Shown: piece after piece, positions 1 to 64,000 of the stretch
How the letters are laid out: every line of letters starts with the position of its first letter
Numbering within the stretch: position 1 is the stretch's first letter
IMG/VR virus record: IMGVR_UViG_3300019874_000003
Source of the DNA: an uncultured virus (IMG/VR IMGVR_UViG_3300019874_000003)
Lineage: Duplodnaviria; Heunggongvirae; Uroviricota; Caudoviricetes
Direction: 5' to 3' (one strand)
Length of the DNA: 64,000 bases
Translations under genes and position numbers: made by a program
Notes under the pieces: generated by a model
Seen by the model: only the letters and a program-made list of their open reading frames with translations
Database searches by the model: none
What the model was told of the DNA's origin: nothing

Positions 1-696
1 CTCCGAGAGCTTGGGCAGGAGTGCGAGGTGTGCCGGGAGGTCGATGTCGCGGGTGTAGTCGTCGACCGCGACGTAGTGGCCGGTGCGGCGCATGTTGAAC
101 ACGTGGGTCTCGATGGCGCCACGCTTCATACCGGAAATCCACCGGCGCATCTGGCCAGGCTGGTATTCGTCGTCGAACGGCGGGTGACGGAGCAGGGCAT
201 CACCCAGATCGCTCAGCATCGTGTCCTCGAAGTCGCGTGTCCAGGCGACGCCCCAGAGCTCGCCGCCACCCGCAGAGAGGTCGCTGGTGCCCACGAACCC
301 GTAGGTGCGCGAGAGGGCAAAGATCTCGTGCAGGCAGTGCCACGAGTAGACGACGTCGCCCAGAAGCACGACGGTGCGCAACGCGGAATGGTTTGGGCCG
401 CGGAGCTCGAGGTAGCGGGCTATTCCCTTCAGGGAGGAGTTCCCAGGGTTCTCGAGAGAGACGTGGGTGTCGACGCGCGAGATCGAGCCGAACCCGAATC
501 CACCCGGGATCCCATTCATCAGCTCGTTGCTCGCCACCAGCGTGATGATAGGCATGTTGTGTTGCAACTGGTGGAGCGTGCGCGTCAGGATCGGCATCCC
601 GCCGCACGCTGGCAGCGGAAGCAGCTGCTTGTACCCGTGCGCCATGCCCAGCCGCTTCTGACTCCCCTGGGCGAGGATGATGACCTCGGTGTGCAT
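1..696 (-). CDS. Nucleotidyltransferase (GT-A/NTP transferase fold), runs off the left edge
   Basis: Own translation from ATG 696: MHTEVIILAQGSQKRLGMAHGYKQLLPLP...VVLLGDVVY...DDYTRDID. This matches the IILAxG..RL..K.LLP signature. Not in the ORF track because it is truncated. Confidence 0.7.
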   Translation of the reverse strand, partial: MHTEVIILAQGSQKRLGMAHGYKQLLPLPACGGMPILTRTLHQLQHNMPIITLVASNELMNGIPGGFGFGSISRVDTHVSLENPGNSSLKGIARYLELRGPNHSALRTVVLLGDVVYSWHCLHEIFALSRTYGFVGTSDLSAGGGELWGVAWTRDFEDTMLSDLGDALLRHPPFDDEYQPGQMRRWISGMKRGAIETHVFNMRRTGHYVAVDDYTRDIDLPAHLALLPKLSE

Positions 697-900
697 CAGG
701 CGCGCTCAGCTGTCACGCGAAAACATGACTCTATAACTACCCTGCGCGACAGGGCGGCGTGCTTAATCACCTCCAGCGGGCCCCACGACGACGGGAAGCA
801 GGCGTCTATCCCAGCCTCGCAGATGGCGTTCTCGTCTCTCCACCACATCTTGACCCGCCACACCTGCTCGACTCTGACGATCGAGGTGATTTTATCATGC

Positions 901-1209
901 TCACTCATCCCAGGGCTCCTCTTCGTCGTTGTCGACGTCCGGCAGCGATTCTTCCGCGCATTCCATCGCCCGGGTCGCGCACCCGAGTTGCTCGAGCGCA
1001 ATCTCCACGGCCTCCAGTCGCTTCTTTCCGCTCTTGTCCTCGCCTGGTACCACGAACAGCGCGATGCCTTCGTCGATCGACTCGAGCGCGATCTGCGCAC
1101 AGCTTCGCGCCGCCGCCATGCGGGCCATGACGTAGTCGCGTGCGGTCGCGGCTGCGTCGGTGTCATCGTTGTCCGACGGCTCCGGGGCACGCTTGCGTCT
1201 GGTCGCCAT
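901..1209 (-). CDS. Hypothetical helical protein with acidic tail
   Basis: Natural composition; packed in a minus-strand operon. Confidence 0.5.
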   Translation of the reverse strand: MATRRKRAPEPSDNDDTDAAATARDYVMARMAAARSCAQIALESIDEGIALFVVPGEDKSGKKRLEAVEIALEQLGCATRAMECAEESLPDVDNDEEEPWDE

Positions 1210-1211
1210 GG

Positions 1212-1553
1212 CTACCCCCTCCCCAGCAGCCGGCGCATGGCCTTGGCGCCGATGGTGCGAGCTGGAGATGCGCCACCCCCGCCGTCGGTCCCCTTGGGGC
1301 GGTCGTTCGACGCCTGGACCGCGACCACGAGCACCTGGCGTACGGCTACGACCTTCATGATCTTGCCGCAGCCGATGACGTTTCCGCGGACGTCCTTAGC
1401 GTCGCACTGGACGGTGCTCCCGGTGTCCAGGAGTTGTTGCTCTTGGAGATGACGGAAGTCGTTCGGCTTGCCACAGTGAGGACAGGTGACACGCTCGACC
1501 GGTCCGGTGAGCACCGGCGAGGACTGCTGCCCGGGAAGTTGTCGGTTTGCCAT
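1212..1553 (-). CDS. Zn-ribbon protein
   Basis: CPHCG...C..GCG cysteine pattern. Confidence 0.5.
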   Translation of the reverse strand: MANRQLPGQQSSPVLTGPVERVTCPHCGKPNDFRHLQEQQLLDTGSTVQCDAKDVRGNVIGCGKIMKVVAVRQVLVVAVQASNDRPKGTDGGGGASPARTIGAKAMRRLLGRG

Positions 1554-1559
1554 GGCGCC

Positions 1560-1727
1560 TTACCCCTCCACCAGGCCCAAGCTCTTGTAAAGCTCGAGAC
1601 GAGCCCAGGTTGACGCCGACAACCCCGACTGCTTGGCCTTGCTCTTGACCAGGCGCTCCGCCTGAGCGGAGATCCGGAGATGCAGGGCCTTCGTTAGGTT
1701 CAAGCCGGATCCCTGATGATCCGCCAT
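1560..1727 (-). CDS. Small ribbon-helix-helix-like DNA-binding protein (55 aa)
   Basis: Own translation: MADHQGSGLNLTKALHLRISAQAERLVKSKAKQSGLSASTWARLELYKSLGLVEG. Alternating LHLRI strand, helix, GLSxS turn and second helix. Below the ORF track length cutoff. Confidence 0.6.
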   Translation of the reverse strand: MADHQGSGLNLTKALHLRISAQAERLVKSKAKQSGLSASTWARLELYKSLGLVEG

Positions 1728-1757
1728 TACCTACCACGGTTGCTGGGCTGAATCATT

Positions 1758-2219
1758 GTGGAGCAAAACTACACCGTGGTGTTGAGCGCCGTCAACAAGT
1801 ATAATTCGGCCATGCCCTACATCTCGGAGAAGTACATGCCGTTCTATCTCGAAGGTCGTAGCTTCCACAAGCTACTCAAGCATCACCTCGACACCGACGA
1901 TCTCGTAGACCTCGTTCTCAAGACGAGCGGCAAGGCGCTTCACGTTGTGCTCCGCGAGTCCTGCATGCAGGCCGCTAGCAAGCTAGAGACCGGCAAGGTA
2001 AAGAACGAGTGGATCGCCAATGAGCAGAAGGAGATCAAGGCGGCGGGCGGTGACGCCGACGCGGCATATGAAGCATGGGTGGCCGGCCGGGTCGACGAGC
2101 TCGTGTACGCTACCGAGACCGAAGTGATCGACGCGATGAACGAGCGCGTCGGCGGTTCGTCCGATGATGATGACGAAGATGACGAAGAAGGTGAGGACGA
2201 AGAAGACGGCGAGGAATAG
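1758..2219 (+). CDS. Hypothetical protein with acidic C-terminus
   Basis: Ends in a D/E tract; may start at the internal MPYISEK. Confidence 0.55.
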   Translation: MEQNYTVVLSAVNKYNSAMPYISEKYMPFYLEGRSFHKLLKHHLDTDDLVDLVLKTSGKALHVVLRESCMQAASKLETGKVKNEWIANEQKEIKAAGGDADAAYEAWVAGRVDELVYATETEVIDAMNERVGGSSDDDDEDDEEGEDEEDGEE

Positions 2220-2388
2220 AGGGTCGGCGTGCTGGTCGACCTGATCCAGGCGCTAGAGGACGCGACCAAGCTCATGGCCACGATGAAGCCGAGACCATGC
2301 CCGGTATGCGTTACGTTCGGGCTCACGGAATGCGGCGCACGCCGGCCACGCGGTCCGTTCGCAGCGCTGGTTCGAGCCCAGCGCGAGG

Positions 2389-2934
2389 TCAGCTACGGAC
2401 GATGAGGCTCGGCGACTCGAGCTTCACCTCGCGCTTGACCATGATGACCATGACGTCGGATGCGTCGAAGAACTGCTCCGCCATCATGACGGCGTTTGGG
2501 CCCTGATTCGCGGCCTGGGTGAGCATGCGGAGCCCGCCCTCGGGTGTCGCGGACAGGACGCCCATGAGTTGCACCCCGCTGGCGAACATCACACCGCACT
2601 CGAGGGCGGGTGCCTGATCGGGAATTGGCGTGGGCGCTGCGGCTAGCATGCGACTGATGGTTCTCGCCATCGGCCCCGCGCACGGATGGTTGTCGTCATG
2701 CATCGGACCGACGTACTCATTGGCGAACCAAGGCCCCGGTGAGGGTGCGTGGTTCAGCATGGCCTCGACAACGGCAGCATCGCCAATCCGTTCGATGGCT
2801 CTGCGCATCACGCTGTTCGGATCCGCTCCCATCTTCTTCGCCTGATCCCATGCCCGGCCAGCGGCCGCGTATCCATTGGCAATGGTTTCGATCAATCCGT
2901 TGATGTCCATCACGGTATCGGTCTCGTTGCTCAT
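2389..2934 (-). CDS. Hypothetical protein
   Basis: Start MSNETDT overlaps the stop of the glycosyltransferase. Confidence 0.5.
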   Translation of the reverse strand: MSNETDTVMDINGLIETIANGYAAAGRAWDQAKKMGADPNSVMRRAIERIGDAAVVEAMLNHAPSPGPWFANEYVGPMHDDNHPCAGPMARTISRMLAAAPTPIPDQAPALECGVMFASGVQLMGVLSATPEGGLRMLTQAANQGPNAVMMAEQFFDASDVMVIMVKREVKLESPSLIVRS

Positions 2935-4097
2935 CTCAACGCTCCTTCTAGTAGGTCCCGTACGTACTTTCCAACCACCTCGCGTCCAAAGCGCGCCGCG
3001 GGGTCGTAGTGGATGTCGAGCCTGATCACGTGCTGGGCCCATGCCCTACGCATCAGGAGGCTCAGGGACGCGATATCCGGCTCCATCCAGTCCTCGCGCA
3101 CGGTGAGGCCCTGGCAGCCCCAGTAGCGTGCGGTTGCGCCCTCCGCGGTGATGTTGTCGAGCCGGACCTCGCCGCTTGCGGGTACCACCCTGCTCTCGTA
3201 CAGGTAGGCAGAGGTCCCCCCCAGGAAGTCGTCGCTCCCCTGGCCGCTGGGCGCGATGACGTGCTGTCCGGCCAGCATGGCCTTGAACGCTGGCAGGTTC
3301 CACGCTTCGCCGCGGCTGGCGGTGACGAAACAATCCGTCGAAGCATGCATCGCCCAGATCTCGTCATCGGACACGCGGGCGTTGGAGAACTCTACCGTTG
3401 GCATCTGTTCCAGGGTGAGCCCGGTCGCCACTTGTGCGATCCGGCAGGCATCTGGGGGCGCATCGGAGCAATTAAGTTTCAGAACGACGGCCTCTGATGC
3501 CGTGAATGCGCGCAGGTACGCCCGGATCACGCCCTCGACGTTCTTGCGCATGCTCCACGCGCCAGAGTAGAGGAACGCATACCGCATGTCGCGGCGGCAT
3601 GGAACGACCTTGCCCTCCAACTCGTCGGGATCGTATGCATGCGGGACGACATCAGGGATCCCGCGGATCAGTGACGCCGACGAGCACTCAGAGAACGCGG
3701 CGGCGTTGCTGTTACTCGGCACCCACAGCCGGTCGAACTCCTCGGCCACGCCGAATATGGGACCGGCGTAGCCGACGCCCTCCCAAGTCGTGTATGCGAC
3801 GTAGAGCGGGTCGCGGCCACGGGCCCGCGACCATCCCTCGAGCGACTCCCTGACGTGCTTGAGCACCTTGAGGCAGTCGAGCGGTAGCGTGTGGATGATG
3901 ACGACATCTGGATTCGGCGAGAGGTCGTCGATCGCCCTGACGCACGTTGCCAGTGGCAAGAACCGCTTGTGGAGTTGGGTCCCGTCGGTCTGGATCTCGA
4001 GGTCCATCCCGGCCGATAGCATCGCCATGCATAGCTCATTCGCCGCATCGCCGTATCCCGATGGCACGCCAACGTGCCCGTAGTACCTGACCAGCAT
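2931..4097 (-). CDS. GT-B (family 4-like) glycosyltransferase
   Basis: SGYG N-terminal motif, TTWE, RKNVEGVIRAY, DCFVTASRGEAWNLPAFKAMLAG. Confidence 0.85.
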   Translation of the reverse strand: MLVRYYGHVGVPSGYGDAANELCMAMLSAGMDLEIQTDGTQLHKRFLPLATCVRAIDDLSPNPDVVIIHTLPLDCLKVLKHVRESLEGWSRARGRDPLYVAYTTWEGVGYAGPIFGVAEEFDRLWVPSNSNAAAFSECSSASLIRGIPDVVPHAYDPDELEGKVVPCRRDMRYAFLYSGAWSMRKNVEGVIRAYLRAFTASEAVVLKLNCSDAPPDACRIAQVATGLTLEQMPTVEFSNARVSDDEIWAMHASTDCFVTASRGEAWNLPAFKAMLAGQHVIAPSGQGSDDFLGGTSAYLYESRVVPASGEVRLDNITAEGATARYWGCQGLTVREDWMEPDIASLSLLMRRAWAQHVIRLDIHYDPAARFGREVVGKYVRDLLEGALR

Positions 4098-4120
4098 CTC
4101 AGATCTCCTTGGTGTAATTC

Positions 4121-5113
4121 TCAGTGAAAGCGGACGTAGATCTCCAGCGGACCAGACGTCGCCGGAATGAACGAGGCGGTCGGAATCGATACGGTCATGG
4201 TCGCCAGCGCGACGGTACCGTTCAGCGAGAATGCCCGGCCACCGATGATGGTGGAGCTCTGGGTGAGAGCCACGTTGTTGCGTGCGATCAGCGCGCCTCG
4301 GAAGTCGGCGGAGTTGCCAAGCGTCGCGTCATCGTTGATCACCCAAAACACCCGATTGGAATCACCATCGTTCACAAGGCTGACGGTCCCCGCTGCGGCG
4401 ACGGCTAGGTTGCCGTGGACCTGAAACACGAAGATCACGGTCGGGTCGTGCTGGAAGTCCAGCGTCAGGGTGCCGTTCAGGACGGCGTCGGCATCGAACC
4501 GATAGACCCCACCAGTGAGAACCAGACCTCCGAGATCCTGGCCGGATAGGTTCTGGCTCGGCGTGATTCCACCGAGCATAGCCCAGGCAACCGTCGCATC
4601 GCGGATCGCAGCCTGTGCCGTCGCATCGCCGCTGTGGATGGTGCCGCTGGCGGTACCCGGCGGAAATCCGGTGACCGCGCCCGGCCACGATCCGACACTT
4701 CCGGTGATTCCCGTGTTGCCGGTGTTATTCACCGCGGTGGAGCCCAGGATTCCGAATGGAACCGCGGTCCCCAGGATACTCGAGGCACCGTTCCCGTTGG
4801 CATTGCACAGGGCAATCAGGAAGTCGCGCGGCGTGGCCCCGCTCTTGGATATGCTGATGGGGATCGCGAAGTACACGCCGGCGCAAAGCAGCGTGTTGCA
4901 GGTGACCTGGATTGCGCCAGGGAGGGTGACGTCAGCATATGCCGCCGGCATGAACCGGGCTGGCAGCACGATGTCGGGGACCGCGCCGTGAAATGGGATG
5001 GTCGAGTCGTGGAGGCCGATCGTTCCGACCGCACCGGGCGCGAGCGAGACGCCGCTCACGCGCACGAGACCGTCGGACACTTCTTCTACGAGACCAGTTC
5101 CGTTGAATGCCAT
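4121..5113 (-). CDS. Putative virion protein carrying an inserted DUF3494 (ice-binding-like) domain
   Basis: FGILGSTAVNNTG, LSGQDLGGLVLTGGVYRF, LNGTLTLD, FVFQV, NRVFW, FRGALIA and GRAFS are DUF3494 hallmarks. The flanks are homologous to 62926-63285. Confidence 0.85.
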   Translation of the reverse strand: MAFNGTGLVEEVSDGLVRVSGVSLAPGAVGTIGLHDSTIPFHGAVPDIVLPARFMPAAYADVTLPGAIQVTCNTLLCAGVYFAIPISISKSGATPRDFLIALCNANGNGASSILGTAVPFGILGSTAVNNTGNTGITGSVGSWPGAVTGFPPGTASGTIHSGDATAQAAIRDATVAWAMLGGITPSQNLSGQDLGGLVLTGGVYRFDADAVLNGTLTLDFQHDPTVIFVFQVHGNLAVAAAGTVSLVNDGDSNRVFWVINDDATLGNSADFRGALIARNNVALTQSSTIIGGRAFSLNGTVALATMTVSIPTASFIPATSGPLEIYVRFH

Positions 5114-5125
5114 GGCAGGACTGTC

Positions 5126-5614
5126 TCAGGACTCGAGGATCGCGTGCAAGGCTTCCGTGTCGTCGACAGCGATAACCGTCGACGGTCGACGGCCCGAGTT
5201 CCATGCCGCGCCGAGCCAGGCACGCATCGTCACGGCTGGCGTCACGATGACCTCGTATCCCAAGGCGGTTTCGAGCTGCACGGGATCGCTTGGTCGGTCA
5301 CCAGTGATGAGCACGTTGCGAACCCCTGACGTGTAGAGCGCAGTCGTCCCGGTGATGATCTCGAAGCCGCCGATCTTGAGCGGGGCCTTGATGGAGTGAG
5401 TCCGGCTCCACATGGCCGGATCGCAGCACGCCACGTTAACATACGGGTTCGAGATATGCGTCATGAGCAGGCTGCTGTAGTTCTCCCATCGACCGTGCAT
5501 GCCGCAGGACAGCGACAGTACACGAACCTGAGTGATCTTGAGCATTGTCCTCAGGAACTCAAGCGCGAGCCTGCCGACCGGCGAGTCGTCAGTGGCTGCC
5601 CAGTAGCGAATCAT
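5126..5614 (-). CDS. Possible stand-alone N-terminal half of a GT-B glycosyltransferase
   Basis: MIRYWAATDDSPVGRLALEFLRTML parallels the N-terminus of 2931-4097 (MLVRYYGHVGVPSGYGDAANELCMAML). Similarity is weak. Confidence 0.35.
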   Translation of the reverse strand: MIRYWAATDDSPVGRLALEFLRTMLKITQVRVLSLSCGMHGRWENYSSLLMTHISNPYVNVACCDPAMWSRTHSIKAPLKIGGFEIITGTTALYTSGVRNVLITGDRPSDPVQLETALGYEVIVTPAVTMRAWLGAAWNSGRRPSTVIAVDDTEALHAILES

Positions 5615-5945
5615 CCTGCCACCGGCATCGCGAGCAGAGCGCGGTAGGCATCGAACGGCAGGCCATCGAAGCACCCCTTGGCGCGTTCGCACTCGACCAC
5701 CTGGTGCAGGGCTGCGCGGAGCGCCATGATCTGCTCGGCAGGTTTCACGCCCGCGTCCATGGCGATTCCTTCTCCCCGAAGGATGACGTGTTCGTCATCG
5801 GACATCGCCCACCAGAGCACCTGCATGGCGTCTACGAGTCCCGCCTCGGCTCCTGCCAGCACCCGGACGGTCTCGAGGCTCTGGCGGAGCGAGCGGTACT
5901 GCACCAGCCACAGGGACGGCTCAAGTGATGCGGCCGAGTAGAGGC

Positions 5946-6110
5946 TCATCGCTTCCCAAACAGCAGCCATGCCGCAGCCAGCGCGATCGCCACCTTCACC
6001 GGCAGGGTCAGCGAGTACGAACTATCCGTGGCCTGGTCATCGCCCACGTACATGAGTTGGTTGACCCCGCGGGCGACGGGTTTGTGCTGGATGATATCCA
6101 TGGCGTCCAT
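5946..6110 (-). CDS. Small tail-anchored membrane protein
   Basis: ...YVGDD...VAIALAAAWLLFGKR: C-terminal TM segment plus basic tail. Confidence 0.5.
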   Translation of the reverse strand: MDAMDIIQHKPVARGVNQLMYVGDDQATDSSYSLTLPVKVAIALAAAWLLFGKR

Positions 6111-6111
6111 C

Positions 6112-6645
6112 CTAGTAGACCGGAAGGTACTTGTCGTCGTTGCCGCCGATGGTATCTCCGCAGAGGCACATCCATGCGAGTTCACCGGTCGGCGCGTGGT
6201 ACGCGTCCTCGGCTGTCGTGGAGTTCTTGCACACCCGGTAGTGCCGGAATCCTTCATGCGCCACGATTGGCCACACCCGCGCGACCGGGCGAACCTGTCG
6301 CCACTTGAGGTAAAGTCTGAGACGATCGTCAACAGCAGACGTGCTGCGGCCACACGAGCACTCCCACTCCCAAAAGATCCGCGGGCTGCCCTCGACGTCG
6401 TAGGACCAGTTAAGGTGCCTCACCGGAGCGTGGGATACGCTGTGGCTGCAGTACGCGATCTGGGATGGCGTATGGTAGTTGAGCGGCCACTCGGTAACGG
6501 CCACGCCGTGGCGTTGCCAGAGGCAAGCCATCGCGGCGCGACGGATCGGCGCAGCCAGGAGATCATGGAGTGCGTCACGGATCTGCGCGATCGCCTCAGA
6601 CGACAACTTGTCGAGCTCGCTGCGCATCTCGGATTCGTTGAGCAT
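6112..6645 (-). CDS. Cys-rich hypothetical protein
   Basis: WECSCG and WMCLCG duplicated motifs. Confidence 0.45.
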   Translation of the reverse strand: MLNESEMRSELDKLSSEAIAQIRDALHDLLAAPIRRAAMACLWQRHGVAVTEWPLNYHTPSQIAYCSHSVSHAPVRHLNWSYDVEGSPRIFWEWECSCGRSTSAVDDRLRLYLKWRQVRPVARVWPIVAHEGFRHYRVCKNSTTAEDAYHAPTGELAWMCLCGDTIGGNDDKYLPVY

Positions 6646-6705
6646 TATCCCTCTGGACGTGGTTGCGGAAGTCCCGGCTAACGGCCGGGCTGCGGGGAGT
6701 GGAGG

Positions 6706-7251
6706 TCACATGTTAGGGTATCGACCAGAACGCCAGTGGTTCTTGGCCGATACAGGTTGGTCGATTCCCTCGTCATACGACGGCGGAACGTCACCATGCG
6801 CAGCATAGTCGGCGGCGCGGCATGCCTTCACCGAAGGGGTCGTGTGGTTGTAGACGTGGCCTTGATAGAATGCCGCGCGCTCGCGCTGACGAGCCCCGTC
6901 CAGCAACGCGTCCTCGAGTTGCTGCTTCAACCACGTGATAGTTCCTCGGCGATGACGAGACCACGGGTTCCACTGCAGGAGCTTCAGGCGGGCTGCTCGC
7001 CTATCCTGGATGGCGCGCGCCTCCTGCTCCGCTCTGAACTCCTCCTGATCACGTTCGACAGCATCCAACGTATCGTCGAGCGTCGGCACGGAGAACACCC
7101 CATCGGTCCCGGTGCCACTATCACCGAGGAGTTCCGATCTGAAGCTGCGAATGGGCGCCGGTCGTGGCGTCCGCTTGCGATACCAGAACAGCGCGTTAAG
7201 CACCATCACGACGAGAACGATGAGTACGGTCGCCATAATCAGATCGATCAT
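6706..7251 (-). CDS. N-terminal TM plus coiled-coil protein
   Basis: Hydrophobic residues 2-23 followed by RKR. Confidence 0.55.
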   Translation of the reverse strand: MIDLIMATVLIVLVVMVLNALFWYRKRTPRPAPIRSFRSELLGDSGTGTDGVFSVPTLDDTLDAVERDQEEFRAEQEARAIQDRRAARLKLLQWNPWSRHRRGTITWLKQQLEDALLDGARQRERAAFYQGHVYNHTTPSVKACRAADYAAHGDVPPSYDEGIDQPVSAKNHWRSGRYPNM

Positions 7252-7257
7252 AATCTC

Positions 7258-8304
7258 CTACTGTCGGCCCGTCTCGAGCCAATGCGGGTTGTTCACGTAC
7301 CAGTTCACGGTACTCTCGATGGCCTTGGGGAACTCGAACTCGACCGGTGGCGTCCAGCCGAACTCCTTGATGAGGTCGGATCGCAGCGAGTAGCGCGCGT
7401 CGCGGTGGCGCGGGCGCTCGACAGCCTCCCACATGAGGGTCTTCCCGAGGATCCTGGCGATCGCGTGCGCGAGGTCCAAGTTCGAGATGGCCGGGCCTCC
7501 GCCCACGTGAACCTTGATCGGCAACTCGATATCGATCGAATTGTCCCGCTTCCGGTAGTAGTGGTCACCCTCGAGCATGTACTCGACGGCATGCGCGAAC
7601 GTCCGCGCATGCTGATACGAGTGAGACGCGTTGGCGTGAATTCGTACGGTGTCGCCAGCCAGCACCCCGCGGATCACCGTCGGGATGAACGCAGACGGTC
7701 GCTGGCGCTCGCCGATGAGGTTCGTAGCGTTCACGATCGTGACTGGGCAATGCCCAGACGCCTCGTATCCCATCGCGATTGACTCCGCCGCCGCCATGGA
7801 CGCCGCGTATGGGTTGCTTGGTCGGAACGCACCCCCTTCGCGGCAACCGGCGAGATCAGAGCCGTAGACCGCGGCGGTGGACACCATGAACACTCGCTTG
7901 ACGTAGCCGAACCGGCCGTCGTGCACCGCTGCGAGCAGGTTGTGGGTGCCCAGAACATTCGCCTGGATGAAGCGAAGCGGATCGTTGATGCTCTCGTCGA
8001 TGTCGCCCTCCCCGGCAGCGTGGATGACGTAGTCGACTATGCCGATCTCGCTGATGGCGCCCGCGGACAGCGGATTCGCAAGGTCGACGCCGCCCAGCGT
8101 TCTCACCCGGGCATGCATCGCCTCGCGCGTCAGGCCCGAGCTCGAGGTCACATCGCGAAGCCGGTCGAACCCGCAGGCGTCCGACAGCTTGTCGACCACC
8201 ACGATCTCGGTGTCGCCATCCCCGTCATCGAGGTGAGCACGGAGGAAGTGATCGACCAGGTGGGAGCCGAGGAACCCACAGCCGCCGGTGATCAGGATCC
8301 TCAT
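7258..8304 (-). CDS. NAD-dependent epimerase/dehydratase, dTDP-glucose 4,6-dehydratase-like, with degenerate catalytic residues
   Basis: MRILITGGCGFLGSH, VVDKL, NVLGTHNLL, PSNPYAAS, RPRHRDARYSL, TVNWY. Confidence 0.9.
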   Translation of the reverse strand: MRILITGGCGFLGSHLVDHFLRAHLDDGDGDTEIVVVDKLSDACGFDRLRDVTSSSGLTREAMHARVRTLGGVDLANPLSAGAISEIGIVDYVIHAAGEGDIDESINDPLRFIQANVLGTHNLLAAVHDGRFGYVKRVFMVSTAAVYGSDLAGCREGGAFRPSNPYAASMAAAESIAMGYEASGHCPVTIVNATNLIGERQRPSAFIPTVIRGVLAGDTVRIHANASHSYQHARTFAHAVEYMLEGDHYYRKRDNSIDIELPIKVHVGGGPAISNLDLAHAIARILGKTLMWEAVERPRHRDARYSLRSDLIKEFGWTPPVEFEFPKAIESTVNWYVNNPHWLETGRQ

Positions 8305-8788
8305 ATAGCGACCGCCACCTGGATACATGCCGGATCAATCACTGGATTGCAGCACGACATCGTGCAGCACGAATGGCAGCCGCAGGTGGTGCTGAAATTC
8401 TTTCCCATGGCAAGCTGTCGCTCGTAGGTCACGGCCTCGAGTAGCTGGCCAAGGACGGCCTCCAGCGCCACCAGGGCGCCGTATCGGTCCGCGCCGGTCA
8501 CCGTAGCGCGCAACTCCTGCTGACAGTAGACGTCGGTGGGAACACGGATGGCGTCAAGCCGGACGCGTGCGTGCGTTCGCCAGCGACTCGCCATCGGAGT
8601 CACCTTTTCGTAGCTGGTCTCGACGGTCGGGGTCCTGCCGTTGATCACAGCTGGAGCCGACGCGACCGGCTCGTGCGCGCCCGAGTGACTCAACCGACCA
8701 TCGTTCGTGCTCATCGGAGCACCTTGCCACAGTCCAGCGCCGCGCGATCCCGGGATCGTCAAGCCAGGGATCTACATCATGGAGTCAA

Positions 8789-10933
8789 CTAGTTGAACGG
8801 GCGCCAGAGCAGATCGGTCGCATCGTACCAGACCTGATAGCTGGCGTTCGCCGCGATGACCACGGTCGCCGCGGGCAACGCGAACCGATCCTGCGCCACC
8901 GATGAGGCGCTGGCATTGACCAGGGTGAGCGGGAAGGCTGAGATGTTGACGATCGTCCGCACCATGCCAGGGGCGCCGCCATCAAGCCCCGTAACCTGGA
9001 AGCCCGGAGCGGACTGCGCGACCCGGACGACGCTGTTGCTGGCTCCGAAGGCGGTCCAGTTATTGACGTCGCCGCTCAGCGTGGGGTTGCCGACCTGGGC
9101 GAGCTCGAAGTTGTTGAGCACGCGCAGCGCGAAGCCAGACCCGTTGGTCACGAAGTCACCGAAGGCCGTGGCAATGCCGTTGCCGACCTGCAACTGCTCA
9201 CCCGATCGGAATGTGGACACGTTGCCGAGGACGGACCCGAATCCGATGTTGTTGTTCGGGTTGCCAATCCACAACGCGGGGCCGTTGGCGGCCGAGTTGA
9301 TCGTCGGAAAGGACTGCGTTGCGAAGCTAAGGATTCGCCAGCGCGCAGAGGTACCGTCGTAGATCATCTGGAATGTGCAGGCCGGCGGTAGGAACCAGTT
9401 CACGTTACCGGGCAACAGGAACCGGTTCGCTGCTGTTGAGTCCGTGCTCTCGTGCACGAGCGCTAGTTGGTTCACGCCGATGTTCGTGAACCAGACGATG
9501 GTCCCGGTGGGCTGCGCTGCGATCCCGGTGAAGGTCGTAAGGAAGTTGACGTCGAGCCGGATCCACGCAGCGTTCGCGAAGCCGGTAGGGTTGTAGTTGT
9601 CGAGCTGCGTGCCGCCCGTTGCGCCTGGCGTGAGGATGCCACCCAACGTCAGTTGTCCGGGCACGGTGCCGCCGCCCGGCACGGTCACGGTCCCGACGCC
9701 GGCTACGTCCGTCGCGGTCACGCCTGCCCCGACGAAGTTGACGGTGCTGTGCGGGTTGCCAGTGACTGGCGTGCCCTCGTCCTGCAGTGCGATTCCGCTG
9801 CTGCCTGGGATGGTCACCGTGCCGACTCCGGCAACGTCTGTCACTGTGACCCCAGTTCCGACGAAGTTTACCGTCGCATGCGGATTGCCCGTTACGGGGG
9901 TACCCTCGTCCTCCAGCGCGACGCCGCCCGGAACAGTCACCGTTCCGACGCCGCCGACGCTGCTCGCCGTAACGCCGGCGCCGACGAAGTTTACCGTAGA
10001 ATGCGGGTTACCCGCGATCGGAGTGCCCTCGTCCTCGATGATGATGCCAAGGCCGCTCAGGCCGGGGATCGTGACGGTGCCAACACCGGCCACATCCGTG
10101 ACCGTCACCCCGGACCCGACGAAGTTGACGGTTGTGTGCGGGTTGCCGGTTACCGGTGTGCCCTCGTCCTCGAGCGCGATGCCGCTGCTGGCGCCGGGCA
10201 CGGTGATGGTGCCTACCCCCGCAACATCGGTGACCGTGACGCCAGCACCGACGAAATTGAGGATCGTGTGCGGATTGCCGGCGACCGGGGCCCCCTCGTC
10301 CTCCAGGGTCACGCCGCCGGCACCACCGCCACCCTCAGCCGCCGATGTGAACCCGATATTGACGACGGGCAGCCCGGGGGCGATGGGCGGCACGCCGACG
10401 CGACGAACGCGCATGAAGTGGGCGATGATGATCTGGGATTGAGCCCCGGGTGTCTGGAACGCGAACGCCTGGCCCCACTCAGTGGATCCGTCTTCGGAGA
10501 CCTCGATGACAGTTGATCCGGAGAAGGCGCCGCCGACCTGGACGGTGACGAACGCGCCATCGATCCCGCTGACATCTACCGCTGCCCCTGCTCCGGTGCT
10601 CACGGTAACGGGCAAGGCGGCGAACGACGTGCCCTGGTCGGTGCCGCCGACGTTAACCTGGTTGGTGCCGCCGACGTTCACGTTGTAGCCGGACACGCGG
10701 ACGCGCATCCAGCGCGCGGCGACTGATACGGTGACCGTGCCGTTCTTGGTGAATGTGACGACGGACTGCCAGGATCCGCCCTGCGCAGCGTCGTTGTTGA
10801 TCTCGATGTTCTTCGAGGACTTCGCGTCCCCCGTGACGACGATCGTCTTCAGGGCGCCGAACGTGGACACATCGACCGGAGTTCCGGTGCCATTGCCGAG
10901 CGGCGTCGGCAGAAGGACGTACTGGTTGCTCAT
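8789..10933 (-). CDS. Putative spike/fibre (receptor-binding) protein with five tandem beta repeats
   Basis: G/T/V-rich. Two similar N-terminal domains, five ~42-aa repeats, and two similar C-terminal domains (RFLLP...YD...WR / RFALP...YD...WR). Confidence 0.7.
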   Translation of the reverse strand: MSNQYVLLPTPLGNGTGTPVDVSTFGALKTIVVTGDAKSSKNIEINNDAAQGGSWQSVVTFTKNGTVTVSVAARWMRVRVSGYNVNVGGTNQVNVGGTDQGTSFAALPVTVSTGAGAAVDVSGIDGAFVTVQVGGAFSGSTVIEVSEDGSTEWGQAFAFQTPGAQSQIIIAHFMRVRRVGVPPIAPGLPVVNIGFTSAAEGGGGAGGVTLEDEGAPVAGNPHTILNFVGAGVTVTDVAGVGTITVPGASSGIALEDEGTPVTGNPHTTVNFVGSGVTVTDVAGVGTVTIPGLSGLGIIIEDEGTPIAGNPHSTVNFVGAGVTASSVGGVGTVTVPGGVALEDEGTPVTGNPHATVNFVGTGVTVTDVAGVGTVTIPGSSGIALQDEGTPVTGNPHSTVNFVGAGVTATDVAGVGTVTVPGGGTVPGQLTLGGILTPGATGGTQLDNYNPTGFANAAWIRLDVNFLTTFTGIAAQPTGTIVWFTNIGVNQLALVHESTDSTAANRFLLPGNVNWFLPPACTFQMIYDGTSARWRILSFATQSFPTINSAANGPALWIGNPNNNIGFGSVLGNVSTFRSGEQLQVGNGIATAFGDFVTNGSGFALRVLNNFELAQVGNPTLSGDVNNWTAFGASNSVVRVAQSAPGFQVTGLDGGAPGMVRTIVNISAFPLTLVNASASSVAQDRFALPAATVVIAANASYQVWYDATDLLWRPFN
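9670..10312 (-). repeat. Five coding tandem repeats LEDEGTPVTGNPHxTVNFVGxGVTxTDVAGVGTVTxPG
   Basis: Visible in both protein and DNA; boundaries approximate. Confidence 0.9.
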
Positions 10934-11541
10934 TGTCGCCTCCGTAGAAGGAGCCACAGGAGGAGAGCAGAACCGCCCACCACCAAAAGCGTTCCAGCGC
11001 CGATCGCGGCCAGCGTGAGCCAGCCGACGGGATCGCTGTTATTGTCGATGTTGGTCTCGCCGTCGGCGAAGTCGGGAACCAGATTGGAGCGGACTTCCCA
11101 GTGCGTGTGGTTCGCCGAACTGGTCACGCCGACCTGCTGGCCCGCGGTAACCTGCGTCCCCATGGGGCCCATGCTCGCCGCAAAGGGCTCGAGATGGCCC
11201 AGGAGGTGGAACTTGCCACCGTCACCCTGGATGACCACGAACCAGGGCCCATATCCCACGAAAGGCGCCGCGTTGCCATCGCCGACCAGCACGATGGTCC
11301 CGGACTCGGGAGCGACCACGGGGGTGCCGGCCGTACCAGCGACATCGACGCCCGGGTGCTGACATGGGTAGCCATGGACGCCGCAGTAGCCGTCGTCCGA
11401 GCTCGCACGCACCTCGAGCCAGCCGCCGTGCGCGCCGATGGAGAGCGGCCAGATCGGCGGCTGCGGACTACCGGGCTCGGGCGCGTCGGTAGGAACCGGC
11501 GTCGCACCCAACACCCCTCGGGTGGGTCGGGTGTACGTCAT
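10930..11541 (-). CDS. M23 family metallopeptidase with C-terminal membrane anchor
   Basis: HPGVD (HxxxD), GTPVVAPESGTI, GHL, VTAGQQVG, HTHWEV (HxH); TM plus RRRQ. Confidence 0.85.
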   Translation of the reverse strand: MTYTRPTRGVLGATPVPTDAPEPGSPQPPIWPLSIGAHGGWLEVRASSDDGYCGVHGYPCQHPGVDVAGTAGTPVVAPESGTIVLVGDGNAAPFVGYGPWFVVIQGDGGKFHLLGHLEPFAASMGPMGTQVTAGQQVGVTSSANHTHWEVRSNLVPDFADGETNIDNNSDPVGWLTLAAIGAGTLLVVGGSALLLWLLLRRRQ

Positions 11542-11544
11542 GGT

Positions 11545-12285
11545 TCACCGGATCGCGCCAGATAAATCGATGGTGGGACGCTGTGGACCGGGCGCGCGGA
11601 TCGCCTCGCCCAAGTCCTTGGTGCCGGCGGGCTTCTGGAGGATGCGGTAGTGGATAGGCACACCGTCCTCGTAGAGGTCGCCGGCATCGTTGCCGGAGAA
11701 GAAGACGTAGCCGTCGACGAGGTTCGGCTGGTTAGCGCGGACCCACTTGAACACGTCGACGCCTGACATCGTGCCCAAGATGTCGACGTCGGAGATGACG
11801 AGCTTCACGTCGTGGGCCTCGAGGTTCGCGATCGCCGCCGGGCCGTTGTCCGAGACGATCACTTGCGCGTTCGGGTATAGCCTTTTGATCATGCGGGTCG
11901 TCGAGACCTGCTTGGACGGCTCGTCCTCGATGAGCAGCACCCAGAGCTCGTCGCTGTCGCCGTTGCGGCGTGCTGGGTTGCGGATGTCGCGCTCGCCGCC
12001 GTCCCACTCGAGTTCATCGCCGTCCAGCGACACCGCAAACCTGGGCACCTTCATCTGGGTCACGAATGGCTGGCCAGGCGTCATCGCAAATGCGACCAAA
12101 TCCTCTCCGGACAGGCCACCCGGGAAGCGGTCCGCCAACCTGGTCAGATCGGCGTTGTTCATGCGCTCGTAGAGCTCGGCTAGATCGCTGGCCGCGTCCA
12201 CGGCACCGCTCGGCGTCGCGCCACGCCCGCCGGTCGCTGACCAGATGGCCGCCGCCATGTCGCTGATGAGGCTGCGGCCGTGCAT
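11545..12285 (-). CDS. Protein with a C-terminal response-regulator receiver domain
   Basis: VLLIEDE...LVISDVD...MSGVDV...VFFSG...LQKP retains the acidic pair, phospho-Asp, Ser and KP. Preceded by RNPARRNG. Confidence 0.75.
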   Translation of the reverse strand: MHGRSLISDMAAAIWSATGGRGATPSGAVDAASDLAELYERMNNADLTRLADRFPGGLSGEDLVAFAMTPGQPFVTQMKVPRFAVSLDGDELEWDGGERDIRNPARRNGDSDELWVLLIEDEPSKQVSTTRMIKRLYPNAQVIVSDNGPAAIANLEAHDVKLVISDVDILGTMSGVDVFKWVRANQPNLVDGYVFFSGNDAGDLYEDGVPIHYRILQKPAGTKDLGEAIRAPGPQRPTIDLSGAIR

Positions 12286-12292
12286 GGCGCGA

Positions 12293-12829
12293 TCAGACTT
12301 CCCGCGCCACGTTGTTGTCGATCACGAGCCGCAGTCGGCAGAGCGAGGCGCCCGTGTGGACACCGCTTGCCACGTGCTTGTCATCGCCGATCTCCCACGT
12401 GCACTCGAACTGCTCGACCGATATCCGGCCAAGATCCGCCATGCTCATGAGCTCGGGGCGACCGGACGCGACGATGGTCGAGCGCTGCGGGTTCCGCTCG
12501 CCCGGCTCGAATACGATCGCCTTCCGGTACCCCGGAATGGTCAGGTGCTTGTGACACCGCGGGCACAGGAGGTGAACCTTTATAGGTTCGCCTGGGATCG
12601 CGTAGACGTCCACCGTCAGGAACACGTCCTTGTGGACGACGACGACCTCCTGCTTGCCGCCGGTGAGCCGCATCGTGGAGAGCGCGCCGCGGTGGGTCGT
12701 GGTCCCGGTAGGGTCAGGCGCATCGCCGGCGAGTTGCACGAGCTCGCGCCGCTTGCCAGTGGCTGCCTGGGGCGAGATGCCCAGCATCGAGCGGACCTGG
12801 GGGTCATTCATGTTGATCGCAAGGCTCAT
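12293..12829 (-). CDS. Hypothetical Zn-binding protein
   Basis: CPRCH...CTW...CRL. Confidence 0.55.
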   Translation of the reverse strand: MSLAINMNDPQVRSMLGISPQAATGKRRELVQLAGDAPDPTGTTTHRGALSTMRLTGGKQEVVVVHKDVFLTVDVYAIPGEPIKVHLLCPRCHKHLTIPGYRKAIVFEPGERNPQRSTIVASGRPELMSMADLGRISVEQFECTWEIGDDKHVASGVHTGASLCRLRLVIDNNVAREV

Positions 12830-12836
12830 GTTCTGT

Positions 12837-13106
12837 TCAGTCCTTCTTGCGCAGGAGGATCAGAGCCACCGCACCGACGGCGAGGCCGCCGATGAGCAGG
12901 GTGCTGGTGCTGATGCCCTGCTGTGCGGCCAGGGCAGCGGTCAAATCCCTATTTGCGGTGGCGGACGCCGCAGCGGCGCCGGTCGCCTGCTGTTGGGCTC
13001 CGTAGACCTTCAGGACGCCGCCGCCGATATCGGTGAGGGTATCCCAGACGCCACCCATCCCGGAGTAACCGGCTCGGCTGACGAGGTTGTTTCGTTCGTA
13101 CGCCAT
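12837..13106 (-). CDS. Small tail-anchored virion membrane protein (MxY family)
   Basis: MAYERNNLVSRAGYSGMGG...; C-terminal TM plus RKKD. Confidence 0.7.
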   Translation of the reverse strand: MAYERNNLVSRAGYSGMGGVWDTLTDIGGGVLKVYGAQQQATGAAAASATANRDLTAALAAQQGISTSTLLIGGLAVGAVALILLRKKD

Positions 13107-13115
13107 GGTGCTCCT

Positions 13116-13484
13116 TCAGCGGCGGAGGAGGACGGCGACCAGGAGCACCGCGCCGCCGGCGATCGCGATCTTGGTGGTGGTGGACATGCCGGGTGCCACA
13201 ACCGGAACGCCGGGCATGGGAACGGTCGGCGGAAAGAGCGCCGACAGGATCTTGGTCGTGAGTGACGGCCCCGATGATGCCGTGGAGGTCCCTGTCATCG
13301 AGTACGTCGAGCCATCGGCGTTGAAGGTGGTGTAGCCACCATCGCCGGTGTTGCAGTAGTTCCCGGGCTTTCGGTAGGAGTCACCCGCCGGGATCGACGT
13401 GCACAGACTCTCATCGGTGAAGTCACCGAACCCCATCATGGGGCGGCGCGGGCGGACGAGAGCGTTCTTCTTGATGTAGGGCAT
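13116..13484 (-). CDS. Small tail-anchored virion membrane protein (MxY family)
   Basis: MPYIKKNALVRPRRPMMGFGD...; TM plus RR. Confidence 0.7.
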   Translation of the reverse strand: MPYIKKNALVRPRRPMMGFGDFTDESLCTSIPAGDSYRKPGNYCNTGDGGYTTFNADGSTYSMTGTSTASSGPSLTTKILSALFPPTVPMPGVPVVAPGMSTTTKIAIAGGAVLLVAVLLRR

Positions 13485-13492
13485 GAGGACTC

Positions 13493-13852
13493 CTAGGCGG
13501 ACTTTTTCTTCTTCTTGAGAATCAGGTACCCAGCAACGCCAGCTGCGCCAGCGATCAGCAACCACGGCATACTGGCATCGCCGTTGGATGTCGCAGACGC
13601 GGCCCCGCCCGCCGCCCCGGTCAACAGGCTGGTGAGGGAGTCGATGATTCCGCCGGTCGGTGCGCAGACCTGCCCTGGACGACGCCAGGGCGAATCGGCT
13701 GGCAGTTGGTCGCAGGGCACATGAGTGGCCGGCACCTCGCCCACGACGACGCCCGTATCGGACGGGTTCCACTGCGACGGAGACGTGATCGGCCCGTCGA
13801 CCTCGGTCGTCGAGGTGATGGCATCACCCATGGGGCGGCGGAGATAGCTCAT
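13493..13852 (-). CDS. Small tail-anchored virion membrane protein (MxY family)
   Basis: MSYLRRPMGD...; TM plus KKKKK. Its CxxLPADSPWRRPGQVC motif is shared with the neighbour (CTSIPAGDSYRKPGNYC). Confidence 0.7.
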   Translation of the reverse strand: MSYLRRPMGDAITSTTEVDGPITSPSQWNPSDTGVVVGEVPATHVPCDQLPADSPWRRPGQVCAPTGGIIDSLTSLLTGAAGGAASATSNGDASMPWLLIAGAAGVAGYLILKKKKKSA

Positions 13853-14541
13853 GCGGACCTCCGGAAGAATAGCAGGTAGGCAGCCAGGGCTGCGCCACCA
13901 GCGAGGGCGATGTTCCGGATCGTGTTGTCGGTCTCGACGATCGGCACGCCAGGCGCGTTCGGGATCGGATCGAAGATGGCCGAGATGACACCCTTCATCG
14001 GCGACCCCTGCGTAGATGGTCCGGTTCCGCCGATGATCGTCGTAGAAGCGGTAGGCGCAGTCGCCGTGGTCGTGGCCGGCGGAGTGCTTATTGGCGCGAT
14101 CAGTACGCTCACCGGTGGGGGGACACCGACCGGCGCGCCGGTTCTCGGTGGAACGACAACGATCGGTGGCAAGCGAAGCGACCCACCGATCGCAGATGTT
14201 GCGCCCGAGACCACGGGCCGCAACGGCGACGCGACGACTACAGATTTCACGCCCGAGACCAGAGCCTGCAACGGCGACCGTGGTGCCGCTGATTTCACGC
14301 CCGAGACCAGAGCCTGCAGCGGCGATGCGGCGGACGGCCGACTGACCTGTTTCAGGACCGGCCTCGCAATTGACGTACCGCTCAGCGCGCCATTCGTGAT
14401 CGCCGCCATCGCGCGATCGCGTTTGCGCGTGGCGATGCCGGTCTCGATCCGCCGCCGGTAGCGGCCTGGTGAGACCTTGTCAGCTGCGGCGATCGCGCCA
14501 ACCCCGCGGGTCACCCGATCATCGTCTTGCTCGTACGCCAT
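13849..14541 (-). CDS. Tail-anchored Pro/Thr-rich membrane protein (MxY family)
   Basis: MAYEQDDDRVTRGVGA...; SPLQALVSGVKS duplicated; TM plus RRSA. Confidence 0.65.
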   Translation of the reverse strand: MAYEQDDDRVTRGVGAIAAADKVSPGRYRRRIETGIATRKRDRAMAAITNGALSGTSIARPVLKQVSRPSAASPLQALVSGVKSAAPRSPLQALVSGVKSVVVASPLRPVVSGATSAIGGSLRLPPIVVVPPRTGAPVGVPPPVSVLIAPISTPPATTTATAPTASTTIIGGTGPSTQGSPMKGVISAIFDPIPNAPGVPIVETDNTIRNIALAGGAALAAYLLFFRRSA

Positions 14542-14542
14542 G

Positions 14543-14845
14543 TTAGTGATGACCCCCGTGGCCATGCCCGTGCCCACCGCCATGTCCACCACCACCTCGC
14601 CAAGAGCGACCACCATAGACCGGCGCCGCCCACCCCCACGACCCATAGTCGTCGTCGCGCATGTCATCCGACACGACGACCGTGACTTGAGGTGCCATCT
14701 GCGCGACCGCGCTCGGCGCGGCGAACGGCGGAGACTGTACGCCCTGCGCGGTCACGCCCTGCGCGGCCTCGGCGGCCTTCTGCTTGGACAAGTAGTAGAG
14801 GGCTGCCGCGCCGCCCGCGATCATGAGGAGGGTTGACGTCTTCAT
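14543..14845 (-). CDS. Small N-anchored membrane protein with Gly/His tail
   Basis: MKTSTLLMIAGGAAALYYL...GGGGHGGGHGHGHGGHH. Confidence 0.6.
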   Translation of the reverse strand: MKTSTLLMIAGGAAALYYLSKQKAAEAAQGVTAQGVQSPPFAAPSAVAQMAPQVTVVVSDDMRDDDYGSWGWAAPVYGGRSWRGGGGHGGGHGHGHGGHH

Positions 14846-15174
14846 TTGCTGCTCCGACCGAACTCGTAACCGATGAACAGCGGGAGGCCCAGAATGAGGG
14901 CCACGGCCACGGGATAGACCCACGTGTTCTGCTGCGCGTAGACGTAGGCGCGGAGCGGCGCCATCGCGTTATGGAGACCGACGCCGCCGTTCACGCCCGG
15001 GGGGGTGTCCTGGCAGACCGCCACTGGTTCGCTGTGGTCGATGTTCTTGAGTTGCTGGATCCGGCACAGCACCTCGGGAAGGTAGGGGTCGCTCGCGACG
15101 TCGACGACCGTGTTGATCGACCCCAGGAGGTCGCCCATTGCGGCGGGGCGGCGGTATCGTTTTGCGTAGGACAT
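14842..15174 (-). CDS. Small tail-anchored virion membrane protein (MxY family)
   Basis: MSYAKRYRRPAAMGD...; C-terminal TM. Confidence 0.7.
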   Translation of the reverse strand: MSYAKRYRRPAAMGDLLGSINTVVDVASDPYLPEVLCRIQQLKNIDHSEPVAVCQDTPPGVNGGVGLHNAMAPLRAYVYAQQNTWVYPVAVALILGLPLFIGYEFGRSSK

Positions 15175-15299
15175 TGGGTAGTTGTCGTGGATCTCGTCTG
15201 AGGTCGCCCGTCGCCATGGACCAGCGCGTCTTTTCCGGGATTTAGGGCCTGACGACCTCGCGTTGGCTTGCGCCAACGGGCGGCCTCAGTCGAGATCGA

Positions 15300-15890
15300 T
15301 CACGAGCGTCCTTTCTTGGCAACGAACTGGCGGACCCCGAGCTTCTCCCACGCGAACCATGCGAGCGCACACAAACCGCCGGCCTTGAGCCAGAACCCGT
15401 AGTCAGTACAGGCGCCCGCCATGATGCAGGCCTTCTCTTCCTGATCTTTGGCAACGTCGGCCGACGACTTGATCGCCGTGAGGACGGTCAGCAGCACGCC
15501 GCCGACGATGAGCACCGGCCAGAGCCACGGCATCCCCGCAAGCGATCCGGTCGCCTGCGGGCTCGAGACCGACTGGCCGCCCATGAGCGCCAGTTGTGCA
15601 AGTTGCACAGCAGCCTGTGAGTTCGACCGAAGGTCCGCGTTGGGCAGCGGCTGCCCCTTCATCACGACCTCGAGCAGCGCATGGAGCTTGGTGGCGAGAT
15701 CCTGCTCCACGCTCAGGCCGCGCGCCGACGCGATCACGTTCTGCGCATATGGCAGTGGCTTGGCCACGGCGGTCGTACCGGCCAGGACGCGGTCGTTCAG
15801 GGTGCGAAACTTCAACCAGGCTGCGAGGGAGCCACGCATCTTCGCGAGCTCGCTCGCCGCTCGCCTGACTTCGCTGGTCGTGATCGTCAT
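15300..15890 (-). CDS. Membrane protein with two TM segments
   Basis: GSLAGMPWLWPVLIVGGVLL... and FWLKAGGLCALAWFAW. Confidence 0.65.
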   Translation of the reverse strand: MTITTSEVRRAASELAKMRGSLAAWLKFRTLNDRVLAGTTAVAKPLPYAQNVIASARGLSVEQDLATKLHALLEVVMKGQPLPNADLRSNSQAAVQLAQLALMGGQSVSSPQATGSLAGMPWLWPVLIVGGVLLTVLTAIKSSADVAKDQEEKACIMAGACTDYGFWLKAGGLCALAWFAWEKLGVRQFVAKKGRS

Positions 15891-16366
15891 TACTTCACCA
15901 ACCACCAGGCCGCGACCCCGAGGCCCGCAACGATGAGAACGGTCTGCAGGTCGATCCCGGCGATGGTCGACGACGTACCGTCCGCGTTCGGCAACCCAAT
16001 CGAGTCAGCGTATCCGGCGATCGTGCGGGTCACATCGGCGAGAGCGCCGGTCACGAATGCGACCGGGTTTATGAACCCGAGGTTCGCCGCCGCGATCGCC
16101 GCCGCCGACCCGGCGTCGTGAAACTGGTTGAATGCGTCGGTCGAGCGGCGCTGGTAGATCGTCAGCGCAGCCAACGCAAGCTCGGGAGAGATGCCAGTGG
16201 CAAGAGGGAATGGCTGCTGGATGAACTGCAGGCCGACCGGAGCGGCGGGCCCGAACCTATTCACCTGGACGATAAGAGCGGCGACGGGATCCGTGACCGC
16301 CGTATCGCCCATGGCTCTGCAGCCGCGCGTGCAGCCTGAGAGACCGTATGGGCGGTGGTAGGTCAT
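15890..16366 (-). CDS. Tail-anchored virion membrane protein (MxY family)
   Basis: MTYHRPYGLSGCTRGCRAMGD...; C-terminal TM. Confidence 0.7.
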   Translation of the reverse strand: MTYHRPYGLSGCTRGCRAMGDTAVTDPVAALIVQVNRFGPAAPVGLQFIQQPFPLATGISPELALAALTIYQRRSTDAFNQFHDAGSAAAIAAANLGFINPVAFVTGALADVTRTIAGYADSIGLPNADGTSSTIAGIDLQTVLIVAGLGVAAWWLVK

Positions 16367-16370
16367 GACC

Positions 16371-16994
16371 TTAGAGATTGACGATGCGGTACCCGATGAG
16401 GTCGACGTGGAGGACGCCAGCGGTCGGTGGCGTCGCAGAGTTCCAGGTCAATGCCAGGTAGGTTGGCTGGAACACAATCGACGAGTTCGGCGCCCACGTG
16501 GTCGGAATCGGGCAGGGGACGATGTTGTCCGGCCGCGAGAACAGGGGGCCGCGGGGCGTGTTCTGCCCGAGCCGCTGCGAACCGCCGTCGTTGAGCTCGT
16601 ACAGGATGTCGATGATGTCCGTGCTGACCACCTGGGTCGGCAGCGGGAACGTCGAGCACGGGCGCCAGCGCCCGAAGTTGGTCGTGTTCGTCGGGGCCGA
16701 CGGGTACCACACCACCAGCGGGTAGTGGGTCATGATGAACGGCCCATCCTGCGACACCGGGATCACGATCGGCGTGGCGCGCTGACCGACATCAGTGGCG
16801 CTGAACGTCACCTGACCGCCGATGGTTCCCTCGATACGGCGGCCAGGGATCGCGTCGATCTCCTCCTGCAGCGATCGGGGGCGGCTCGAGAGCGACTGGA
16901 CCTGCATGCCCAGGTTGTTGATCGCCTGGATACAGGAGTCGATGTTCTCCTTCTGCTTGCGAAGGATGGCGGCAGTTTGTGCGTCGATGGCCAT
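16371..16994 (-). CDS. Putative capsid protein 2 (single jelly-roll-like, with N-terminal coiled coil)
   Basis: Strong RBS (GGGAGG) before MAIDAQ. Beta-rich body (VSQDGPF, ELNDGGSQR.GQN) ending LHVDLIGYRI. Adjacent to capsid protein 1. Fold inferred. Confidence 0.55.
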   Translation of the reverse strand: MAIDAQTAAILRKQKENIDSCIQAINNLGMQVQSLSSRPRSLQEEIDAIPGRRIEGTIGGQVTFSATDVGQRATPIVIPVSQDGPFIMTHYPLVVWYPSAPTNTTNFGRWRPCSTFPLPTQVVSTDIIDILYELNDGGSQRLGQNTPRGPLFSRPDNIVPCPIPTTWAPNSSIVFQPTYLALTWNSATPPTAGVLHVDLIGYRIVNL

Positions 16995-17054
16995 GAGATC
17001 CTCCCGGGGTTCCGGGGTCGAAGTCGCCTCGTCGAGGAATCCTCGACGGTCGTG

Positions 17055-17084
17055 CATCTCATGGCTCAGGTCGTTGGGCGCTCA
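17055..17084 (-). promoter_or_regulatory. Conserved leader element upstream of capsid gene 2
   Basis: Minus strand TGAGCGCC-N6-CCTGAG-N3-TGAGATG followed by a hairpin; second copy at 17796-17827. Confidence 0.5.
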
Positions 17085-17111
17085 AGCGGCTGTTCCAGGA
17101 CCACCCGAGCA

Positions 17112-17141
17112 CCGCCTGGACACGTCTAGTGGTCCAGGCGG
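17112..17141 (-). terminator. GC-rich hairpin just downstream of the capsid gene 1 stop
   Basis: CCGCCTGGAC-N10-GTCCAGGCGG. No U-tract, so it may be a stabiliser rather than a terminator. Confidence 0.4.
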
Positions 17142-17147
17142 GGTCGC

Positions 17148-17723
17148 TTACTGCACGTCGCGGGTCTGGAGACCGTCGAGCATGTACTGGATGTTCTTGA
17201 CGTCGTCGGTCGCGCCGGCGTTCAGGCCATCCAGGGCCGAGGTCGCGCCGATCGCGAAGAAGTCCGCCGACGCAGCGAAGTTCTGGCGAACCGGCACGAT
17301 GATCGGCCGGGCCAGCTTGAGGATCGCGCCCTGCTCCGGGGTGCCGTTCGAGAACACCGACGAGGTGCTGTCGAAGCCCCAGACGCCGCCGCCGGCGGGG
17401 TGGTACCAGCACGGCGCCTGGAACATCGGCTTGTTGCCGACGGTCAGAGTCCAGAACAACTGCGACGTCACGTTGACGTAGTTGTCCCGCCTGTTGGTCC
17501 CATCGAAGAACAGGAACGAGCGCAGCGCCAGGATCACATACGTCTGATCCGACGCGAGCTGTCCGGCGGTCTGGAGGTTGGTCAACGCGAGGTTGCCGAT
17601 GTTCGCGTTCCCGAACAGCTTCGTCGAGTTGATGATCGGTGAGGTCGGATCACCGGTCGTGCGGATGAGAGTGTCCCAGATCGGCTGGTGGAGGCGCTCG
17701 CGGTATCCATGAAGACGGGGCAT
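17148..17723 (-). CDS. Putative major capsid protein (single jelly-roll-like, 191 aa)
   Basis: QPIWDT...LFG...TNLQTAGQL...PIIVPVRQNF...YMLDGLQTRDVQ. Beta-rich, with highly biased codons, at the centre of the structural operon. Fold inferred. Confidence 0.65.
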   Translation of the reverse strand: MPRLHGYRERLHQPIWDTLIRTTGDPTSPIINSTKLFGNANIGNLALTNLQTAGQLASDQTYVILALRSFLFFDGTNRRDNYVNVTSQLFWTLTVGNKPMFQAPCWYHPAGGGVWGFDSTSSVFSNGTPEQGAILKLARPIIVPVRQNFAASADFFAIGATSALDGLNAGATDDVKNIQYMLDGLQTRDVQ

Positions 17724-17795
17724 CGTAGAGTCCTTGCTTGTACGTTTGATTCGGCAACCGGATCATCCAGGTCACCAGGCGGGTGCCTCCCGCCA

Positions 17796-17827
17796 CATCT
17801 CAGGACTCAGGGTGCGCTCGGCGCTCA
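17796..17827 (-). promoter_or_regulatory. Conserved leader element upstream of capsid gene 1
   Basis: Minus strand TGAGCGCC-N8-CCTGAG-N3-TGAGATG followed by hairpin GGCGGG-N5-CCCGCC. Confidence 0.5.
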
Positions 17828-17849
17828 GGCGCGAAGCGGGTTGAAGCGA

Positions 17850-19406
17850 TCAGCGCGCGGACCATCCGCCGTTGAAGATCCCGCCGTAGAGCTGGCCAGG
17901 GTGGTCATACGCCGCGCCCGCCGCGGGGATCATCTTCGTGAACGATCGCGCGGGGACCGGCTGGAGGAACGATTGCGTGGGAACGGTAGCCATGAGGCCG
18001 CCGCCGCGCACGCCGCCCAGAAGGTCGTTGCCGAGTTCCTCCTCGACGCCGAGTTCCTCCTCGAGACCGAGCTCCTCCTCGACGCCATCGCTGCCGACCG
18101 CGATGTAGTCGGACAGCGTCATGCTGTCGTTGATGGGCGTCGCGCCGACCGCGATGTAGTCACCCATCTGGATGTAGTCGGACATCCCGATCATCGCCTT
18201 GATGCTGGCCGGCGCGAATGCCTGGATCAGCGACTCGGCCAGCGCGATGCCAGAGCCCAGCAGCAGCGCCTCCTTGTGCTTCGCGATGGCGGCCACCTTC
18301 TTGGCTCCGAAGTTAATGCCCACGACGGTCGCGAGCGCCAGCACCGGGTTCGTGAGCGTGCCCAGCGCGGACACGCCCGGGATCATCGGCCCGATCTTCG
18401 ACACGAGCAGACGCGTTCCGTAGAACGCCGCGAGAACCGGGATCGCGCGCTTGGCCAGGTCGACCAGGAATCCGCCGGGGTTCCGGCGGTACCGGCGGCT
18501 GTAGCCCCGCCGCGCCGACCGGCGATGCCGGCGTCGGCTCGACCGGCGATGTCGGCGGCTGGACTTCCGCCGGCGGCGCCGGCTTGGGTTCATCTTGAGG
18601 GTTCCGCCCGCGGTGTACATCCGCGACGGCGGGCCCATGCGGACCGTGCGCGCCGAGTGTGCGGAGACGCGCCGGGTTCGCCGAGAGCGCCTGCGCTTCG
18701 GGGTCGACGAGCGCCGCGCCCGACGCCGGCGCTTGGTGGTCGTCCGGCGCTTGGTGCGCCGAGCGCGGCGGCGCTTCGGGGCGACGGTCGTCGCCTTGCG
18801 AGCGCGACGGCGCTTCTTGGGAGCGCCACTCCGCCGCTTCACCCGGCGGGCGCGGCTGCGCGTGCCATGCCGCTTGTCACCGGCGCGCCGCTTGCGCGTC
18901 TTGCCGGGGCGGCCCCATTTGCCTGCCTTGCGTCGGGCGGCCTGATAGCGCCGCAGGCCCTCCGGCTGTCGCTTCTTCCGTGCCATAGATGTGCTCCTGC
19001 GGGCTCGACGGCCACGCTTGACAGATTTCTTGCGCCGCTTCCCGGGCTTGTAGTTCGCGTGGATCTTCGCGATCGTCCGGTCGAAAGCCGCCGCTTGCGC
19101 GGACGACATCCTTCGCCGTGGCTTCACCCGCTTCCGCTTCGCCGGGTTTCGCTTGGCGAGTCGGACCATATGGCCGTACTTTGTGACCCCGCCATATTTC
19201 TTGTAGTCGAGGCCCAGCTTCGCCTTGCGGTACTTCGGCCGCGAAGTGCTCGTGTGCTTCGTACTGGCTTCCCAGGTGACAAAGTTGTTGCCCTTCCCGC
19301 CGGGCGGAAATGGGTTCCGCCGCGCCCTGCGCCGGCTGGTCGTCACCTTCGCTCGTCCGCGAATCCGTAGACCGCGCCGCTTGCCGTTGACGAAGAGGAT
19401 GGGCAC
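17850..19406 (-). CDS. Arg/Lys-rich (protamine-like) core protein fused to a membrane domain and acidic tail
   Basis: About 345 very basic residues punctuated by RRNP/KRNP/KMNP/RRNP, then hydrophobic helices, DYIAVG x2 and EEELG x3. Confidence 0.75.
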   Translation of the reverse strand: MPILFVNGKRRGLRIRGRAKVTTSRRRARRNPFPPGGKGNNFVTWEASTKHTSTSRPKYRKAKLGLDYKKYGGVTKYGHMVRLAKRNPAKRKRVKPRRRMSSAQAAAFDRTIAKIHANYKPGKRRKKSVKRGRRARRSTSMARKKRQPEGLRRYQAARRKAGKWGRPGKTRKRRAGDKRHGTRSRARRVKRRSGAPKKRRRARKATTVAPKRRRARRTKRRTTTKRRRRARRSSTPKRRRSRRTRRVSAHSARTVRMGPPSRMYTAGGTLKMNPSRRRRRKSSRRHRRSSRRRHRRSARRGYSRRYRRNPGGFLVDLAKRAIPVLAAFYGTRLLVSKIGPMIPGVSALGTLTNPVLALATVVGINFGAKKVAAIAKHKEALLLGSGIALAESLIQAFAPASIKAMIGMSDYIQMGDYIAVGATPINDSMTLSDYIAVGSDGVEEELGLEEELGVEEELGNDLLGGVRGGGLMATVPTQSFLQPVPARSFTKMIPAAGAAYDHPGQLYGGIFNGGWSAR

Positions 19407-19702
19407 AGATCGACAACGCGGGATCGAGCTACTTTAGTCAACCCCCCATTTTCGATTTCTTGCCAGTGTCATTCCTCTGACCCCATGAAATCAGCGAGGA
19501 CGATAACAAGGCTGTCGTCTTCTCTGAGGGTTACGCCTGAGAAACCCGTCACCGTGACGTGGTCAAGCTGACTAGACAGCTTGTCGGCGCGGGCTCCGAG
19601 CGACATGTACGAATCGATCGCACGAACACAGGGGGATTCCGGCCGGGCGCCAGATGCGCTCCCGTCGGCTAATTTCTTATGACGTGGCATGGCTAGGCTC
19701 CT

Positions 19703-20227
19703 TTATGTGCGCCGGCTGGGTGCGTACCTGTCGTACAGCTTCTCGAGCACGGCGCCGATCTTCTCGTTGGCCTCGGCGGCCTTATTGGCGACGACTTCCA
19801 TGTTGGCGGTGTACTCACGCCGCGCCGTGATCTCGTTCTCGCGAGCTATCTCGTAGAGATCGGTGATCGTAGTGGCGTGCTTCTCCACGGCCTCACGGAG
19901 CTTGCGCTCGTACTCGGTGTGAGACTCACGGAGGCGGCGATCGGCCTCCGCCTGGAGCTCGCGGATCTTCTTGTCGAAGTCGGTTCGAAGCTCAACTCGC
20001 TCGAGTGCCCACGCAGAGCGTTCCTTGGCTTGATCGGCGAGCGCAGTCTGGCGCTCCTTGGCTTGTTCGTCGTCCCGCTTGCGCCGCTCGTCTTCGACCG
20101 CCGTCATGCGGCTGGAATAGTACTTGAACAAGAACACAACGGTAGCGGCGAGCGCCGTGACCGCTATGCTTAGGATCACAACCATCGAGGTTGGCGTAGG
20201 AAGATCGGTGCCAGGCGTGGGAATCAT
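19703..20227 (-). CDS. N-terminal TM plus coiled-coil protein
   Basis: One TM segment followed by a long charged helix. Confidence 0.6.
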   Translation of the reverse strand: MIPTPGTDLPTPTSMVVILSIAVTALAATVVFLFKYYSSRMTAVEDERRKRDDEQAKERQTALADQAKERSAWALERVELRTDFDKKIRELQAEADRRLRESHTEYERKLREAVEKHATTITDLYEIARENEITARREYTANMEVVANKAAEANEKIGAVLEKLYDRYAPSRRT

Positions 20228-20739
20228 CCGTCAATACCTCGAGCGAATACGCCCAGGCCGCCTCCCCACATCATGGCGAGTACCTTCGAGCGTGACTGGA
20301 TCACCAGAAGACACTTGCCGTCCGGGGTCGTGTACAGGTCCGGCATCGGCATCGATCCCTCGGCTTCGCACTTGTCGCCGGAGGCGTCCTCGAAGCAGAA
20401 GCCAAGGCACACACCAAGCCGAGTCAGCGCCTCGACGTCGATGAATCGCGCTGGGACATCCACCACTGCGCCGTCGTCGCTCGGCGAGCACGGCAGGTAC
20501 GTGTTCACACCGACGTCGTGCTCATGGATGTAGCTGATCGCGTTACGCGGCTTCTTGAGGGTCTCCGGGTCCGTCTTGTTCGAACTGTAGGTGACCCATT
20601 TCGCACGCCCAGCGATCTGCATCTGCGCGGGAATGCGGAACGATGCCGGGAACGCACCGACTTTCTTGGGCTCGTACCGATGGAACTCTACGTACTTGTC
20701 GATGGCGGCACGCGCGGCGTCTGGGGTCTTGCGGGTCAA
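20224..20739 (-). CDS. Hypothetical globular protein in the morphogenesis operon
   Basis: Overlapping start/stop codons with both neighbours. Confidence 0.6.
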   Translation of the reverse strand: MTRKTPDAARAAIDKYVEFHRYEPKKVGAFPASFRIPAQMQIAGRAKWVTYSSNKTDPETLKKPRNAISYIHEHDVGVNTYLPCSPSDDGAVVDVPARFIDVEALTRLGVCLGFCFEDASGDKCEAEGSMPMPDLYTTPDGKCLLVIQSRSKVLAMMWGGGLGVFARGIDG

Positions 20740-21476
20740 GAGCGACTCTTGGGGAGGAAGTGCGCCTTAACCTCGTCGGCTCTGGTCCAGATGTAGTAGG
20801 CGGCTAGTCCGGCGGCGCCCAACAGGATGTACTGAACCATGCTTAGCACTGCGTCGGCTGCCTTCAGAACTCGTTCCCCCACGGCAGCCACCGCGCCGAC
20901 GAAATCCCGGAGGATCTCAATCAGCAGATCGAATGCTGACTGGAACGCCGCCAGCGCGCCGACCCACCATGGCGTAATGCAGCCGATCACCGCCGCAGTG
21001 ACCATGGCTGAGCTCGCAGCGCCCATTGTGTCGGTCACCCAGCGCTTGAACCCCGGAGCGTTGATGACCCGGATGCCCTGGGCATCAGCATCGCTGGCTG
21101 CCTTCAGGTAGTCGAGGGAGTCCTGACCCTTTCGACCAAGGTCGGTTGTCGCGCGCATGACGCTGTCCTGAGACGCGTTGGGTTCTGCGGCAGCGGCATT
21201 GACTGCAGCCTGTGCCTCACGCACCAGTGCCAGCGTTTGGTTGATGAGCCCGCGGATATCCGCTGACGTGTAGAAACCGGTTGGCTTCCAATTCCTGGCA
21301 AGGTCGTCGATTTTTGCGTCGAATGGCGCCATCGTCTGGTTCGCCGCTGCGAGACATTGCGACTCTGGACTGCCGATACCAAAGTCCTGCTCGAGATCCT
21401 CCACCCATCCAGCAAGGGAGCCTGCTGGCTTACGTGGGCGCGCAATATAGCGTCGTGGTGGCTTCACGTACGTCAT
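20736..21476 (-). CDS. Tail-anchored helical virion membrane protein (MxY family)
   Basis: MTYVKPPRRYIARPRKPAGSLAGW...; C-terminal TM. Confidence 0.7.
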   Translation of the reverse strand: MTYVKPPRRYIARPRKPAGSLAGWVEDLEQDFGIGSPESQCLAAANQTMAPFDAKIDDLARNWKPTGFYTSADIRGLINQTLALVREAQAAVNAAAAEPNASQDSVMRATTDLGRKGQDSLDYLKAASDADAQGIRVINAPGFKRWVTDTMGAASSAMVTAAVIGCITPWWVGALAAFQSAFDLLIEILRDFVGAVAAVGERVLKAADAVLSMVQYILLGAAGLAAYYIWTRADEVKAHFLPKSRS

Positions 21477-21766
21477 CGGAACATCCTCCAGGCCACGAAG
21501 GCCACAAGCGCGTAGGCGATCAGGTGTGTCGAGTCGGTGATTCCGTCGGCGCCGTTCAGACTAGCGATCCGCCCCTGCGGCATCTCGCCAGTTCCGACCT
21601 TGCGAGCGCCAATCGGAAGCTTCCACAACGCGCGGTCAGGCGACGTCCCGGCTTCGCCCATGGATCGCACCACGGGCGGCGACCCAGCATGAGTTCCACC
21701 GGGACCGGGCGCGTCGTAGTAGTCGTACGCGTGCCGCGTGTAGTCGTAGACCGAGTACCGGCTCAT
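21473..21766 (-). CDS. Small tail-anchored membrane protein
   Basis: MSRYSVYDY...RSMGEAG...LIAYALVAFVAWRMFR. Confidence 0.65.
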   Translation of the reverse strand: MSRYSVYDYTRHAYDYYDAPGPGGTHAGSPPVVRSMGEAGTSPDRALWKLPIGARKVGTGEMPQGRIASLNGADGITDSTHLIAYALVAFVAWRMFR

Positions 21767-21771
21767 TGCGC

Positions 21772-22125
21772 TTAGTGCTTCTTCTTCAGGAGCATCCATG
21801 CAGCAACGGCCGCGGCGATCCCAAGCGTGATGACGCCGCCCGGGATCGCATCCACGATGCCGGACAAGCTCGGCGCCGCCGAACCGCATCCGCACGACCC
21901 GGAGCACGAGCACCCACCCAGCCCGCTCAGGCCAGAGCCGTCAATGACCTCAGGCGCGCCCGGGCGCGCCTGAGGTCATTGACGGCTCTCGAGCGTCGAG
22001 TGGTCGAGCGACGATCCGCCTCCCAGCGACCCGAGCGCAACGGAATCAGCCGCGCGCGATTGCATCGGCGCGACTTGCCCCCAGCGAATCAGGGGGGCGC
22101 CATCACGTTGGTATGCGTACTTCAT
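21772..22125 (-). pseudogene. MxY-family membrane protein gene interrupted by an in-frame TGA inside a palindrome
   Basis: MKYAYQR...LGSLGG...ESRQ*PQARPGAPEVIDGSGLSGLGGCSC...IAAAVAAWMLLKKKH in one frame; stop at 21976-21978. Confidence 0.7.
21934..21989. repeat. Perfect 56-bp palindrome
   Basis: AGAGCCGTCAATGACCTCAGGCGCGCCC | GGGCGCGCCTGAGGTCATTGACGGCTCT. Confidence 0.95.
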
Positions 22126-22364
22126 GGACACGTCTTCTTTTCCCCGAAGCCCTGGGCGACGGCAATGGGAACGGCCGCCGCCGGCACCAGCCGACCAGCG
22201 AATCCGTAGAGGAGCGCCCAGACGATTGATCCGGTGCGCCGGTAGCCGTGGTAGGTGAGCGCGATCGCCGCCGCCGTCTTGACGGGTTCGCTGGTGACCG
22301 CATCGCGGAGCGTGGTGGTCGTAGCCGGCACCGCAGTATCGCCGAGTTGCTTCGTATACATCAT
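22122..22364 (-). CDS. Small membrane protein (MxY family)
   Basis: MMYTKQLGD...YHGYRRTGSIVWALLYG...AVAQGFG. Confidence 0.7.
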   Translation of the reverse strand: MMYTKQLGDTAVPATTTTLRDAVTSEPVKTAAAIALTYHGYRRTGSIVWALLYGFAGRLVPAAAVPIAVAQGFGEKKTCP

Positions 22365-23020
22365 CGCTTCCCCCGTCGCTTCTTGGCTCCGGTCATGAGC
22401 AGGTACCCGATGCCGCCGGCCAATCCAACGATCGCGATCTTCTCCACGCCCGAAAGCTGGCCCAGCATCCCCAGTACGCCGGCATCAGGCGGCACAACCG
22501 TCTTGCCGCTCTTGGTGAGGATACTGGGAGGATTCGAGAACAGTGGCCCGCTGACCGTGGCCGGCGCGCCCAGCGAGTCCGCGACCGCTTTCACCTGGAC
22601 GCTCAACACGTCGACGTCAGGCGCGATTCCGGTGCATGCCGACGCGTCGCCCATCACGCTACCCGCGGCGATCGCCTGAACCTGCCGGAACAGCGTTAGC
22701 GTCCCCGGGCCGATCGCACCATCCGACGAGATCTTCGAGAACCCCTTCATCTGCGCCACGCGATTCAGCTGGTTCTGCAACTCGCGCGAGGCTGCGAGCG
22801 CCGGGAAGTTCTGCGGCTTGCACACGCCGCCAATGTTCGTGAAGTCAGATGCCGACGTCGAGGTCCCGCCGCTGGCGGTCTGGTCAACGTTGTCGTTCGG
22901 ATCCAGATCGACACCGAACAGCACGCTGACAATCTCGTCGAAGAGTCCGAGACTCGCACCGGAATTCAAGCCGGTGTTCGGCCGTCCGGCGACGAGCACC
23001 GGGCTCCTGGTGTACGTCAT
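22361..23020 (-). CDS. Tail-anchored protein with a possible peptidoglycan-binding-like segment (MxY family)
   Basis: MTYTRSP...SLG; LQNQLNR...DGAIGPGT; TM plus KKRRGKR. Confidence 0.65.
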   Translation of the reverse strand: MTYTRSPVLVAGRPNTGLNSGASLGLFDEIVSVLFGVDLDPNDNVDQTASGGTSTSASDFTNIGGVCKPQNFPALAASRELQNQLNRVAQMKGFSKISSDGAIGPGTLTLFRQVQAIAAGSVMGDASACTGIAPDVDVLSVQVKAVADSLGAPATVSGPLFSNPPSILTKSGKTVVPPDAGVLGMLGQLSGVEKIAIVGLAGGIGYLLMTGAKKRRGKR

Positions 23021-23023
23021 CGC

Positions 23024-23485
23024 TCAACGTCCCTTCTTGGTGAAGTGCCGATAGAGGAGGTAGGCCCCGATCCCGTAGGTGAATATCCCGCCGGGAACGT
23101 CTGGGAGGAAGTCGAGAGGACCGCCCACTGCCATCGGGACGCCATCATTCACGATGCCCGCTCGCGGTGCGCGGTGACCGTGCTTGCGCGCGGCAATGAT
23201 CGCCGTGATCGACGCCGACCACGGCTGCACGTTCCAGTTGGGGCCAACGACACTCAAGAGCGCGTTCGCGGTCGCGAGGTCGAGCTCTCCGCTGTCGGGG
23301 ACGTCGTGGTACCCGAGTTGGAACAGCGACCGCTGGATGTGCTGCACCATCAGGATGATCTGAGCCGACTTCGGATCAGTCGTCGAGGGTGAGATCATCA
23401 TGTACGGGATGGCCATCGTCGCGTTGAAGTTGCCCATACCGATGCCGGTCAGGAGCTCGCGGACGTTCATGGAGGTGGCGCTCAT
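23024..23485 (-). CDS. Tail-anchored protein with a possible peptidoglycan-binding-like segment
   Basis: TGIGMG; IQRSLFQLGY...SGELDLATANAL; C-terminal hydrophobic segment plus KKGR. Confidence 0.6.
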   Translation of the reverse strand: MSATSMNVRELLTGIGMGNFNATMAIPYMMISPSTTDPKSAQIILMVQHIQRSLFQLGYHDVPDSGELDLATANALLSVVGPNWNVQPWSASITAIIAARKHGHRAPRAGIVNDGVPMAVGGPLDFLPDVPGGIFTYGIGAYLLYRHFTKKGR

Positions 23486-25008
23486 GTGGCCTTCGGGTGT
23501 TTCTTGGATCGTTTGTCGTCCATGAAGAGAAGCGCGAGAACGACCGCGCCACCGCCCAGCAATGCCAGTGGCAAGATGGACGAGGACGGCGCGACCACGG
23601 GCGGTGGCGGCGGTGGCGAACCACCACATGCGCCCTTGGCGAGGTTTGCGCCAGCCTGCCCGGCTGCGGCCCCGGCCATAGGCGGGACCCCGACCACCAT
23701 ACCCCCGGCAGCCCCGGCCGCCGCGGCGACTCCAGGCGTGTTAACCAGGCCGCAAGCGAGATCGCCAAGCTTGTCGAGACCCTTCTCGATTGCGTTGCCG
23801 ATGGCTTTGCCGGCGTCTACGACCCCGCCGACGACAGCTCCGCCGGCATCGTAGACCGCATTGGCGCCCGTAACCACGCCGCCGACGACCGCACCACCCG
23901 CATCGTAGACCGCGTTCGCTCCCGTAACGACCCCGCCGACGACAGCTCCGCCGGCATCGTAGACCGCATTGGCGCCCGTAACCACGCCGCCGACGACCGC
24001 ACCACCCGCATCGTAGACCGCGGTGCCGCCCGTGACGGCGCCACCCACGACGGCAGCTCCGGTATCGTAGACCGCTCCGGCCCCAGTCGCGATACCAGAA
24101 CCGACCGTGTTGACAATCCCACTGGCGACGTTCACCGGCAGGTTGATGATAGCGCCAATGATCCCGCCACCGGTGTCGCTGGGATGCGCACAGCGGGTCG
24201 CCGTCGGGTTGGCCTGGCAGTAGGCGTACGTCGCGGCATCCGCAGCGGCCTGTTGCTGCTGGAGCGTGAGCACGGTCTTGTTTGCGCCGCCGCCGCTCGC
24301 ACCGGTTTTCGAGCTACCCTCCCTCACGGGTGCCGCACCGAGCGCGGATGGCCCCCTGTTGCCATAGCACCCCAGGCCCAGGAGAGAGGAGGCCTGGGGT
24401 GCAGTCCTACGCAGACCCGTGTTGATGATCTCCGCAGCAATGCCTGCGGACATCGCACGCGCCAGCGCTTGCGGGAACGCCGCGGCGGGCTTCGCACCCT
24501 GAGCGACGTAGCGCTTGAAGATGTCCTGGGTGCGGGTCCAGAGCGACTTGTCGACCCTGTCCAGGATCTTCTTCATCACCTCCGCACGCCGCCCCGCCGG
24601 GAACGGCGACACCTGGGCAATGAGCATCTGGGCCGCGCGCGAGCCGTAGTCCTCGAACAGCGCGGGTAGCGGCTGATCATCGCCGAGCGGCTGAACTGAG
24701 ACCACCTTGCCGCCCCCGGGGAGGCGCTGCTCCTTGACGACCTGCGGGCGCTGGTTCAGCCACACGGGCACCTTCGGCCCGTTGTACGACCCGGACGGTT
24801 GCCACTTCGTGGTGAATGTACCCTGGCCGTATCCTTCATCCTCGACGTACTGAGGCACGGCGTAGCCGCCCGTGCCGACCTTCGGGTTGTCGTACGAACC
24901 GCGAGGCTGCCACTTCGTGATGAAGGCCCGGCGCTCGATGCCTTCGTCCTCGACGTTCTTGGGGAGGACGAATCCAGGGCTCCAGGGAGGCGGTAGGTTA
25001 TATGCCAT
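23482..25008 (-). CDS. Large tail-anchored virion protein with 18-aa repeats (MxY family)
   Basis: MAYNLPP...LLGLGC...; (GANAVYDAGGAVVGGVVT)n; poly-Pro; TM plus basic tail. Confidence 0.7.
   Translation of the reverse strand: MAYNLPPPWSPGFVLPKNVEDEGIERRAFITKWQPRGSYDNPKVGTGGYAVPQYVEDEGYGQGTFTTKWQPSGSYNGPKVPVWLNQRPQVVKEQRLPGGGKVVSVQPLGDDQPLPALFEDYGSRAAQMLIAQVSPFPAGRRAEVMKKILDRVDKSLWTRTQDIFKRYVAQGAKPAAAFPQALARAMSAGIAAEIINTGLRRTAPQASSLLGLGCYGNRGPSALGAAPVREGSSKTGASGGGANKTVLTLQQQQAAADAATYAYCQANPTATRCAHPSDTGGGIIGAIINLPVNVASGIVNTVGSGIATGAGAVYDTGAAVVGGAVTGGTAVYDAGGAVVGGVVTGANAVYDAGGAVVGGVVTGANAVYDAGGAVVGGVVTGANAVYDAGGAVVGGVVDAGKAIGNAIEKGLDKLGDLACGLVNTPGVAAAAGAAGGMVVGVPPMAGAAAGQAGANLAKGACGGSPPPPPPVVAPSSSILPLALLGGGAVVLALLFMDDKRSKKHPKAT
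23817..24075 (-). repeat. About five 54-bp coding tandem repeats
   Basis: GCATCGTAGACCGC recurs with a 54-nt period; boundaries approximate. Confidence 0.85.
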
Positions 25009-25016
25009 GATGTCCT

Positions 25017-25628
25017 TCAGGCCACGATCGGCCACGATGCCGCGGCCTTGATCCGCCGCAGCATTTCGGGGGTTTTCTCCGCAGCGACCGGATCAAGGAC
25101 GATCTGGCACCGGGTGCGCGGCTCGAGCGCCCGCGTGAACACGTGAGAGTATTGCTGCGTGCCTTCGAAGAACATCTTCGCGAAGGCAACCGTCATGAAC
25201 TCAGCCTTGCCACCGACCGCAAGCACTGCAGCGGCTAGCCAGGTCGCCATGTCGTCGCAATCGAGCGACGGCCGGTGGCCGGCCATGATCTGCTGGCTCA
25301 CCAGGTACGGCGCGCGAACGAGCTCGACGCGGCGCGGGTCCCGCATGTACCGAGTACGCTGTAGCAGGAAGTGGTACAGCGCAGCATACTCGGACGTGTA
25401 GTCCTTGCTATCGAGGCCCTCGCACACCGACTCGGCGAGTTGCCGGGTGTCGAAGTGGCTGGCGTCCTCGAGCACGGCCTTGCGCATGACCGCGATGGTC
25501 TGCGGCGCGCCCGAGTACTCCATCTTGGAGGTCGGCGCCTGGTCCGGCAACCAGAACAGACGCGCCCCGCCGTACCCACCACCCGATAGAGAGGGCGGGA
25601 TTCGAACGTTATGTCGGGGGCCGGTCAA
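25017..25628 (-). CDS. Transglutaminase-like (Cys-His-Asp) protein, candidate maturation protease
   Basis: RYMRDP..VELV, LDCDDM, YSHVF, VLDPV. Confidence 0.8.
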   Translation of the reverse strand: MTGPRHNVRIPPSLSGGGYGGARLFWLPDQAPTSKMEYSGAPQTIAVMRKAVLEDASHFDTRQLAESVCEGLDSKDYTSEYAALYHFLLQRTRYMRDPRRVELVRAPYLVSQQIMAGHRPSLDCDDMATWLAAAVLAVGGKAEFMTVAFAKMFFEGTQQYSHVFTRALEPRTRCQIVLDPVAAEKTPEMLRRIKAAASWPIVA

Positions 25629-25660
25629 CCATTTGCCTTCACCCGGAAAAGATGGAGGCT

Positions 25661-27364
25661 CTACTCGGTCGTCGGAGCGGTTCCGACGAGCGCCTTCCCG
25701 ACCTTGCGGACCCAGTTGCGTCCGCCTTGAGATGCGAGGGGAGAGGTGCTGGGCAATTTTGCCACCTTAGAGAGGAAGAGGTCAACGCCATTGACCGAGT
25801 CGTTGTCATGGCCTTGGATCCACGACAGTATGTCGGCCGGCAAGATGGCCCGGCCGCTCTGTGCGACGATCACCGGGTCCTGCCCTGCGGTGAATGCCCG
25901 TTCGAGGTAGCTGATGACGTTGGCGATCTGATCCAGCGGGATGTCTGGCAGTTCGAGCTGTGATCCATCCTCCTGGGTCACCACCTTGGGGATTTTCTTG
26001 ACCGGAACCATCGAGCCGTCCGGTTGCCGGATGAACTTGTCCCCCGTCGCCCGCGAGCGGACCACGCGCGGCGCTATGACCTGGGCCTGGATCGGTGGAG
26101 CCGGCGGTGCTTCCTTTTTTTGGAACAGCCCCGCAACCGTCGCCACGGCCTCCGGGTTGGTGATGAGATCGGCGAGCTTGTCCATGCCGGATTTTTCCGT
26201 CTCCTCGCCGACGCCGATCGCCTCCTTCAGAGCGTTGATGTCCTTCAACTGTTCGAGCAGTGGTTTGTCCTTCTTCTCTCGGAGCTCGCGGACCTCCTGG
26301 CGAAGCTCGGTGTTGTCCCGCTCGAGCCGCGCGATGTCTCGGGTCAGCGTCGCCACCTGGATACCTTGCGATGCGCCGTTGGCCTGGTCGGAGACCTGCT
26401 GAAGATGCCGCATCGCCGCGATTTCCCGCTCGTAGCTGGACTTGAGGCTGGCAAGAGCCAGCTCGTGCGACTGGCGTAGCGCCGCGACCTCGCGATCGTG
26501 GCGGTCATGGACCCGGGCCATGTCCTGGTTCGCCGATTCCTTGAGCTGGCGGACCTCCGCCTCCTGGCGAAGCCTGAGCGCCTCCACCTGGCCGCTGTTC
26601 CCATCCATCAAGGACGTGAGGAGCTTGTCCTTGATAGGGTCCACTTCGGGCTTCTGGTTCGCCATCGTGTCGATTCGCGCCTGGAGGGACGTCAGCTGTT
26701 TCTCGCGCGTCTCGGCTTGGCGGTTCATCTGGTCGATCATCTGCTGCATCGCCGGATCGATGCCGCGCGGTTGCTGCGCGGCCTGAGCGCGCTCGAGTTG
26801 AGCGCTCATCACGCTGAGCACCTCCTTGACGATGGTCGGGCTCGAACCGGAATCCTGGGAAACCGGCGGTGGCGTCGAGTTCTGCGCGTTGGGCAGACGC
26901 TCGGTGCTCGGATCGCCGGCGATCTCGATCGTCCGATGAGCGTCGAACACGAAACTCCCCTTGGAGTTCTTCTTGGAGATCCGCAGCTTGTACTTGCCGC
27001 CGCCGAACTCGCGCTTGATGTACTCCTCATCGACGATGCAGTCGACGGTATCGAGGTGGCCGTCGGTCTTGACCTCCTTGCCATTCACGCGCACCGACCG
27101 AGGCAACTCGCGATGGATGGCGATCTTGAACGACCCCTGTGGCCCGATGGCGTCCAGGACTTCCTTCAGAGATTGGTCCTCCTGAGTGCGGATCGACTGC
27201 ACGATGGGCGAGACGCGCTCGACCGGCGCCAGCTTCTTGCCCTTGACCTCGGGCGGTTTCTCCGCGACCACGACCACGTCCTCACCGTCATCGTCACCCT
27301 CGATCGGTGGTATCACGATCTGGTCGTCGTCGGGTTCGGTCACTGTGGTGATCGGCGTTCTCAC
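25661..27364 (-). CDS. Large coiled-coil protein
   Basis: 567 aa; FGGGKYKL domain followed by a long heptad-rich region. Confidence 0.7.
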   Translation of the reverse strand: MRTPITTVTEPDDDQIVIPPIEGDDDGEDVVVVAEKPPEVKGKKLAPVERVSPIVQSIRTQEDQSLKEVLDAIGPQGSFKIAIHRELPRSVRVNGKEVKTDGHLDTVDCIVDEEYIKREFGGGKYKLRISKKNSKGSFVFDAHRTIEIAGDPSTERLPNAQNSTPPPVSQDSGSSPTIVKEVLSVMSAQLERAQAAQQPRGIDPAMQQMIDQMNRQAETREKQLTSLQARIDTMANQKPEVDPIKDKLLTSLMDGNSGQVEALRLRQEAEVRQLKESANQDMARVHDRHDREVAALRQSHELALASLKSSYEREIAAMRHLQQVSDQANGASQGIQVATLTRDIARLERDNTELRQEVRELREKKDKPLLEQLKDINALKEAIGVGEETEKSGMDKLADLITNPEAVATVAGLFQKKEAPPAPPIQAQVIAPRVVRSRATGDKFIRQPDGSMVPVKKIPKVVTQEDGSQLELPDIPLDQIANVISYLERAFTAGQDPVIVAQSGRAILPADILSWIQGHDNDSVNGVDLFLSKVAKLPSTSPLASQGGRNWVRKVGKALVGTAPTTE

Positions 27365-27813
27365 GTTGCACCTCCATCACCGGTCGCGCTCGGCGCCGCG
27401 ACCGCCTCCTCCGGATCCTCCTCATCTTCCTCGTCCTCGTCGGGGATGACGATCTCCTCGATCACCGCCATGCCCTCATCGGCCAGCGCGACCCACTCCT
27501 TGATGAGCTTACCGACCCGCTGATCGGTGCCGATGCGCTGCCGGAGCTCGGCGACCAGCGCCCGTCCCGTCACGATAATACTGCCGAACAACTCTGCGTT
27601 CTCCGAGTGGAGAACGTCCGGCGTCTGATGGACGAGGTCATCGACAACGTCATCCACGCCGGCGAGCTCCTCGGTTGCGCTCTCGAGCCACGGCAGGATG
27701 TTGTTATTGAGAAACGACAGCACGTCGTCGATGCCGGGGGTGAACCCCGGATTGCTGCGCGGCGCAGCCTTGATGACTTCGGCCAGATCTTGCTTCAGCG
27801 TCTCGATACTCAT
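27361..27813 (-). CDS. Acidic helical hypothetical protein
   Basis: Overlapping stop/start codons with both neighbours. Confidence 0.6.
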   Translation of the reverse strand: MSIETLKQDLAEVIKAAPRSNPGFTPGIDDVLSFLNNNILPWLESATEELAGVDDVVDDLVHQTPDVLHSENAELFGSIIVTGRALVAELRQRIGTDQRVGKLIKEWVALADEGMAVIEEIVIPDEDEEDEEDPEEAVAAPSATGDGGAT

Positions 27814-28391
27814 GTGGTCTCCTTCGTGGTCTCGTGGATCTTCATCGACTCCTCGATGAGTCGCTCGGCCTCAGCGGCCTCCCTGACCTCGTCCGCTCGA
27901 GCGCGCTCCCATGTGCTCACCTCCCACTGGTATTTCTGGCCAGATGGCGACCGGAGGTACTCCTTCGGCGAGATGGTCACCGGGGCTCCATCTCGGTCCC
28001 GCTGAGGTCCGAGCGGCGCCCACCGGTTGCACGCTGATACCGGGAGATCGCCCAGGAGCATCTCCACTCCCGACGTGGGGTAGCAGTAGTGGCTCGTCTG
28101 GACGTGGTAGCCAGCCGGCGAGGTGTACGCAGTCCCTCCCGGGATCGGCCTAGCTCCAGGGGTGCCTTCCGGAAGCGCGATGGGCAGGCGACGAGTGTGC
28201 GGGCCGGCCGCATCCATCTGAACGGAGAGTTGGTGGTAGTTCTTGCATGGCCCGGCCTCGCACAGCCTTGGCCTCGGTGGGAGTGACGGGCGAACCGGAG
28301 CGAAGTCGAGCCCCCCATCGGGCGCTACCGGAGGGGTAGCGGCCGGTTCGATACCGTCTTGTAGGTCGTCGTGCGGGTCGATTGTGTGCAT
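27810..28391 (-). CDS. Hypothetical Cys-containing protein, first gene of the leftward operon
   Basis: LCEAGPCKNYH...HYCYP...CNRW. Confidence 0.55.
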   Translation of the reverse strand: MHTIDPHDDLQDGIEPAATPPVAPDGGLDFAPVRPSLPPRPRLCEAGPCKNYHQLSVQMDAAGPHTRRLPIALPEGTPGARPIPGGTAYTSPAGYHVQTSHYCYPTSGVEMLLGDLPVSACNRWAPLGPQRDRDGAPVTISPKEYLRSPSGQKYQWEVSTWERARADEVREAAEAERLIEESMKIHETTKETT

Positions 28392-28752
28392 CCCTGCATC
28401 ATGCGCGTACCCAACTGAGTTTCCACGGGGGATCTCCGGGGTTTTTGTGGGCTTTCAGTGGACCTAAAGTAGGGGGCGGTGGACCATGGGGTAGACTTCG
28501 GGGCCCAGAACCCCCACTCCGGACCCTAGGAGTCCACCCTAGGTGGGCCAGGGAGACCACTCCGGAGTGGTGAAAATTGACCATAACTGACACCCGGAGG
28601 TCAGGCTTTCACCATGTTCCACCACTCCGGAGGCCCCAACTCCGGTCGACTGGTCTATCTTGACACTGGCAAGGTCCCTGCACTACCTGTCTTTGTCGGA
28701 CGGGTCGTTCGGACCCCTGACACCCTCCCTTGGAGGGGCTAGGATCCTCAAT
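28392..28752. promoter_or_regulatory. Divergent control region with repeated operator-like sites
   Basis: Strand switch point. CCACTCCGGA at 28514, 28557 and 28622; perfect palindrome ACCACTCCGGAGTGGT at 28556-28571. Confidence 0.5.
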
Positions 28753-29073
28753 ATGAAGCTCGAACTCTCTCGAATTCTTGTAGTCGCAGCCCTGGGGCTC
28801 ACCGGCTGTGCAGTCGAGGGCCCTGCGGACCCCATCTCCCGCACCGTAGCGTGCGCAGAGCAGGCTGTCGCGTGGTGCGAGGCCATCGGGTTCGACACGT
28901 CCGGTTGTCAGCAATGGTACGTCTCGCAGTGCGAGCCCCACGGACCGGCTGGAGAAGTGGCCTTGGGGGCGCAGCAGGCATGCCTTGCAGCCATCGCGGA
29001 CATGACTATGGGGCCCCTTGGATGGGGGGAGCCCGACGTCTGTCAGGCTACGTGGACCTCGGAGGCGCTGTGA
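28753..29073 (+). CDS. Cys-rich lipoprotein
   Basis: MKLELSRILVVAALGLTG|C lipobox; several further Cys residues. Confidence 0.65.
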   Translation: MKLELSRILVVAALGLTGCAVEGPADPISRTVACAEQAVAWCEAIGFDTSGCQQWYVSQCEPHGPAGEVALGAQQACLAAIADMTMGPLGWGEPDVCQATWTSEAL

Positions 29074-29339
29074 CTGGACAGAAGTGGACCAACTTCGGTC
29101 TCTCGGTGACGCCGATCGAGGCAACCCGCCGACGGGTTGCAGGCGGAACGTGCATTGACGTCATCATTCACGATGCGCGCTCCACGGTTACGCGTGCGAC
29201 CGTCAATGTCGCGAATCTAGTAGCGATCGGATCATGACCAGCGCAGTGCCTGGACACTGTAGCGAGCACGCTCGCTCTGGTGTCTAGACCCTACGACACG
29301 TCACCCACAACCCCTATTCCAGGGGAGAGGAGCAAGCCC

Positions 29340-29735
29340 ATGGGGCAACCTGACCCGAACGTGTGTTTTACCCTGCGCATCCGTCTGTATCGTCGTGAGC
29401 ATGACCCCAGGATCGTCACGATCACCGCCTACGACGATCTGCCGCTCGACTCGGCTGGTCGGATCTCCCTGACCTGTGAGGTCAAGCATGGATCCGATGT
29501 GATCTTTCCCCGAGGCAAGCTCACCTGTGGCCTCCACGCTGCCTCAGACAGCGTCGCGGCTAAGGAGTTGGTGATGTCCCTCGTGGCCATGAGGCCGGGA
29601 GACACGGATTCTGAGTATTTCGTGGGCTACACGAGTGCTCAATTGGAGTGGGCTGGCGAGCACGCCGAGTCGCTCAGCGCTGAGCGTGAAGCTCGGTACT
29701 GTTACGAGAACGGCAACGTTCGGACGGTGGCCTGA
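29340..29735 (+). CDS. Hypothetical early protein
   Basis: AGGAG RBS before MGQPDP; first of a run of short coupled ORFs extending to ~31.3 kb. Confidence 0.55.
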   Translation: MGQPDPNVCFTLRIRLYRREHDPRIVTITAYDDLPLDSAGRISLTCEVKHGSDVIFPRGKLTCGLHAASDSVAAKELVMSLVAMRPGDTDSEYFVGYTSAQLEWAGEHAESLSAEREARYCYENGNVRTVA

Positions 29736-30836
29736 TGTCCGCTCGACTTACGATGACGTCGCCGATCACGGTGGAGATGGTTCGCGAAGTTCGTGACCAT
29801 GCTAACGGTGACCAGCACCGGATCGACATGTGCAACGTGGCCATCTGGGCAGCGGATGCTCATGGCGTGATCTCCGAGTTCACCTACGCGACGGACTACG
29901 TCCGAGCGTGCGTGATTGCACGGGATGACGCGCGACGCGATGGGAGGCTGTGATGGCTCGCTCCAAGCCCCGGACCGTGTACGTCGAGTGTTCGACCCCT
30001 CATCTGTATCGTTGGTTTCGCAGCCAACTAACCTACGTGGCCGCGGAGTCGGCCTACACGATGGCTGGCATGCGCCCGGGTAGCAGTTTCATCGTCCACG
30101 ACGAGGTTCGATGGGCCGCGTTGCTGGGTGCAGCCGAGGGTAAGGAGATCGCCTCGGAGATCATCCTGCGAGACAAGGGCCGCGGCGAGATCGCACTCAC
30201 GATTCGCGATGGCGTCGTCGTCGGCGCTACGGGCAGCGAGCCGAAGCGATTTATGGGACTCACCGAATCGGGTGCACGCTTGACGGCCGCAGGAAGGAAA
30301 CTGGCATGAGCAACCTGTACAGGATCCGACTCGGAGGCGAGTGGGTCTCCAGTCCGACGAACACCCGGACGACGAACCCGGCTCGGGCAGCGACCTGGAG
30401 AGAGGTCGAGCTGAAGGATGCGGAGCGGTTCGCTGCGAGCGTCGGCGGTACAGTCGAGCCATGCCAGAGTCCAAGTACCCTCACGATGACGTTCGATGTC
30501 TCGAAGCTGTCTCGGGTGGAGATCGATCTTCTCTGGTCTGCGCTCATCGCACAGATCGAGGGGTACGACGTCGAGCCACCTGTGAAAGTGACGCTGTCGT
30601 GAAACGCTACCGAATCAGATACCGCGATGCGGATGATCCGGGCTGTCCCGAGATGACCGTGATCTACAAGGGTTACGACAAGGTGCACGCAATCGAACGC
30701 TTCTGGGAATCCCCAGATGGTGAAGGATGGGAGATTACTGGCGTGACACTGGTTGCGTAACACAGGCGTTGCGCCCATCGAGCACCGGGGTTATCCCGGT
30801 GTTGGACCGACGCAACATCAGTTTCCAGAGGAAATC

Positions 30837-31274
30837 ATGCTTACCGCGCAAATCTCACTTGCTGCAAACGCTGCCCGTCTCGACGCTCTCAACATGGCGA
30901 AAAAGAGGATCGAGACCGTGATGCTATCGGGCGCTCGGGCGCTCGCTGGTACGCGTACTGCTACGTCTGAGTACTGGATCTCAGAAGAGCGAGATCTGTC
31001 TTCATCCGCCCCTCACACCGGGCGAACGGTTCTGATATGGCGCGATCACGGTGACGGTAACCAAACCGCGGTGCGCCCCTACGACGATGAACGTACGACC
31101 TACTCCGTCCAGATCATCGTGCCAGATTCTGTCACGCCGCTCCAATTAAGGGAGGTGGCCCGTATGGCCGAACTGTTCACGGACGAGATCTGCGAGCGTT
31201 GCGCTCTCACGATCGCCGCACAGGTGGCAGAGTCAACCGCCTTGCGGGATGGGTTCAACGATATTCTCGCATAA
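30837..31274 (+). CDS. Hypothetical protein immediately upstream of the ribozyme
   Basis: GAGG RBS before MLTAQI. Confidence 0.5.
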   Translation: MLTAQISLAANAARLDALNMAKKRIETVMLSGARALAGTRTATSEYWISEERDLSSSAPHTGRTVLIWRDHGDGNQTAVRPYDDERTTYSVQIIVPDSVTPLQLREVARMAELFTDEICERCALTIAAQVAESTALRDGFNDILA

Positions 31275-31276
31275 GT

Positions 31277-31345
31277 TGCCTTAGGCGAAACCAGCATCGC
31301 GCTGGTCTGCCGGATCAGCCCACCCGGCACTGATGAGCTTGGGCA
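31277..31345 (+). ncRNA. Hammerhead ribozyme (type II topology)
   Basis: GAAA 31287-31290; stem III CCAGC/GCTGG; GUC cleavage triplet 31305-31307; stem I TGCCGG/CCGGCA; CUGAUGA 31330-31336; open stem II TGCC-T-TAGGC/GCTTG-GGCA. Confidence 0.9.
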
Positions 31346-31373
31346 TACACCGTATTAAACGGAGACATGAGAC

Positions 31374-31883
31374 ATGGGTTCACTACGCAGAACACGAGAC
31401 AAGTCCAGTACGATCGACGCTATCACCGTCCATCTCAACCGCTGGTACTACAGCGGGATTCGTGAGTTAGCGCAATCAGCCATCGATGCGTGTCGTGGTC
31501 AGGAGATCACCATCGAGCGCGCGATTCACCGCGGACATTTCCATGGGGTTCCCTACGCTCACCGCAAGAGCGCCATGGCTTCGTTCGTGCCGTACATCGA
31601 CACTGAATCGCGAGAACGTCCGCAGGGAACGAATCCCCGCGAGTACCTCACCGAATGGCTAGACGAGACAATCGACGGCCATGAATTCGTGCTCTACACC
31701 TACAAGGCCAAACTGGTCACGGTCGCCACCGACAACGCAGACGCCTATGAAGAGGAGTATGGTGAACCGTCGATCAAGCCAGAGGTGACTGCCTACTGGG
31801 CGATGCGTGCCGACGTGTGGGAGGAATTGGATCGCCGCGAGGATGAGTGGGAGATCGAGGATCCAGACCCGGAGGGTAAGTAG
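31374..31883 (+). CDS. Hypothetical protein with acidic C-terminal half (weakly Ocr-like)
   Basis: EWLDETIDG..VLYTY...ADVWEELDRREDEWE. Confidence 0.5.
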   Translation: MGSLRRTRDKSSTIDAITVHLNRWYYSGIRELAQSAIDACRGQEITIERAIHRGHFHGVPYAHRKSAMASFVPYIDTESRERPQGTNPREYLTEWLDETIDGHEFVLYTYKAKLVTVATDNADAYEEEYGEPSIKPEVTAYWAMRADVWEELDRREDEWEIEDPDPEGK

Positions 31884-32222
31884 CATGGCGCCGTTTATGT
31901 TCGGATTCATTTCCGATCGGTCGCCTACCGGTGTGGCGACCGCTCGCCTGGTCAGCCGCGAGTCCATTGGTGGCGCGTGGACATATTTACCCGACGAGGG
32001 TGGGCCGCGCCGCACGGTTCGCGGCCCGCTTAAGCTCTACGCAACCCGCGAGGATGCGGTGCTAGCAGCTCGGTTCAGGTGGCTATGCAACGGTGGACGT
32101 CCACGCAGGGCTCGCCCGGTAGCTATCGACACGATCTGAGCATCCGCCGATGCGCACGTGACTTGCACATGCGTAACGGGGACAGCTCAGCCTACTTCAG
32201 GTTGACACGAAAGGAATGCGTC

Positions 32223-32924
32223 ATGGATGCACTGATACGGCAGAGGTACCGAGCACGGGTGACAGTCACCCTGGATATGCTACTCACATCGCCCTCAATC
32301 GAGGAGGCGGGAACGGAAGCACGTGGTCTCGTGGCCGCACGCCATGGATTCCAGGATGCCGCGATCGAGTCTCTCCGGGTCACCCCGCTCTCGTTGAGCG
32401 AGTCGATGCGCATCGACAACCTGGCACTGTGGCAAGAATCGGAGGCCCTGGCGCTGGGTACCGTTGACCAGCGGCTACGGTGGGGGACTGATGCCCTACC
32501 GATCGAGGAAATCGCCGACCTCGCGCGCCCGGAGCTCTTCCGATCCTTCGTGGCATTCCGCAAGTACAACCGAATGGCTGTCAGTGCGATCCCTCATCCT
32601 CGTGACAGCAACGGGGTCTGGACGTGCGTTCAGATCGGAGACCACGAGCGCGACCGCAACCGCCAGCTCCCGATCGCCTGGCTCACCATGCCCACCCCGG
32701 TGCTCTCCCAACGCGAATGGGTAACCCTGCGGGCTATCAACGTAGCGCTTGAGGCCACCAATCGTCACCCATGGCTGGCGCCCTCCCCGACCCCGGCTGC
32801 TACCGTGGCTACGCGGATCCACAAAGGCACCTGCAAGGTGTGCGAGCGCGAAGCGGCCGAGACCGCTGCGCTGGTGACGATCTCGTGGGCTGGCCGGACC
32901 CTGAGCAGGGAGTACCGCCTGTGA
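32223..32924 (+). CDS. Hypothetical protein
   Basis: Natural-looking ORF from MDALIRQ, with CKVC near the end. Confidence 0.5.
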   Translation: MDALIRQRYRARVTVTLDMLLTSPSIEEAGTEARGLVAARHGFQDAAIESLRVTPLSLSESMRIDNLALWQESEALALGTVDQRLRWGTDALPIEEIADLARPELFRSFVAFRKYNRMAVSAIPHPRDSNGVWTCVQIGDHERDRNRQLPIAWLTMPTPVLSQREWVTLRAINVALEATNRHPWLAPSPTPAATVATRIHKGTCKVCEREAAETAALVTISWAGRTLSREYRL

Positions 32925-35900
32925 GCGACGCTATCGCCGTAGATCGCCGCCGCAACGGACGCTCTGCGCTGGGCTGGTTCGCGCTTGACCGCTCTCCACT
33001 GGCGTTTCTTCGCGCAGACGAGCGCGTGCTGTTCTGTAATGCCACCCTTGCGCGCTCGTTGCCGGTGGCGTTACCACTAGGTGAGGTGCTCTCCTGGTTA
33101 CCAACGGAGCCACACCAGTGAGCGACGGCGAGAAGTTCCGCAACGACGCCGAGGATCGCGGAGACTGGGAAACCGTCGCGATCTTCGATCGAGCCGACAG
33201 CGGCATGATCCCGTACTACGTGTGGGTACATCTCAGCGTAGAGCAGAGGGAGCGCCTGGGGCGGGTGAGCCAGACCCAAGCGGGGCGTTCGCTGGCCGAG
33301 CTCATGGCGCCAAAGCCACCTCCGATCCCTCCGGCTGCGAGCCGGACCACGACCGCGAAACTTGATGAAGCGGTTAAGGCCGCACTTCGTCACTCTTCGA
33401 GAAAGTGAACGTTCGGTTCTGACATCATCGACATCTTACTTGCCTGACGCCCACCGGTGCCGTGAGCACTTCTGCTCGCGGACTGACCGACGCCAAGCAA
33501 AGATCGGAAATGACATGTACATTATTCTCTCGCAGCACTCTCGTAAGGTTTTACACACTCCGGTCGACGACGGCAGTAAAGACACTATGGCCGCCCTCAC
33601 GCTGACTCCGGAGTTCGCCGTCGCCACTATGAACGGACAGTACGGTAACTGGCTACTCGGGATCGAGTTCTGTCGTGACAGCGACGGCACCTACCACGCG
33701 GTTCGGCGGCCCGTGCGGCAGGAAACGTTCGTAGGATACGGCTTGACCTCCGATGCAGCAGCGGTAGCGGTAGCCATCACGCGCATCTCGCACGACGGAG
33801 ATATGACCGAGTGGCGCAGCACGTCAGGTCGCCCCCCGGAGTGGGACAACCTCGCGCCGTGCGTGAAACCGCTCACACCACCGTTCCTAAGCCTTCCGTC
33901 CGACGAGCATGGGGACACATGGGGAGATCCCGTGGACATCAAGTCCAAGATTACTGACCACTTCTCAATCGGAGACGATCGCGAGATCTCGGCCGCGGAG
34001 GCCGCGACCTGCCTGGCGAACTACAAGAGGTCGGTCCGCCGATCTAGCATCCTCACCACCCTCTCTTCTCTCGACGACGGGACCGGCAACCTTGGAGTCA
34101 TCGTGGACCTCGCGCTCTCCGAAGACCCAGACGTCACGGTAGATGAGGTGCGAGAGTTCGCAGTTATCGTGTGCGCGTCGAGAGTAAGTGATCCCAAGTG
34201 ATCCGCGAGACCACCCAGCGCCAGATTGCCCGGTGCGATGCCGGACTAGCTAGCCTGCGCAAGGCAATGGCAATCCGGCCGCACCTCGCGGGGCCCGCTG
34301 TTTGGCTGGCGTTCACCACCTGGAGATGTAAATGAGCCGGCGTGTCATCAAGACGAACGCGGACAACTTCGAGGAGCGCAAGGATGACCTCCCCGCCTGT
34401 AAGCAGATCTCGGACGCGCTCAGCTGCGCGGAGTGCTGTGAGACGCCGGCGGAGCTGGACATCAACCTCGATGATGCGCTCGCCGCCGCGGAGGCGCTGA
34501 TCAAGGCCATCCGCGAACTGCGCGAAGGAAAGTGAGACTCGACATGAAGGACACGCCGATGGTGGCCGCCGCGAAGCGGGCGGCTGCAGAGTTCAAGGGT
34601 GTGCGCGGGCGAGCGTGGGCATGGACGACGCTCCGCGACGAGATCGTCGACGCCGAATGCATGGATCAGGTCCGCTCGGCGGTCTTCTCCGGGGGAGCTA
34701 TCTCCGGGACGCAGATCATGGAGTTCAGGCACGCCTTCGTCGAGGCGCTCGCCAAGATCGGATTTAGCCGTGAGTAGCGTGAACCGGTTCGAGGAGCGTG
34801 ATCAGCGGCTCCGGACGTCGAGAAAGCAGCCATGAGGGAGCACCTGTTACTCGGGTCGGCTGAGCACAATACGCTACGAACTGGGTGCGGAAAGACGCCA
34901 CGCAAGGACTCGATCCCACCGTACGGGGATAGCTATTCCGTGGGTGCATCCGGTGCATTCCCAGAGGCGGAGTACATACGGCTCCGTAGAATAGCCATGA
35001 TGCACATGTGCGGCATCTGCGAGCGATCGTGGCGCAAGATCTGCCGTGCCCGTCACGAGACGTTCGAGCCAACAGCGAGAGACGCGGAGGCGACGTGATC
35101 CGCGAGACCGTCAGATCGTGCAGGCGCGCAACGTCGTGCGGAGCTAGCGCGACGCGCGAACCACGGCAAGGCGACTTGCGATCGTCGAGTGTGGCGTACT
35201 GGGCCATGAGCTTGAGTGGGGGTAGATCGAGGGTAGATCGAGATCGTGTCCGGCGAAAGAGGGGATACGATGTCCGAGACGACCGTGTCAGCAGGCGCGC
35301 CTCCGAGGATGCATGAACCGCTACCTCATCGCCCTCTGGCGCTGGCTTGCCGGGATCGGTGACCTCCGCCGTCGTAACCCATGGACCGGTGAGTACGAGA
35401 CTAGAAGGTGGAGACACAGCTGGCCCCGAGCGCGTAGGATCAAGAGAAACTCAGCGCTCTACAAGCTGAGGCTGTTAGGAATCAAGGTAATCTCAGTGGC
35501 ATACATACTGAGACAGCATCATATTCGGCGGGCGCTCGACCCCGTGCGAGTCGAGACGATGGCGGCGATGAACCACGGCAACTCGGCGCCATGCCTGCCG
35601 AGACAGGAGATGAAACAGGATGAAGAGAACCGAGTGCGTGAACTGCGGCAGCCAACGGCTAACGATCGGCGTCGATGCGCGCGGCGTGACGATCTGCAAG
35701 TCATGCGGGACCGTACAGTCCGATCGGATCGAGTGGACACACTCAGGAACGGCGTCACTGCTAGCCGCTGTCATGGACCAGCCGGACCCGGCATCGATCG
35801 CGGCGGCGGACCGAGCATCCCACCTGGTGTCGTTCGTCACCGCCATGACGGAATCCCCGTACGAGATCTCCATGGCGCTCATAGCTGCGGTCATCCTCCA

Positions 35901-36115
35901 TGTTTGCGGGGAGGTTCGGACACAGGCGCAGATCCGCGAGCACTTCACCGCCATCATCCGGTCCCTGGAGAGCGCGAGAGATACCGAAGTTCCCCAAGCC
36001 TAGGACCGCCGTGTCCGTGCTAGCCTGCCTCATCGTGTTCACGGTGTGGGTGTTGGGGGACCTGCTGATGGATGACCGACCGCGCGCCGAGCGGGTCAAC
36101 CGAGAGGACTGAGAT

Positions 36116-36658
36116 ATGAGACATCCCGATGTTAAGCCGGCTCCAAACCAGGCACCTGCCAGTGGCAAGAAGCGCACGTACACGCTCGAGGTGCTCAAGC
36201 GCATCCTGCTTGAGTCCATCGCGCTCACCAACTCCATGATCAGCGCGGAGCACCAGGTCATGGGCTACCGCGAGGCCGTGCTTGCGCTGCCTGACCGGCG
36301 TCTCCTGCGGGGGTTGCCGATGGAGGCGCGCTCGTTCCTGGAGCGCGAGCTCGATGCGCTGGAGGTAGTGGCACGCCATGCTTCCAGGCTATACAAGCCG
36401 GGGTGTGGTCTTAAGCCGGCGGCAAGCAAGGTGGGCCGCCCCGCATCCAAGGCGTTCCTGGCGGCGCTGGGCAAGGGCTCCGGTCGGTCTACCACCGGCG
36501 CCGCCAAGGTGCCGTACTACGTCGAGTCGCCGGTCCGCGAAGCGGTCAAGCACATCCGGCTGACTGCAGCGAGATTCCTTGCCGACCGCGCATCGCTGTC
36601 GGATCTTGATGAGGCGATCCGCATCCTGGACGTCACACGTCGGCAGGTTGGGAGATGA
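36116..36658 (+). CDS. Hypothetical protein
   Basis: GAGG RBS; coupled to the next ORF. Confidence 0.5.
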   Translation: MRHPDVKPAPNQAPASGKKRTYTLEVLKRILLESIALTNSMISAEHQVMGYREAVLALPDRRLLRGLPMEARSFLERELDALEVVARHASRLYKPGCGLKPAASKVGRPASKAFLAALGKGSGRSTTGAAKVPYYVESPVREAVKHIRLTAARFLADRASLSDLDEAIRILDVTRRQVGR

Positions 36659-36975
36659 GTTATGCCGCGCTCCCCTGTGCCGTCCTCGTTCTGGTGCTCT
36701 GCGCCCTGCGCCTGATCGTCGGGTGGCCGCAGCCTGACACCGCGACCTGCCCGGCGGGATACGACCTGCGCACCGGCGTGCGGCGCTCCGGCTGGTTCGA
36801 ATGCTGGCCGCATGTGGTCGGCGATCCCGACTACGACGGGACCTGGCAGAGGCCGGAGCGCGGTGTGCAGCCGTCCGGCGTCCTGTCCTCGCGAGTGTAC
36901 TGCACCGGCGGGAGCGTGCCGATCGTCGTCAACCAGCGCACCGTAGGCTGCCAGCGCGTCTGGAATGAACGGTGA
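36655..36975 (+). CDS. Small secreted/membrane Cys-rich protein
   Basis: Hydrophobic N-terminus and paired Cys residues. Confidence 0.5.
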   Translation: MSYAALPCAVLVLVLCALRLIVGWPQPDTATCPAGYDLRTGVRRSGWFECWPHVVGDPDYDGTWQRPERGVQPSGVLSSRVYCTGGSVPIVVNQRTVGCQRVWNER

Positions 36976-37177
36976 CTCGGTCACGCCATGATGGCGGCTG
37001 CACAGTCGGCCGCGCGAACTGCTTCGCTTGCAGCGGCACCAAGCAGTCCGGACGTCGGCTGCGTGAGCGTCGAATGCGCGAGCCGTTGCTTGCTGATTAC
37101 CGCTCCGTCTGCACCTGCGGATGGATCACGAGCCTTCCAACATGCCCGATGTGCGGGCTTCCCAGAACCGAGGACAC

Positions 37178-38605
37178 ATGAAGATCATCGACCCATTCGA
37201 CTTCGGCGTGCGTGGCGACGGCATCACCGATGACCGTGCTGCCCTCCAGGCTGCTCTCAACTCCGCTGTGGCTGGCGACGTCGTCCGTCTGACCAAGGGT
37301 AACGTCCGGGCTGATGGACCCTATCTGTTGGGTAACTTCGACGGGAGCTCGTGCCTCAACATCCCGGCTGGCGTCGCATTCAGCGGCACTGGCGGTGAGC
37401 AGGCACGCCTCCTCGCTGCCCCCGGGATCCCCGGCGGTGTCCGCATCATCGACATCAACGCCCCGGACGTGACGGTCTCAGACCTGATTCTGGATGGCAA
37501 CGCGGCAAACCAGCCGACGCCAACGGAGCACATGCACGGGCTGATGACGCGCGGTGCTCGTACGATCCTGAGCGGCGTCGTAGCCACTGGGTGCTGCGGC
37601 GATGGGTTCTACGCGTACACCGGCGCGTTATCGCTGGCGATCCTCGACTGCATGGCCACGCTCAACGGGCGCCATGGCATCACGCTATCGGGAACCTGGG
37701 ATCACGGCATCATCAAGGACAGCCGCCTGGTCGACAACAAGGTCAACCAGATCCATACCGAGGCGGGGCTGATCAACTATATCGTCATGCTCGGAAACAA
37801 GGCGTCGAAGCACGAAGCCACCGACTACATGGTGACGATTGGCGGCATCAGTTCAGCCCAGCGGTCGATGCATTGGGACATTCTCGAGAACCAGTTCGAC
37901 GGCGGAATCCTGGTCGGGTGGGCCGACGACATCAAGATCTACGACAACAAGAGCAACAACACGAGCGCCCGACCGTGTGTCACCGTGCAGCGGACTTCGA
38001 AGAACATCCGGATCTACCGGAATGACTTCACGATGGAGCAGACGACGGACCAGGCCACCGGCGTCATCGCAGTGACGGGAACCGCCGAGGGCGGTCCCGA
38101 GCGCGTCATCATCGAGGACAACCAACTGACCGCGCTCGGCCACCCGCATTCATTCGGGGTGCGGGTGGAGGGTGCCGTATCGGTGCAGGTGATGAACAAC
38201 CGCATCGACGGGCCGGGGATCAACGTGGCGCCAACAGCCACCGATCACGGGTCCCGGGGCAGCGCCGGTGTGTACGCTCGAGCAACGAGCCCAGATCGCA
38301 AGTTCTCCTCGATGATCATCCTCAACAACCACATCCGCGACTTTGGTCAGTTCGGTGTCTCGATCATGGGCAACGGCGCCGCCGAGATGACCCGCCTCGA
38401 CGTCATAGGCAACGTGTTCGACGATGGCGCCGCCGGCACGATGATGACCGGGATCTCGCTGGACCCGTGCATCATGGATCTGACCATCGGCAACAACGTG
38501 CTGTCGGGTGCGTGCATACGGGAGAGCCCCCCGGATCCCTCGATGCAGCCGGGCAACGAGGTTCCACCGCGGACGTTCTCGCCGCATCGGTGGATCCGGT
38601 CCTGA
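37178..38605 (+). CDS. Right-handed parallel beta-helix protein (pectate-lyase/depolymerase-like)
   Basis: DFGVRGDGITDDRAALQAALN N-terminal signature and repeated I.dN strands. Confidence 0.85.
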   Translation: MKIIDPFDFGVRGDGITDDRAALQAALNSAVAGDVVRLTKGNVRADGPYLLGNFDGSSCLNIPAGVAFSGTGGEQARLLAAPGIPGGVRIIDINAPDVTVSDLILDGNAANQPTPTEHMHGLMTRGARTILSGVVATGCCGDGFYAYTGALSLAILDCMATLNGRHGITLSGTWDHGIIKDSRLVDNKVNQIHTEAGLINYIVMLGNKASKHEATDYMVTIGGISSAQRSMHWDILENQFDGGILVGWADDIKIYDNKSNNTSARPCVTVQRTSKNIRIYRNDFTMEQTTDQATGVIAVTGTAEGGPERVIIEDNQLTALGHPHSFGVRVEGAVSVQVMNNRIDGPGINVAPTATDHGSRGSAGVYARATSPDRKFSSMIILNNHIRDFGQFGVSIMGNGAAEMTRLDVIGNVFDDGAAGTMMTGISLDPCIMDLTIGNNVLSGACIRESPPDPSMQPGNEVPPRTFSPHRWIRS

Positions 38606-39223
38606 TGGACGACGAGCCGGATACCTTCGAGGTCTGCTTTGATGATGCGGTCAACGTGCGATGCCAGTCCAGGTACACCACCCACCCAGGCCTCCTGGTT
38701 GGTGACTGGTACATCGTGCACAATGTCGGAGCGTCTAGTATGGGTATGGTCATATCTATGACGACGTGGCCGGACAACAGGCGGTTCTCCGTCGGCCATC
38801 AGGACACAGGGCTTGCCATAGTGTTCGGGATAGAGTTCCGGGAGGCGCAGAGGATCGCGCGGGCACTCGTCGACGCCTGCCTGGACATCGAACAGGAGTT
38901 GGCAGATCCGGATCCGGACATCAAATATATCATCGACGCCATCATCGGATCTGCCCTCATGGACCACTACGTGTTCCCGATCGCCGGGTGGTCTGTATGA
39001 CCCTCTACAACGAGATCGACCCATTCGCCGCCACCTGGCTGGAGAACCTCGCCGCCCATGACCAGATCGCGCCCGGAATCGTCAACCGTCGCTCTATCGC
39101 CGACCTCACCCCAGCAGATGTTGCTGGACATGGCCAGTGCCACTTCTTCGCTGGCATCGGAGGCTGGTCCCTCGCGCTCCGCCGAGCTGGAATCAGCGAT
39201 GACGCCACCGTCTGGACTGGGTC

Positions 39224-40135
39224 ATGTCCCTGCCAGCCGTTCTCGGACGCGGGCGCGGGGGGGCGGAACGAGCGACCCTCGACATCTTTGGCCAGCATGG
39301 TTCGCACTCATCGAGCAGTGTCGCCCTCCAGTCATCTTTGGAGAGCAAGTTGCGAGCGCGGATGGCCTCGCGTGGCTCGACCTTGTTCACGCTGACCTGG
39401 AACGATGCGGTTACGCCGTCGGGGCGGCGGATCTGTGCGCTGCGGGCGTCGGTGCGCCACACCAGCGGCAACGCCTGTACTTCGTGGCCCACGCCAGTGG
39501 TCAGCAGGGGCGACTACAGCTACGCCCGCGGGGACCACGAGGCGCCGACGCTCAAGCTGAGCGGGGCGGCGAAGACAGCATCGTGGCCAACGCCACTGGC
39601 GGGCGGCGGCGGGGAACGCGGAGGGAGCGAGGCACACATGGACGGCCGCCGGTCGAACTTGATGGACACCGTGATGACAGCGTCATGGCCGACCCCGGTG
39701 GCTCGGGACCACAAGACGGGCGGGATGGACGGCCAACTATCGACCGTAGCGCCGATGTCGGCGTGGTCGACGCCGATCGCGAGCAACGCCAACGGGGCGC
39801 GCGAGTACGACGGGAAACGCGGGGTAGGCCTCAACTCGGAGGTCAAGACAGCGTCGTGGAACACCCCCGCAGCGCACGAGGCCGGCGGGACGCCAGATCA
39901 GTTCATGGCTCGCAAAGCCAAGGCCAAGGCCAAGGGAGCGAATCTCGGCGTGTCGCTAACATCACTGTCGATGCAGGCGCAACTCGCGGACCCTGGGCCG
40001 ATGCCGACTGGATCCTCTGTCGAGACCCCGCCGGTGGACCGCCCGTCGCCCGGCCAGTTGAACCCGGAACACTCAAGATGGTTAATGGGGTTCCCGGCGT
40101 GCTGGAGCACGTTCGCCCCAACGAAAAAGAAGTGA
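39224..40135 (+). CDS. Alternate-frame methyltransferase beta chain (WPTP repeats plus motif IX); true start uncertain
   Basis: Five W[PSN]TP repeats and GQLNPEHSRWLMGFP; entirely overlaps the alpha frame. Confidence 0.7.
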   Translation: MSLPAVLGRGRGGAERATLDIFGQHGSHSSSSVALQSSLESKLRARMASRGSTLFTLTWNDAVTPSGRRICALRASVRHTSGNACTSWPTPVVSRGDYSYARGDHEAPTLKLSGAAKTASWPTPLAGGGGERGGSEAHMDGRRSNLMDTVMTASWPTPVARDHKTGGMDGQLSTVAPMSAWSTPIASNANGAREYDGKRGVGLNSEVKTASWNTPAAHEAGGTPDQFMARKAKAKAKGANLGVSLTSLSMQAQLADPGPMPTGSSVETPPVDRPSPGQLNPEHSRWLMGFPACWSTFAPTKKK

Positions 40136-40594
40136 ATGTCGCGATGCAAGAAATGCCAGGCCGAGATCGTGGACTACACGACGACGCGACAGCGTGTGTT
40201 TTGCAACAGGGTATGCATGGCGTCTTGGATGGAGGGGCGCACGAGGGTCATAAACCCCAAGAATGGCCGTCGGCAATCCGCGAAGACGGCGAGGCCGGCA
40301 TGCGAGTTATGCGACAAGGCGTCGACCAGGCTAGCAGTCCACCATATCGACGAGGATGCCACCAACAACACGCCATCAAACCTGATGACGTTGTGCGGCT
40401 CCTGTCATCGTCGTTCTCACTCGCGAAACTTCGACGCGACGACAGGACAACGGAAGCCATGCAAGTACTGCTCGAAGCCTGCGGAGAAATGCGGCTTGTG
40501 CAACACCCACCTCTCAAGGCTGAGGAGGCATGGAGATCCATCAGCGAAGAAATACAAGACCAAATCCGGCTGGGTCTTGGGGCATTCATCATAG
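40136..40594 (+). CDS. HNH endonuclease nested in the methyltransferase gene
   Basis: CELC...LAVHHIDEDATNNTPSNLMTLCGSCHRRSH, with flanking Zn-finger-like motifs. Confidence 0.85.
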   Translation: MSRCKKCQAEIVDYTTTRQRVFCNRVCMASWMEGRTRVINPKNGRRQSAKTARPACELCDKASTRLAVHHIDEDATNNTPSNLMTLCGSCHRRSHSRNFDATTGQRKPCKYCSKPAEKCGLCNTHLSRLRRHGDPSAKKYKTKSGWVLGHSS

Positions 40595-40785
40595 AGCCGA
40601 CATTCCCGCTGGCTCATGGGGTTCCCGGCCGGGTGGGGCTCCTACGCGGTTACGGGAACGCGATCAACATCGAGGTAGCCGTGCAGTTCATCCTGGCCTC
40701 ACTCGAAGCGATCTCTTCATGACTTGCCAGTGGCAAGGGTTGCGTGCATGATGACCACCATGAGTTATGAGACTTCAACGATTGC

Positions 40786-40902
40786 GGTCGCAGTGCTGAC
40801 GTAAGCGCGCGACCTGGCAATGGCGGTAGCCCGCGAGGTGAGCACCCCTCGGCTCACCGACGCACAGCCCTGGAGGTACCACCCGATCTCCGGGGCCCGC
40901 CA
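40786..40902 (+). ncRNA. Putative structured leader RNA upstream of the ParB-like gene
   Basis: Stems GGTCGC/GCGACC, and TGGCGG/CCGCCA enclosing GGTGAGC/GCTCACC and GCCCTGGAG/CTCCGGGGC. Confidence 0.35.
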
Positions 40903-40937
40903 CTTTTCACCCTGCACGTACCACGAAGGAGACTGAG

Positions 40938-42179
40938 ATGCGCCAGTTCGAAGATGAAGACGAGATCGAAGACGACCAGGTCATCGCGGATGATCCGAAC
41001 GAGGAACCGAACAACGACGAGGTCAAAGACGACGAGGACGACCTCGACGTCACCGAGGACATCACCATCGTCGGCGTCGACGAGACTGGCGACGCGACCA
41101 CGGCCGATGACGAAGCGGAGGTCATCGAAGCGGAGCCTGACGGATCGGATCTGGTCACGCGCACGACGCGCTGGGTTCCGCTGGGCGAGCTCCGGCTCGA
41201 GTTCGGATGCTGGACGAACCCACGCGAGTTCACCGGGCTCAGCGCAGACGACATCGACATCCTCGCGGCGAGCATCCATTCGCGGACCGCGCAGATCGAC
41301 GAAGCGACCTACGCCGGGATTAAGGATCCGCTCGAAGTCGTGCGGATCCTGGCCAACGGCAGCGTCATCAACCTCGTCATCGACGGCCAGCGGCGCCACA
41401 AGGCCGCCACCAAGGCGTATCGGGGCGACGAATCTGTCCTGATCCCGGTGGTGGATCTCGAAGATGAGCCCATCGAGAAGCTCACGCCAGCGCACGCGAA
41501 CAAGTACCTGCGGACCGCGCTCGAAATGGTTGGCACCCGGTCTGGGCTCAGCTCCTATGAGCTCTCCGAGAGCGCGCAGAAGCTGCGCGGGACCATGGAC
41601 GAGAACACCTCGAAGGAATTCACGCTTGCCGCGATCGCGACGATCGTCGGGCGTAGCGAGTCCTGGGTCTCGAAGATCCTGAAGGCCAGGGGGGATGCCA
41701 AGCCGGCACTCCTGAGCCAGTGGAAGAAGGGCGAGATCACGGACGAGCAGTTCAAGGATCTGGCCAGCGTCAAGACGCCGGCCGCGCAGGCCAAGGCCGC
41801 GGAGGCCGTCGTCGAGGCGCGCAAGGCCGGCGACAAAGCGGCGTCTCGGACGATCGCCAAGGAGCAGAAGGAGATCGTCAAGGCTAAGGCCGCAAGGACG
41901 CCCAAGGCCGCGAGGGGACCGGTGGTCAAGGGCGAGCAGGAGGAGATTCCGCTCGCGCCGCCCCGGAAGTCGGTCCCGTTCCCGGTCGTGGAAGATCTTC
42001 TCGACCAGAGCAAGAAGCACCCGCCCACCCACGACTACGTCAAGGGCATCATGGATGGCGTGCGCTACGCAAACGGCCTCATGGACCCGGCGAAGTTCGC
42101 CGGGCCATGGCACACGTACCTCGACCACGTTGGCGGCAAATCCGCCGCGTTGAAGAAGAGGGGCGGCAAGAAGAAGTAG
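40938..42179 (+). CDS. ParB/Srx-like protein with HTH
   Basis: NPRE...LAASI...GIKDPLEV...VIDGQRRHKA; IATIVGRSESWVSKIL HTH; acidic N-terminus and basic C-terminus. Confidence 0.85.
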   Translation: MRQFEDEDEIEDDQVIADDPNEEPNNDEVKDDEDDLDVTEDITIVGVDETGDATTADDEAEVIEAEPDGSDLVTRTTRWVPLGELRLEFGCWTNPREFTGLSADDIDILAASIHSRTAQIDEATYAGIKDPLEVVRILANGSVINLVIDGQRRHKAATKAYRGDESVLIPVVDLEDEPIEKLTPAHANKYLRTALEMVGTRSGLSSYELSESAQKLRGTMDENTSKEFTLAAIATIVGRSESWVSKILKARGDAKPALLSQWKKGEITDEQFKDLASVKTPAAQAKAAEAVVEARKAGDKAASRTIAKEQKEIVKAKAARTPKAARGPVVKGEQEEIPLAPPRKSVPFPVVEDLLDQSKKHPPTHDYVKGIMDGVRYANGLMDPAKFAGPWHTYLDHVGGKSAALKKRGGKKK

Positions 42180-42660
42180 CCATGGCTGACGTCGGCAGAC
42201 TGCTGTGCGAGGTGTTCACGGACACCGAACTGTCCCTGCTCGTGGACTCCGTGCACCAGGTCCATGCTCCCGAGAGCGACTTCCGCGCGTGGGCTCCGTG
42301 CGCGGATAGCGTCATCCACAAACTCGGACTTGCGACCGAGGTCGTCGCCGCGCGCAAGAGGAAGAACGTCGAACTCGTTGCGTCGCTATCCGACGAGGAG
42401 CGAGATTTCATTCTCGATCACCGGAACCGGGTCAAGTAGTTTTGGCATCTGTCGTAGGCTGTACGACGCTCGTGTCTCATTCCTCCACGAGCGTGCGATT
42501 GGATACCCAAGGGTGGTTCCAGGACGGAACAGCGACCGTCAGACCAGTGAGGCCACCCTGCCGACCAGATGCCACTTTCTCTGAGTCAGCACGGCTACTT
42601 TATCGCCGTGACCGTTCGCTGAGCTGGACAATGATCGTCCAGCCGGGTGATGCTGCAGCC

Positions 42661-42984
42661 ATGGGCGCAATCAAGGATCTCTGGCAGAGCGAGCGCGGTC
42701 TGGTCGCGATCGGACTTCTCATCGCTTCCACGGTGCTCTGCGGCACCCACATCATCACCGCCGACCAGTGGGTCAGCTACACCCAGTGGGTGTGGATCAG
42801 CTACGCCGCCGCGAAGACGATCACCGGCGCCGCCGCGATGCTGACCTCCCAGTCCAACACCGCGGCAGTTCCCGAGTTAGTGCCCACCGCTGTTCCGGCT
42901 CCACCGCAGGTCGTCGCAGCGGTCGCCCAACATCCCATCCCACCGTTTGTGCCGGCCCCGGAATCGGCCGTGCTCCATACCTAG
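42661..42984 (+). CDS. Two-TM holin-like protein
   Basis: SERGLVAIGLLIASTVL...QWVSYTQWVWISYAAAK. Confidence 0.5.
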   Translation: MGAIKDLWQSERGLVAIGLLIASTVLCGTHIITADQWVSYTQWVWISYAAAKTITGAAAMLTSQSNTAAVPELVPTAVPAPPQVVAAVAQHPIPPFVPAPESAVLHT

Positions 42985-43007
42985 CCACCTGCCAAGGAGT
43001 CCTGAAC

Positions 43008-43400
43008 GTGCGCCATCGCTCTCCGCTACCTTCTGTCTTCGCCACGCTCGTCTGCGTGGCCCTCATGGGCTGCTTGCTGCAGTCCGCCTGCACCAAGAGT
43101 CAGCGCGTCGACACGCTGCACGCCTCGCTGGTGAGCCTCAACGCCGCACGGGATGGCTTCACCTCCTGGGACCGTGAGCACCAGCAGCAGATCGTCGACC
43201 AGGCCACCAACCGCGATGACGCTGTCAAGGCCCTCGAGTCCTACCGCGATCGACGCAAGCCAGTCGCCGAGAGCTTCGAGGTCGCCTATCGCGCGCTCGC
43301 GCTGGCTGCCACCCAGACCGACGATCCCAGCCTCAACGCCGCCCTCGCTTCGTCCCGTGATCTCGTCGATGCCGTCAAGGCGTTGATCGGAGGCAAGTGA
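43008..43400 (+). CDS. Putative lipoprotein (possible lysis accessory)
   Basis: Signal-like N-terminus ending QSA|C; helical body. Confidence 0.5.
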   Translation: MRHRSPLPSVFATLVCVALMGCLLQSACTKSQRVDTLHASLVSLNAARDGFTSWDREHQQQIVDQATNRDDAVKALESYRDRRKPVAESFEVAYRALALAATQTDDPSLNAALASSRDLVDAVKALIGGK

Positions 43401-43714
43401 ACATGCCGACCACCAGCGACATCAAGCGCTACCTCGCCGCCGCCGGCCATGGCCTGTCCACCCTGGACGTCATCGCCCAGGCGGCCACCGCGTTCCTCGG
43501 TGCTGGCAACGACAAGACGGTCGGCGGCGCCGAGACGCTCCTGCATGCCGTTCTGGCCGCGATCAAGTCGGTCCAGGCTGGCATCGACGGTACAGTGTCG
43601 CTCGAGACCGTCGAGCAGAGCCTGGCCGAGTTCAAGGGCACGCTCCTGGGCAACGACGCGTCTGCGCAGAGCGCGCTCGACGCGAAGTTCCCGACCGGTC
43701 CGATCCCGACCTGA
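43397..43714 (+). CDS. Hypothetical amphipathic helical protein
   Basis: Coupled to the upstream gene. Confidence 0.5.
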   Translation: MNMPTTSDIKRYLAAAGHGLSTLDVIAQAATAFLGAGNDKTVGGAETLLHAVLAAIKSVQAGIDGTVSLETVEQSLAEFKGTLLGNDASAQSALDAKFPTGPIPT

Positions 43715-43752
43715 GCACGTCCGCTCGACGCCCCTGAGATCGAGATCTCCCC

Positions 43753-44340
43753 ATGCCGAATCCGGCACCAAAGCGCGCTCAGCGCTGCGCATTCAAGGAG
43801 GGTGGCCGCCGATGCCCACGTAACGGGCACGGATCTCCGCCGCTCTGCCGGCCTCATCAACTCGCCATGATGGAGGCTGCGCGTCCGCGTAGCCCGGTCG
43901 ACGTGATCGCCGAGAGCTTCGTGAACTTCCTCTCCGGTAAGCCCATCAACCGCGAGGCGACCATCGGCGCGGCGGAGAGCCTCTACAACCAGTGGAGCGG
44001 AATCGGCGCTGATTATCGTCCGGACGTCCGCGACGGAGAGAGCGAGTCGTCCGCGCATCGCCGCGCCGCCAACGGCCAGCAGCGCCAGTCCTGGGCCGAC
44101 GCGTTCGGTAACGCTCGCCAGGCCAGACCGCAGGTGGACCCCGAGGAGGAAGCTCGGCACCGAGCTCAGCTTGCCGCGCGCCAGGTTATGGGGTTCGCTG
44201 CGACGCAGAAGCTCACCGAGGACGACATCAAGGATCGGAAGCGAACGCTCGCCAAGAAGCATCACCCCGACCTCGGGGGATCTGCCCAGAAGATGGCCGC
44301 AGTGAATGATGCTGCGGACGTGCTGATGGCGTCGCTGTAG
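43753..44340 (+). CDS. Protein with C-terminal J-domain and N-terminal C3H motif
   Basis: IKDRKRTLAKKHHPDLGGSAQKMAAVNDAADVL (HPD motif). Confidence 0.8.
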   Translation: MPNPAPKRAQRCAFKEGGRRCPRNGHGSPPLCRPHQLAMMEAARPRSPVDVIAESFVNFLSGKPINREATIGAAESLYNQWSGIGADYRPDVRDGESESSAHRRAANGQQRQSWADAFGNARQARPQVDPEEEARHRAQLAARQVMGFAATQKLTEDDIKDRKRTLAKKHHPDLGGSAQKMAAVNDAADVLMASL

Positions 44341-44400
44341 AGGGGGGTCCATCTCGAAGGCCAGTTATCCCGCAGCATCGTGCTGTGATACCCTGGCTGG

Positions 44401-45138
44401 GTGGCCGATCCCGCATTCGACGCTGATGTAGCCCGCGCCGCGCAGATCTACGACCAACTCGGGCCGTGGATCGATCGCTACCACGGTGGCATCCCGCCTG
44501 GCGTCATAGCCTCCTTCATCCTCCACGAGAGCGGCGGCAACTTCGGAGCTCCCGGCGACACCGGACTCGGGGAGATCGGATACCTCCAGGTCGCCGCGTA
44601 CGTCCCGCCCCTGTTCGGATACCCGCCCGAGGCACGTGCCGACCCGGAGAGCAACATCGCGATCGGTGTGCTCGAGTACGAGCTCGAGTCGGTCTACTGG
44701 ATGTTCGCATTTCCCGATGAAGTTGTCCTCGGGACCGCCGACTCATGGAAGCTCGCGCGTCTCGCGTTCGCGGTCGGTCGCGCCGGATCTCACCAGCTTG
44801 CCACCAACGCGAGCTCGTCGGTCGGCCTCAACTCGGGTGCGGTCTACGCTAGCATCGTCGCCTACGTGCTCGCTACCGGCGCGATCCCGCTCGGCTCGCA
44901 GTCGGCCGACAAGGTCAGGGCGCGGGTGCTCGACATCGACCGGCAGTGGGCCATCGGCCAGGAGGTCGCCGGCGGCGCCTCCGGTCCGCCCATGATCATC
45001 CCGGATCCTCCGGCCGGACCCTACACCATCCCACCGGATGCCGCTGACTACTTCGTCCAGCCGCTCTCTGGTGGTACGATGCTCATCATCGGCGGCCTTG
45101 CCTTCGCGTTCTATCTGCTCTGGAGTCGACGCAAATGA
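44401..45138 (+). CDS. Lytic transglycosylase/lysozyme-like protein with C-terminal membrane anchor
   Basis: ILHESGGN...EIGYLQV...DPESNIAIG; TM plus RRK. Confidence 0.7.
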   Translation: MADPAFDADVARAAQIYDQLGPWIDRYHGGIPPGVIASFILHESGGNFGAPGDTGLGEIGYLQVAAYVPPLFGYPPEARADPESNIAIGVLEYELESVYWMFAFPDEVVLGTADSWKLARLAFAVGRAGSHQLATNASSSVGLNSGAVYASIVAYVLATGAIPLGSQSADKVRARVLDIDRQWAIGQEVAGGASGPPMIIPDPPAGPYTIPPDAADYFVQPLSGGTMLIIGGLAFAFYLLWSRRK

Positions 45139-45626
45139 AGCTCTTTACACCGCGCCCGCAGGCCCCGCAGCCGTCCAAGATCGGGGCTGTGTCGCTCGAC
45201 CGAACCAAGGCGCAGTCGTCCATGCCATCGGACACGACCGGGACATCGGAAGATCGGATCCGGCTCTCCACATACTTCACGAAGACCATTCCGGCGACCG
45301 ACATCCTGTACACAGGCGATCGAATGTGGGCAAAGGTGACCCTAACACTGGAGACGGCCGGGCCGGTGGCGGTCGGCGACGCCGCTGATCTTTCCCCCGT
45401 GCTTTCCGGGAAAGGTCAGTTGCTCGAGACCAACGTGCCGACGACATTCGACGTCGCCAAGGGCAACAAGCTCTACATCGCCGCCACGTCGATTAATCGG
45501 GTCAAAGTCGAGATCGCGCCGTATCCGTGGCTCGAGACAATCACGGGACTTGCGGCATCGATCGTTAACGCGATCCGCGGCACGGTCTCGACGGCTGGGT
45601 CGACCATCACCGGGTCCAAGCTGTAA
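45135..45626 (+). CDS. Beta-rich putative virion protein
   Basis: Composition and position. Confidence 0.5.
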   Translation: MKLFTPRPQAPQPSKIGAVSLDRTKAQSSMPSDTTGTSEDRIRLSTYFTKTIPATDILYTGDRMWAKVTLTLETAGPVAVGDAADLSPVLSGKGQLLETNVPTTFDVAKGNKLYIAATSINRVKVEIAPYPWLETITGLAASIVNAIRGTVSTAGSTITGSKL

Positions 45627-45650
45627 TCTTGCCACTGTCCAAGGAGCCCC

Positions 45651-46430
45651 ATGGCGTACCCACAACCCAGCGCTGACCAATACTGCCTCAAGGGGTACCA
45701 GTACTTCCGGCTGTTGACGCCGCTGGCGTCCCCCGGAGATATCTACGAGTCGCAGCAATCCTGCCATGCCTGTTGCGTGGGTCCGGAAAGCGATATCGCC
45801 AACGTGGTGGTCCAGTACTTCGATGATCAGGTGGCGAACTTCGTCCAACAGACCACGATCTCGCCCCGGCGAGCGTTCGATGGACGGATCGATGCTCGCA
45901 ACGAGGTCACGTACGCGCCATCTGGGATGCCTGGCCGGATCATGTTCTGGGCCGCGGATCTGTACGACCCCAACTTCAAGCCGACTGGGTTCGTCACCAA
46001 CACGGACCACATGCAATTCATCGTCCCGCAGATGGACGTCATCCAGTACTTCAAGCCGGTCGACGCACTCCCCCAGCGAATCGATAGGCAGTACCTGTTC
46101 CAGAACTACAGCGTCGGAATCACGTACATCGTGGTCCCGTTCTATGGCAGGAAGTACTGCTACGCCGAGATCACGAACCGAACACCGGTGACACCGGCCA
46201 CGATCAAGATCATCGGCGTCAACTACGCGATCACGGATGACTCGAGCACCGGGCTGACAGTTCCGTACCATCAGGAGACCGTCCTCCAGGCCACTGCGTC
46301 GCTCGCCACCGGGGCGCAGTTGACAAAGATTATCACCGCCACGGCAAACGGGACATTCGACGCGCTCGTCTTCGGGGTGAGCGCGGACGGCCCGGCCCCA
46401 CTCAAGATCGTCACGTCCGACGACGAATAG
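45651..46430 (+). CDS. Beta-rich putative virion protein (minor capsid/vertex candidate)
   Basis: MAY start; aromatic, beta-rich, two-domain size. Confidence 0.45.
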   Translation: MAYPQPSADQYCLKGYQYFRLLTPLASPGDIYESQQSCHACCVGPESDIANVVVQYFDDQVANFVQQTTISPRRAFDGRIDARNEVTYAPSGMPGRIMFWAADLYDPNFKPTGFVTNTDHMQFIVPQMDVIQYFKPVDALPQRIDRQYLFQNYSVGITYIVVPFYGRKYCYAEITNRTPVTPATIKIIGVNYAITDDSSTGLTVPYHQETVLQATASLATGAQLTKIITATANGTFDALVFGVSADGPAPLKIVTSDDE

Positions 46431-46437
46431 GACCCCC

Positions 46438-46791
46438 ATGACCCACGCCGTGTCACTACAGGCCGCAGCTGGCCTGGCCTTCGACAACCTCCAGGTGAAG
46501 TGGCTGGGGAACCAGTTGCCGCTCTCGATCGTGCAGTTCGCCTCATCGGTGAAGCCGGTATTTCAGGAGCAGGACGTCAACAGCCATCCAGTGATCAACT
46601 GGAACACCATCCTGTGGTCGCTGGGGAGCCTGATGGTCAACCCGCCGGCGATCGCGCAGCTCGGATTGGCCGCCCAGTACGTGTTCCGCATGTGCTGGAT
46701 GACGAACCAACTCCGGGTCCAAACCCTCATCACAGCGCCGCAGGCGGCATCCGTACTGTCGCTCTACAACCAGTTCCTCGCGGTTCCGTAA
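46438..46791 (+). CDS. Hypothetical protein
   Basis: Natural composition; last gene of the operon. Confidence 0.5.
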   Translation: MTHAVSLQAAAGLAFDNLQVKWLGNQLPLSIVQFASSVKPVFQEQDVNSHPVINWNTILWSLGSLMVNPPAIAQLGLAAQYVFRMCWMTNQLRVQTLITAPQAASVLSLYNQFLAVP

Positions 46792-46897
46792 CGACAGCGC
46801 GGTGTCCTCATACCGCGACCACGGTGTCCGCTAGATCGACGGCAACTCGGCGCCAAAGGCTGAGGCGTCCCCGGTCCCAACTCACCGGCCCGGAGGG

Positions 46898-47506
46898 CTA
46901 CTGATAGCGAGCGCGGCCAGAACCGACGAGGTTGGCGATGATCTCGCGGAAGTGCTGGTTGCACAGCGCCTGCGGGTTCCGGGTGCGACGTACAAGCGTC
47001 ACGAGATCGTCAGCACTCATCCTGGTCACGCGCGCGAGCGCCAAGCTTGCGACCAGCGCGGCCCGGTTGATGCCGGCGCTGCAGGTCACCAGAATGCGCT
47101 GACCGGCGCTGAGCGACTCGGCTACTGCCCTGGAGGTCATGAGAACCCGGGCGATCTGCCGCGGCTCGAGCCGGGCATCTGGGATCGGGCAGCGCACCGC
47201 CCGACCATGGAACGCCACGCGCTCTGGTTGTAGTTCCTGAGCACACAGCACCAGCATGTCGAAGTCTGGAAGGTCGCGGTCGAATGGTGGCTTGCCGCCG
47301 ACCCAGAGCCGCGTCGACACCTGAGAGGCGTCCAGCGTGTCCGTGGCGCTACCAGCCAGCTTCCGGCGGCGCTTCTCCGCGGAGACCCATCCGCCGCGCT
47401 GCGCGGCCGGCGCGAGCTCGTGACGACGGCAGAACAAGCTCCCGGGCAGCCGGGCATCGGGGCACATGGTGCGATCGCCAACGGGCGCGATGCACGTCTC
47501 GCTCAT
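46898..47506 (-). CDS. Dual-specificity/protein-tyrosine phosphatase-like protein
   Basis: RLWVGG...PIPD...ILVTCSAGINRAA (CX5R). Confidence 0.85.
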   Translation of the reverse strand: MSETCIAPVGDRTMCPDARLPGSLFCRRHELAPAAQRGGWVSAEKRRRKLAGSATDTLDASQVSTRLWVGGKPPFDRDLPDFDMLVLCAQELQPERVAFHGRAVRCPIPDARLEPRQIARVLMTSRAVAESLSAGQRILVTCSAGINRAALVASLALARVTRMSADDLVTLVRRTRNPQALCNQHFREIIANLVGSGRARYQ

Positions 47507-48369
47507 GCCGCGAGGGGTCGCTCAACGCCGTTGTGCCAGCACATCGGCGCGAACGTCTTGGGCCCGATAATCCCGTCCGCCGTCACCCCGACCATCGTCT
47601 GAAACGCCTTGATCCGCGTCGTCATGTCGGAGTTGAAGAGGCCGGTCGGCTTCATGCCCAGGCGGGTCTGCACCCACTTCACGCGCACGCTGATCTCACC
47701 CTGTGTCATCAGGTTGAAGCGCGAGATGTCGACCGTGTTCGAGAACCCGGGCACCGGAAGCGCATCTCCCTGGTATTGGTGCAGCCACCAGTTTCCCGGC
47801 CCCCAGGTCGGTGGGACGGTCGGATCGTACTGCCCCTGCTTGAAGGGCGCGAGTTGCGCTGTCGTGCGGATGTTCCATGGCCAAGGCTTCGCCAGCCACA
47901 GCGGGGAATCCGCCATCTCGCCGGCGGGGAGGCTGTTCAAGTTCTCCGACCACACGCGGGCGCTTGTATAGATCACCGGAGACGTCGCGTAGATCTTCCT
48001 CATCTCAAGCCAGGCTCGATGAACCCACTCGAGCTCGAGCTCGGCACCCATCCCGGTGTCCTCGACATCGATCACGGGAACCAGGTCGTGGTAGCGGAGC
48101 GCGCCCACGTTATCCGCGAACACGTGGACCTGACTCTCGGGCGACATGCCTTTGAGCGTGCGCAGGAACAGGTAGGCTCCGCAGGTGAGGCCGGCGTCGT
48201 GTGCGCGTATCCAGTCGCGTTGAACCGTCGAATCTGGCGAGGTTCCCCACGCGCCTCGGAAGATCGCGAACCCGGCGCTGGAACCTTGCGCGTGGCAAGC
48301 CCCCTTGAACTGCTCGAAGTCAGGCGGGGTGTTACCGTCCACGGACGCGTAATCGATGCCGATGATCAT
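47503..48369 (-). CDS. GH25 muramidase endolysin with C-terminal peptidoglycan-binding domain
   Basis: IGIDYAS, GAYLF, PVIDVED, PVIYTS, LWLA, HQY, VD; IKAFQ...ADGIIGPKT. Confidence 0.9.
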   Translation of the reverse strand: MIIGIDYASVDGNTPPDFEQFKGACHAQGSSAGFAIFRGAWGTSPDSTVQRDWIRAHDAGLTCGAYLFLRTLKGMSPESQVHVFADNVGALRYHDLVPVIDVEDTGMGAELELEWVHRAWLEMRKIYATSPVIYTSARVWSENLNSLPAGEMADSPLWLAKPWPWNIRTTAQLAPFKQGQYDPTVPPTWGPGNWWLHQYQGDALPVPGFSNTVDISRFNLMTQGEISVRVKWVQTRLGMKPTGLFNSDMTTRIKAFQTMVGVTADGIIGPKTFAPMCWHNGVERPLAA

Positions 48370-49005
48370 GTGGTCGTTCCGGTCCTGGCTAGCCGCCAGG
48401 CTGGCGTTGGGGCTACGGGCGAACCGGAAACGGAAGCTTGATGCCAGAGGTGCCAGCGCGGATCTCCGCGCAGCGCTTCATGAGCATCTGAGCCATCTCG
48501 ATCCATCGTGGGATCAGGTGCTCCGGAACGAAGGTCGTCTTCGTCGGGCCGTCCTCGTCATCCATCACCCGGAAGATGCCACAGGTCAGAGCGCCGTTGC
48601 GCCGCCGCTGGCTGATGATACCGGTGATCCCATCGGAGTTGCGGAGGGTCTCGAGGTCAACGAACGGACTGCGAGGAGCAGGCACAGCCGCAGGCGGCGG
48701 CGAGGTCACAGAACTCTTTTCCATGAGGTAGCGTAGCTAATCCGGACTCCGGAATCCACTAGGTAAGGGACATGACATTGCGCTGGGCGCTACGTGTAGC
48801 GTCGGGCTATAATTGCAAACCAATGTCGTCCGTACCCGTCACCGCTCTGTCCTCTCCGCTTCCCGTCCGGATGCCGTTCAAATACGTCCCGGCTCAGTCG
48901 TCGAAGAAATAGGGAGCTCGCCACCATGAAGACGAGACGGAAGGGACTGCCCGACCATAGAAGCCCGGTTCTCTGCCTACCGGGACGTCGCCATGTAGTA
49001 TCCCT

Positions 49006-49464
49006 ATGACGCAACGCCTTGTCGACATCGTGCGTGAGCTCGGCCGCAAGCTTGCCCACCGTGGGGTCTCCTGGAGCGCCGCCCTGCACGCCGCCGCACA
49101 CGAGACGCTGGTCGACCGGGTTACGCTGCGGATCGCCCAGGTCGAGCTCGGCAACGAATGGGCAGGGGAGATCTATGACAACGCGCGCGCCGAGGCGTCC
49201 GCCGGCCAGCCGGTCGAGATTGTCGTCGACGACGTCACCCAGACCAACGACATCATGAACACCGACCACATCTGTACCGAGACCGGCGTTACCCGGAGCG
49301 TCACCCTCAACCAACTGATCCTCCGGCTCGCTGCGATGCGCGACGCCGATGGCGACGTTGGGTCGATGAGGATCGTAGACGCCTCGGGCACAGACATTAC
49401 TGCGATCAACGTCGAACACAGCGGCGGCGAGGGCGACGATGCCTTCGTCGTTGCGCTACGCTGA
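49006..49464 (+). CDS. Hypothetical protein
   Basis: Natural composition. Confidence 0.45.
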   Translation: MTQRLVDIVRELGRKLAHRGVSWSAALHAAAHETLVDRVTLRIAQVELGNEWAGEIYDNARAEASAGQPVEIVVDDVTQTNDIMNTDHICTETGVTRSVTLNQLILRLAAMRDADGDVGSMRIVDASGTDITAINVEHSGGEGDDAFVVALR

Positions 49465-49719
49465 CCCAGGATGACCGACCCAAGACCCGCCACCTTCCCC
49501 GAGTTGCTGCTCGCGATCGCGGTGCTCGTTGGCCTGGGCGTAATCATCTGGGTACTTGCCCACGACAAGAACATCATGGACGATTGAGCCATGAGCGAAT
49601 TCAAACAGTACCGTCGCAAACAGATCGCAGAACTTCGCGCATGGGAACCCGGCGATGAGCCTATCTAAGGCTCTTAACGGTAGCCACGGCGCCTCGTGCC
49701 GTGGACTATTCAGACGATA

Positions 49720-50568
49720 TCATTCGAGCAATCCACTGACGAGTCCGGCCCCGATCACATCAAGCTCGTCTTGGGACACCGAGTCGACGTACCGGGCTGC
49801 GGTGTTCATCGACTCCCATCCCATGTACTTCTGGAGCTTCAAGATGGCCTGCGGGTCACCCTTGAGCTCCTTGAGGTAGTTCGTCGCGAAGGTGTGGCGG
49901 TACCGGTGGGGGTTCATCTTGAACACGCCGACCTTGTGCGCCGTCCTGCGTGCGGCCCGCCACACCTTCTTGCTGGCGATCTTCGGGTTCCCTGAGGTGC
50001 TGATGAGGTCCCGGACTCGCTCCCAGTCCTCGAACTCGACCAGGGCCTCGAGCTGCGGCCGGATGGGCGCTGCCGAGAACTCGAGCTGCTTCCTCCCCTT
50101 GCCCTCGTAGATGAGCTTGCCACTGGAAAGCGCGGCCTCCATCTCGGTGCGCTTCATGCGGAGGATGTCGCCAGACCGGAAGCCGCGAATCGCCATCAGC
50201 AGGAGTACATGGCGCATCGCCTCGTTCGTCATCTTGCAGGTCTGGATGTGCTTGATCACCTTCTTCCACTCGATGACCTCGAGCGGCAGCTTGATTCGCA
50301 CGCGCCGCGCCGGCGGGAGGCGGATGTCAGAAAGTCGCTTCGCCAGCTTCGTGTCATCTGAGTAGAGCGCCCATGCGCGAAGTGAAGCCAGGTTGGTGCG
50401 GAGGCTGTTCGGGGCCAGCTTGCCAGCGACCAAGCGGTGGGTCAGGCCATTCTTGTCAGCGACGCAACTGCGAAGGTTAGAGATGTACAGGGAGGCGGTA
50501 TCGACAGACCGGCCGCGCTCCAGAAGCCAGGACCGGAACTCATCGAGGTTCTTGTCTGAGATCTCCAC
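49720..50568 (-). CDS. Tyrosine recombinase/integrase
   Basis: GFRSGD (R), GKGRK (K), PHRYRHTFAT (HxxR), MGWES (W), RYV (Y). Probable GTG start at 50568. Confidence 0.92.
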   Translation of the reverse strand: MEISDKNLDEFRSWLLERGRSVDTASLYISNLRSCVADKNGLTHRLVAGKLAPNSLRTNLASLRAWALYSDDTKLAKRLSDIRLPPARRVRIKLPLEVIEWKKVIKHIQTCKMTNEAMRHVLLLMAIRGFRSGDILRMKRTEMEAALSSGKLIYEGKGRKQLEFSAAPIRPQLEALVEFEDWERVRDLISTSGNPKIASKKVWRAARRTAHKVGVFKMNPHRYRHTFATNYLKELKGDPQAILKLQKYMGWESMNTAARYVDSVSQDELDVIGAGLVSGLLE

Positions 50569-50589
50569 GCTTGCGATAGGATAGCACTC

Positions 50590-51966
50590 ATGAACGACAG
50601 CCGTGACGCCGTCATCATCGACATCATCAACGACGCCGCGCGCCAGGTCGCCACGGGACCTGGACGGAGAGTGGCGTGGATCCGAGACGTCTGGAACCAG
50701 ATCATCCGCAACGGCAAGTCCGGTGGGATGCCGTACGAGGACTTCAAGCACGATCTCGAGCGGCTGTACCGCGCAAGGAAGATCTCCTTGGCGCCAAGGC
50801 CAACCGTCCGCGGTCTCCAGTCGATAGAGGCGGATGAGTCCGAGCTCGACATCGATGGCCGGCTGCTCTACCTGATCAACATCCCCGAAGAACATCAGCG
50901 CAGCAAGCCGCGGCCGGCACAAGCTGGGGATTTCGCCAACAGCGTGCTCGAGATCGCGCGCAGCGTGGGTCCCGGCTTCGGCGACCGGAGGGTGTTCATC
51001 GGCGACATCTGGGCACAGGCACAACACGTTCCTGAGTTCCGCGCGATGGGCGATCAGGAGTTCAAGCGTCGGCTGATCGCCGCGCACCAGGCAAGCCAAC
51101 TTGTCTTGTCGCGCGCGGACCTCGTCAGTGCGATGGATCCTGACAAGGTCGCTGCCTCGGAGACCGTCGGCAATGGAGCGACGTTCCACTTCGTCAATAT
51201 CGAGCCGGTGAAGCGTAGGAACCCAGCACGCCGGCCAGGCAAGAAGTCCCTTCCACTTGTGCGTAACCCGCCAAAGTGGGTGTCCGAGATGATCGCCGGT
51301 TCCTACGAGACGCTTGAAGACACAGTGCCCCCCCGGTGGCTACCCAAGCTCACCAACATCGAGAGCCTGGGATCCGGGATCGCTGGCGATACCAAGGAGT
51401 ACGGCTGCGGTGCTTACGGTTGCGTGTTCCCGACGATGGATGAGCACGTCGTGATGAAGGTTACGCACGACGATACTGAAGCGGAGTTCGCAGCCCGGAT
51501 GTCAGCTACGCTCGTCGCGCCGATCTGCGTCAAATACCACCTAGTCCTAAAGCTCGACGCGGAGCATGACGGCCACGGCGTCTACCTGCTCTGGCGGGAC
51601 AGTGCCTCGTGGGTGGGGGATCTCGACGCATACCTCGACGAGAAGTTCGATGACCCCAATGCCGGCGACGAGTTCACGCGGCTCGTCAACAGCCAACACG
51701 ACGCCGCGAAAATGGCGATGGTCGCCCTCCACCGCAACTCGCCGCCGAACGTGTACAAGCCGCTCCTCAACCGCTGGGAGCGCATGCTGCGCAAGATGGC
51801 AGAACAGGACGACATCCCGCAGTTGGCCGAGTTGGCTGCTGGCATGCTGGAGGTCTACCTCGAGCAGCACATCGCCATCCTGGACGTCCACTCCGGAAAC
51901 ATCGGGATGGTCGGAGACAGGTGGGTCATCACCGACCCCGGTCACGTCGTCGTCATCGAACAGTGA
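50590..51966 (+). CDS. Multidomain protein: tandem duplicated domain, RRNP linker, protein-kinase-like domain
   Basis: YGCGAYGCVF, VVMKVT...E, DVHSGNIG, ITDPG; linker KRRNPARR...VRNP. Confidence 0.75.
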   Translation: MNDSRDAVIIDIINDAARQVATGPGRRVAWIRDVWNQIIRNGKSGGMPYEDFKHDLERLYRARKISLAPRPTVRGLQSIEADESELDIDGRLLYLINIPEEHQRSKPRPAQAGDFANSVLEIARSVGPGFGDRRVFIGDIWAQAQHVPEFRAMGDQEFKRRLIAAHQASQLVLSRADLVSAMDPDKVAASETVGNGATFHFVNIEPVKRRNPARRPGKKSLPLVRNPPKWVSEMIAGSYETLEDTVPPRWLPKLTNIESLGSGIAGDTKEYGCGAYGCVFPTMDEHVVMKVTHDDTEAEFAARMSATLVAPICVKYHLVLKLDAEHDGHGVYLLWRDSASWVGDLDAYLDEKFDDPNAGDEFTRLVNSQHDAAKMAMVALHRNSPPNVYKPLLNRWERMLRKMAEQDDIPQLAELAAGMLEVYLEQHIAILDVHSGNIGMVGDRWVITDPGHVVVIEQ

Positions 51967-52496
51967 AGCAGTCGCTGAGCAGCATCGTTCTCCGCTCTCG
52001 CCGCCGGGCTTGCGCTCCTAGCGTAGTCTGTTCGATGTCACGCTACCAGTAGCGGGATCGCCATCCACTGCGCACCTGAACAGCGAGCAGACAATTTCGC
52101 ACATCGTGACGGCAGCGCACAATTCGCCAACCGATTCGACGTGATCGGTTACCTTCTTCGACATGTGGCGATGCCGATCTTGGGTCTCCTACTTCCAGGC
52201 AGCTCTCGAAAAAGCGTTTGAGCAGGCGGTGGAAGAGGAGGAGGCCCAGGCCACGGATGACTACTGGCGGACGTCGATCTACGACGACCGCAACTTTCCA
52301 GCGGCCCTTGATCCTGATTCTGGGTTCTCGGGCGGAGATTAGAGATGCCCCGCATGCACGGCTATCGCGGTCCCTTGGTGATTATTCTGGTTTCTCCCCC
52401 ATCAACCGTAACCATACAAAGCCTGCCCCATACACCGCCCATGCCGCTGCATGACGACTTCCCGGTTGCGCGGGTTGTTCGCTGGAGCGGAAAGAG

Positions 52497-53009
52497 GTGA
52501 CAGCGTTTCGTGTTCCCCATCCAGCGGAGGGTTCACCGGCGGAGGGAGATGAGATCGCCTGGCGACGCGAACTGAAACAGTTGCGCACGCGTGTCGTACA
52601 ACTCGAGGCAGAGCGCGGCCTCAGACAGTCGCCATCGATCGAGGTTACACACAGCAAGGTACACGGCTTTCAATGCGGAAGTCCGCCTCATGTCACGGTG
52701 ATTGAAGAAGAGAATCGCGTCGAATGTGTGGCGTGCGGAGCGGGACTACAAGCCATCAGCGTCCTCCTCGATTACGCCAGGCACGAGCGCGACTTTTGCT
52801 ACTCGCTAGAACATCTTCGCAAAGAGCGAAGAGATATCTCTGTTGAGATTGCGAAGCTCAAGTCGCTTCGCACGCGATTACGCGCCGATGCGCGCAAATT
52901 GCTTCCCGCACCACCGCCCTGCGATCGAAAATGGGACCGGGACATGGTCGCAAACTACGAGCTCGACAAGGTGCTGGCGCGCGAAAAGCTGCCATCAGGA
53001 GACTCGTGA
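52497..53009 (+). CDS. Zn-finger plus coiled-coil hypothetical protein
   Basis: C...H...VECVACG followed by a coiled coil. Confidence 0.5.
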   Translation: MTAFRVPHPAEGSPAEGDEIAWRRELKQLRTRVVQLEAERGLRQSPSIEVTHSKVHGFQCGSPPHVTVIEEENRVECVACGAGLQAISVLLDYARHERDFCYSLEHLRKERRDISVEIAKLKSLRTRLRADARKLLPAPPPCDRKWDRDMVANYELDKVLAREKLPSGDS

Positions 53010-54130
53010 CTGCCTTCACTCGAATCGGATCATCGCTGTGGGACTGGGAGCCGTGGACCACGCTTCCAGGCAGCGATGCTAGACTTCTGTGGCTTGCCCT
53101 TTTCACGTCAGGCGAGGCCAAACGCCACGTACCTGGACTGTGGCAAGGCGGGATCCCGATGATGGCTGACGCCGCGCGCATGGCTCCTGATCAGGTACTC
53201 GGAGCGCTCGATAACCTGCTCGATCGCGAGCTCGTCGAGTACGACCCGAAGTTTCGCGTGCTCCGGCTGTGCACGCTACCGGACGCCGGTGAATACCCAT
53301 CGAACGGCCGCGTGATCCGCGGCTGGTGGACTAAATTCAAGACGGTCCCGGAATGCGGCGTGCGCGACGCGCACGTCAACACGCTCCGCTGGATCATGAC
53401 CCATGGCGCCCTCGTTTCTGGCAAGCTGGTGACCGCAGACCACCAGAGCACGTGGGACGAGACGTTTGGTCGGATTGCAATTCCTACTCCAAGGCGGCGT
53501 GGGGTTCGACGTCTGGCTGACTCCGACACGAGCACACATGCTCAGGCATCGCTGTTTACACCCTCACGGATAGCTCTGCCTCCCGTGAGAGATCAGCGAT
53601 CTTCTGGTGAACTAGGTTATCCACAGGAGGGTGTGGATTCTGTGGATAACTCTGCTGTATTGCGTCAACTGAACGAAAACAAGGGTCCGGAAACGGTATA
53701 CGAAACGGTATCCGATACCGTATCGTATACCCACAGGATCCCGGATCCCGGATCCCGGATCCCGGATCCTTCTTTTCTTTCCGGATCCGGAGAGGGGGGA
53801 TGGGGGGGAGGGCACGAATCTGGCAAGCCACGGTTCACCCTGGTGCCGCCGTACAGCGCAACCCAGGTTCTTAACGAGCTCGCTCAGGGACCGTGGGACA
53901 AATCGCTCGATTCTGGCTGCCAGGAGGCCGTAGGAGCGATGATTCCGGGTTGGGCATCATCGGGCGTCACCGGCGCCGATTTTCGCGTCCTAGCGGAGTA
54001 CAACGCGCATACGAATCGCCGGTGGAATGCGCGCTTTCTGCTTGGGTGCGACATCCTGGCGGAGATCGCAACAGCCAAGAAGGTCCTTGACTGGCGGGAC
54101 GAACGTGCTGCGGCTATGCTCCGAACCTGA
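53006..54130 (+). CDS. Putative replication initiator (N-terminal wHTH-like domain)
   Basis: LWD..W..L..DARLLWLALFT...PGLW...ALDNLLDRELVEYD pattern of phage initiators; origin-like repeats in the linker. Confidence 0.6.
   Translation: MTAFTRIGSSLWDWEPWTTLPGSDARLLWLALFTSGEAKRHVPGLWQGGIPMMADAARMAPDQVLGALDNLLDRELVEYDPKFRVLRLCTLPDAGEYPSNGRVIRGWWTKFKTVPECGVRDAHVNTLRWIMTHGALVSGKLVTADHQSTWDETFGRIAIPTPRRRGVRRLADSDTSTHAQASLFTPSRIALPPVRDQRSSGELGYPQEGVDSVDNSAVLRQLNENKGPETVYETVSDTVSYTHRIPDPGSRIPDPSFLSGSGEGGWGGGHESGKPRFTLVPPYSATQVLNELAQGPWDKSLDSGCQEAVGAMIPGWASSGVTGADFRVLAEYNAHTNRRWNARFLLGCDILAEIATAKKVLDWRDERAAAMLRT
53617..53770. promoter_or_regulatory. Putative replication origin: DnaA boxes plus iteron-like repeats
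   Basis: TTATCCACA at 53617 and TGTGGATAA at 53641; GAAACGGTAT x2 plus a variant (53690-53725); GGATCC[CT] x5 (53736-53770). Confidence 0.7.
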
Positions 54131-56011
54131 TGTTGGTCCACGGCTCGAGCTTGTTGGACTTCGCGTAGGAGATTTGAGATGATTACCGACGAGATGAGAC
54201 GTCTAGCGGAACGAGCCATCGACGCCGCGAAAGCGGATGTCGCGGCTCGCGTGAAGGCTGGCGCTCGGTTGATCAACCCGAGCATCGCTGCAGATCAAGC
54301 GCAGATTGAGCGCAACCGCGTGGCGCTCGAAGCGGCCATGCCAGGCGTCGACGAGCTTATTGATCGTGCGCTCGACGAAGAGAAGCCATGAGGCAGGTCG
54401 TCGAGTCATTGCTTCGCTATCACGCGGTGAGCGATGCCGATGCGGTCGGTATCCGTGAGGACTTCGTGGAGCGCGCGGCGATCTACGAGTACCTGGGCGA
54501 GTTCGATCGTTCCGGTGCCGAGTTATGGGCGATGCACGACGTCGAGCGGACGATGAAGTTGGTGGGCACCCGTCCTCCTCGTCCTCCTACTCCGCTCCGC
54601 AAGGCGTTTGCTCACCACGCCGACAAACGTCGGAGGTGACATGGCGGCGACGTGCGCGGCGTGCATGCTGCCGATTCTGGAGCGCTCTCGCCTGGTCGTG
54701 ATGGAGACCGAGGTGCTGCACAGGCAATGTGTCGGCCAGATCACGGAGTTGTGGCGCGCAAAGCAGAACGTGGCCAAGGCCCATCAGGCTGCCACGGAGG
54801 CCGTTTCTGCGCTCCGACGTTCGGTTGCAGCATCCGAGACTGCCCTCCGGTTGCAACAAGAAGCGGTGGAGGCGCTCAAGCGCGCAAGCATCAGTCAGGT
54901 ATCTGCGGAGTCCCGGTGCCGTCTAGCCGAGCGTGCGCTTGAGCAGGAGAAGTCGCGCGGCGACGCTCTTCAGGCTCGTCTTGCCGCGGCGCCCATCCCT
55001 ATCCCGGCGCCGGTTCAGGAACCTGTAGTCACTCCGGAGCGAGATCCAGTCGTCGATGCCGCGCTCGATTCCGCCGAGGCGAGGTTCGCCATGTTGGACC
55101 TCGACTGAACGTCCTTGACACCATGCTCGTTCCGTAGCACAAACGTATACGAGACGTCGTGGTGGATGGCACGAGCGGAATTCTCCGATCGAGCAAAGCC
55201 AACTCATCTACCGCGGCGTCTCTCTACTGAGATCTGAGATGGCAAAAACAACCAGGCAGCTACTCGCCGACGCCCACCAGAAGGCTCGTGACCTGAGCAA
55301 CGAACTCCATCTTGCCAAGCAGGGTAACCTACCCCTACGCGGCGAGGTGGTCGGCCTTACCAGCGAGCGCGATTTGCTTGTTCTCAAGGTGAAGTCGCTC
55401 ATCACGCTCAACGAGCACTACCGCCACGCGCTGACCGGTCTGGTAGAATTGCTCCACGTCCTTGCCGGTGGCAAGACATGATGATCGAGCTTGAGTTCCC
55501 CCTCTCGGAAGGAGGAGCGTGGGCGTCTTTGGGTTCGATATCCGTGCCTGACACGCTCCAGCCGCCAGCCATTGGCCAGTGTGTCGAAGTCAAGCTTGAT
55601 GGGCGGGCAGGCGTCTTTTACATAGAGTCATATCACTGGAGGATTGAGAACTTCCTACCAGGATGCGCTGAGCTGACGATGATAGCGAGGCTATCGAGTA
55701 GCCTTGCTGGACTGCCTTCGCGGCGGCGCCGGTGAGCAAGTCATGAGGATCCGGTTCGAGTTCAACGACTACAAATTCAGTTGGCCGACGTTCGAGTTGC
55801 CGGATTCCCATCCACTGCCGAGCGCCGGAATGCTTCTGGATCTCGATCTGCAAGAGTCGCCGAGCAGGATTACCCCAGCGGTAGTTGGGAACTTCCGAGT
55901 TGTATCATCCTACTGGCAGATGGGCGGCACCCCGGGGTCCATGTTCACCGTTCTTGTGTGTCATCTCGCCCAGGAGGGCGATTTTGAGCCCCGCAAGAAT
56001 GGGCAGCGCCG

Positions 56012-56527
56012 GTGAGTACCTCCGATTGGTGGTGCTCGCCGCCGGAAATCGCGAAACCACTCGAGGAGTTCTTCGATGGCCCGGTCGACTTCGATCCGTG
56101 CTCAAACGACCGCTCGGTCATTCGCGCACGGAAGGCGCTTACCACTGGCGGTCTCGTGCTCCCCTGGCGGATTGCGAAGCCGGTGAACTGGGGCGTGTAC
56201 CAGAACGATCCGTATTCGCAGGCTGGCATCTGGACGGACAAGATGCTGCTTGAGATCAAGATCGGTAACGTCCGTGAGCTTGTTCGGCTCTCGATGCTGC
56301 AGCCGTCATGTCGGTGGTGGGGGCGGATGTGCAATGAGCCCGAGCGCAACCCGAGAATACTCGTCACGAGACGCCTCTCGTTTCTAGATCCGGATGCCAT
56401 CGAGGCTGGGCAGAAACGGCAGTCCTGTCGATTCGAGCCGGCGCTCACGTATATCGGACCGCGTGTTGAGAAGTTCGACGCGGTATTTCGCCACCTGACG
56501 CGGTGGTCAGCCTGGGGGAGATCGTGA
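56012..56527 (+). CDS. Phage-type N6-adenine DNA methyltransferase-like protein
   Basis: DWWCSPPEI...VDFDPCS...GLVLPW...VYQNDPYS (NPPY variant)...RRLSF. Confidence 0.75.
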   Translation: MSTSDWWCSPPEIAKPLEEFFDGPVDFDPCSNDRSVIRARKALTTGGLVLPWRIAKPVNWGVYQNDPYSQAGIWTDKMLLEIKIGNVRELVRLSMLQPSCRWWGRMCNEPERNPRILVTRRLSFLDPDAIEAGQKRQSCRFEPALTYIGPRVEKFDAVFRHLTRWSAWGRS

Positions 56528-56995
56528 GCCGACCGAATACGGTGTTCGTGGAAGCAGCGCTCCTTGAAGAGGCGGCTGTCCCTGTCGGAATCGAGAATGA
56601 CGACGACCCGTGGGGAGAGGTCGATTCCCATAAGTGGGAGATCCGCAAGTTGCCGGATGGCGTCCTGGCACTGCAACTATCCGAGCCCGTCCTGATAGTT
56701 GATCGCAAGCCAACGGCGACGGACACCGAGAGCACCGACCTGCTACTGATGATGATGGTTGATGCGTGCTGCAGTCCGGGATTCGAGGAGGAGCCTACGG
56801 CGCGTAGTTGGTACGCTGATATCCCGCCTGCGAAGGAGATCCCTCCGCAGGTGAGGCATCGGCGGCTGGTGGCAAGGAGATCGACGTGAGTTGTGGAGAC
56901 CTGATGATCAAGCTCAGCGAGTTGGGGGCCGCGCGCGTCGAGTCCGCTCTGCGCGGCGAGCTCAAGGCGGCCCTCGACAGTTGGAAGGTTGGAGC

Positions 56996-57066
56996 ATGAG
57001 CGACAAGACCGGCATCGAGTGGACGGACGCCACCTGGAATCCAGTGCGCGGCTGCTCGCGCCCGCC
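56996..57066 (+). pseudogene. N-terminal remnant of a gp37/gp68-family (DUF5131) gene
   Basis: MSDKTGIEWTDATWNPVRGCSR, after which similarity stops and the frame runs into the next gene. Confidence 0.7.
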
Positions 57067-57082
57067 ATCTCGAGCTTGTTCG

Positions 57083-57402
57083 ATGAAGCGCGCATCGAAG
57101 TACAAGCGCCGGCCTCGTGACCTACATTACATGGCATGGATCCGTCGCCAGCCGTGCGCTGCTCGTGCGCTCACCGAGGGCCTCGCGCATACCTGCGATG
57201 GTTCAGTGGAGGCCGATCACGCTGGCAGGCGCTGCGTTGGGCAGAAGGCCGAGGATCGCACGTGCATCCCTCTGTGCTCTCACCATCACGCGCAGCGCGC
57301 GAGCTTCCATGGGGTATTCAAATCTTGGAACCAGGCCAAGATGCGCGCATGGCTGACCGCACTGGTTCTCAAGTATCAACTCATGTACGACCTGGAGCAT
57401 CA

Positions 57403-57406
<4 letters not shown>
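57083..57406 (+). CDS. HNH-like Zn nuclease (DUF968/Ref-like)
   Basis: YMAWIRRQPC...EADH...GQKAEDRTCIPLCSHHH. Confidence 0.7.
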
Positions 57407-58086
<680 letters not shown>

Positions 58087-58791
58087 ATGTCAGTTCGGCT
58101 GCCCATGCTCATGACCACCAAGGAGGCCGAGGCGATCGCTGGCGCCTTGGGACACCCCAGCAAGATGCCGGGGTTCTCCTACGGCATCAGCGCCCAGAAG
58201 TGCCAGACCGGCGCCAAGCTGCGCGGCGTCGCCGGGTCCGTGTGCTCGGGCTGCTACGCCATGACCGACTGGTACCGTAGTTGGAGGCCGCTACTCCAGG
58301 GCCATGAGCGCCGCTGGAACGGGCTGCGCCACCCCAGGTGGGTGGACGCCATGGTCTCGATGGTAACCCGCGCATGCCAGCCGCCTGACAATTACTTCCG
58401 GTGGCACGACTCGGGCGATCTGCAGGGCCTGTGGCACCTTGAGAACATCGTCGCCGTATGTGAGCGCACGCCCGAGGTGAAACACTGGCTGCCGACGCGC
58501 GAATACGCCTTCGTGGAGGGGTTTCTTGCCAGCGGCAAGACGCCACCCGAGAACCTCGTGATCCGGCTATCGGCCCACATGATCGACTCCGAGCCGGTGG
58601 TACCCGCCGCACTGGTCGGCATGCCGACGTCGGCGGTCGCGAGCGTGCCGTTCAGCTCGAGTGGCGTACGGGTGGTGGAGGGTAAGGGATCGATCGAATG
58701 TCGTGCGGTAGAGAGCCGCGACAACAAGTGTGGCGACTGCCGAGCGTGCTGGGATGCACGCGTCGTGTGCGTCACGTACCCGCAGCACTGA
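58087..58791 (+). CDS. Phage gp88-like (radical-SAM-related) protein
   Basis: SKMPG...C..G...SVCSGCYA, YFRWHDSGD, HWLPTRE, NLVIRLS, CGDCRACWD, YPQH. Confidence 0.85.
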   Translation: MSVRLPMLMTTKEAEAIAGALGHPSKMPGFSYGISAQKCQTGAKLRGVAGSVCSGCYAMTDWYRSWRPLLQGHERRWNGLRHPRWVDAMVSMVTRACQPPDNYFRWHDSGDLQGLWHLENIVAVCERTPEVKHWLPTREYAFVEGFLASGKTPPENLVIRLSAHMIDSEPVVPAALVGMPTSAVASVPFSSSGVRVVEGKGSIECRAVESRDNKCGDCRACWDARVVCVTYPQH

Positions 58792-58802
58792 AGGAGATAG
58801 CA

Positions 58803-59234
58803 ATGAAGGTCTACGTAGCGAGTTCGTGGCGCAATGAGCATAAGCAGCAGCTCATGGTTCAGGTATTGAGGGCAGCTGGCCATGAAGTGTACGACTTCCG
58901 GAACCCAGGGCCCGGAAACTCCGGGTTCTCGTGGAAGTCGATGTCAGGGCCGTGGGAGTTGCAGGATGGGGCGCGGTTTCGTAGCCATGTGCTTCAGCAC
59001 CCGGTCGCACAGGCAGCATTCGCGCTCGATATGGCGGCGCTCCGAGCCGCTGACGCCACGGTGCTGGTGCTCCCATGCGGTCGCTCGGCTCATCTCGAAC
59101 TCGGTTATGCGACCGGGGCCGGTCAGCGCACTATCGTGTTCCTGGACGAACCGATCTCCGAGCCCGAGCTCATGTACCTCATGAACACGAAGATCTGCAT
59201 CTACATTGGCGAGGTCGTCGACGCGCTGATGTGA
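58803..59234 (+). CDS. Nucleoside 2-deoxyribosyltransferase-like protein
   Basis: KVYVASSWRN...GHEVYDF...DMAALRAAD..VLVLPCGRSAHLELGYA. Confidence 0.8.
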   Translation: MKVYVASSWRNEHKQQLMVQVLRAAGHEVYDFRNPGPGNSGFSWKSMSGPWELQDGARFRSHVLQHPVAQAAFALDMAALRAADATVLVLPCGRSAHLELGYATGAGQRTIVFLDEPISEPELMYLMNTKICIYIGEVVDALM

Positions 59235-59316
59235 CAGGCAACGTCTAGTCTCGGCTCGAGATGCCGAGCGATCACGGCAGCCCGGCGCGTCGATGCCGGG
59301 ACAGCGTCATCCTGAT

Positions 59317-59658
59317 CTACGGCTGGACGGGACTGGCGCTCACGAATCGGATCTCGGACGCATCGGGCGCGGGATCCGTGGCGAACGGGATCGCTAGCTT
59401 GGTGTTGCTCGGCGGATCGGTATTGAGCACGACGGTGCCGCCGCCCGCAGCCGCGCCTGGCGAGAGGATGACGGCTCGCGGATTGGTCGGATGCACGACG
59501 CAAGTACCCTTGCCGGGTTGGTTGTTGCTCTCGATGACGAGCGCTGGCGGCCCGGCGGGGTTGGAGAGGGTGCCATTGGGGAGGAACACGTCGACGTTGA
59601 TCTGGATGGAGGGGCCGCCGACTTGGAGGTGCTGTAGCTCGGTGTTTGTGATGGGCAT
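59317..59658 (-). CDS. Small beta-rich hypothetical protein
   Basis: MPITNTELQ...; Pro/Asn/Val-rich. Confidence 0.45.
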   Translation of the reverse strand: MPITNTELQHLQVGGPSIQINVDVFLPNGTLSNPAGPPALVIESNNQPGKGTCVVHPTNPRAVILSPGAAAGGGTVVLNTDPPSNTKLAIPFATDPAPDASEIRFVSASPVQP

Positions 59659-60158
59659 GGTTCGGCTGTATAGCATTGCGATGTGACATAGCTGACACCC
59701 GAGATCTTCACGCGCTCAAGTGATCGTCAGACCGGACAGGTACGAAATGGGTATGTATCGCGCGTCCGCCGCTCAGGCTGAGGTGACACTGTCCATCGAG
59801 GTCGTCTGCCATCACTGCCAGCGTCCACGGGAGCGCTCCGACCGCGCGCTGGTCGACGTATTCTTGGTCATGGATCCAGGCATCGACGGCGTGCCATGGA
59901 TGCTGTGCGGAAGATGCTGGTTAGCCTACCTGAAGTTTGAGGGCAACCTGGCTGCGATCGGTGGCAGGGTGCTCGAGTTGCCAGTGGCTACGACGATCGA
60001 GATCGCGAAGCCCGCCCCCGGGCCTTCCGCGAGGCCCCCTACGCCGTAGAGGTGGCTCTAGACCTTGAACTAGAGAGATGATGGCACGTCGTTCGCCATC
60101 AGCGCGGCGCCCTTGAACTTACCGCCCGGATGGGGGTACCCTAGTGACACGGAGAACC

Positions 60159-60773
60159 ATGGCCCGATCCAAGATGCATCGGCGATACGTCAAGAGCAAC
60201 CCGGGGCCCAAGAGCAACCCGCCGTTGTTCACCGAGCTCCTGGAGTTCGCCGGCCCTGGTTTCGGCGCCTTTGCGGCAACCAGACTGGGGACGCGCATCG
60301 CAGCCACGCAGGTTGAGAAGTGGAAGCCCTCCTGGGGGAAGCACGCCGGCGCCGTCGCGTCGGTCTCGGCGTTCCTGGCGGCCTGGTTCCTTGGTCACCG
60401 GGTGAAGTTCCTCGCGAAGTACCACACGCCGATCACAGTGGGGGCGGGGATTGCGATGGCGCAGTCGCTGATTCAGCTCTACATCCCTCAACTCGGCTGG
60501 ATGGTCGCGGATGCCACGCCCGAGCTCGCGGCGACCGCGGCAAGCAACCTGACCTCGGATGCGACCATGCTGACGGCGAGCAGCGACCTGCAGCCGACGG
60601 ACGATGACCCCAACGAGTTCACGTACAACGACCAGTTCGATGCCGGCCGGTTCAGCAAGATCAACCAGTCCCCAGGGCAGAGCCCGCCGTTCGTCGCGCC
60701 GCACGACAGCGCAGATGTTGCGATCGACGATGCAATCGGACAGAGCGCCAACCTGGGCGTGTTCTCGAACTGA
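60159..60773 (+). CDS. Membrane protein paralogous to the membrane domain of the Arg-rich core protein
   Basis: KSNP x2 leader; AFAATRL...AKY...GAGIAMAQSLIQ aligns with AFYGTRL...AKH...GSGIALAESLIQ. Confidence 0.7.
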   Translation: MARSKMHRRYVKSNPGPKSNPPLFTELLEFAGPGFGAFAATRLGTRIAATQVEKWKPSWGKHAGAVASVSAFLAAWFLGHRVKFLAKYHTPITVGAGIAMAQSLIQLYIPQLGWMVADATPELAATAASNLTSDATMLTASSDLQPTDDDPNEFTYNDQFDAGRFSKINQSPGQSPPFVAPHDSADVAIDDAIGQSANLGVFSN

Positions 60774-60775
60774 CC

Positions 60776-61285
60776 GTGCAGGCCCCGGAGGCACTGTTCC
60801 ACGGCTCAAAGGCTCGACTCGAGGTCGGCGCCGCGCTTCACGCGCGCCGTACACCGAACGGAACCTTCGGGAAGGGTCTAGAGACGTTTGTCGAGTCGCT
60901 GCGACCGCCAAAGTGCTCGTCGCGGCTCGAGTCGTTCTACATGGTGGATGACCCTAGGTTGATCCGTGTAGCCGGTGGGGTGCAGAACTTCATCTACCGC
61001 CTCGAGCCGTTCGGCATGTTCTCGAAGCATAATCAGGGCTGGTTGAGTCGGATCTACGACGCGCTGATCTATCACTTCATCGGTCGCGAGGTGCTCAGCG
61101 GGGACGAGCTTCATGGTCGCCTGCGTGCAGCGGAGGCGTGGGCATGGAAGTACTGGGACGGGTCGCCGTGTCCGGATCTGCGCCCGCCCAATGTGGAAGT
61201 GTGGGAGTATCTGGCATCGGACGTGCTCGTCGTGGCATGCGAATACAACGGCGAGTGGTGGTCCGCGGACATCGAAGAGGAGTGA
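60776..61285 (+). CDS. Possible ADP-ribosyltransferase (Arr-like N-terminus)
   Basis: LFHGSKARLEVG...FYM...FIYRLEP.G...EYL. Confidence 0.45.
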   Translation: MQAPEALFHGSKARLEVGAALHARRTPNGTFGKGLETFVESLRPPKCSSRLESFYMVDDPRLIRVAGGVQNFIYRLEPFGMFSKHNQGWLSRIYDALIYHFIGREVLSGDELHGRLRAAEAWAWKYWDGSPCPDLRPPNVEVWEYLASDVLVVACEYNGEWWSADIEEE

Positions 61286-61287
61286 CT

Positions 61288-61626
61288 ATGTCATACCACC
61301 AGAAGCAACGCGCTCTTGTGATCCGCCGCCCGCGGTCAATGGGGTCGATCGTGAGCCAGCCGACGAGTCAGCCGGTGTCGCGGCTTGCGGTCCAGCTTGG
61401 CTCGCTGGGTGACGACGCCGCCCCGGGAACCACGCTGTCGGATCCGACGATCGCGGACCCGACGTCAGTGTGGCAAGACAACGTGCTCGCCCAGCTCGCG
61501 GCTGGCGTGAAGACGCTGCAGATGGCCGAGATGCAGAAGTGGCTCCAGATCGCAGCCACGCTCTCGATCCCGCTGGCGGCGGCGGTGTGGAAAATGATCT
61601 TCAAGCGCGGTGCTGATATCACGTAG
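61288..61626 (+). CDS. Tail-anchored membrane protein (MxY family)
   Basis: MSYHQKQRALVIRRPRSMGS...LGSLGDD...; TM plus basic tail. Confidence 0.7.
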   Translation: MSYHQKQRALVIRRPRSMGSIVSQPTSQPVSRLAVQLGSLGDDAAPGTTLSDPTIADPTSVWQDNVLAQLAAGVKTLQMAEMQKWLQIAATLSIPLAAAVWKMIFKRGADIT

Positions 61627-61681
61627 CGTGCGTGGATACCGGGGTGTAGGAATAGGCGTCTCCTGTGATACGGTTGCCGCC

Positions 61682-62761
61682 ATGCCGCCGACGAAGCCCA
61701 GAATGCCAGGATCTCAGGTCGCGCCCAACGAGAGGCCGCAGCAGCATGCGAACCGCCGCACGGCGACGACGCACAGCCGGGTGCCGCTTGCGCAGGCGAC
61801 CGCTGGCCGCACGTATCGAGTTCGCGACAAGGGATGGGTCAAGGTGTGGGGAGAAGGGTTGACCTGGGATGACGCGGTGAAGCTCAAGAATGGGGTGGTG
61901 GGTTCGAAGAAAAGTCGGACAGCCCGCGTCGAGGATGAGGCGATCCCGCCGCCCGCAGGATACGTGGCGGCGCCGCAGCCGAGCGCTGATGCGCTGGCGA
62001 TCACGAGCGCCGTGGTCGCGGCTGGAGCACCGGCCGAGTACACGTACACGACGATACGCCAGGACGACGGTCAGTTCGCCGGTCTCGTTCAGGAGTTCCG
62101 CTCGTTGTCCTGGCTGGCCGATACCAAGGCGGAGGCGCTCGAGGGAATCAGGATGCTCGTCACGGATACCCTCGACGAGATGGACAAGGCTGGAGAGGTT
62201 CCGCCGCCTCCCGCAGGCACGGGCGATAACGCGAGGCCGTCCCTCGAGCTCGCCAACGATCAGTTGGTGATCGTCCCGGTGAGCGGAGTGATCCGCAAGA
62301 TCCCAGCGGGCCACGAGCTCGTGGTCAACGGATTCACCCAGCCGGTCCCGGTAAGCGTCACGCAGGGCGACTCGGTGCAGGCTCGACCAGTGGACCCGGT
62401 CATCATCGCAGCGCGCGCATCTGCGAATGCGGCGGTCCGCCAGGTGCTGCAGCAGCGCCGTATCTATCGCGACGTCACCGCGACGCCGCCGGCCAAGCCG
62501 AACCCGAACCCGCCCAAGGATCCCACGGTGTCCAAGGGCGGCGTGTACATCCGTCTGGGAGCTCCGGCGCAGCCCGTGACAAAGCCCCCGGCATCCCCGC
62601 TCAAGGTCGCCACCTTGCAGGATGGCGAGGCCTTGGGCGACGATGCGCTCACGGATGACGACCTGCCTGACCTCGCTGGTGATATCGGCGGCGGCGCCTC
62701 GGATGCCGACCTCGAGCACGCGAGCAAGGTGCGCGAGGCCGAGGCCGCGAAGCGCGGGTAA
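61682..62761 (+). CDS. Mosaic protein containing a HicB-like N-terminal domain
   Basis: YTYTTIRQDDGQFAGLVQEFRSLSWLADTKAEALEGIRMLVTDTL...GEVPP at ~62038-62212. Confidence 0.6.
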   Translation: MPPTKPRMPGSQVAPNERPQQHANRRTATTHSRVPLAQATAGRTYRVRDKGWVKVWGEGLTWDDAVKLKNGVVGSKKSRTARVEDEAIPPPAGYVAAPQPSADALAITSAVVAAGAPAEYTYTTIRQDDGQFAGLVQEFRSLSWLADTKAEALEGIRMLVTDTLDEMDKAGEVPPPPAGTGDNARPSLELANDQLVIVPVSGVIRKIPAGHELVVNGFTQPVPVSVTQGDSVQARPVDPVIIAARASANAAVRQVLQQRRIYRDVTATPPAKPNPNPPKDPTVSKGGVYIRLGAPAQPVTKPPASPLKVATLQDGEALGDDALTDDDLPDLAGDIGGGASDADLEHASKVREAEAAKRG

Positions 62762-62763
62762 CC

Positions 62764-62906
62764 GTTCGGGATTGCGGTCGGCTCGGAATCGACTGGCCTA
62801 TGACCCCACCTAGGATAGTGGGGCGTCCCGACCCGTTTAGTGCCAGCCCAGAGGAATCTGAGACATGCTTCCGAGCCGGCAAATGGGATTGCACCCAATC
62901 CGGAAC
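62764..62906 (+). ncRNA. Putative multi-stem structured RNA (intergenic)
   Basis: Nested stems 62764-74/62896-906, 62777-88/62869-80, 62793-97/62842-46 and 62804-09/62818-23, plus a CAGA-GGAA-TCTG GNRA hairpin. Confidence 0.5.
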
Positions 62907-62925
62907 CAGTAGTACCCTGCTTGGC

Positions 62926-63285
62926 ATGGCATTCACAGGCACCCCCGTCGTCACGCAGATCTCGGACAGCATCGTCCGCATCACCGGGTTGTCGCTGGCG
63001 GCGGCCGCCGTCGGCACGATCGGACTCACGGGTGCCACAGGCACCGCGCCCGGCGTCACGCTCCCGGAGTCGTTCAAGACCCTGCACTACACGTACGCTG
63101 GAGCGAGCGTTCCATTCCAGGACTGCATCGACGTCTCGGTGGGATTCTCGACGGTGGTCGGCCAGACCCCGCCGATCGCGGTGGTCAAGACGGGGACCAC
63201 CGTCGCCGACTTCCGGGCGACGCTGACCAACGGATTCGCGTCGGTCTCATCCGGGCTCGAGATCTACGTCAAGTTCCACAACTAG
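62926..63285 (+). CDS. Small beta-sandwich putative virion protein, insertion-free paralog of 4121-5113
   Basis: MAFTGT...SD.IVRITGLSLA..AVGTIGL...LEIYVKFH. Confidence 0.75.
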   Translation: MAFTGTPVVTQISDSIVRITGLSLAAAAVGTIGLTGATGTAPGVTLPESFKTLHYTYAGASVPFQDCIDVSVGFSTVVGQTPPIAVVKTGTTVADFRATLTNGFASVSSGLEIYVKFHN

Positions 63286-63863
63286 GCGGCAACAGCCCGG
63301 CGTAGCCGGGACCGTGACACCGTAGAACTACGCAGCCTGAGCGGTGACCATACGAATGCGCTCCCATGCCAAAACCGGGTCCGCGCTCGCCCAGAACGCG
63401 AGTGCCGACCGCGTGGCACCAATGCCGGCGACCTCGAGAACGCCACGGGCCGCCGCCGCCAGAAGCTCCATGGCGTAGACGATGGGCGCTGCGTTGACGC
63501 CGAACGGTACCGGCAACGTGCGCAGGCCGCTTGACCATGACTGCTCATGCCGCGCGAGGTCTGCACATGCGCGCTGCATCACATCCGGGCCGCACCGGTC
63601 CGCGACCAGGCGGACAACGCCAAGCAGGCACCGCGCCGCGCCACGTGCGGTGACGGCATCCGGCGGCGACACATCCACTGCGAGCGCCATGGAGCGGAGG
63701 TCGTCGATGTTGTTCTTCCAGTGCGCGATCGTGGGCATCTCAGGTCTCCTTCTGGGGGTTCCTCGCAAGATGGAGGCGCGGCTGCGCCATGTCAAGTCAT
63801 AACTTGCCACTGTCAAGTCGGCCGCAGCCGACGACCGCACGTCCTGGTGATTGGGGTACCAGG

Positions 63864-64000
63864 CTACCGTCGAAGCCTGCCGAACACGGACGACGCGAGG
63901 CCGATGCCGTCCACGCCGGATGTAATCACGCCGACCAGATGGCCGTTGTCGTCGTAGAGCGCGGCGCCGGAGTTGCCGGGTACAGTGCGGATGTCCAGCG
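63864..64000 (-). CDS. C-terminal part of a trypsin-like serine protease (runs off the right edge)
   Basis: Own translation LDIRTVPGNSGAALYDDNGHLVGVITSG... contains the GNSG catalytic motif. Confidence 0.75.
   Translation of the reverse strand, partial: LDIRTVPGNSGAALYDDNGHLVGVITSGVDGIGLASSVFGRLRR

Follow-up and report, generated by a model that had tools for sequence, protein, structure and literature searches.

Why does a short Asn-Pro mark recur along a predicted DNA-packing protein of an uncultured virus, and what is it doing ahead of a kinase-like and a receiver domain in the same genome? The question concerns the window, that is, the whole 64,000-nucleotide stretch analysed here, which represents bases 1-64,000 of a 72,108-bp virus record. 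The original prediction took the pattern [RK]xNP for a second signal that divides the Arg-rich region of the protein at 17850-19406 and marks domain borders elsewhere. We read the mark (NP below) as a maturation cleavage site that would free DNA-bound peptides and cargo domains, and from the sequence evidence we give this a rough probability of 0.55. The observations behind it are that the motif is conserved, where it is placed and that it is confined to one class of proteins, together with a single-jelly-roll-like capsid model and a search in which no conserved packaging ATPase was found. The core protein and its marks are arranged as follows.

17850..19406 (-): core protein, 518 aa, predicted to pack DNA; Arg/Lys-rich residues 1-309, then a hydrophobic domain, then an acidic tail.
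19311..19316 (-): Asn31-Pro32, in RRNP; long form of the core protein only.
19143..19148 (-): Asn87-Pro88, in KRNP; long form only.
18585..18590 (-): Asn273-Pro274, in KMNP; opens the last poly-Arg segment (36 aa, 21 Arg and Lys).
18477..18482 (-): Asn309-Pro310, in RRNP; edge of the hydrophobic domain.
18984..18998 (-): Met141, an internal start preceded by an AGGAG ribosome-binding site 7 nt upstream; predicted short form of 378 aa.

Residues 1-309 hold 128 Arg and Lys against 5 Asp and Glu, a composition that suggests DNA binding. RRNP, KRNP, KMNP and RRNP, which had been said to divide this region, are all in place at Asn31, Asn87, Asn273 and Asn309, and they split it into pieces of 31, 56, 186 and 36 residues. 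Beyond it come a domain of moderate hydrophobicity and an acidic tail in which [LM]G motifs recur. Two sizes of the protein are probably produced, of which the shorter keeps only the last two NP sites: an SD-like sequence precedes the internal Met in 21 of 23 scored homologs (4 more were unscored) and the first start in 7 of the 23.

Core homologs form 200 clusters at E<=0.001, and in related loci the core gene sits directly before the capsid gene. The best 150 of these 200 clusters were retrieved; with the window protein added, 141 of 151 sequences matched a profile of the hydrophobic domain, and the 113 homologs with sufficient upstream sequence were scored for NP. In their basic regions Asn is followed by Pro in 405 of 631 cases, 13 times the expectation (4.8%), and no x-Pro pair other than Asn-Pro rises above 9%. 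The density is 3.6 NP sites per homolog. At the border of the hydrophobic domain the scored segment contains NP in 103 homologs, another Asn-x pair in 9 and neither in 1, Asn thus being kept at 112 of 113 borders. The claim that the last RRNP sits at the start of a membrane domain holds for the position, since hydropathy becomes positive at residues 307-310 and NP is kept there; but the hydropathy peak is just 1.52 (19-residue Kyte-Doolittle window), so the membrane nature of the domain is something that we infer. All eight Asn-Pro codon pairs occur among 128 core sites, which points to selection at the protein level and rules out a signal in the DNA.

Over these alignments the motif is hydrophobic-x-x-Asn-Pro-small, with Asn as its fixed residue. 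A hydrophobic residue occupies position -3 at 55% of the 396 sites in core proteins and at 88% of the 92 in kinases, position -2 is Arg or Lys in the core protein and Val in the kinases, and position +2 is mainly Ala, Gly, Ser or Pro; the preferences at -3 and +2 resemble the profile of a protease site. The second signal of the original prediction is retained as a shared protein-level mark, but its definition was too narrow: [RK]xNP fits 287 of the 405 core NP sites, missing 118, and misses most kinase sites, and it was abandoned. Its enrichment over shuffled proteomes, which had been proposed as a check, is nevertheless real, with 10 matches in the 74 predicted genes of the genome against 2.9 in 300 shuffles. 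When the core protein is left out, the genome of the window keeps 6 against 2.6 (p 0.04), and ten pooled genomes keep 49 against 26.7, which ranks fourth of 376 comparable patterns and means that about half of the non-core matches are chance; individually, the excess reaches p<0.05 in only two of the ten. The caution that isolated matches might be accidental was justified, as those at 27361, 46898 and 61610 appear to be chance occurrences, conserved in just 1 of 12, 1 of 9 and 1 of 5 aligned sequences respectively. Basic core genes with NP are also found in the more distant loci L124, L126, L127, L130, L132, L133 and L136-L138, several of which carry Asn-Arg, Asn-Ala or Asn-Gly as well; in distant clades Asn-Arg, Asn-Ala or Asn-Gly takes the place of Asn-Pro at many sites, and further NP-punctuated polyproteins occur among distant relatives.

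The mark is not confined to the core protein, and the following genes bear on its use elsewhere in the window.

60144..60773 (+): core paralog; basic leader with NP at 60198-60203 and 60216-60221, same hydrophobic domain.
11545..12285 (-): two-module protein with a C-terminal receiver domain (PF00072, E 2.8e-8); linker Asn103-Pro104 at 11974-11979.
50590..51966 (+): fusion of a repeat module and a kinase-like domain (phrog_15752 kinase, E 0.0016); linker NP at 51220-51225 (Asn211) and 51265-51270 (Asn226).
46898..47506 (-): dual-specificity phosphatase-like protein (phrog_10650, E 4e-11), present in 8 of 9 relatives; NP unconserved; possible partner of the kinase.

The two KSNP motifs ascribed to the protein at 60144-60773 are there (Asn19 and Asn25), but this protein aligns with the core's C-terminal domain (28% over 90 aa, E 2e-7; found in 8 of 9 relatives) and, as a paralog, was excluded as independent evidence. 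The IRNP announced before the receiver domain is present, with Asn103 lying 13 residues ahead of the Pfam match (116-229), and NP precedes the receiver in 16 of 16 distinct sequences, whichever module is upstream; the tandem repeat modules that follow the receiver have no NP between them. The RRNP and VRNP announced before the kinase domain are present as well. Among 105 kinase homologs, 101 align from the start of the domain, and NP was sought in the 30 residues ahead of it: 95 of the 101 have it, and the six that lack it include three truncated starts and one Asn-Ser. Within the kinase domains themselves only 4 NP occur in all 105 homologs. One standalone kinase, from genome G005, has no NP.

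It might be speculated that the conserved kinase and phosphatase regulate the Ser-rich basic peptides, as phosphorylation regulates baculovirus P6.9 in the part of the literature cited (PMC5899202). In the distant locus L134, a kinase gene adjoins genes for dual-specificity phosphatase-like and transglutaminase-like proteins.

NP could instead be a structural helix cap or turn at domain starts, carried along passively when modules are shuffled. Asn-Pro is a common helix start. In 78 of 105 homologs a single, constant distance separates NP from the first kinase helix, the NP at the core border precedes a predicted amphipathic helix, and NP is mildly enriched (1.29x) across all these proteomes. 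Yet 8 kinases keep NP at an altered spacing of 17-20 residues, a helix cap does not account for 3.6 NP per protein in low-complexity basic regions, and it leaves unexplained both the NP found after the kinase C-terminus in fusions only and the NP before poly-Arg tails. We consider this reading disfavoured and improbable.

Many of the kinases are fused to other modules; the same module can precede or follow the kinase, NP standing at the joint, and 37 segment clusters surround it in varying order (two of them are kinase remainders, and the segments were cut at NP). Because this picture was drawn by cutting at NP, breakpoints were redefined from alignment ends alone. NP lies within 15 residues of 72 of 128 such blind breakpoints, where random windows give 15.3 (maximum 26 of 500), and it tops 328 dipeptides; many of these breakpoints represent the same homologous kinase border and so are not independent. 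In the genome set, breakpoints of the cargo class have NP at 27 of 59 against 7.2 by chance, and those of the other 1,091 proteins at 25 of 307 against 20.7, which is no enrichment. Fibre-like proteins, an imperfect negative control, have NP at 15 of 45 breakpoints against 4.2, which would suit a helix cap, but the matches trace to two homologous sites inside domains. The rule is also not universal around the kinase: none of 9 joints between the kinase and module M2 has NP, and of 8 kinds of C-terminal partner only 5 are linked to the kinase by way of it. An earlier automatic search for junctions (NP at 11 of 146) was replaced, as false junctions inside capsid proteins dominated its output. 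A lack of conservation at borders in homologs, which was to count against the original prediction, was not seen: the motif is kept at the cited borders and also marks shuffled joints located without its use. This gives good support to a shared protein-level signal.

The relation between the mark and membrane anchors speaks to what the signal might do. Of 12 basic tails that follow a C-terminal hydrophobic anchor in distant clades, 8 have N-P or N-R after the anchor, right ahead of a poly-Arg run; some of the 12 ORFs may not be real genes. These tails are the mirror image of the core protein, the motif standing between anchor and basic peptide in both orientations. The tails of 199 candidate tail-anchored proteins hold only 5 NP where 1.2 are expected; those of the window have no NP tail. 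Between 10930 and 25035 (-), about a dozen small C-terminally anchored proteins start with M-[TSA]-Y, basic residues and [LM]G, a second candidate signal; [LM]G is repeated in the acidic tail of the core as well. A two-compartment rule, with NP inside and [LM]G outside, was set aside as weakly supported over all loci: basic NP occurs 4 times in 3,096 tail residues against 18 times in 39,201, and [LM]G[DAE] 6 times against 148.

These placements have to be weighed against another account, in which NP is never cut and serves as a docking tag that binds a scaffold (the protein family of 20224-20739, the inner capsid face, or the hydrophobic domain of the core) and brings proteins into the particle, extra copies raising avidity. 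In standalone kinases only 5-25 residues separate NP from the N-terminus, so that little would be lost by cutting there, and fused kinases often have two NP 4-19 residues apart. A core homolog in locus L008 (8428-9891, +) carries six NP in tandem 8-10-residue basic repeats right before its hydrophobic domain, and hydrophobic stretches of 5-7 residues at core N-termini often close with NP. A precedent is found in the internal proteins of T4, which, in the passages of PMC3012670 cited here, share just a capsid targeting sequence. For such a tag one copy would suffice, however, and NP is found at nearly every module joint. Its position between anchor and poly-Arg in both orientations fits release rather than targeting; the core and tail proteins being anchored already, release explains the placement and targeting does not. 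The tolerance at the residue after Asn also suits a cut site. We regard the docking tag as a possible but clearly less probable explanation. Judging by a reference title in PMC3012670, processing of the T4 tag does occur, so a tag and a cut site need not exclude each other.

On the cleavage reading, the core precursor would bind and condense DNA and tie the genome to the viral membrane during motor-free co-assembly. A virus-encoded enzyme would then cut precursors at hydrophobic-x-x-Asn-Pro inside the assembling particle. Cutting at or next to Asn, at either the Asn-Pro or the Pro-x bond, would free protamine-like peptides from their membrane anchor, and the same cuts may split apart kinase, receiver and other cargo modules. 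A Pro directly after the cut is avoided by most proteases.

The bonds might also break with no protease at all, through cyclisation of the Asn side chain, slowly or when triggered in the particle. Asn is the invariant residue, no conserved classical protease was found in the ORFs scanned beyond the transglutaminase-like protein described below, and self-cleavage after Asn is known from viral coat proteins and from the Asn-Pro-Thr-His of FlhB/YscU, according to the sections of PMC3207474 cited. The asparagine peptide lyases covered there (MEROPS N1-N11, with FlhB/YscU and reovirus mu-1), which like our preferred reading involve a cut after Asn, including the Asn-Pro of FlhB, need a folded domain and a nearby Asp or Glu and make a single cut in cis. 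Here the sites run to hundreds, in unrelated and mostly unstructured contexts; those of the core lie in low-complexity basic stretches with 5 Asp and Glu in 309 residues, and the preferences at -3 and +2 suggest a binding pocket. Self-cleavage thus appears the least probable of these accounts.

If the sites are cut by an enzyme, the window offers two candidates.

20224..20739 (-): candidate reader or cutter of NP, 171 aa, matching no known family; no NP leader in this copy.
25017..25628 (-): transglutaminase-like protein in which Cys124, His162 and Asp178 are conserved; second candidate cutter.

The 20224-20739 protein has no credible match in Pfam, PHROG, PDB sequences or phage records, its best Atlas score being 0.82. 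Tyr51, Ser53, Lys55, Tyr70 and His72 are invariant in 25 aligned members of its family, which has no recognisable catalytic triad. In all 46 locus records whose flank is long enough, many of them repeats of the same genomes, a family gene is located no more than 2 kb upstream of the core gene, and NP is found at the start of 13 of 40 distinct family sequences. The family also forms the last domain of NP-punctuated polyproteins in L025, L031, L053, L157, L159 and L164, and was once seen fused to a module that is also present on kinases. A weakly related form ends NP-punctuated polyproteins in L135 and L136; in L135, L136 and L143 this form has the same position and a Tyr/Lys/His second half, the Ser not being kept, and hhalign connects it to the family only weakly (probability 17.7, E 0.0014). 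Kinases too end NP-punctuated polyproteins, so position alone does not make the protein a cutter: the options include a protease, an adaptor and an enzyme of unrelated function, for instance a nuclease.

The transglutaminase-like protein (Atlas feature score 0.97 to Transglut_core clusters) had been named as a possible cutter, and it does occur in 7 of 7 near-complete relatives, but the 20224-20739 protein is more tightly linked to the motif. NP stands at the start of transglutaminase-like sequences too (3 of 18), and the enzyme is a candidate for processing the separate M-x-Y...[LM]G leader. In L059 (6995-7846) and L060 (4197-5084, +) its domain is fused to a downstream structural domain that elsewhere has its own gene. 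The trypsin-like protease proposed as the cutter (ORF 63864-64829, crossing the window edge) was rejected, as it has no relative in 9 of 9 related genome records nor in the other loci examined. Were cleavage to occur, the 20224-20739 protein would be our tentative first choice as the cutter, the transglutaminase-like protein a possible second, and a host or other enzyme a weaker third. A bolder proposal, which we hold to be doubtful, is that the 20224-20739 protein founds a new protease class with a Tyr/Lys/His centre, which would act in trans and cut behind Asn, in many cases ahead of Pro. In a large ATPase-less, single-jelly-roll lineage of bacterial viruses (24-179 kb), it would mature a genome core that is tethered to a membrane and condensed by protamine-like peptides, and release shuffled effectors, beside a second pair of protease and motif for membrane-surface proteins.

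What kind of virus would use such a system can be judged from the capsid gene next to the core gene.

17148..17723 (-): predicted major capsid protein, 191 aa, with a single jelly-roll-like beta fold.

The capsid model (pLDDT 83) has one beta domain; a single-sequence model was useless (pLDDT 32). Its best VIA match is Sulfolobus polyhedral virus 1 (SPV1, Portogloboviridae; chain 6oj0_T, Z 8.2, rmsd 3.7, 136 residues aligned), a middling score that ties with other single jelly-rolls (1stm_A, Z 7.6), at 3% sequence identity. SPV1 is archaeal, with a membrane-containing particle, a nucleoprotein core, no known packaging ATPase and a much smaller genome, and we know of no NP system in it. The Odin group also lacks the ATPase but has 7-11 kb genomes and double jelly-rolls, as stated in the part of PMC5894146 cited. 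Among close capsid relatives, 0 of 37 have NP at the start; a putative capsid gene in a distant 35-kb virus (L135, 15382-16203, +) has RKNP in an N-terminal extension whose start codon is uncertain.

Relatives of ORF 17148-17723, at 74-90% identity, are found in 9 viral records of 23-86 kb and 59 metagenome loci, and distant relatives reached via the transglutaminase-like gene (24-51% identity) lie on records of 24-179 kb. Neither the capsid nor the 20224-20739 protein has a match in 50,697 phage records, and no cultured relative was found there. No terminase or packaging ATPase was found among the 80 window ORFs and, in six relatives, 73 of their 128 unshared ORFs; when ten genomes were scanned for Walker A, no motif common to them emerged. 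Genes of the window for lysis-type enzymes (GH25, M23), for a receiver domain and for methylases point to a bacterial host. The mark belongs to a widespread, apparently tailless group of uncultured bacterial viruses; no paper on the lineage or the motif was found in the open full-text literature. Eight contigs of the lineage come from genome bins that span at least six different taxa, and 6 of the eight are as long as a whole virus; that whole-virus-length contigs (L157-L164) fall in bins of at least six unrelated taxa suggests misbinning.

The NP system resembles adenovirus core maturation, T4 targeting and the polyvalent proteins, but differs from the first two in defining features. In adenovirus, cleavage of core precursors by the viral protease AVP loosens the core and its attachment to the shell; as here, basic DNA-condensing precursors (pVII, pre-mu) and other internal proteins have in common a short motif in which a hydrophobic residue stands three or four positions ahead of the cut, according to the sections of PMC4246237 cited. 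The core protein is likewise a basic, NP-segmented precursor, its DNA binding suggested by composition. AVP, however, cuts (M/I/L)XGG-X or (M/I/L)XGX-G (PMC4246237), a consensus that hydrophobic-x-x-Asn-Pro-small does not match, and no AVP-family protease has a Pfam match among the same 80 window ORFs and 73 of 128 unshared ORFs of six relatives. The present lineage also differs in its 191-aa single-domain capsid protein (a model), its core with a hydrophobic anchor of its own, and a host that is bacterial by gene content. The T4 targeting sequence is similar in being a short signal on otherwise unrelated, variable internal proteins (PMC3012670, in the passages cited), but T4 is a tailed phage with a terminase and uses one N-terminal signal, whereas the sites here are many and internal, and no terminase or packaging ATPase was found. 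Polyvalent proteins, which occur in phages and in conjugative elements (Iyer et al., 2017; PMC5512222), have the same mosaic, multi-domain architecture, and in the portions cited they are thought to be packaged and released by peptidases, some carrying a C-terminal peptidase. They rely mainly on an embedded zincin-like MPTase, and no shared linker motif is described in those portions, whereas here one recurring dipeptide separates modules that match almost no Pfam family. Among 70 proteins scanned, no zincin-like MPTase or assemblin-like peptidase has a Pfam match, and HExxH occurs in only 2 single members of widely shared gene families.

If the cleavage reading is right, bacterial viruses of an uncultured lineage follow a strategy like that of eukaryotic viruses, combining protamine-like, membrane-tied DNA condensation, motorless assembly and proteolytic maturation. 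The motif could be used as a tool to predict domain borders and inner-particle cargo in barely annotated genomes, and the two small candidate enzymes, named here with their natural substrates, are testable in E. coli without virus culture. An Asn-Pro-specific protease would, if real, be a new reagent; even as an uncut tag, NP would be an undescribed packaging signal.

Other features of these genomes were observed along the way. Just past the window (64500-65825 of the same record, G000), CRISPR-like repeats accompany a nuclease-like ORF with a zinc ribbon, and the repeats extend into the upstream frame of the trypsin-like ORF. The ORF at 60776-61285 (+), with no PHROG or Pfam match and found in 1 of 9 relatives, has His, Ser-x-Tyr and Glu motifs reminiscent of ADP-ribosyltransferases. 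A relative (L089, 11190-12500, +) encodes a domain of the Acb2/Tad1 hairpin type (PF24729, E 6e-7), which may act in counter-defence, and a fibre-type protein of the window (4121-5113, -) contains an inserted ice-binding-like domain (PF11999, E 5e-41).

Follow-up and report, generated by a model that had tools for sequence, protein, structure and literature searches.

We analyzed a locus at 38997..40722 in a stretch of 64,000 nucleotides of DNA from an uncultured virus (IMG/VR IMGVR_UViG_3300019874_000003), hereafter called the window. This locus is very probably a C5 methyltransferase of a phage or prophage whose two chains are encoded by the same DNA, and into which a mobile HNH homing cassette has been inserted such that the alpha chain is read through it. 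The alpha chain would carry the catalytic motifs I-VIII as well as X, and the beta chain, in the next frame, the WPTP recognition cassettes and motif IX. The 531-bp cassette would have entered the segment that codes for beta motif IX and for the strand of alpha preceding motif X, and its cargo would be a recoded beta end, a purine-rich Lys/Arg tail, a stop codon and an HNH ORF in the beta frame. Since the cassette brings its own recoded beta end, beta would terminate on the cassette copy; the purine-rich stretch encoding the tail might also act as a ribosome-binding site, with HNH most likely translated by re-initiation past the beta stop. Alpha would be translated across the whole cassette, giving a loop of 177 residues that is mostly unstructured, and would resume at the resident copy of the segment and motif X, the read-through frame being under putative selection for stop avoidance only. 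The features of the locus are as follows.

38997..39263, plus strand: alpha chain, N-terminal part (mod 3 = 0), with motif I FAGIGGW and motif IV SCPCQPFS
39257..39263, plus strand: G7 run with one extra base, a +1 frameshift between alpha motifs IV and V
39265..40722, plus strand: alpha chain, continued (mod 3 = 1), with the stop at 40720-40722; aligns with single-frame alphas
39224..40135, plus strand: beta chain ORF with WPTP repeats (303 aa, mod 3 = 2), consisting of the N-terminus LQSSLE..GSTLFTLTW, five WPTP-type units, motif IX LNPEHSRWLMGFPACW and a short Lys-rich tail
40068..40598, plus strand: inserted cassette of 531 bp, with the recoded left copy, a new beta tail, a stop and the HNH ORF
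40068..40108, plus strand: left copy, cassette-borne and recoded, serving beta only (motif IX); its alpha frame reads GTLKMVNGVPGVLEH
40136..40594, plus strand: HNH endonuclease ORF (152 aa, mod 3 = 2) in the beta frame, its ATG immediately after the beta TGA
40599..40639, plus strand: right copy, resident, serving alpha only (PTFPLAHGVPGRVGL)

A frame of 554 codons (39058..40722, plus strand, mod 3 = 1; 554 aa) spans both the WPTP ORF and the HNH ORF without a stop, as the first-pass annotation of this DNA had described. In the first part of the alpha continuation, motifs V-VIII (VIFGEQV, HQRQRLYFVA) are followed by a linker that is overprinted on beta, and the later part consists of ADADWILCRD..RPVEPG, the 177-residue read-through of the cassette and then TFPLAHGVPGRVGLLRGYGNAI (motif X). 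The single-frame alphas that were aligned to it were those of BcepC6B gp33, Haboob, L004, L007 and L192. The N-terminal part of alpha showed 78% identity over 88 aa to the alpha of the HNH-free relative L192 (tblastn) and scored 21.4 bits against Pfam PF00145, slightly below the cut-off of 22. The beta ORF lies inside the alpha gene in frame alpha+1 and carries motif IX. Its N-terminal sequence is conserved, it matched phrog_1008 ('DNA methyltransferase', E 6.2e-31) in PHROG, and by tblastn it had matches in 120 phage records. A search of NCBIfam gave no name for either beta or the 554-aa frame.

Among relatives, a single-frame alpha is found in BcepC6B gp33 and Haboob, a beta-frame ORF is annotated in vB_E264, and both overlapping coding sequences, alpha and beta, are annotated in K1ind2. 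Alpha was uninterrupted from its N-terminus as far as motif X in 83 of 88 HNH-free loci, as well as in 23 HNH-bearing loci. An assignment of the locus to alpha/beta two-frame C5 methyltransferases with the M.EcoHK31I type of layout is supported. The passages of PMC2836561 that deal with M.EcoHK31I agree with the precedent invoked in the first-pass annotation: the coding sequence for beta, which has motif IX, is nested in the alpha gene in a different frame, alpha has motifs I-VIII plus X, and both chains are required. According to the same passages, the target recognition domain (TRD) of M.EcoHK31I is on alpha and beta is small, whereas beta in the window is ~270-300 aa long with WPTP cassettes; M.EcoHK31I is also without a nuclease insert, the likeness to the window being one of layout. 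When 24 kb around the locus were searched with megablast, no close phage was found, the only matches being 190-nt methylase matches in 6 Xanthomonas phages.

We also predicted the structure of the alpha-beta complex of L192. It scored 0.91; 116 of 157 solved complexes attained this mark, as did 2 of 215 mismatched pairs, and the best of three controls scored 0.00. Contact agreement among the runs was at least 68%, the pLDDT of the partner was at least 58, and in the predicted complex alpha motifs VIII and X are contacted by beta motif IX. The prediction favors binding of alpha to beta, and it is possible that the score reflects likeness to solved single-chain C5 methyltransferases. The two chains may be active as a heterodimer.

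In the copy sequenced here, however, alpha is interrupted. The first-pass annotation had placed the locus at 38997..40722, and the open 554-codon frame begins at 39058. The ATG at 38997, whose frame includes motifs I and IV, is in the third frame (mod 3 = 0); this frame closes at 39395 and is continuous with 39058..40722 only when a single G is dropped from the G7 run (39257-39263). The extra G was absent in 5 of 5 HNH-free relatives. Alpha motifs I-VIII and X thus do not occur in one open frame in the window. The G7 allele was unchanged in contigs of runs X1 and X2, which derive from one sample, and no G6 allele was present in the assembled contigs of four runs, in which minor variants would be hidden. 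Because alpha is frameshifted, the function of this methylase copy is doubtful, and by its sequence the copy is probably inactive, or switched off, as a result of the +1 G insertion. The suggestion that both host chains survive the insertion is thus not supported for this copy. L201 has another frameshift, and single copies of such loci may be off, as the G7 frameshift illustrates.

The proposal that the HNH gene is an insertion was confirmed by comparison with L192 and L201, which are HNH-free, syntenic and have a ParB-like neighboring gene in common with the window; DNA alignment to these empty alleles mapped the ends of the 531-bp cassette. The beta-frame motif HSRWLMGFPA.W occurs, as originally noted, at 40070 and again at 40601, bracketing the HNH gene at a spacing of 531 nt (177 codons), with the beta frame reading HSRWLMGFPACW from 40070 and HSRWLMGFPAGW from 40601. 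The two 41-nt copies (40068-40108 and 40599-40639) are identical at 30 of 41 bases, and they matched the empty alleles at 26-27 (left copy) and 31-34 (right copy) of the 41 bases. In the right copy, HSRWLMGFPAGW as read in the beta frame lies downstream of the HNH stop and is a by-product that is not translated; in L004 this reading has decayed and contains a stop, whereas conservation is seen for the alpha reading. The Arg of motif IX was encoded by AGR in 8 of 9 left copies of HNH-bearing loci, as against 0 of 64 HNH-free alleles, and the recoding TCA AGA ..TTR recurs in HNH-bearing loci. This bears out the idea that the insertion supplied a replacement beta C-terminus. The cassette duplicates and recodes the dual-coding segment, so that each copy serves one frame. 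The GC content was 0.565 for 40109-40598 and 0.674 for the flanking methylase. A further candidate, the L118/L248 pair, was considered as a close occupied/empty pair and rejected, since the two have only the N-terminal 470 nt in common (71% identity) and are unusable for junction mapping. The assembled contigs of the four runs contained neither a junction skipping HNH nor an HNH-free allele of the window's own strain.

The HNH ORF has a CxxC..CxxxC finger, an HH..N..N..H core and a second Cys/His cluster. It scored 29.7 bits against the Pfam HNH family PF01844 (cut-off 21.4), also matched PHROG HNH families, and had 33 homologs at 36-60% identity. Residues H69, H70, N78, N82, H91 and H95, as well as eight Cys, were invariant in the HNH alignment (A1), and the window protein, which is ~19 residues shorter near the N-terminus than most homologs, keeps all Cys/His columns. 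In 33 of 70 loci the HNH start is 0 or 3 nt past the preceding stop, often with AAGGAGG-like runs ahead, and translation of HNH may be coupled to that of beta. The gene probably encodes a selfish nuclease, which would home by cleaving the empty allele. A scan of genome contigs with the HNH alignment revealed only distant HNH genes. One distant HNH gene adjoins a C5 methylase in an Intrasporangium metagenome-assembled genome (MAG; L084).

The alpha frame had been said to be preserved across the insert, with stop codons in homologs as the evidence that would speak against this. The host frame (+2) was instead stop-free in 76 of 79 distinct HNH ORFs, with 2.0 expected from synonymous shuffles. 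The other alternate frame of these ORFs was open in 2 of 79 and otherwise full of stops. Third-position T before AA/AG/GA codons was found in 0 of 2952 cases, compared with 1901 of 7310 elsewhere. These patterns support the view that selection keeps the alpha frame open across the HNH insertion. Could the long alpha frame nevertheless have arisen from high GC content, in a locus that is a decaying cluster of pseudogenes and makes no read-through protein? The GC content of the methylase is 0.67, long spurious ORFs occur nearby (e.g., 40854..42128, minus strand), and the frameshifts in the window and L201 would fit such decay. However, when the window's own ORFs were subjected to synonymous-codon shuffles, which preserve composition and codon usage, the alpha frame was open by chance over HNH in only 59 of 5000 trials, over beta in 162 of 5000 and over both together in 3 of 5000. 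Moreover, HNH loci with a GC content of 0.39-0.45 were also open despite 7-9 expected stops, and the other alternate frame is rich in stops. This explanation is thus very improbable. An open case at still lower GC (0.36) is gp45 of Staphylococcus phage CUB-EPI_14, which is annotated as a single 601-aa read-through methylase.

Matching at four-fold sites was 0.306 for HNH (expected 0.263) and 0.295 (expected 0.255) for a non-overlapped control, and the residues encoded by the read-through frame appear to be free of amino-acid constraint. An AlphaFold2 model of the L231 alpha had a mean pLDDT of 67.5 and a pTM of 0.50. In blocks of 10 residues the mean pLDDT was 81-97 at residues 1-170 and 82-93 at residues 471-490 (the motif X region); the insert was mostly below 50, with the exception of a helical hairpin at 378-440. 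Such a loop may be tolerated in alpha. The family offers a clean natural case in which stops are selected against and the encoded residues are not themselves under selection.

An open host frame is also a property of inteins, and the insert begins with sequence similar to that found past the insertion site, a feature that the authors of the ShiLan study discuss for introns (PMC11855218). If the insert were a group I or group II intron, or an intein, it would be removed from the RNA or the protein. Yet, in agreement with the first-pass annotation, which had inferred an insertion with neither, an Rfam scan of 38800-41000 detected no intron family (the sole match was a chance-level viral leader hairpin, E 0.53) and a Pfam search detected no Hint/intein domain in the 554-aa frame. 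Since the four-fold sites of HNH are not constrained beyond the control, a splicing domain in the host frame is not indicated, and an intron would have no need for 76 of 79 open frames. We consider removal by splicing very unlikely.

The presence of HNH is scattered across the methylase tree. Only 1 of 80 loci collected by the alpha N-terminus alone had a nested HNH. On a methylase tree of 113 rows, in which four three-frame loci with HNH were entered as 'no' and frequencies are biased because HNH-bearing loci came from an HNH search and HNH-free loci from a methylase search, the HNH label changed 17 times, and at least 7 of these changes were forced by starred branches. The window is within a starred clade of 11 rows, 10 of which are HNH-free. 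This distribution bears on a different role for HNH, namely that it is a domesticated partner of the methylase, coupled or fused to beta, and acts as a nuclease against unmodified DNA in a restriction-like or anti-competitor module. The HNH family is tightly and specifically tied to C5 methylase genes, in three architectures, and HNH begins immediately next to the beta stop, as might be expected of a partner; in L112 and L116 beta and HNH are fused in one ORF with no stop, which fits a domesticated partner and a selfish gene alike. On the other hand, nested HNH was found in just one of the 80 methylase-similarity loci and is patchy among close relatives, the GC content of the insert is foreign, and a recoded target copy on the cassette is a trait of homing elements. 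Domestication therefore appears unlikely. It is equally doubtful that HNH and the methylase, through translational coupling of HNH to the beta chain or its fusion with that chain (as in L112 and L116), form a compact self/non-self module that cuts unmodified host or rival-phage DNA at the sites read by beta; if true, this would be a restriction-like weapon, with three proteins derived from one gene. We thus prefer a mobile homing cassette.

Free-standing homing endonuclease genes, such as the Allomyces atp6 element and mobE in the nrdA gene of Aeromonas phage Aeh1, either supply a new end for the gene they enter or divide that gene, with no intron or intein. They are similar to the window in that host function is kept via a duplicated or replacement segment. 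However, in these systems the displaced copy is dead or the host protein is split, whereas in the window the displaced copy would be used by the other frame and the host chain read through. The fungal precedent for a replacement C-terminus was not found in the portion of an organellar intron review that was available (PMC8393795).

A phage methylase with a hidden HNH that preserves the host frame is not new in kind, such a case having been published in 2025 (PMC11855218). The ShiLan domain and the insertion in Pacc40 gp60 are described as HNH genes hidden out of frame in the DNA methylases of actinobacteriophages (Arsenault, Gosselin, Gogarten 2025, PMC11855218; earlier PMC9957025). ShiLan and the window are alike in having an alternate-frame HNH ORF within a phage methylase gene whose host frame is stop-free, first insert residues that resemble the post-site residues, a disjunct distribution without intron or intein signature, and a host-frame insert whose prediction is of low confidence and includes a small helical element. 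They differ in the methylase, ShiLan gp65 being an N6/N4 methylase (PF01555, not PF00145) and the window host a C5 enzyme, and in that the ShiLan HNH (195 aa) occupies the other alternate frame. Searches by tblastn with two members of the window HNH family gave no Mycobacterium phage and left the ShiLan HNH unmatched. In addition, the ShiLan host is a single-frame gene, whereas the window host was already dual-coding; three proteins are therefore encoded by shared DNA, and the cassette has to supply the second host chain with a recoded end. By text search, neither 'cytosine' nor 'beta' occurs in PMC11855218, and a literature search for a nested HNH in a C5 methylase read in two frames, with subscription journals outside its coverage, gave only the ShiLan paper and unrelated work.

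The locus would be a case of extreme information packing, in which ~0.5 kb read in two frames gives two different proteins and the neighboring ~1 kb, also in two frames, gives both methylase chains. It suggests that a selfish nuclease can enter a dual-coding segment and spare both products. Gene callers and annotators are likely to mis-call such loci, either merging them into a single long methylase or breaking them into fragments. In CUB-EPI_14 gp45 (ON325435.2), annotated as a DNA-cytosine methyltransferase, an HNH of the same family (34.7% identity) is nested in frame HNH+2, and the annotated CDS of 601 aa runs through it, as in the window. This gene differs from the window locus in being a single-chain Dcm-type enzyme (PF00145, E 2.2e-83) with low GC content and no beta frame, in which the insert is located before motif IX.

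The locus at 38997–40722 (plus strand) contains three overlapping ORFs: an alpha chain, which in this type of methylase carries motifs I–VIII and X, an alternate-frame beta chain with WPTP units and motif IX, and an HNH gene. The features of the locus and its surroundings are as follows.

37121–38605, plus strand: beta-helix tail-spike/tail-fibre-like protein
39058–40722, plus strand: alpha frame (mod 3 = 1, 554 open codons) with motifs V–VIII (VIFGEQV, HQRQRLYFVA) and a terminal TFPLAHGVPGRVGLLRGYGNAI corresponding to motif X
39224–40135, plus strand: beta ORF (mod 3 = 2, 303 codons) with five WPTP-type units and a C-terminal LNPEHSRWLMGFPACWSTFAPTKKK
40136–40594, plus strand: HNH ORF (152 codons; Pfam PF01844, 29.7 bits, cut-off 21.4)
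40938–42179, plus strand: ParB-like protein, strongly acidic at the N-terminus
40854–42128, minus strand: ORF of 424 codons antisense to the ParB-like gene
49720–51189, minus strand: tyrosine integrase-like gene

The neighboring genes fit a large phage or prophage; no tRNA genes were found within the 64 kb. The HNH ATG directly abuts the TGA of the beta ORF, and this frame continues as SRHSRWLMGFPAGW beyond the HNH stop. Re-reading of the ORFs and motif starts bore out the overlapping frames and the duplicated motif described in the first-pass annotation: the copies begin at 40070 and 40601, 531 nt apart, and the 41-nt segments around them are identical at 30 of 41 bases. In synonymous shuffles, the 554-codon frame stayed open in 59/5000 cases for the HNH ORF, 162/5000 for the beta ORF and 3/5000 for both, and a chance origin within the window is unlikely. 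The antisense 424-codon ORF exemplifies the long spurious ORFs common in GC-rich DNA, and open frames by themselves are weak evidence in the window.

The host gene belongs to a large family of two-frame C5 enzymes. M.EcoHK31I is reported to have all of beta encoded in another frame of alpha, and motif IX resides in beta (PMC2836561). Blastn matched 176 phage records at 39005–39495 and 40600–40692, with no matches in the middle. The alphas of BcepC6B gp33 and Haboob occupy a single frame (344 aa); the beta frame is annotated in Burkholderia phage vB_E264, and both overlapping CDSs are annotated in K1ind2. Beta matched PHROG phrog_1008 (E 6.2e-31), and tblastn with beta detected 120 phage records. 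Among the HNH-free loci collected here, alpha is open from its N-terminus to motif X over the entire beta gene in 83 of 88. The alpha and beta chains of L192, an HNH-free syntenic relative, were predicted to form a complex in which beta motif IX contacts alpha motifs VIII and X (score 0.91, best of three controls 0.00; contact agreement between runs at least 68%, partner pLDDT at least 58); the score mark used is attained by 116/157 solved complexes and 2/215 mismatched pairs, and the L192 score may stem from resemblance to solved single-chain C5 enzymes.

That the HNH gene is an insertion was confirmed by alignment to HNH-free homologs. L192 and L201 share the downstream ParB-like gene with the window and lack HNH; three-frame reading of these two IMG/VR contigs (~80 kb each) revealed an uninterrupted RPVEPG(A/T)FPL(A/V).G.PGRVGLLRGYGNS. 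A third contig of similar size, L194, served as a comparator empty allele and tree row, and its alpha is listed among the uninterrupted HNH-free ones. At the DNA level, collinearity with the empty alleles ends on the left at ..GTTGAACCCGGAAC and resumes on the right at ACATTCCCGCTGG, and GC content is 0.565 in the insert versus 0.674 in the methylase. The right copy (40599–40639) matches the empty alleles at 31–34 of 41 bases, whereas the left copy (40068–40108) matches at merely 26–27. AGR encodes the motif IX Arg in the left copy at 8 of 9 loci that bear HNH, but in none of 64 HNH-free alleles, where the alpha reading F-P-L forces CGN. These observations agree with the earlier proposal that the insert supplies a replacement beta C-terminus. 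Moreover, the TCA AGA ..TTR recoding was found again in divergent loci, a recurrence which suggests that the recoded left copy most likely moves as part of the cassette. Comparison of the copies, together with the recoding, shows that the dual-coding segment has been duplicated and its roles split, the left copy serving beta and the right copy alpha. In the right copy of L004, an HNH-bearing locus, the beta reading has already decayed and now holds a stop.

If homologs had stops in the host frame across the insert, the proposal that this frame is kept open would be in doubt. We collected 33 homologs of the window HNH (36–60% identity) and used their alignment to scan for further loci, which gave 80 from viruses, 28 from genomes and 80 from metagenomes. 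In nearly all close loci HNH lies downstream of the alpha N-terminus, beta finishes in the HNH frame, and motif X is read in frame HNH+2. Such stops are almost absent: frame +2 is stop-free in 76 of 79 distinct HNH ORFs (a set that takes in a few truncated ORFs, e.g. L085, 6 codons), where 500 synonymous shuffles per ORF predict 2.0, while frame +1 is open in just 2 of 79. The three exceptions (L016, L174 and L191) have no methylase nearby. Frame +2 is also open at loci with GC of 0.39–0.45, where 7–9 stops are expected. Within 69 open ORFs, T at the third position preceding an AA, AG or GA codon occurs in 0/2952 cases versus 1901/7310 elsewhere; the zero follows from the choice of open frames, and it is the 26% baseline that gives the size of the avoidance. 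Identity at four-fold sites under identical residues was 0.306 (expected 0.263) in HNH and 0.295 (expected 0.255) in a non-overlapped control (94 pairs). Judged from these patterns, the open host frame is under selection family-wide; given stop avoidance with control-like four-fold sites, the read-through peptide is held free of stops, but its amino-acid sequence is not conserved. This agrees with the structure predicted by AlphaFold2 for the L231 alpha (494 aa, mean pLDDT 67.5, pTM 0.50): means over blocks of 10 residues are 81–97 for residues 1–170 and 82–93 for 471–490 (motif X helix), whereas the insert is mostly below 50, with the exception of a helical hairpin at 378–440. At 40136–40200, the window HNH lacks ~19 N-terminal-region residues present in most homologs, namely the PRPRKPDP head together with some of the first finger loop, and retains all four Cys of the first finger.

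As previously suggested, the insertion appears to involve neither intron nor intein: an Rfam scan revealed no intron (its sole match was at chance level, E 0.53), and no intein domain was found with Pfam. In 33 of 70 loci, HNH starts 0 or 3 nt past the stop before it; AAGGAGG-like runs that double as code for the Lys/Arg tail of beta often lie ahead of the HNH start, and the window has GAAAAAGAAGTGAATG. HNH is most likely translated by termination-reinitiation coupling to beta.

Other layouts occur with the same HNH family:

L134:400–2230 and L136:780–2500: three-frame variant; the catalytic chain (motifs I–VIII) ends early
L157:500–2200: similar layout; the frame crossing HNH ends in a GNS-type motif X
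L112:1150–1900 and L116:1201–1935: beta and HNH in one ORF, no stop between

In L134 and L136 it is the WPTP/motif IX (beta) frame, not alpha, that runs through HNH and terminates in motif X. The single ORFs of L112 and L116 would yield a beta-HNH fusion protein. In Staphylococcus phage CUB-EPI_14 (GC 0.36), a 601-aa single-chain Dcm-type enzyme is annotated straight across HNH. Brucella phage records (e.g. KJ133688.1 3521–3805) contain a relative of the window HNH family, 34% identical over 87 aa, under two annotations, terminase large subunit and HNH endonuclease; here too an HNH gene may overlap a host gene.

A hidden HNH in a phage methylase is already known, and the present case is a variant in a two-frame C5 enzyme. 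The report on the ShiLan domain (Arsenault, Gosselin, Gogarten 2025, PMC11855218) describes an out-of-frame HNH within actinophage methylases with a stop-free host frame, a disjunct distribution and no intron or intein found; the insert opens with 11 residues similar to the 11 that follow its site, and the host frame is predicted to form a low-confidence loop and a small helical element. However, ShiLan gp65 is an N6/N4 methylase (PF01555), its HNH sits in the other alternate frame, and it was not retrieved with the window HNH family. A text search of PMC11855218 found neither 'cytosine' nor 'beta', and our literature search found no paper on a hidden HNH combined with a two-frame C5 enzyme.

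The first-pass interpretation, in which both host chains survive the insertion, holds for the family but is overstated for the window copy, whose alpha is broken as sequenced. Motifs I (FAGIGGW) and IV (SCPCQPFS) are read from an ATG at 38997 in the third frame (mod 3 = 0), which stops at 39395, and the alpha halves connect solely across a G7 run at 39257–39263, the extra G separating motifs I and IV from V–X. The run is one base shorter in each of five HNH-free relatives compared, and in L004, L007 and L192 alpha is a single frame from motif I through motif X. The extra G is present, with zero differences, in contigs assembled from a single soil sample (two runs), in which minor alleles are invisible; these contigs are not independent, because one run may be the source of the window. 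Beta may be intact, since its conserved part starts downstream of the G7 run (ATG at 39224). In L201, the closest HNH-free relative, a single frameshift in the WPTP region (2300–2500) shifts the alpha and beta frames together, which reflects an assembly error or else a further copy in decay.

Among 80 loci retrieved by the alpha N-terminus alone, one had a nested HNH (L231, on a contig shared with L004). On a quick IQ-TREE phylogeny of 113 alpha N-termini, with HNH-bearing and HNH-free classes drawn from different searches, the HNH-bearing L134, L136, L149 and L173 labelled 'no', and the window row translated across the frameshift using X, the HNH label requires 17 changes, of which starred branches force at least 7 (shuffled mean 22.9). 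The starred clade of the window has 11 rows, 10 of them HNH-free. Contig pieces of 151 nt identical to the HNH (40227–40661) and WPTP (39483–39781) regions were detected in soil and freshwater runs of other samples (X3, X4), and therefore near-identical elements exist elsewhere; X3 showed a 3-nt deletion at 39602.
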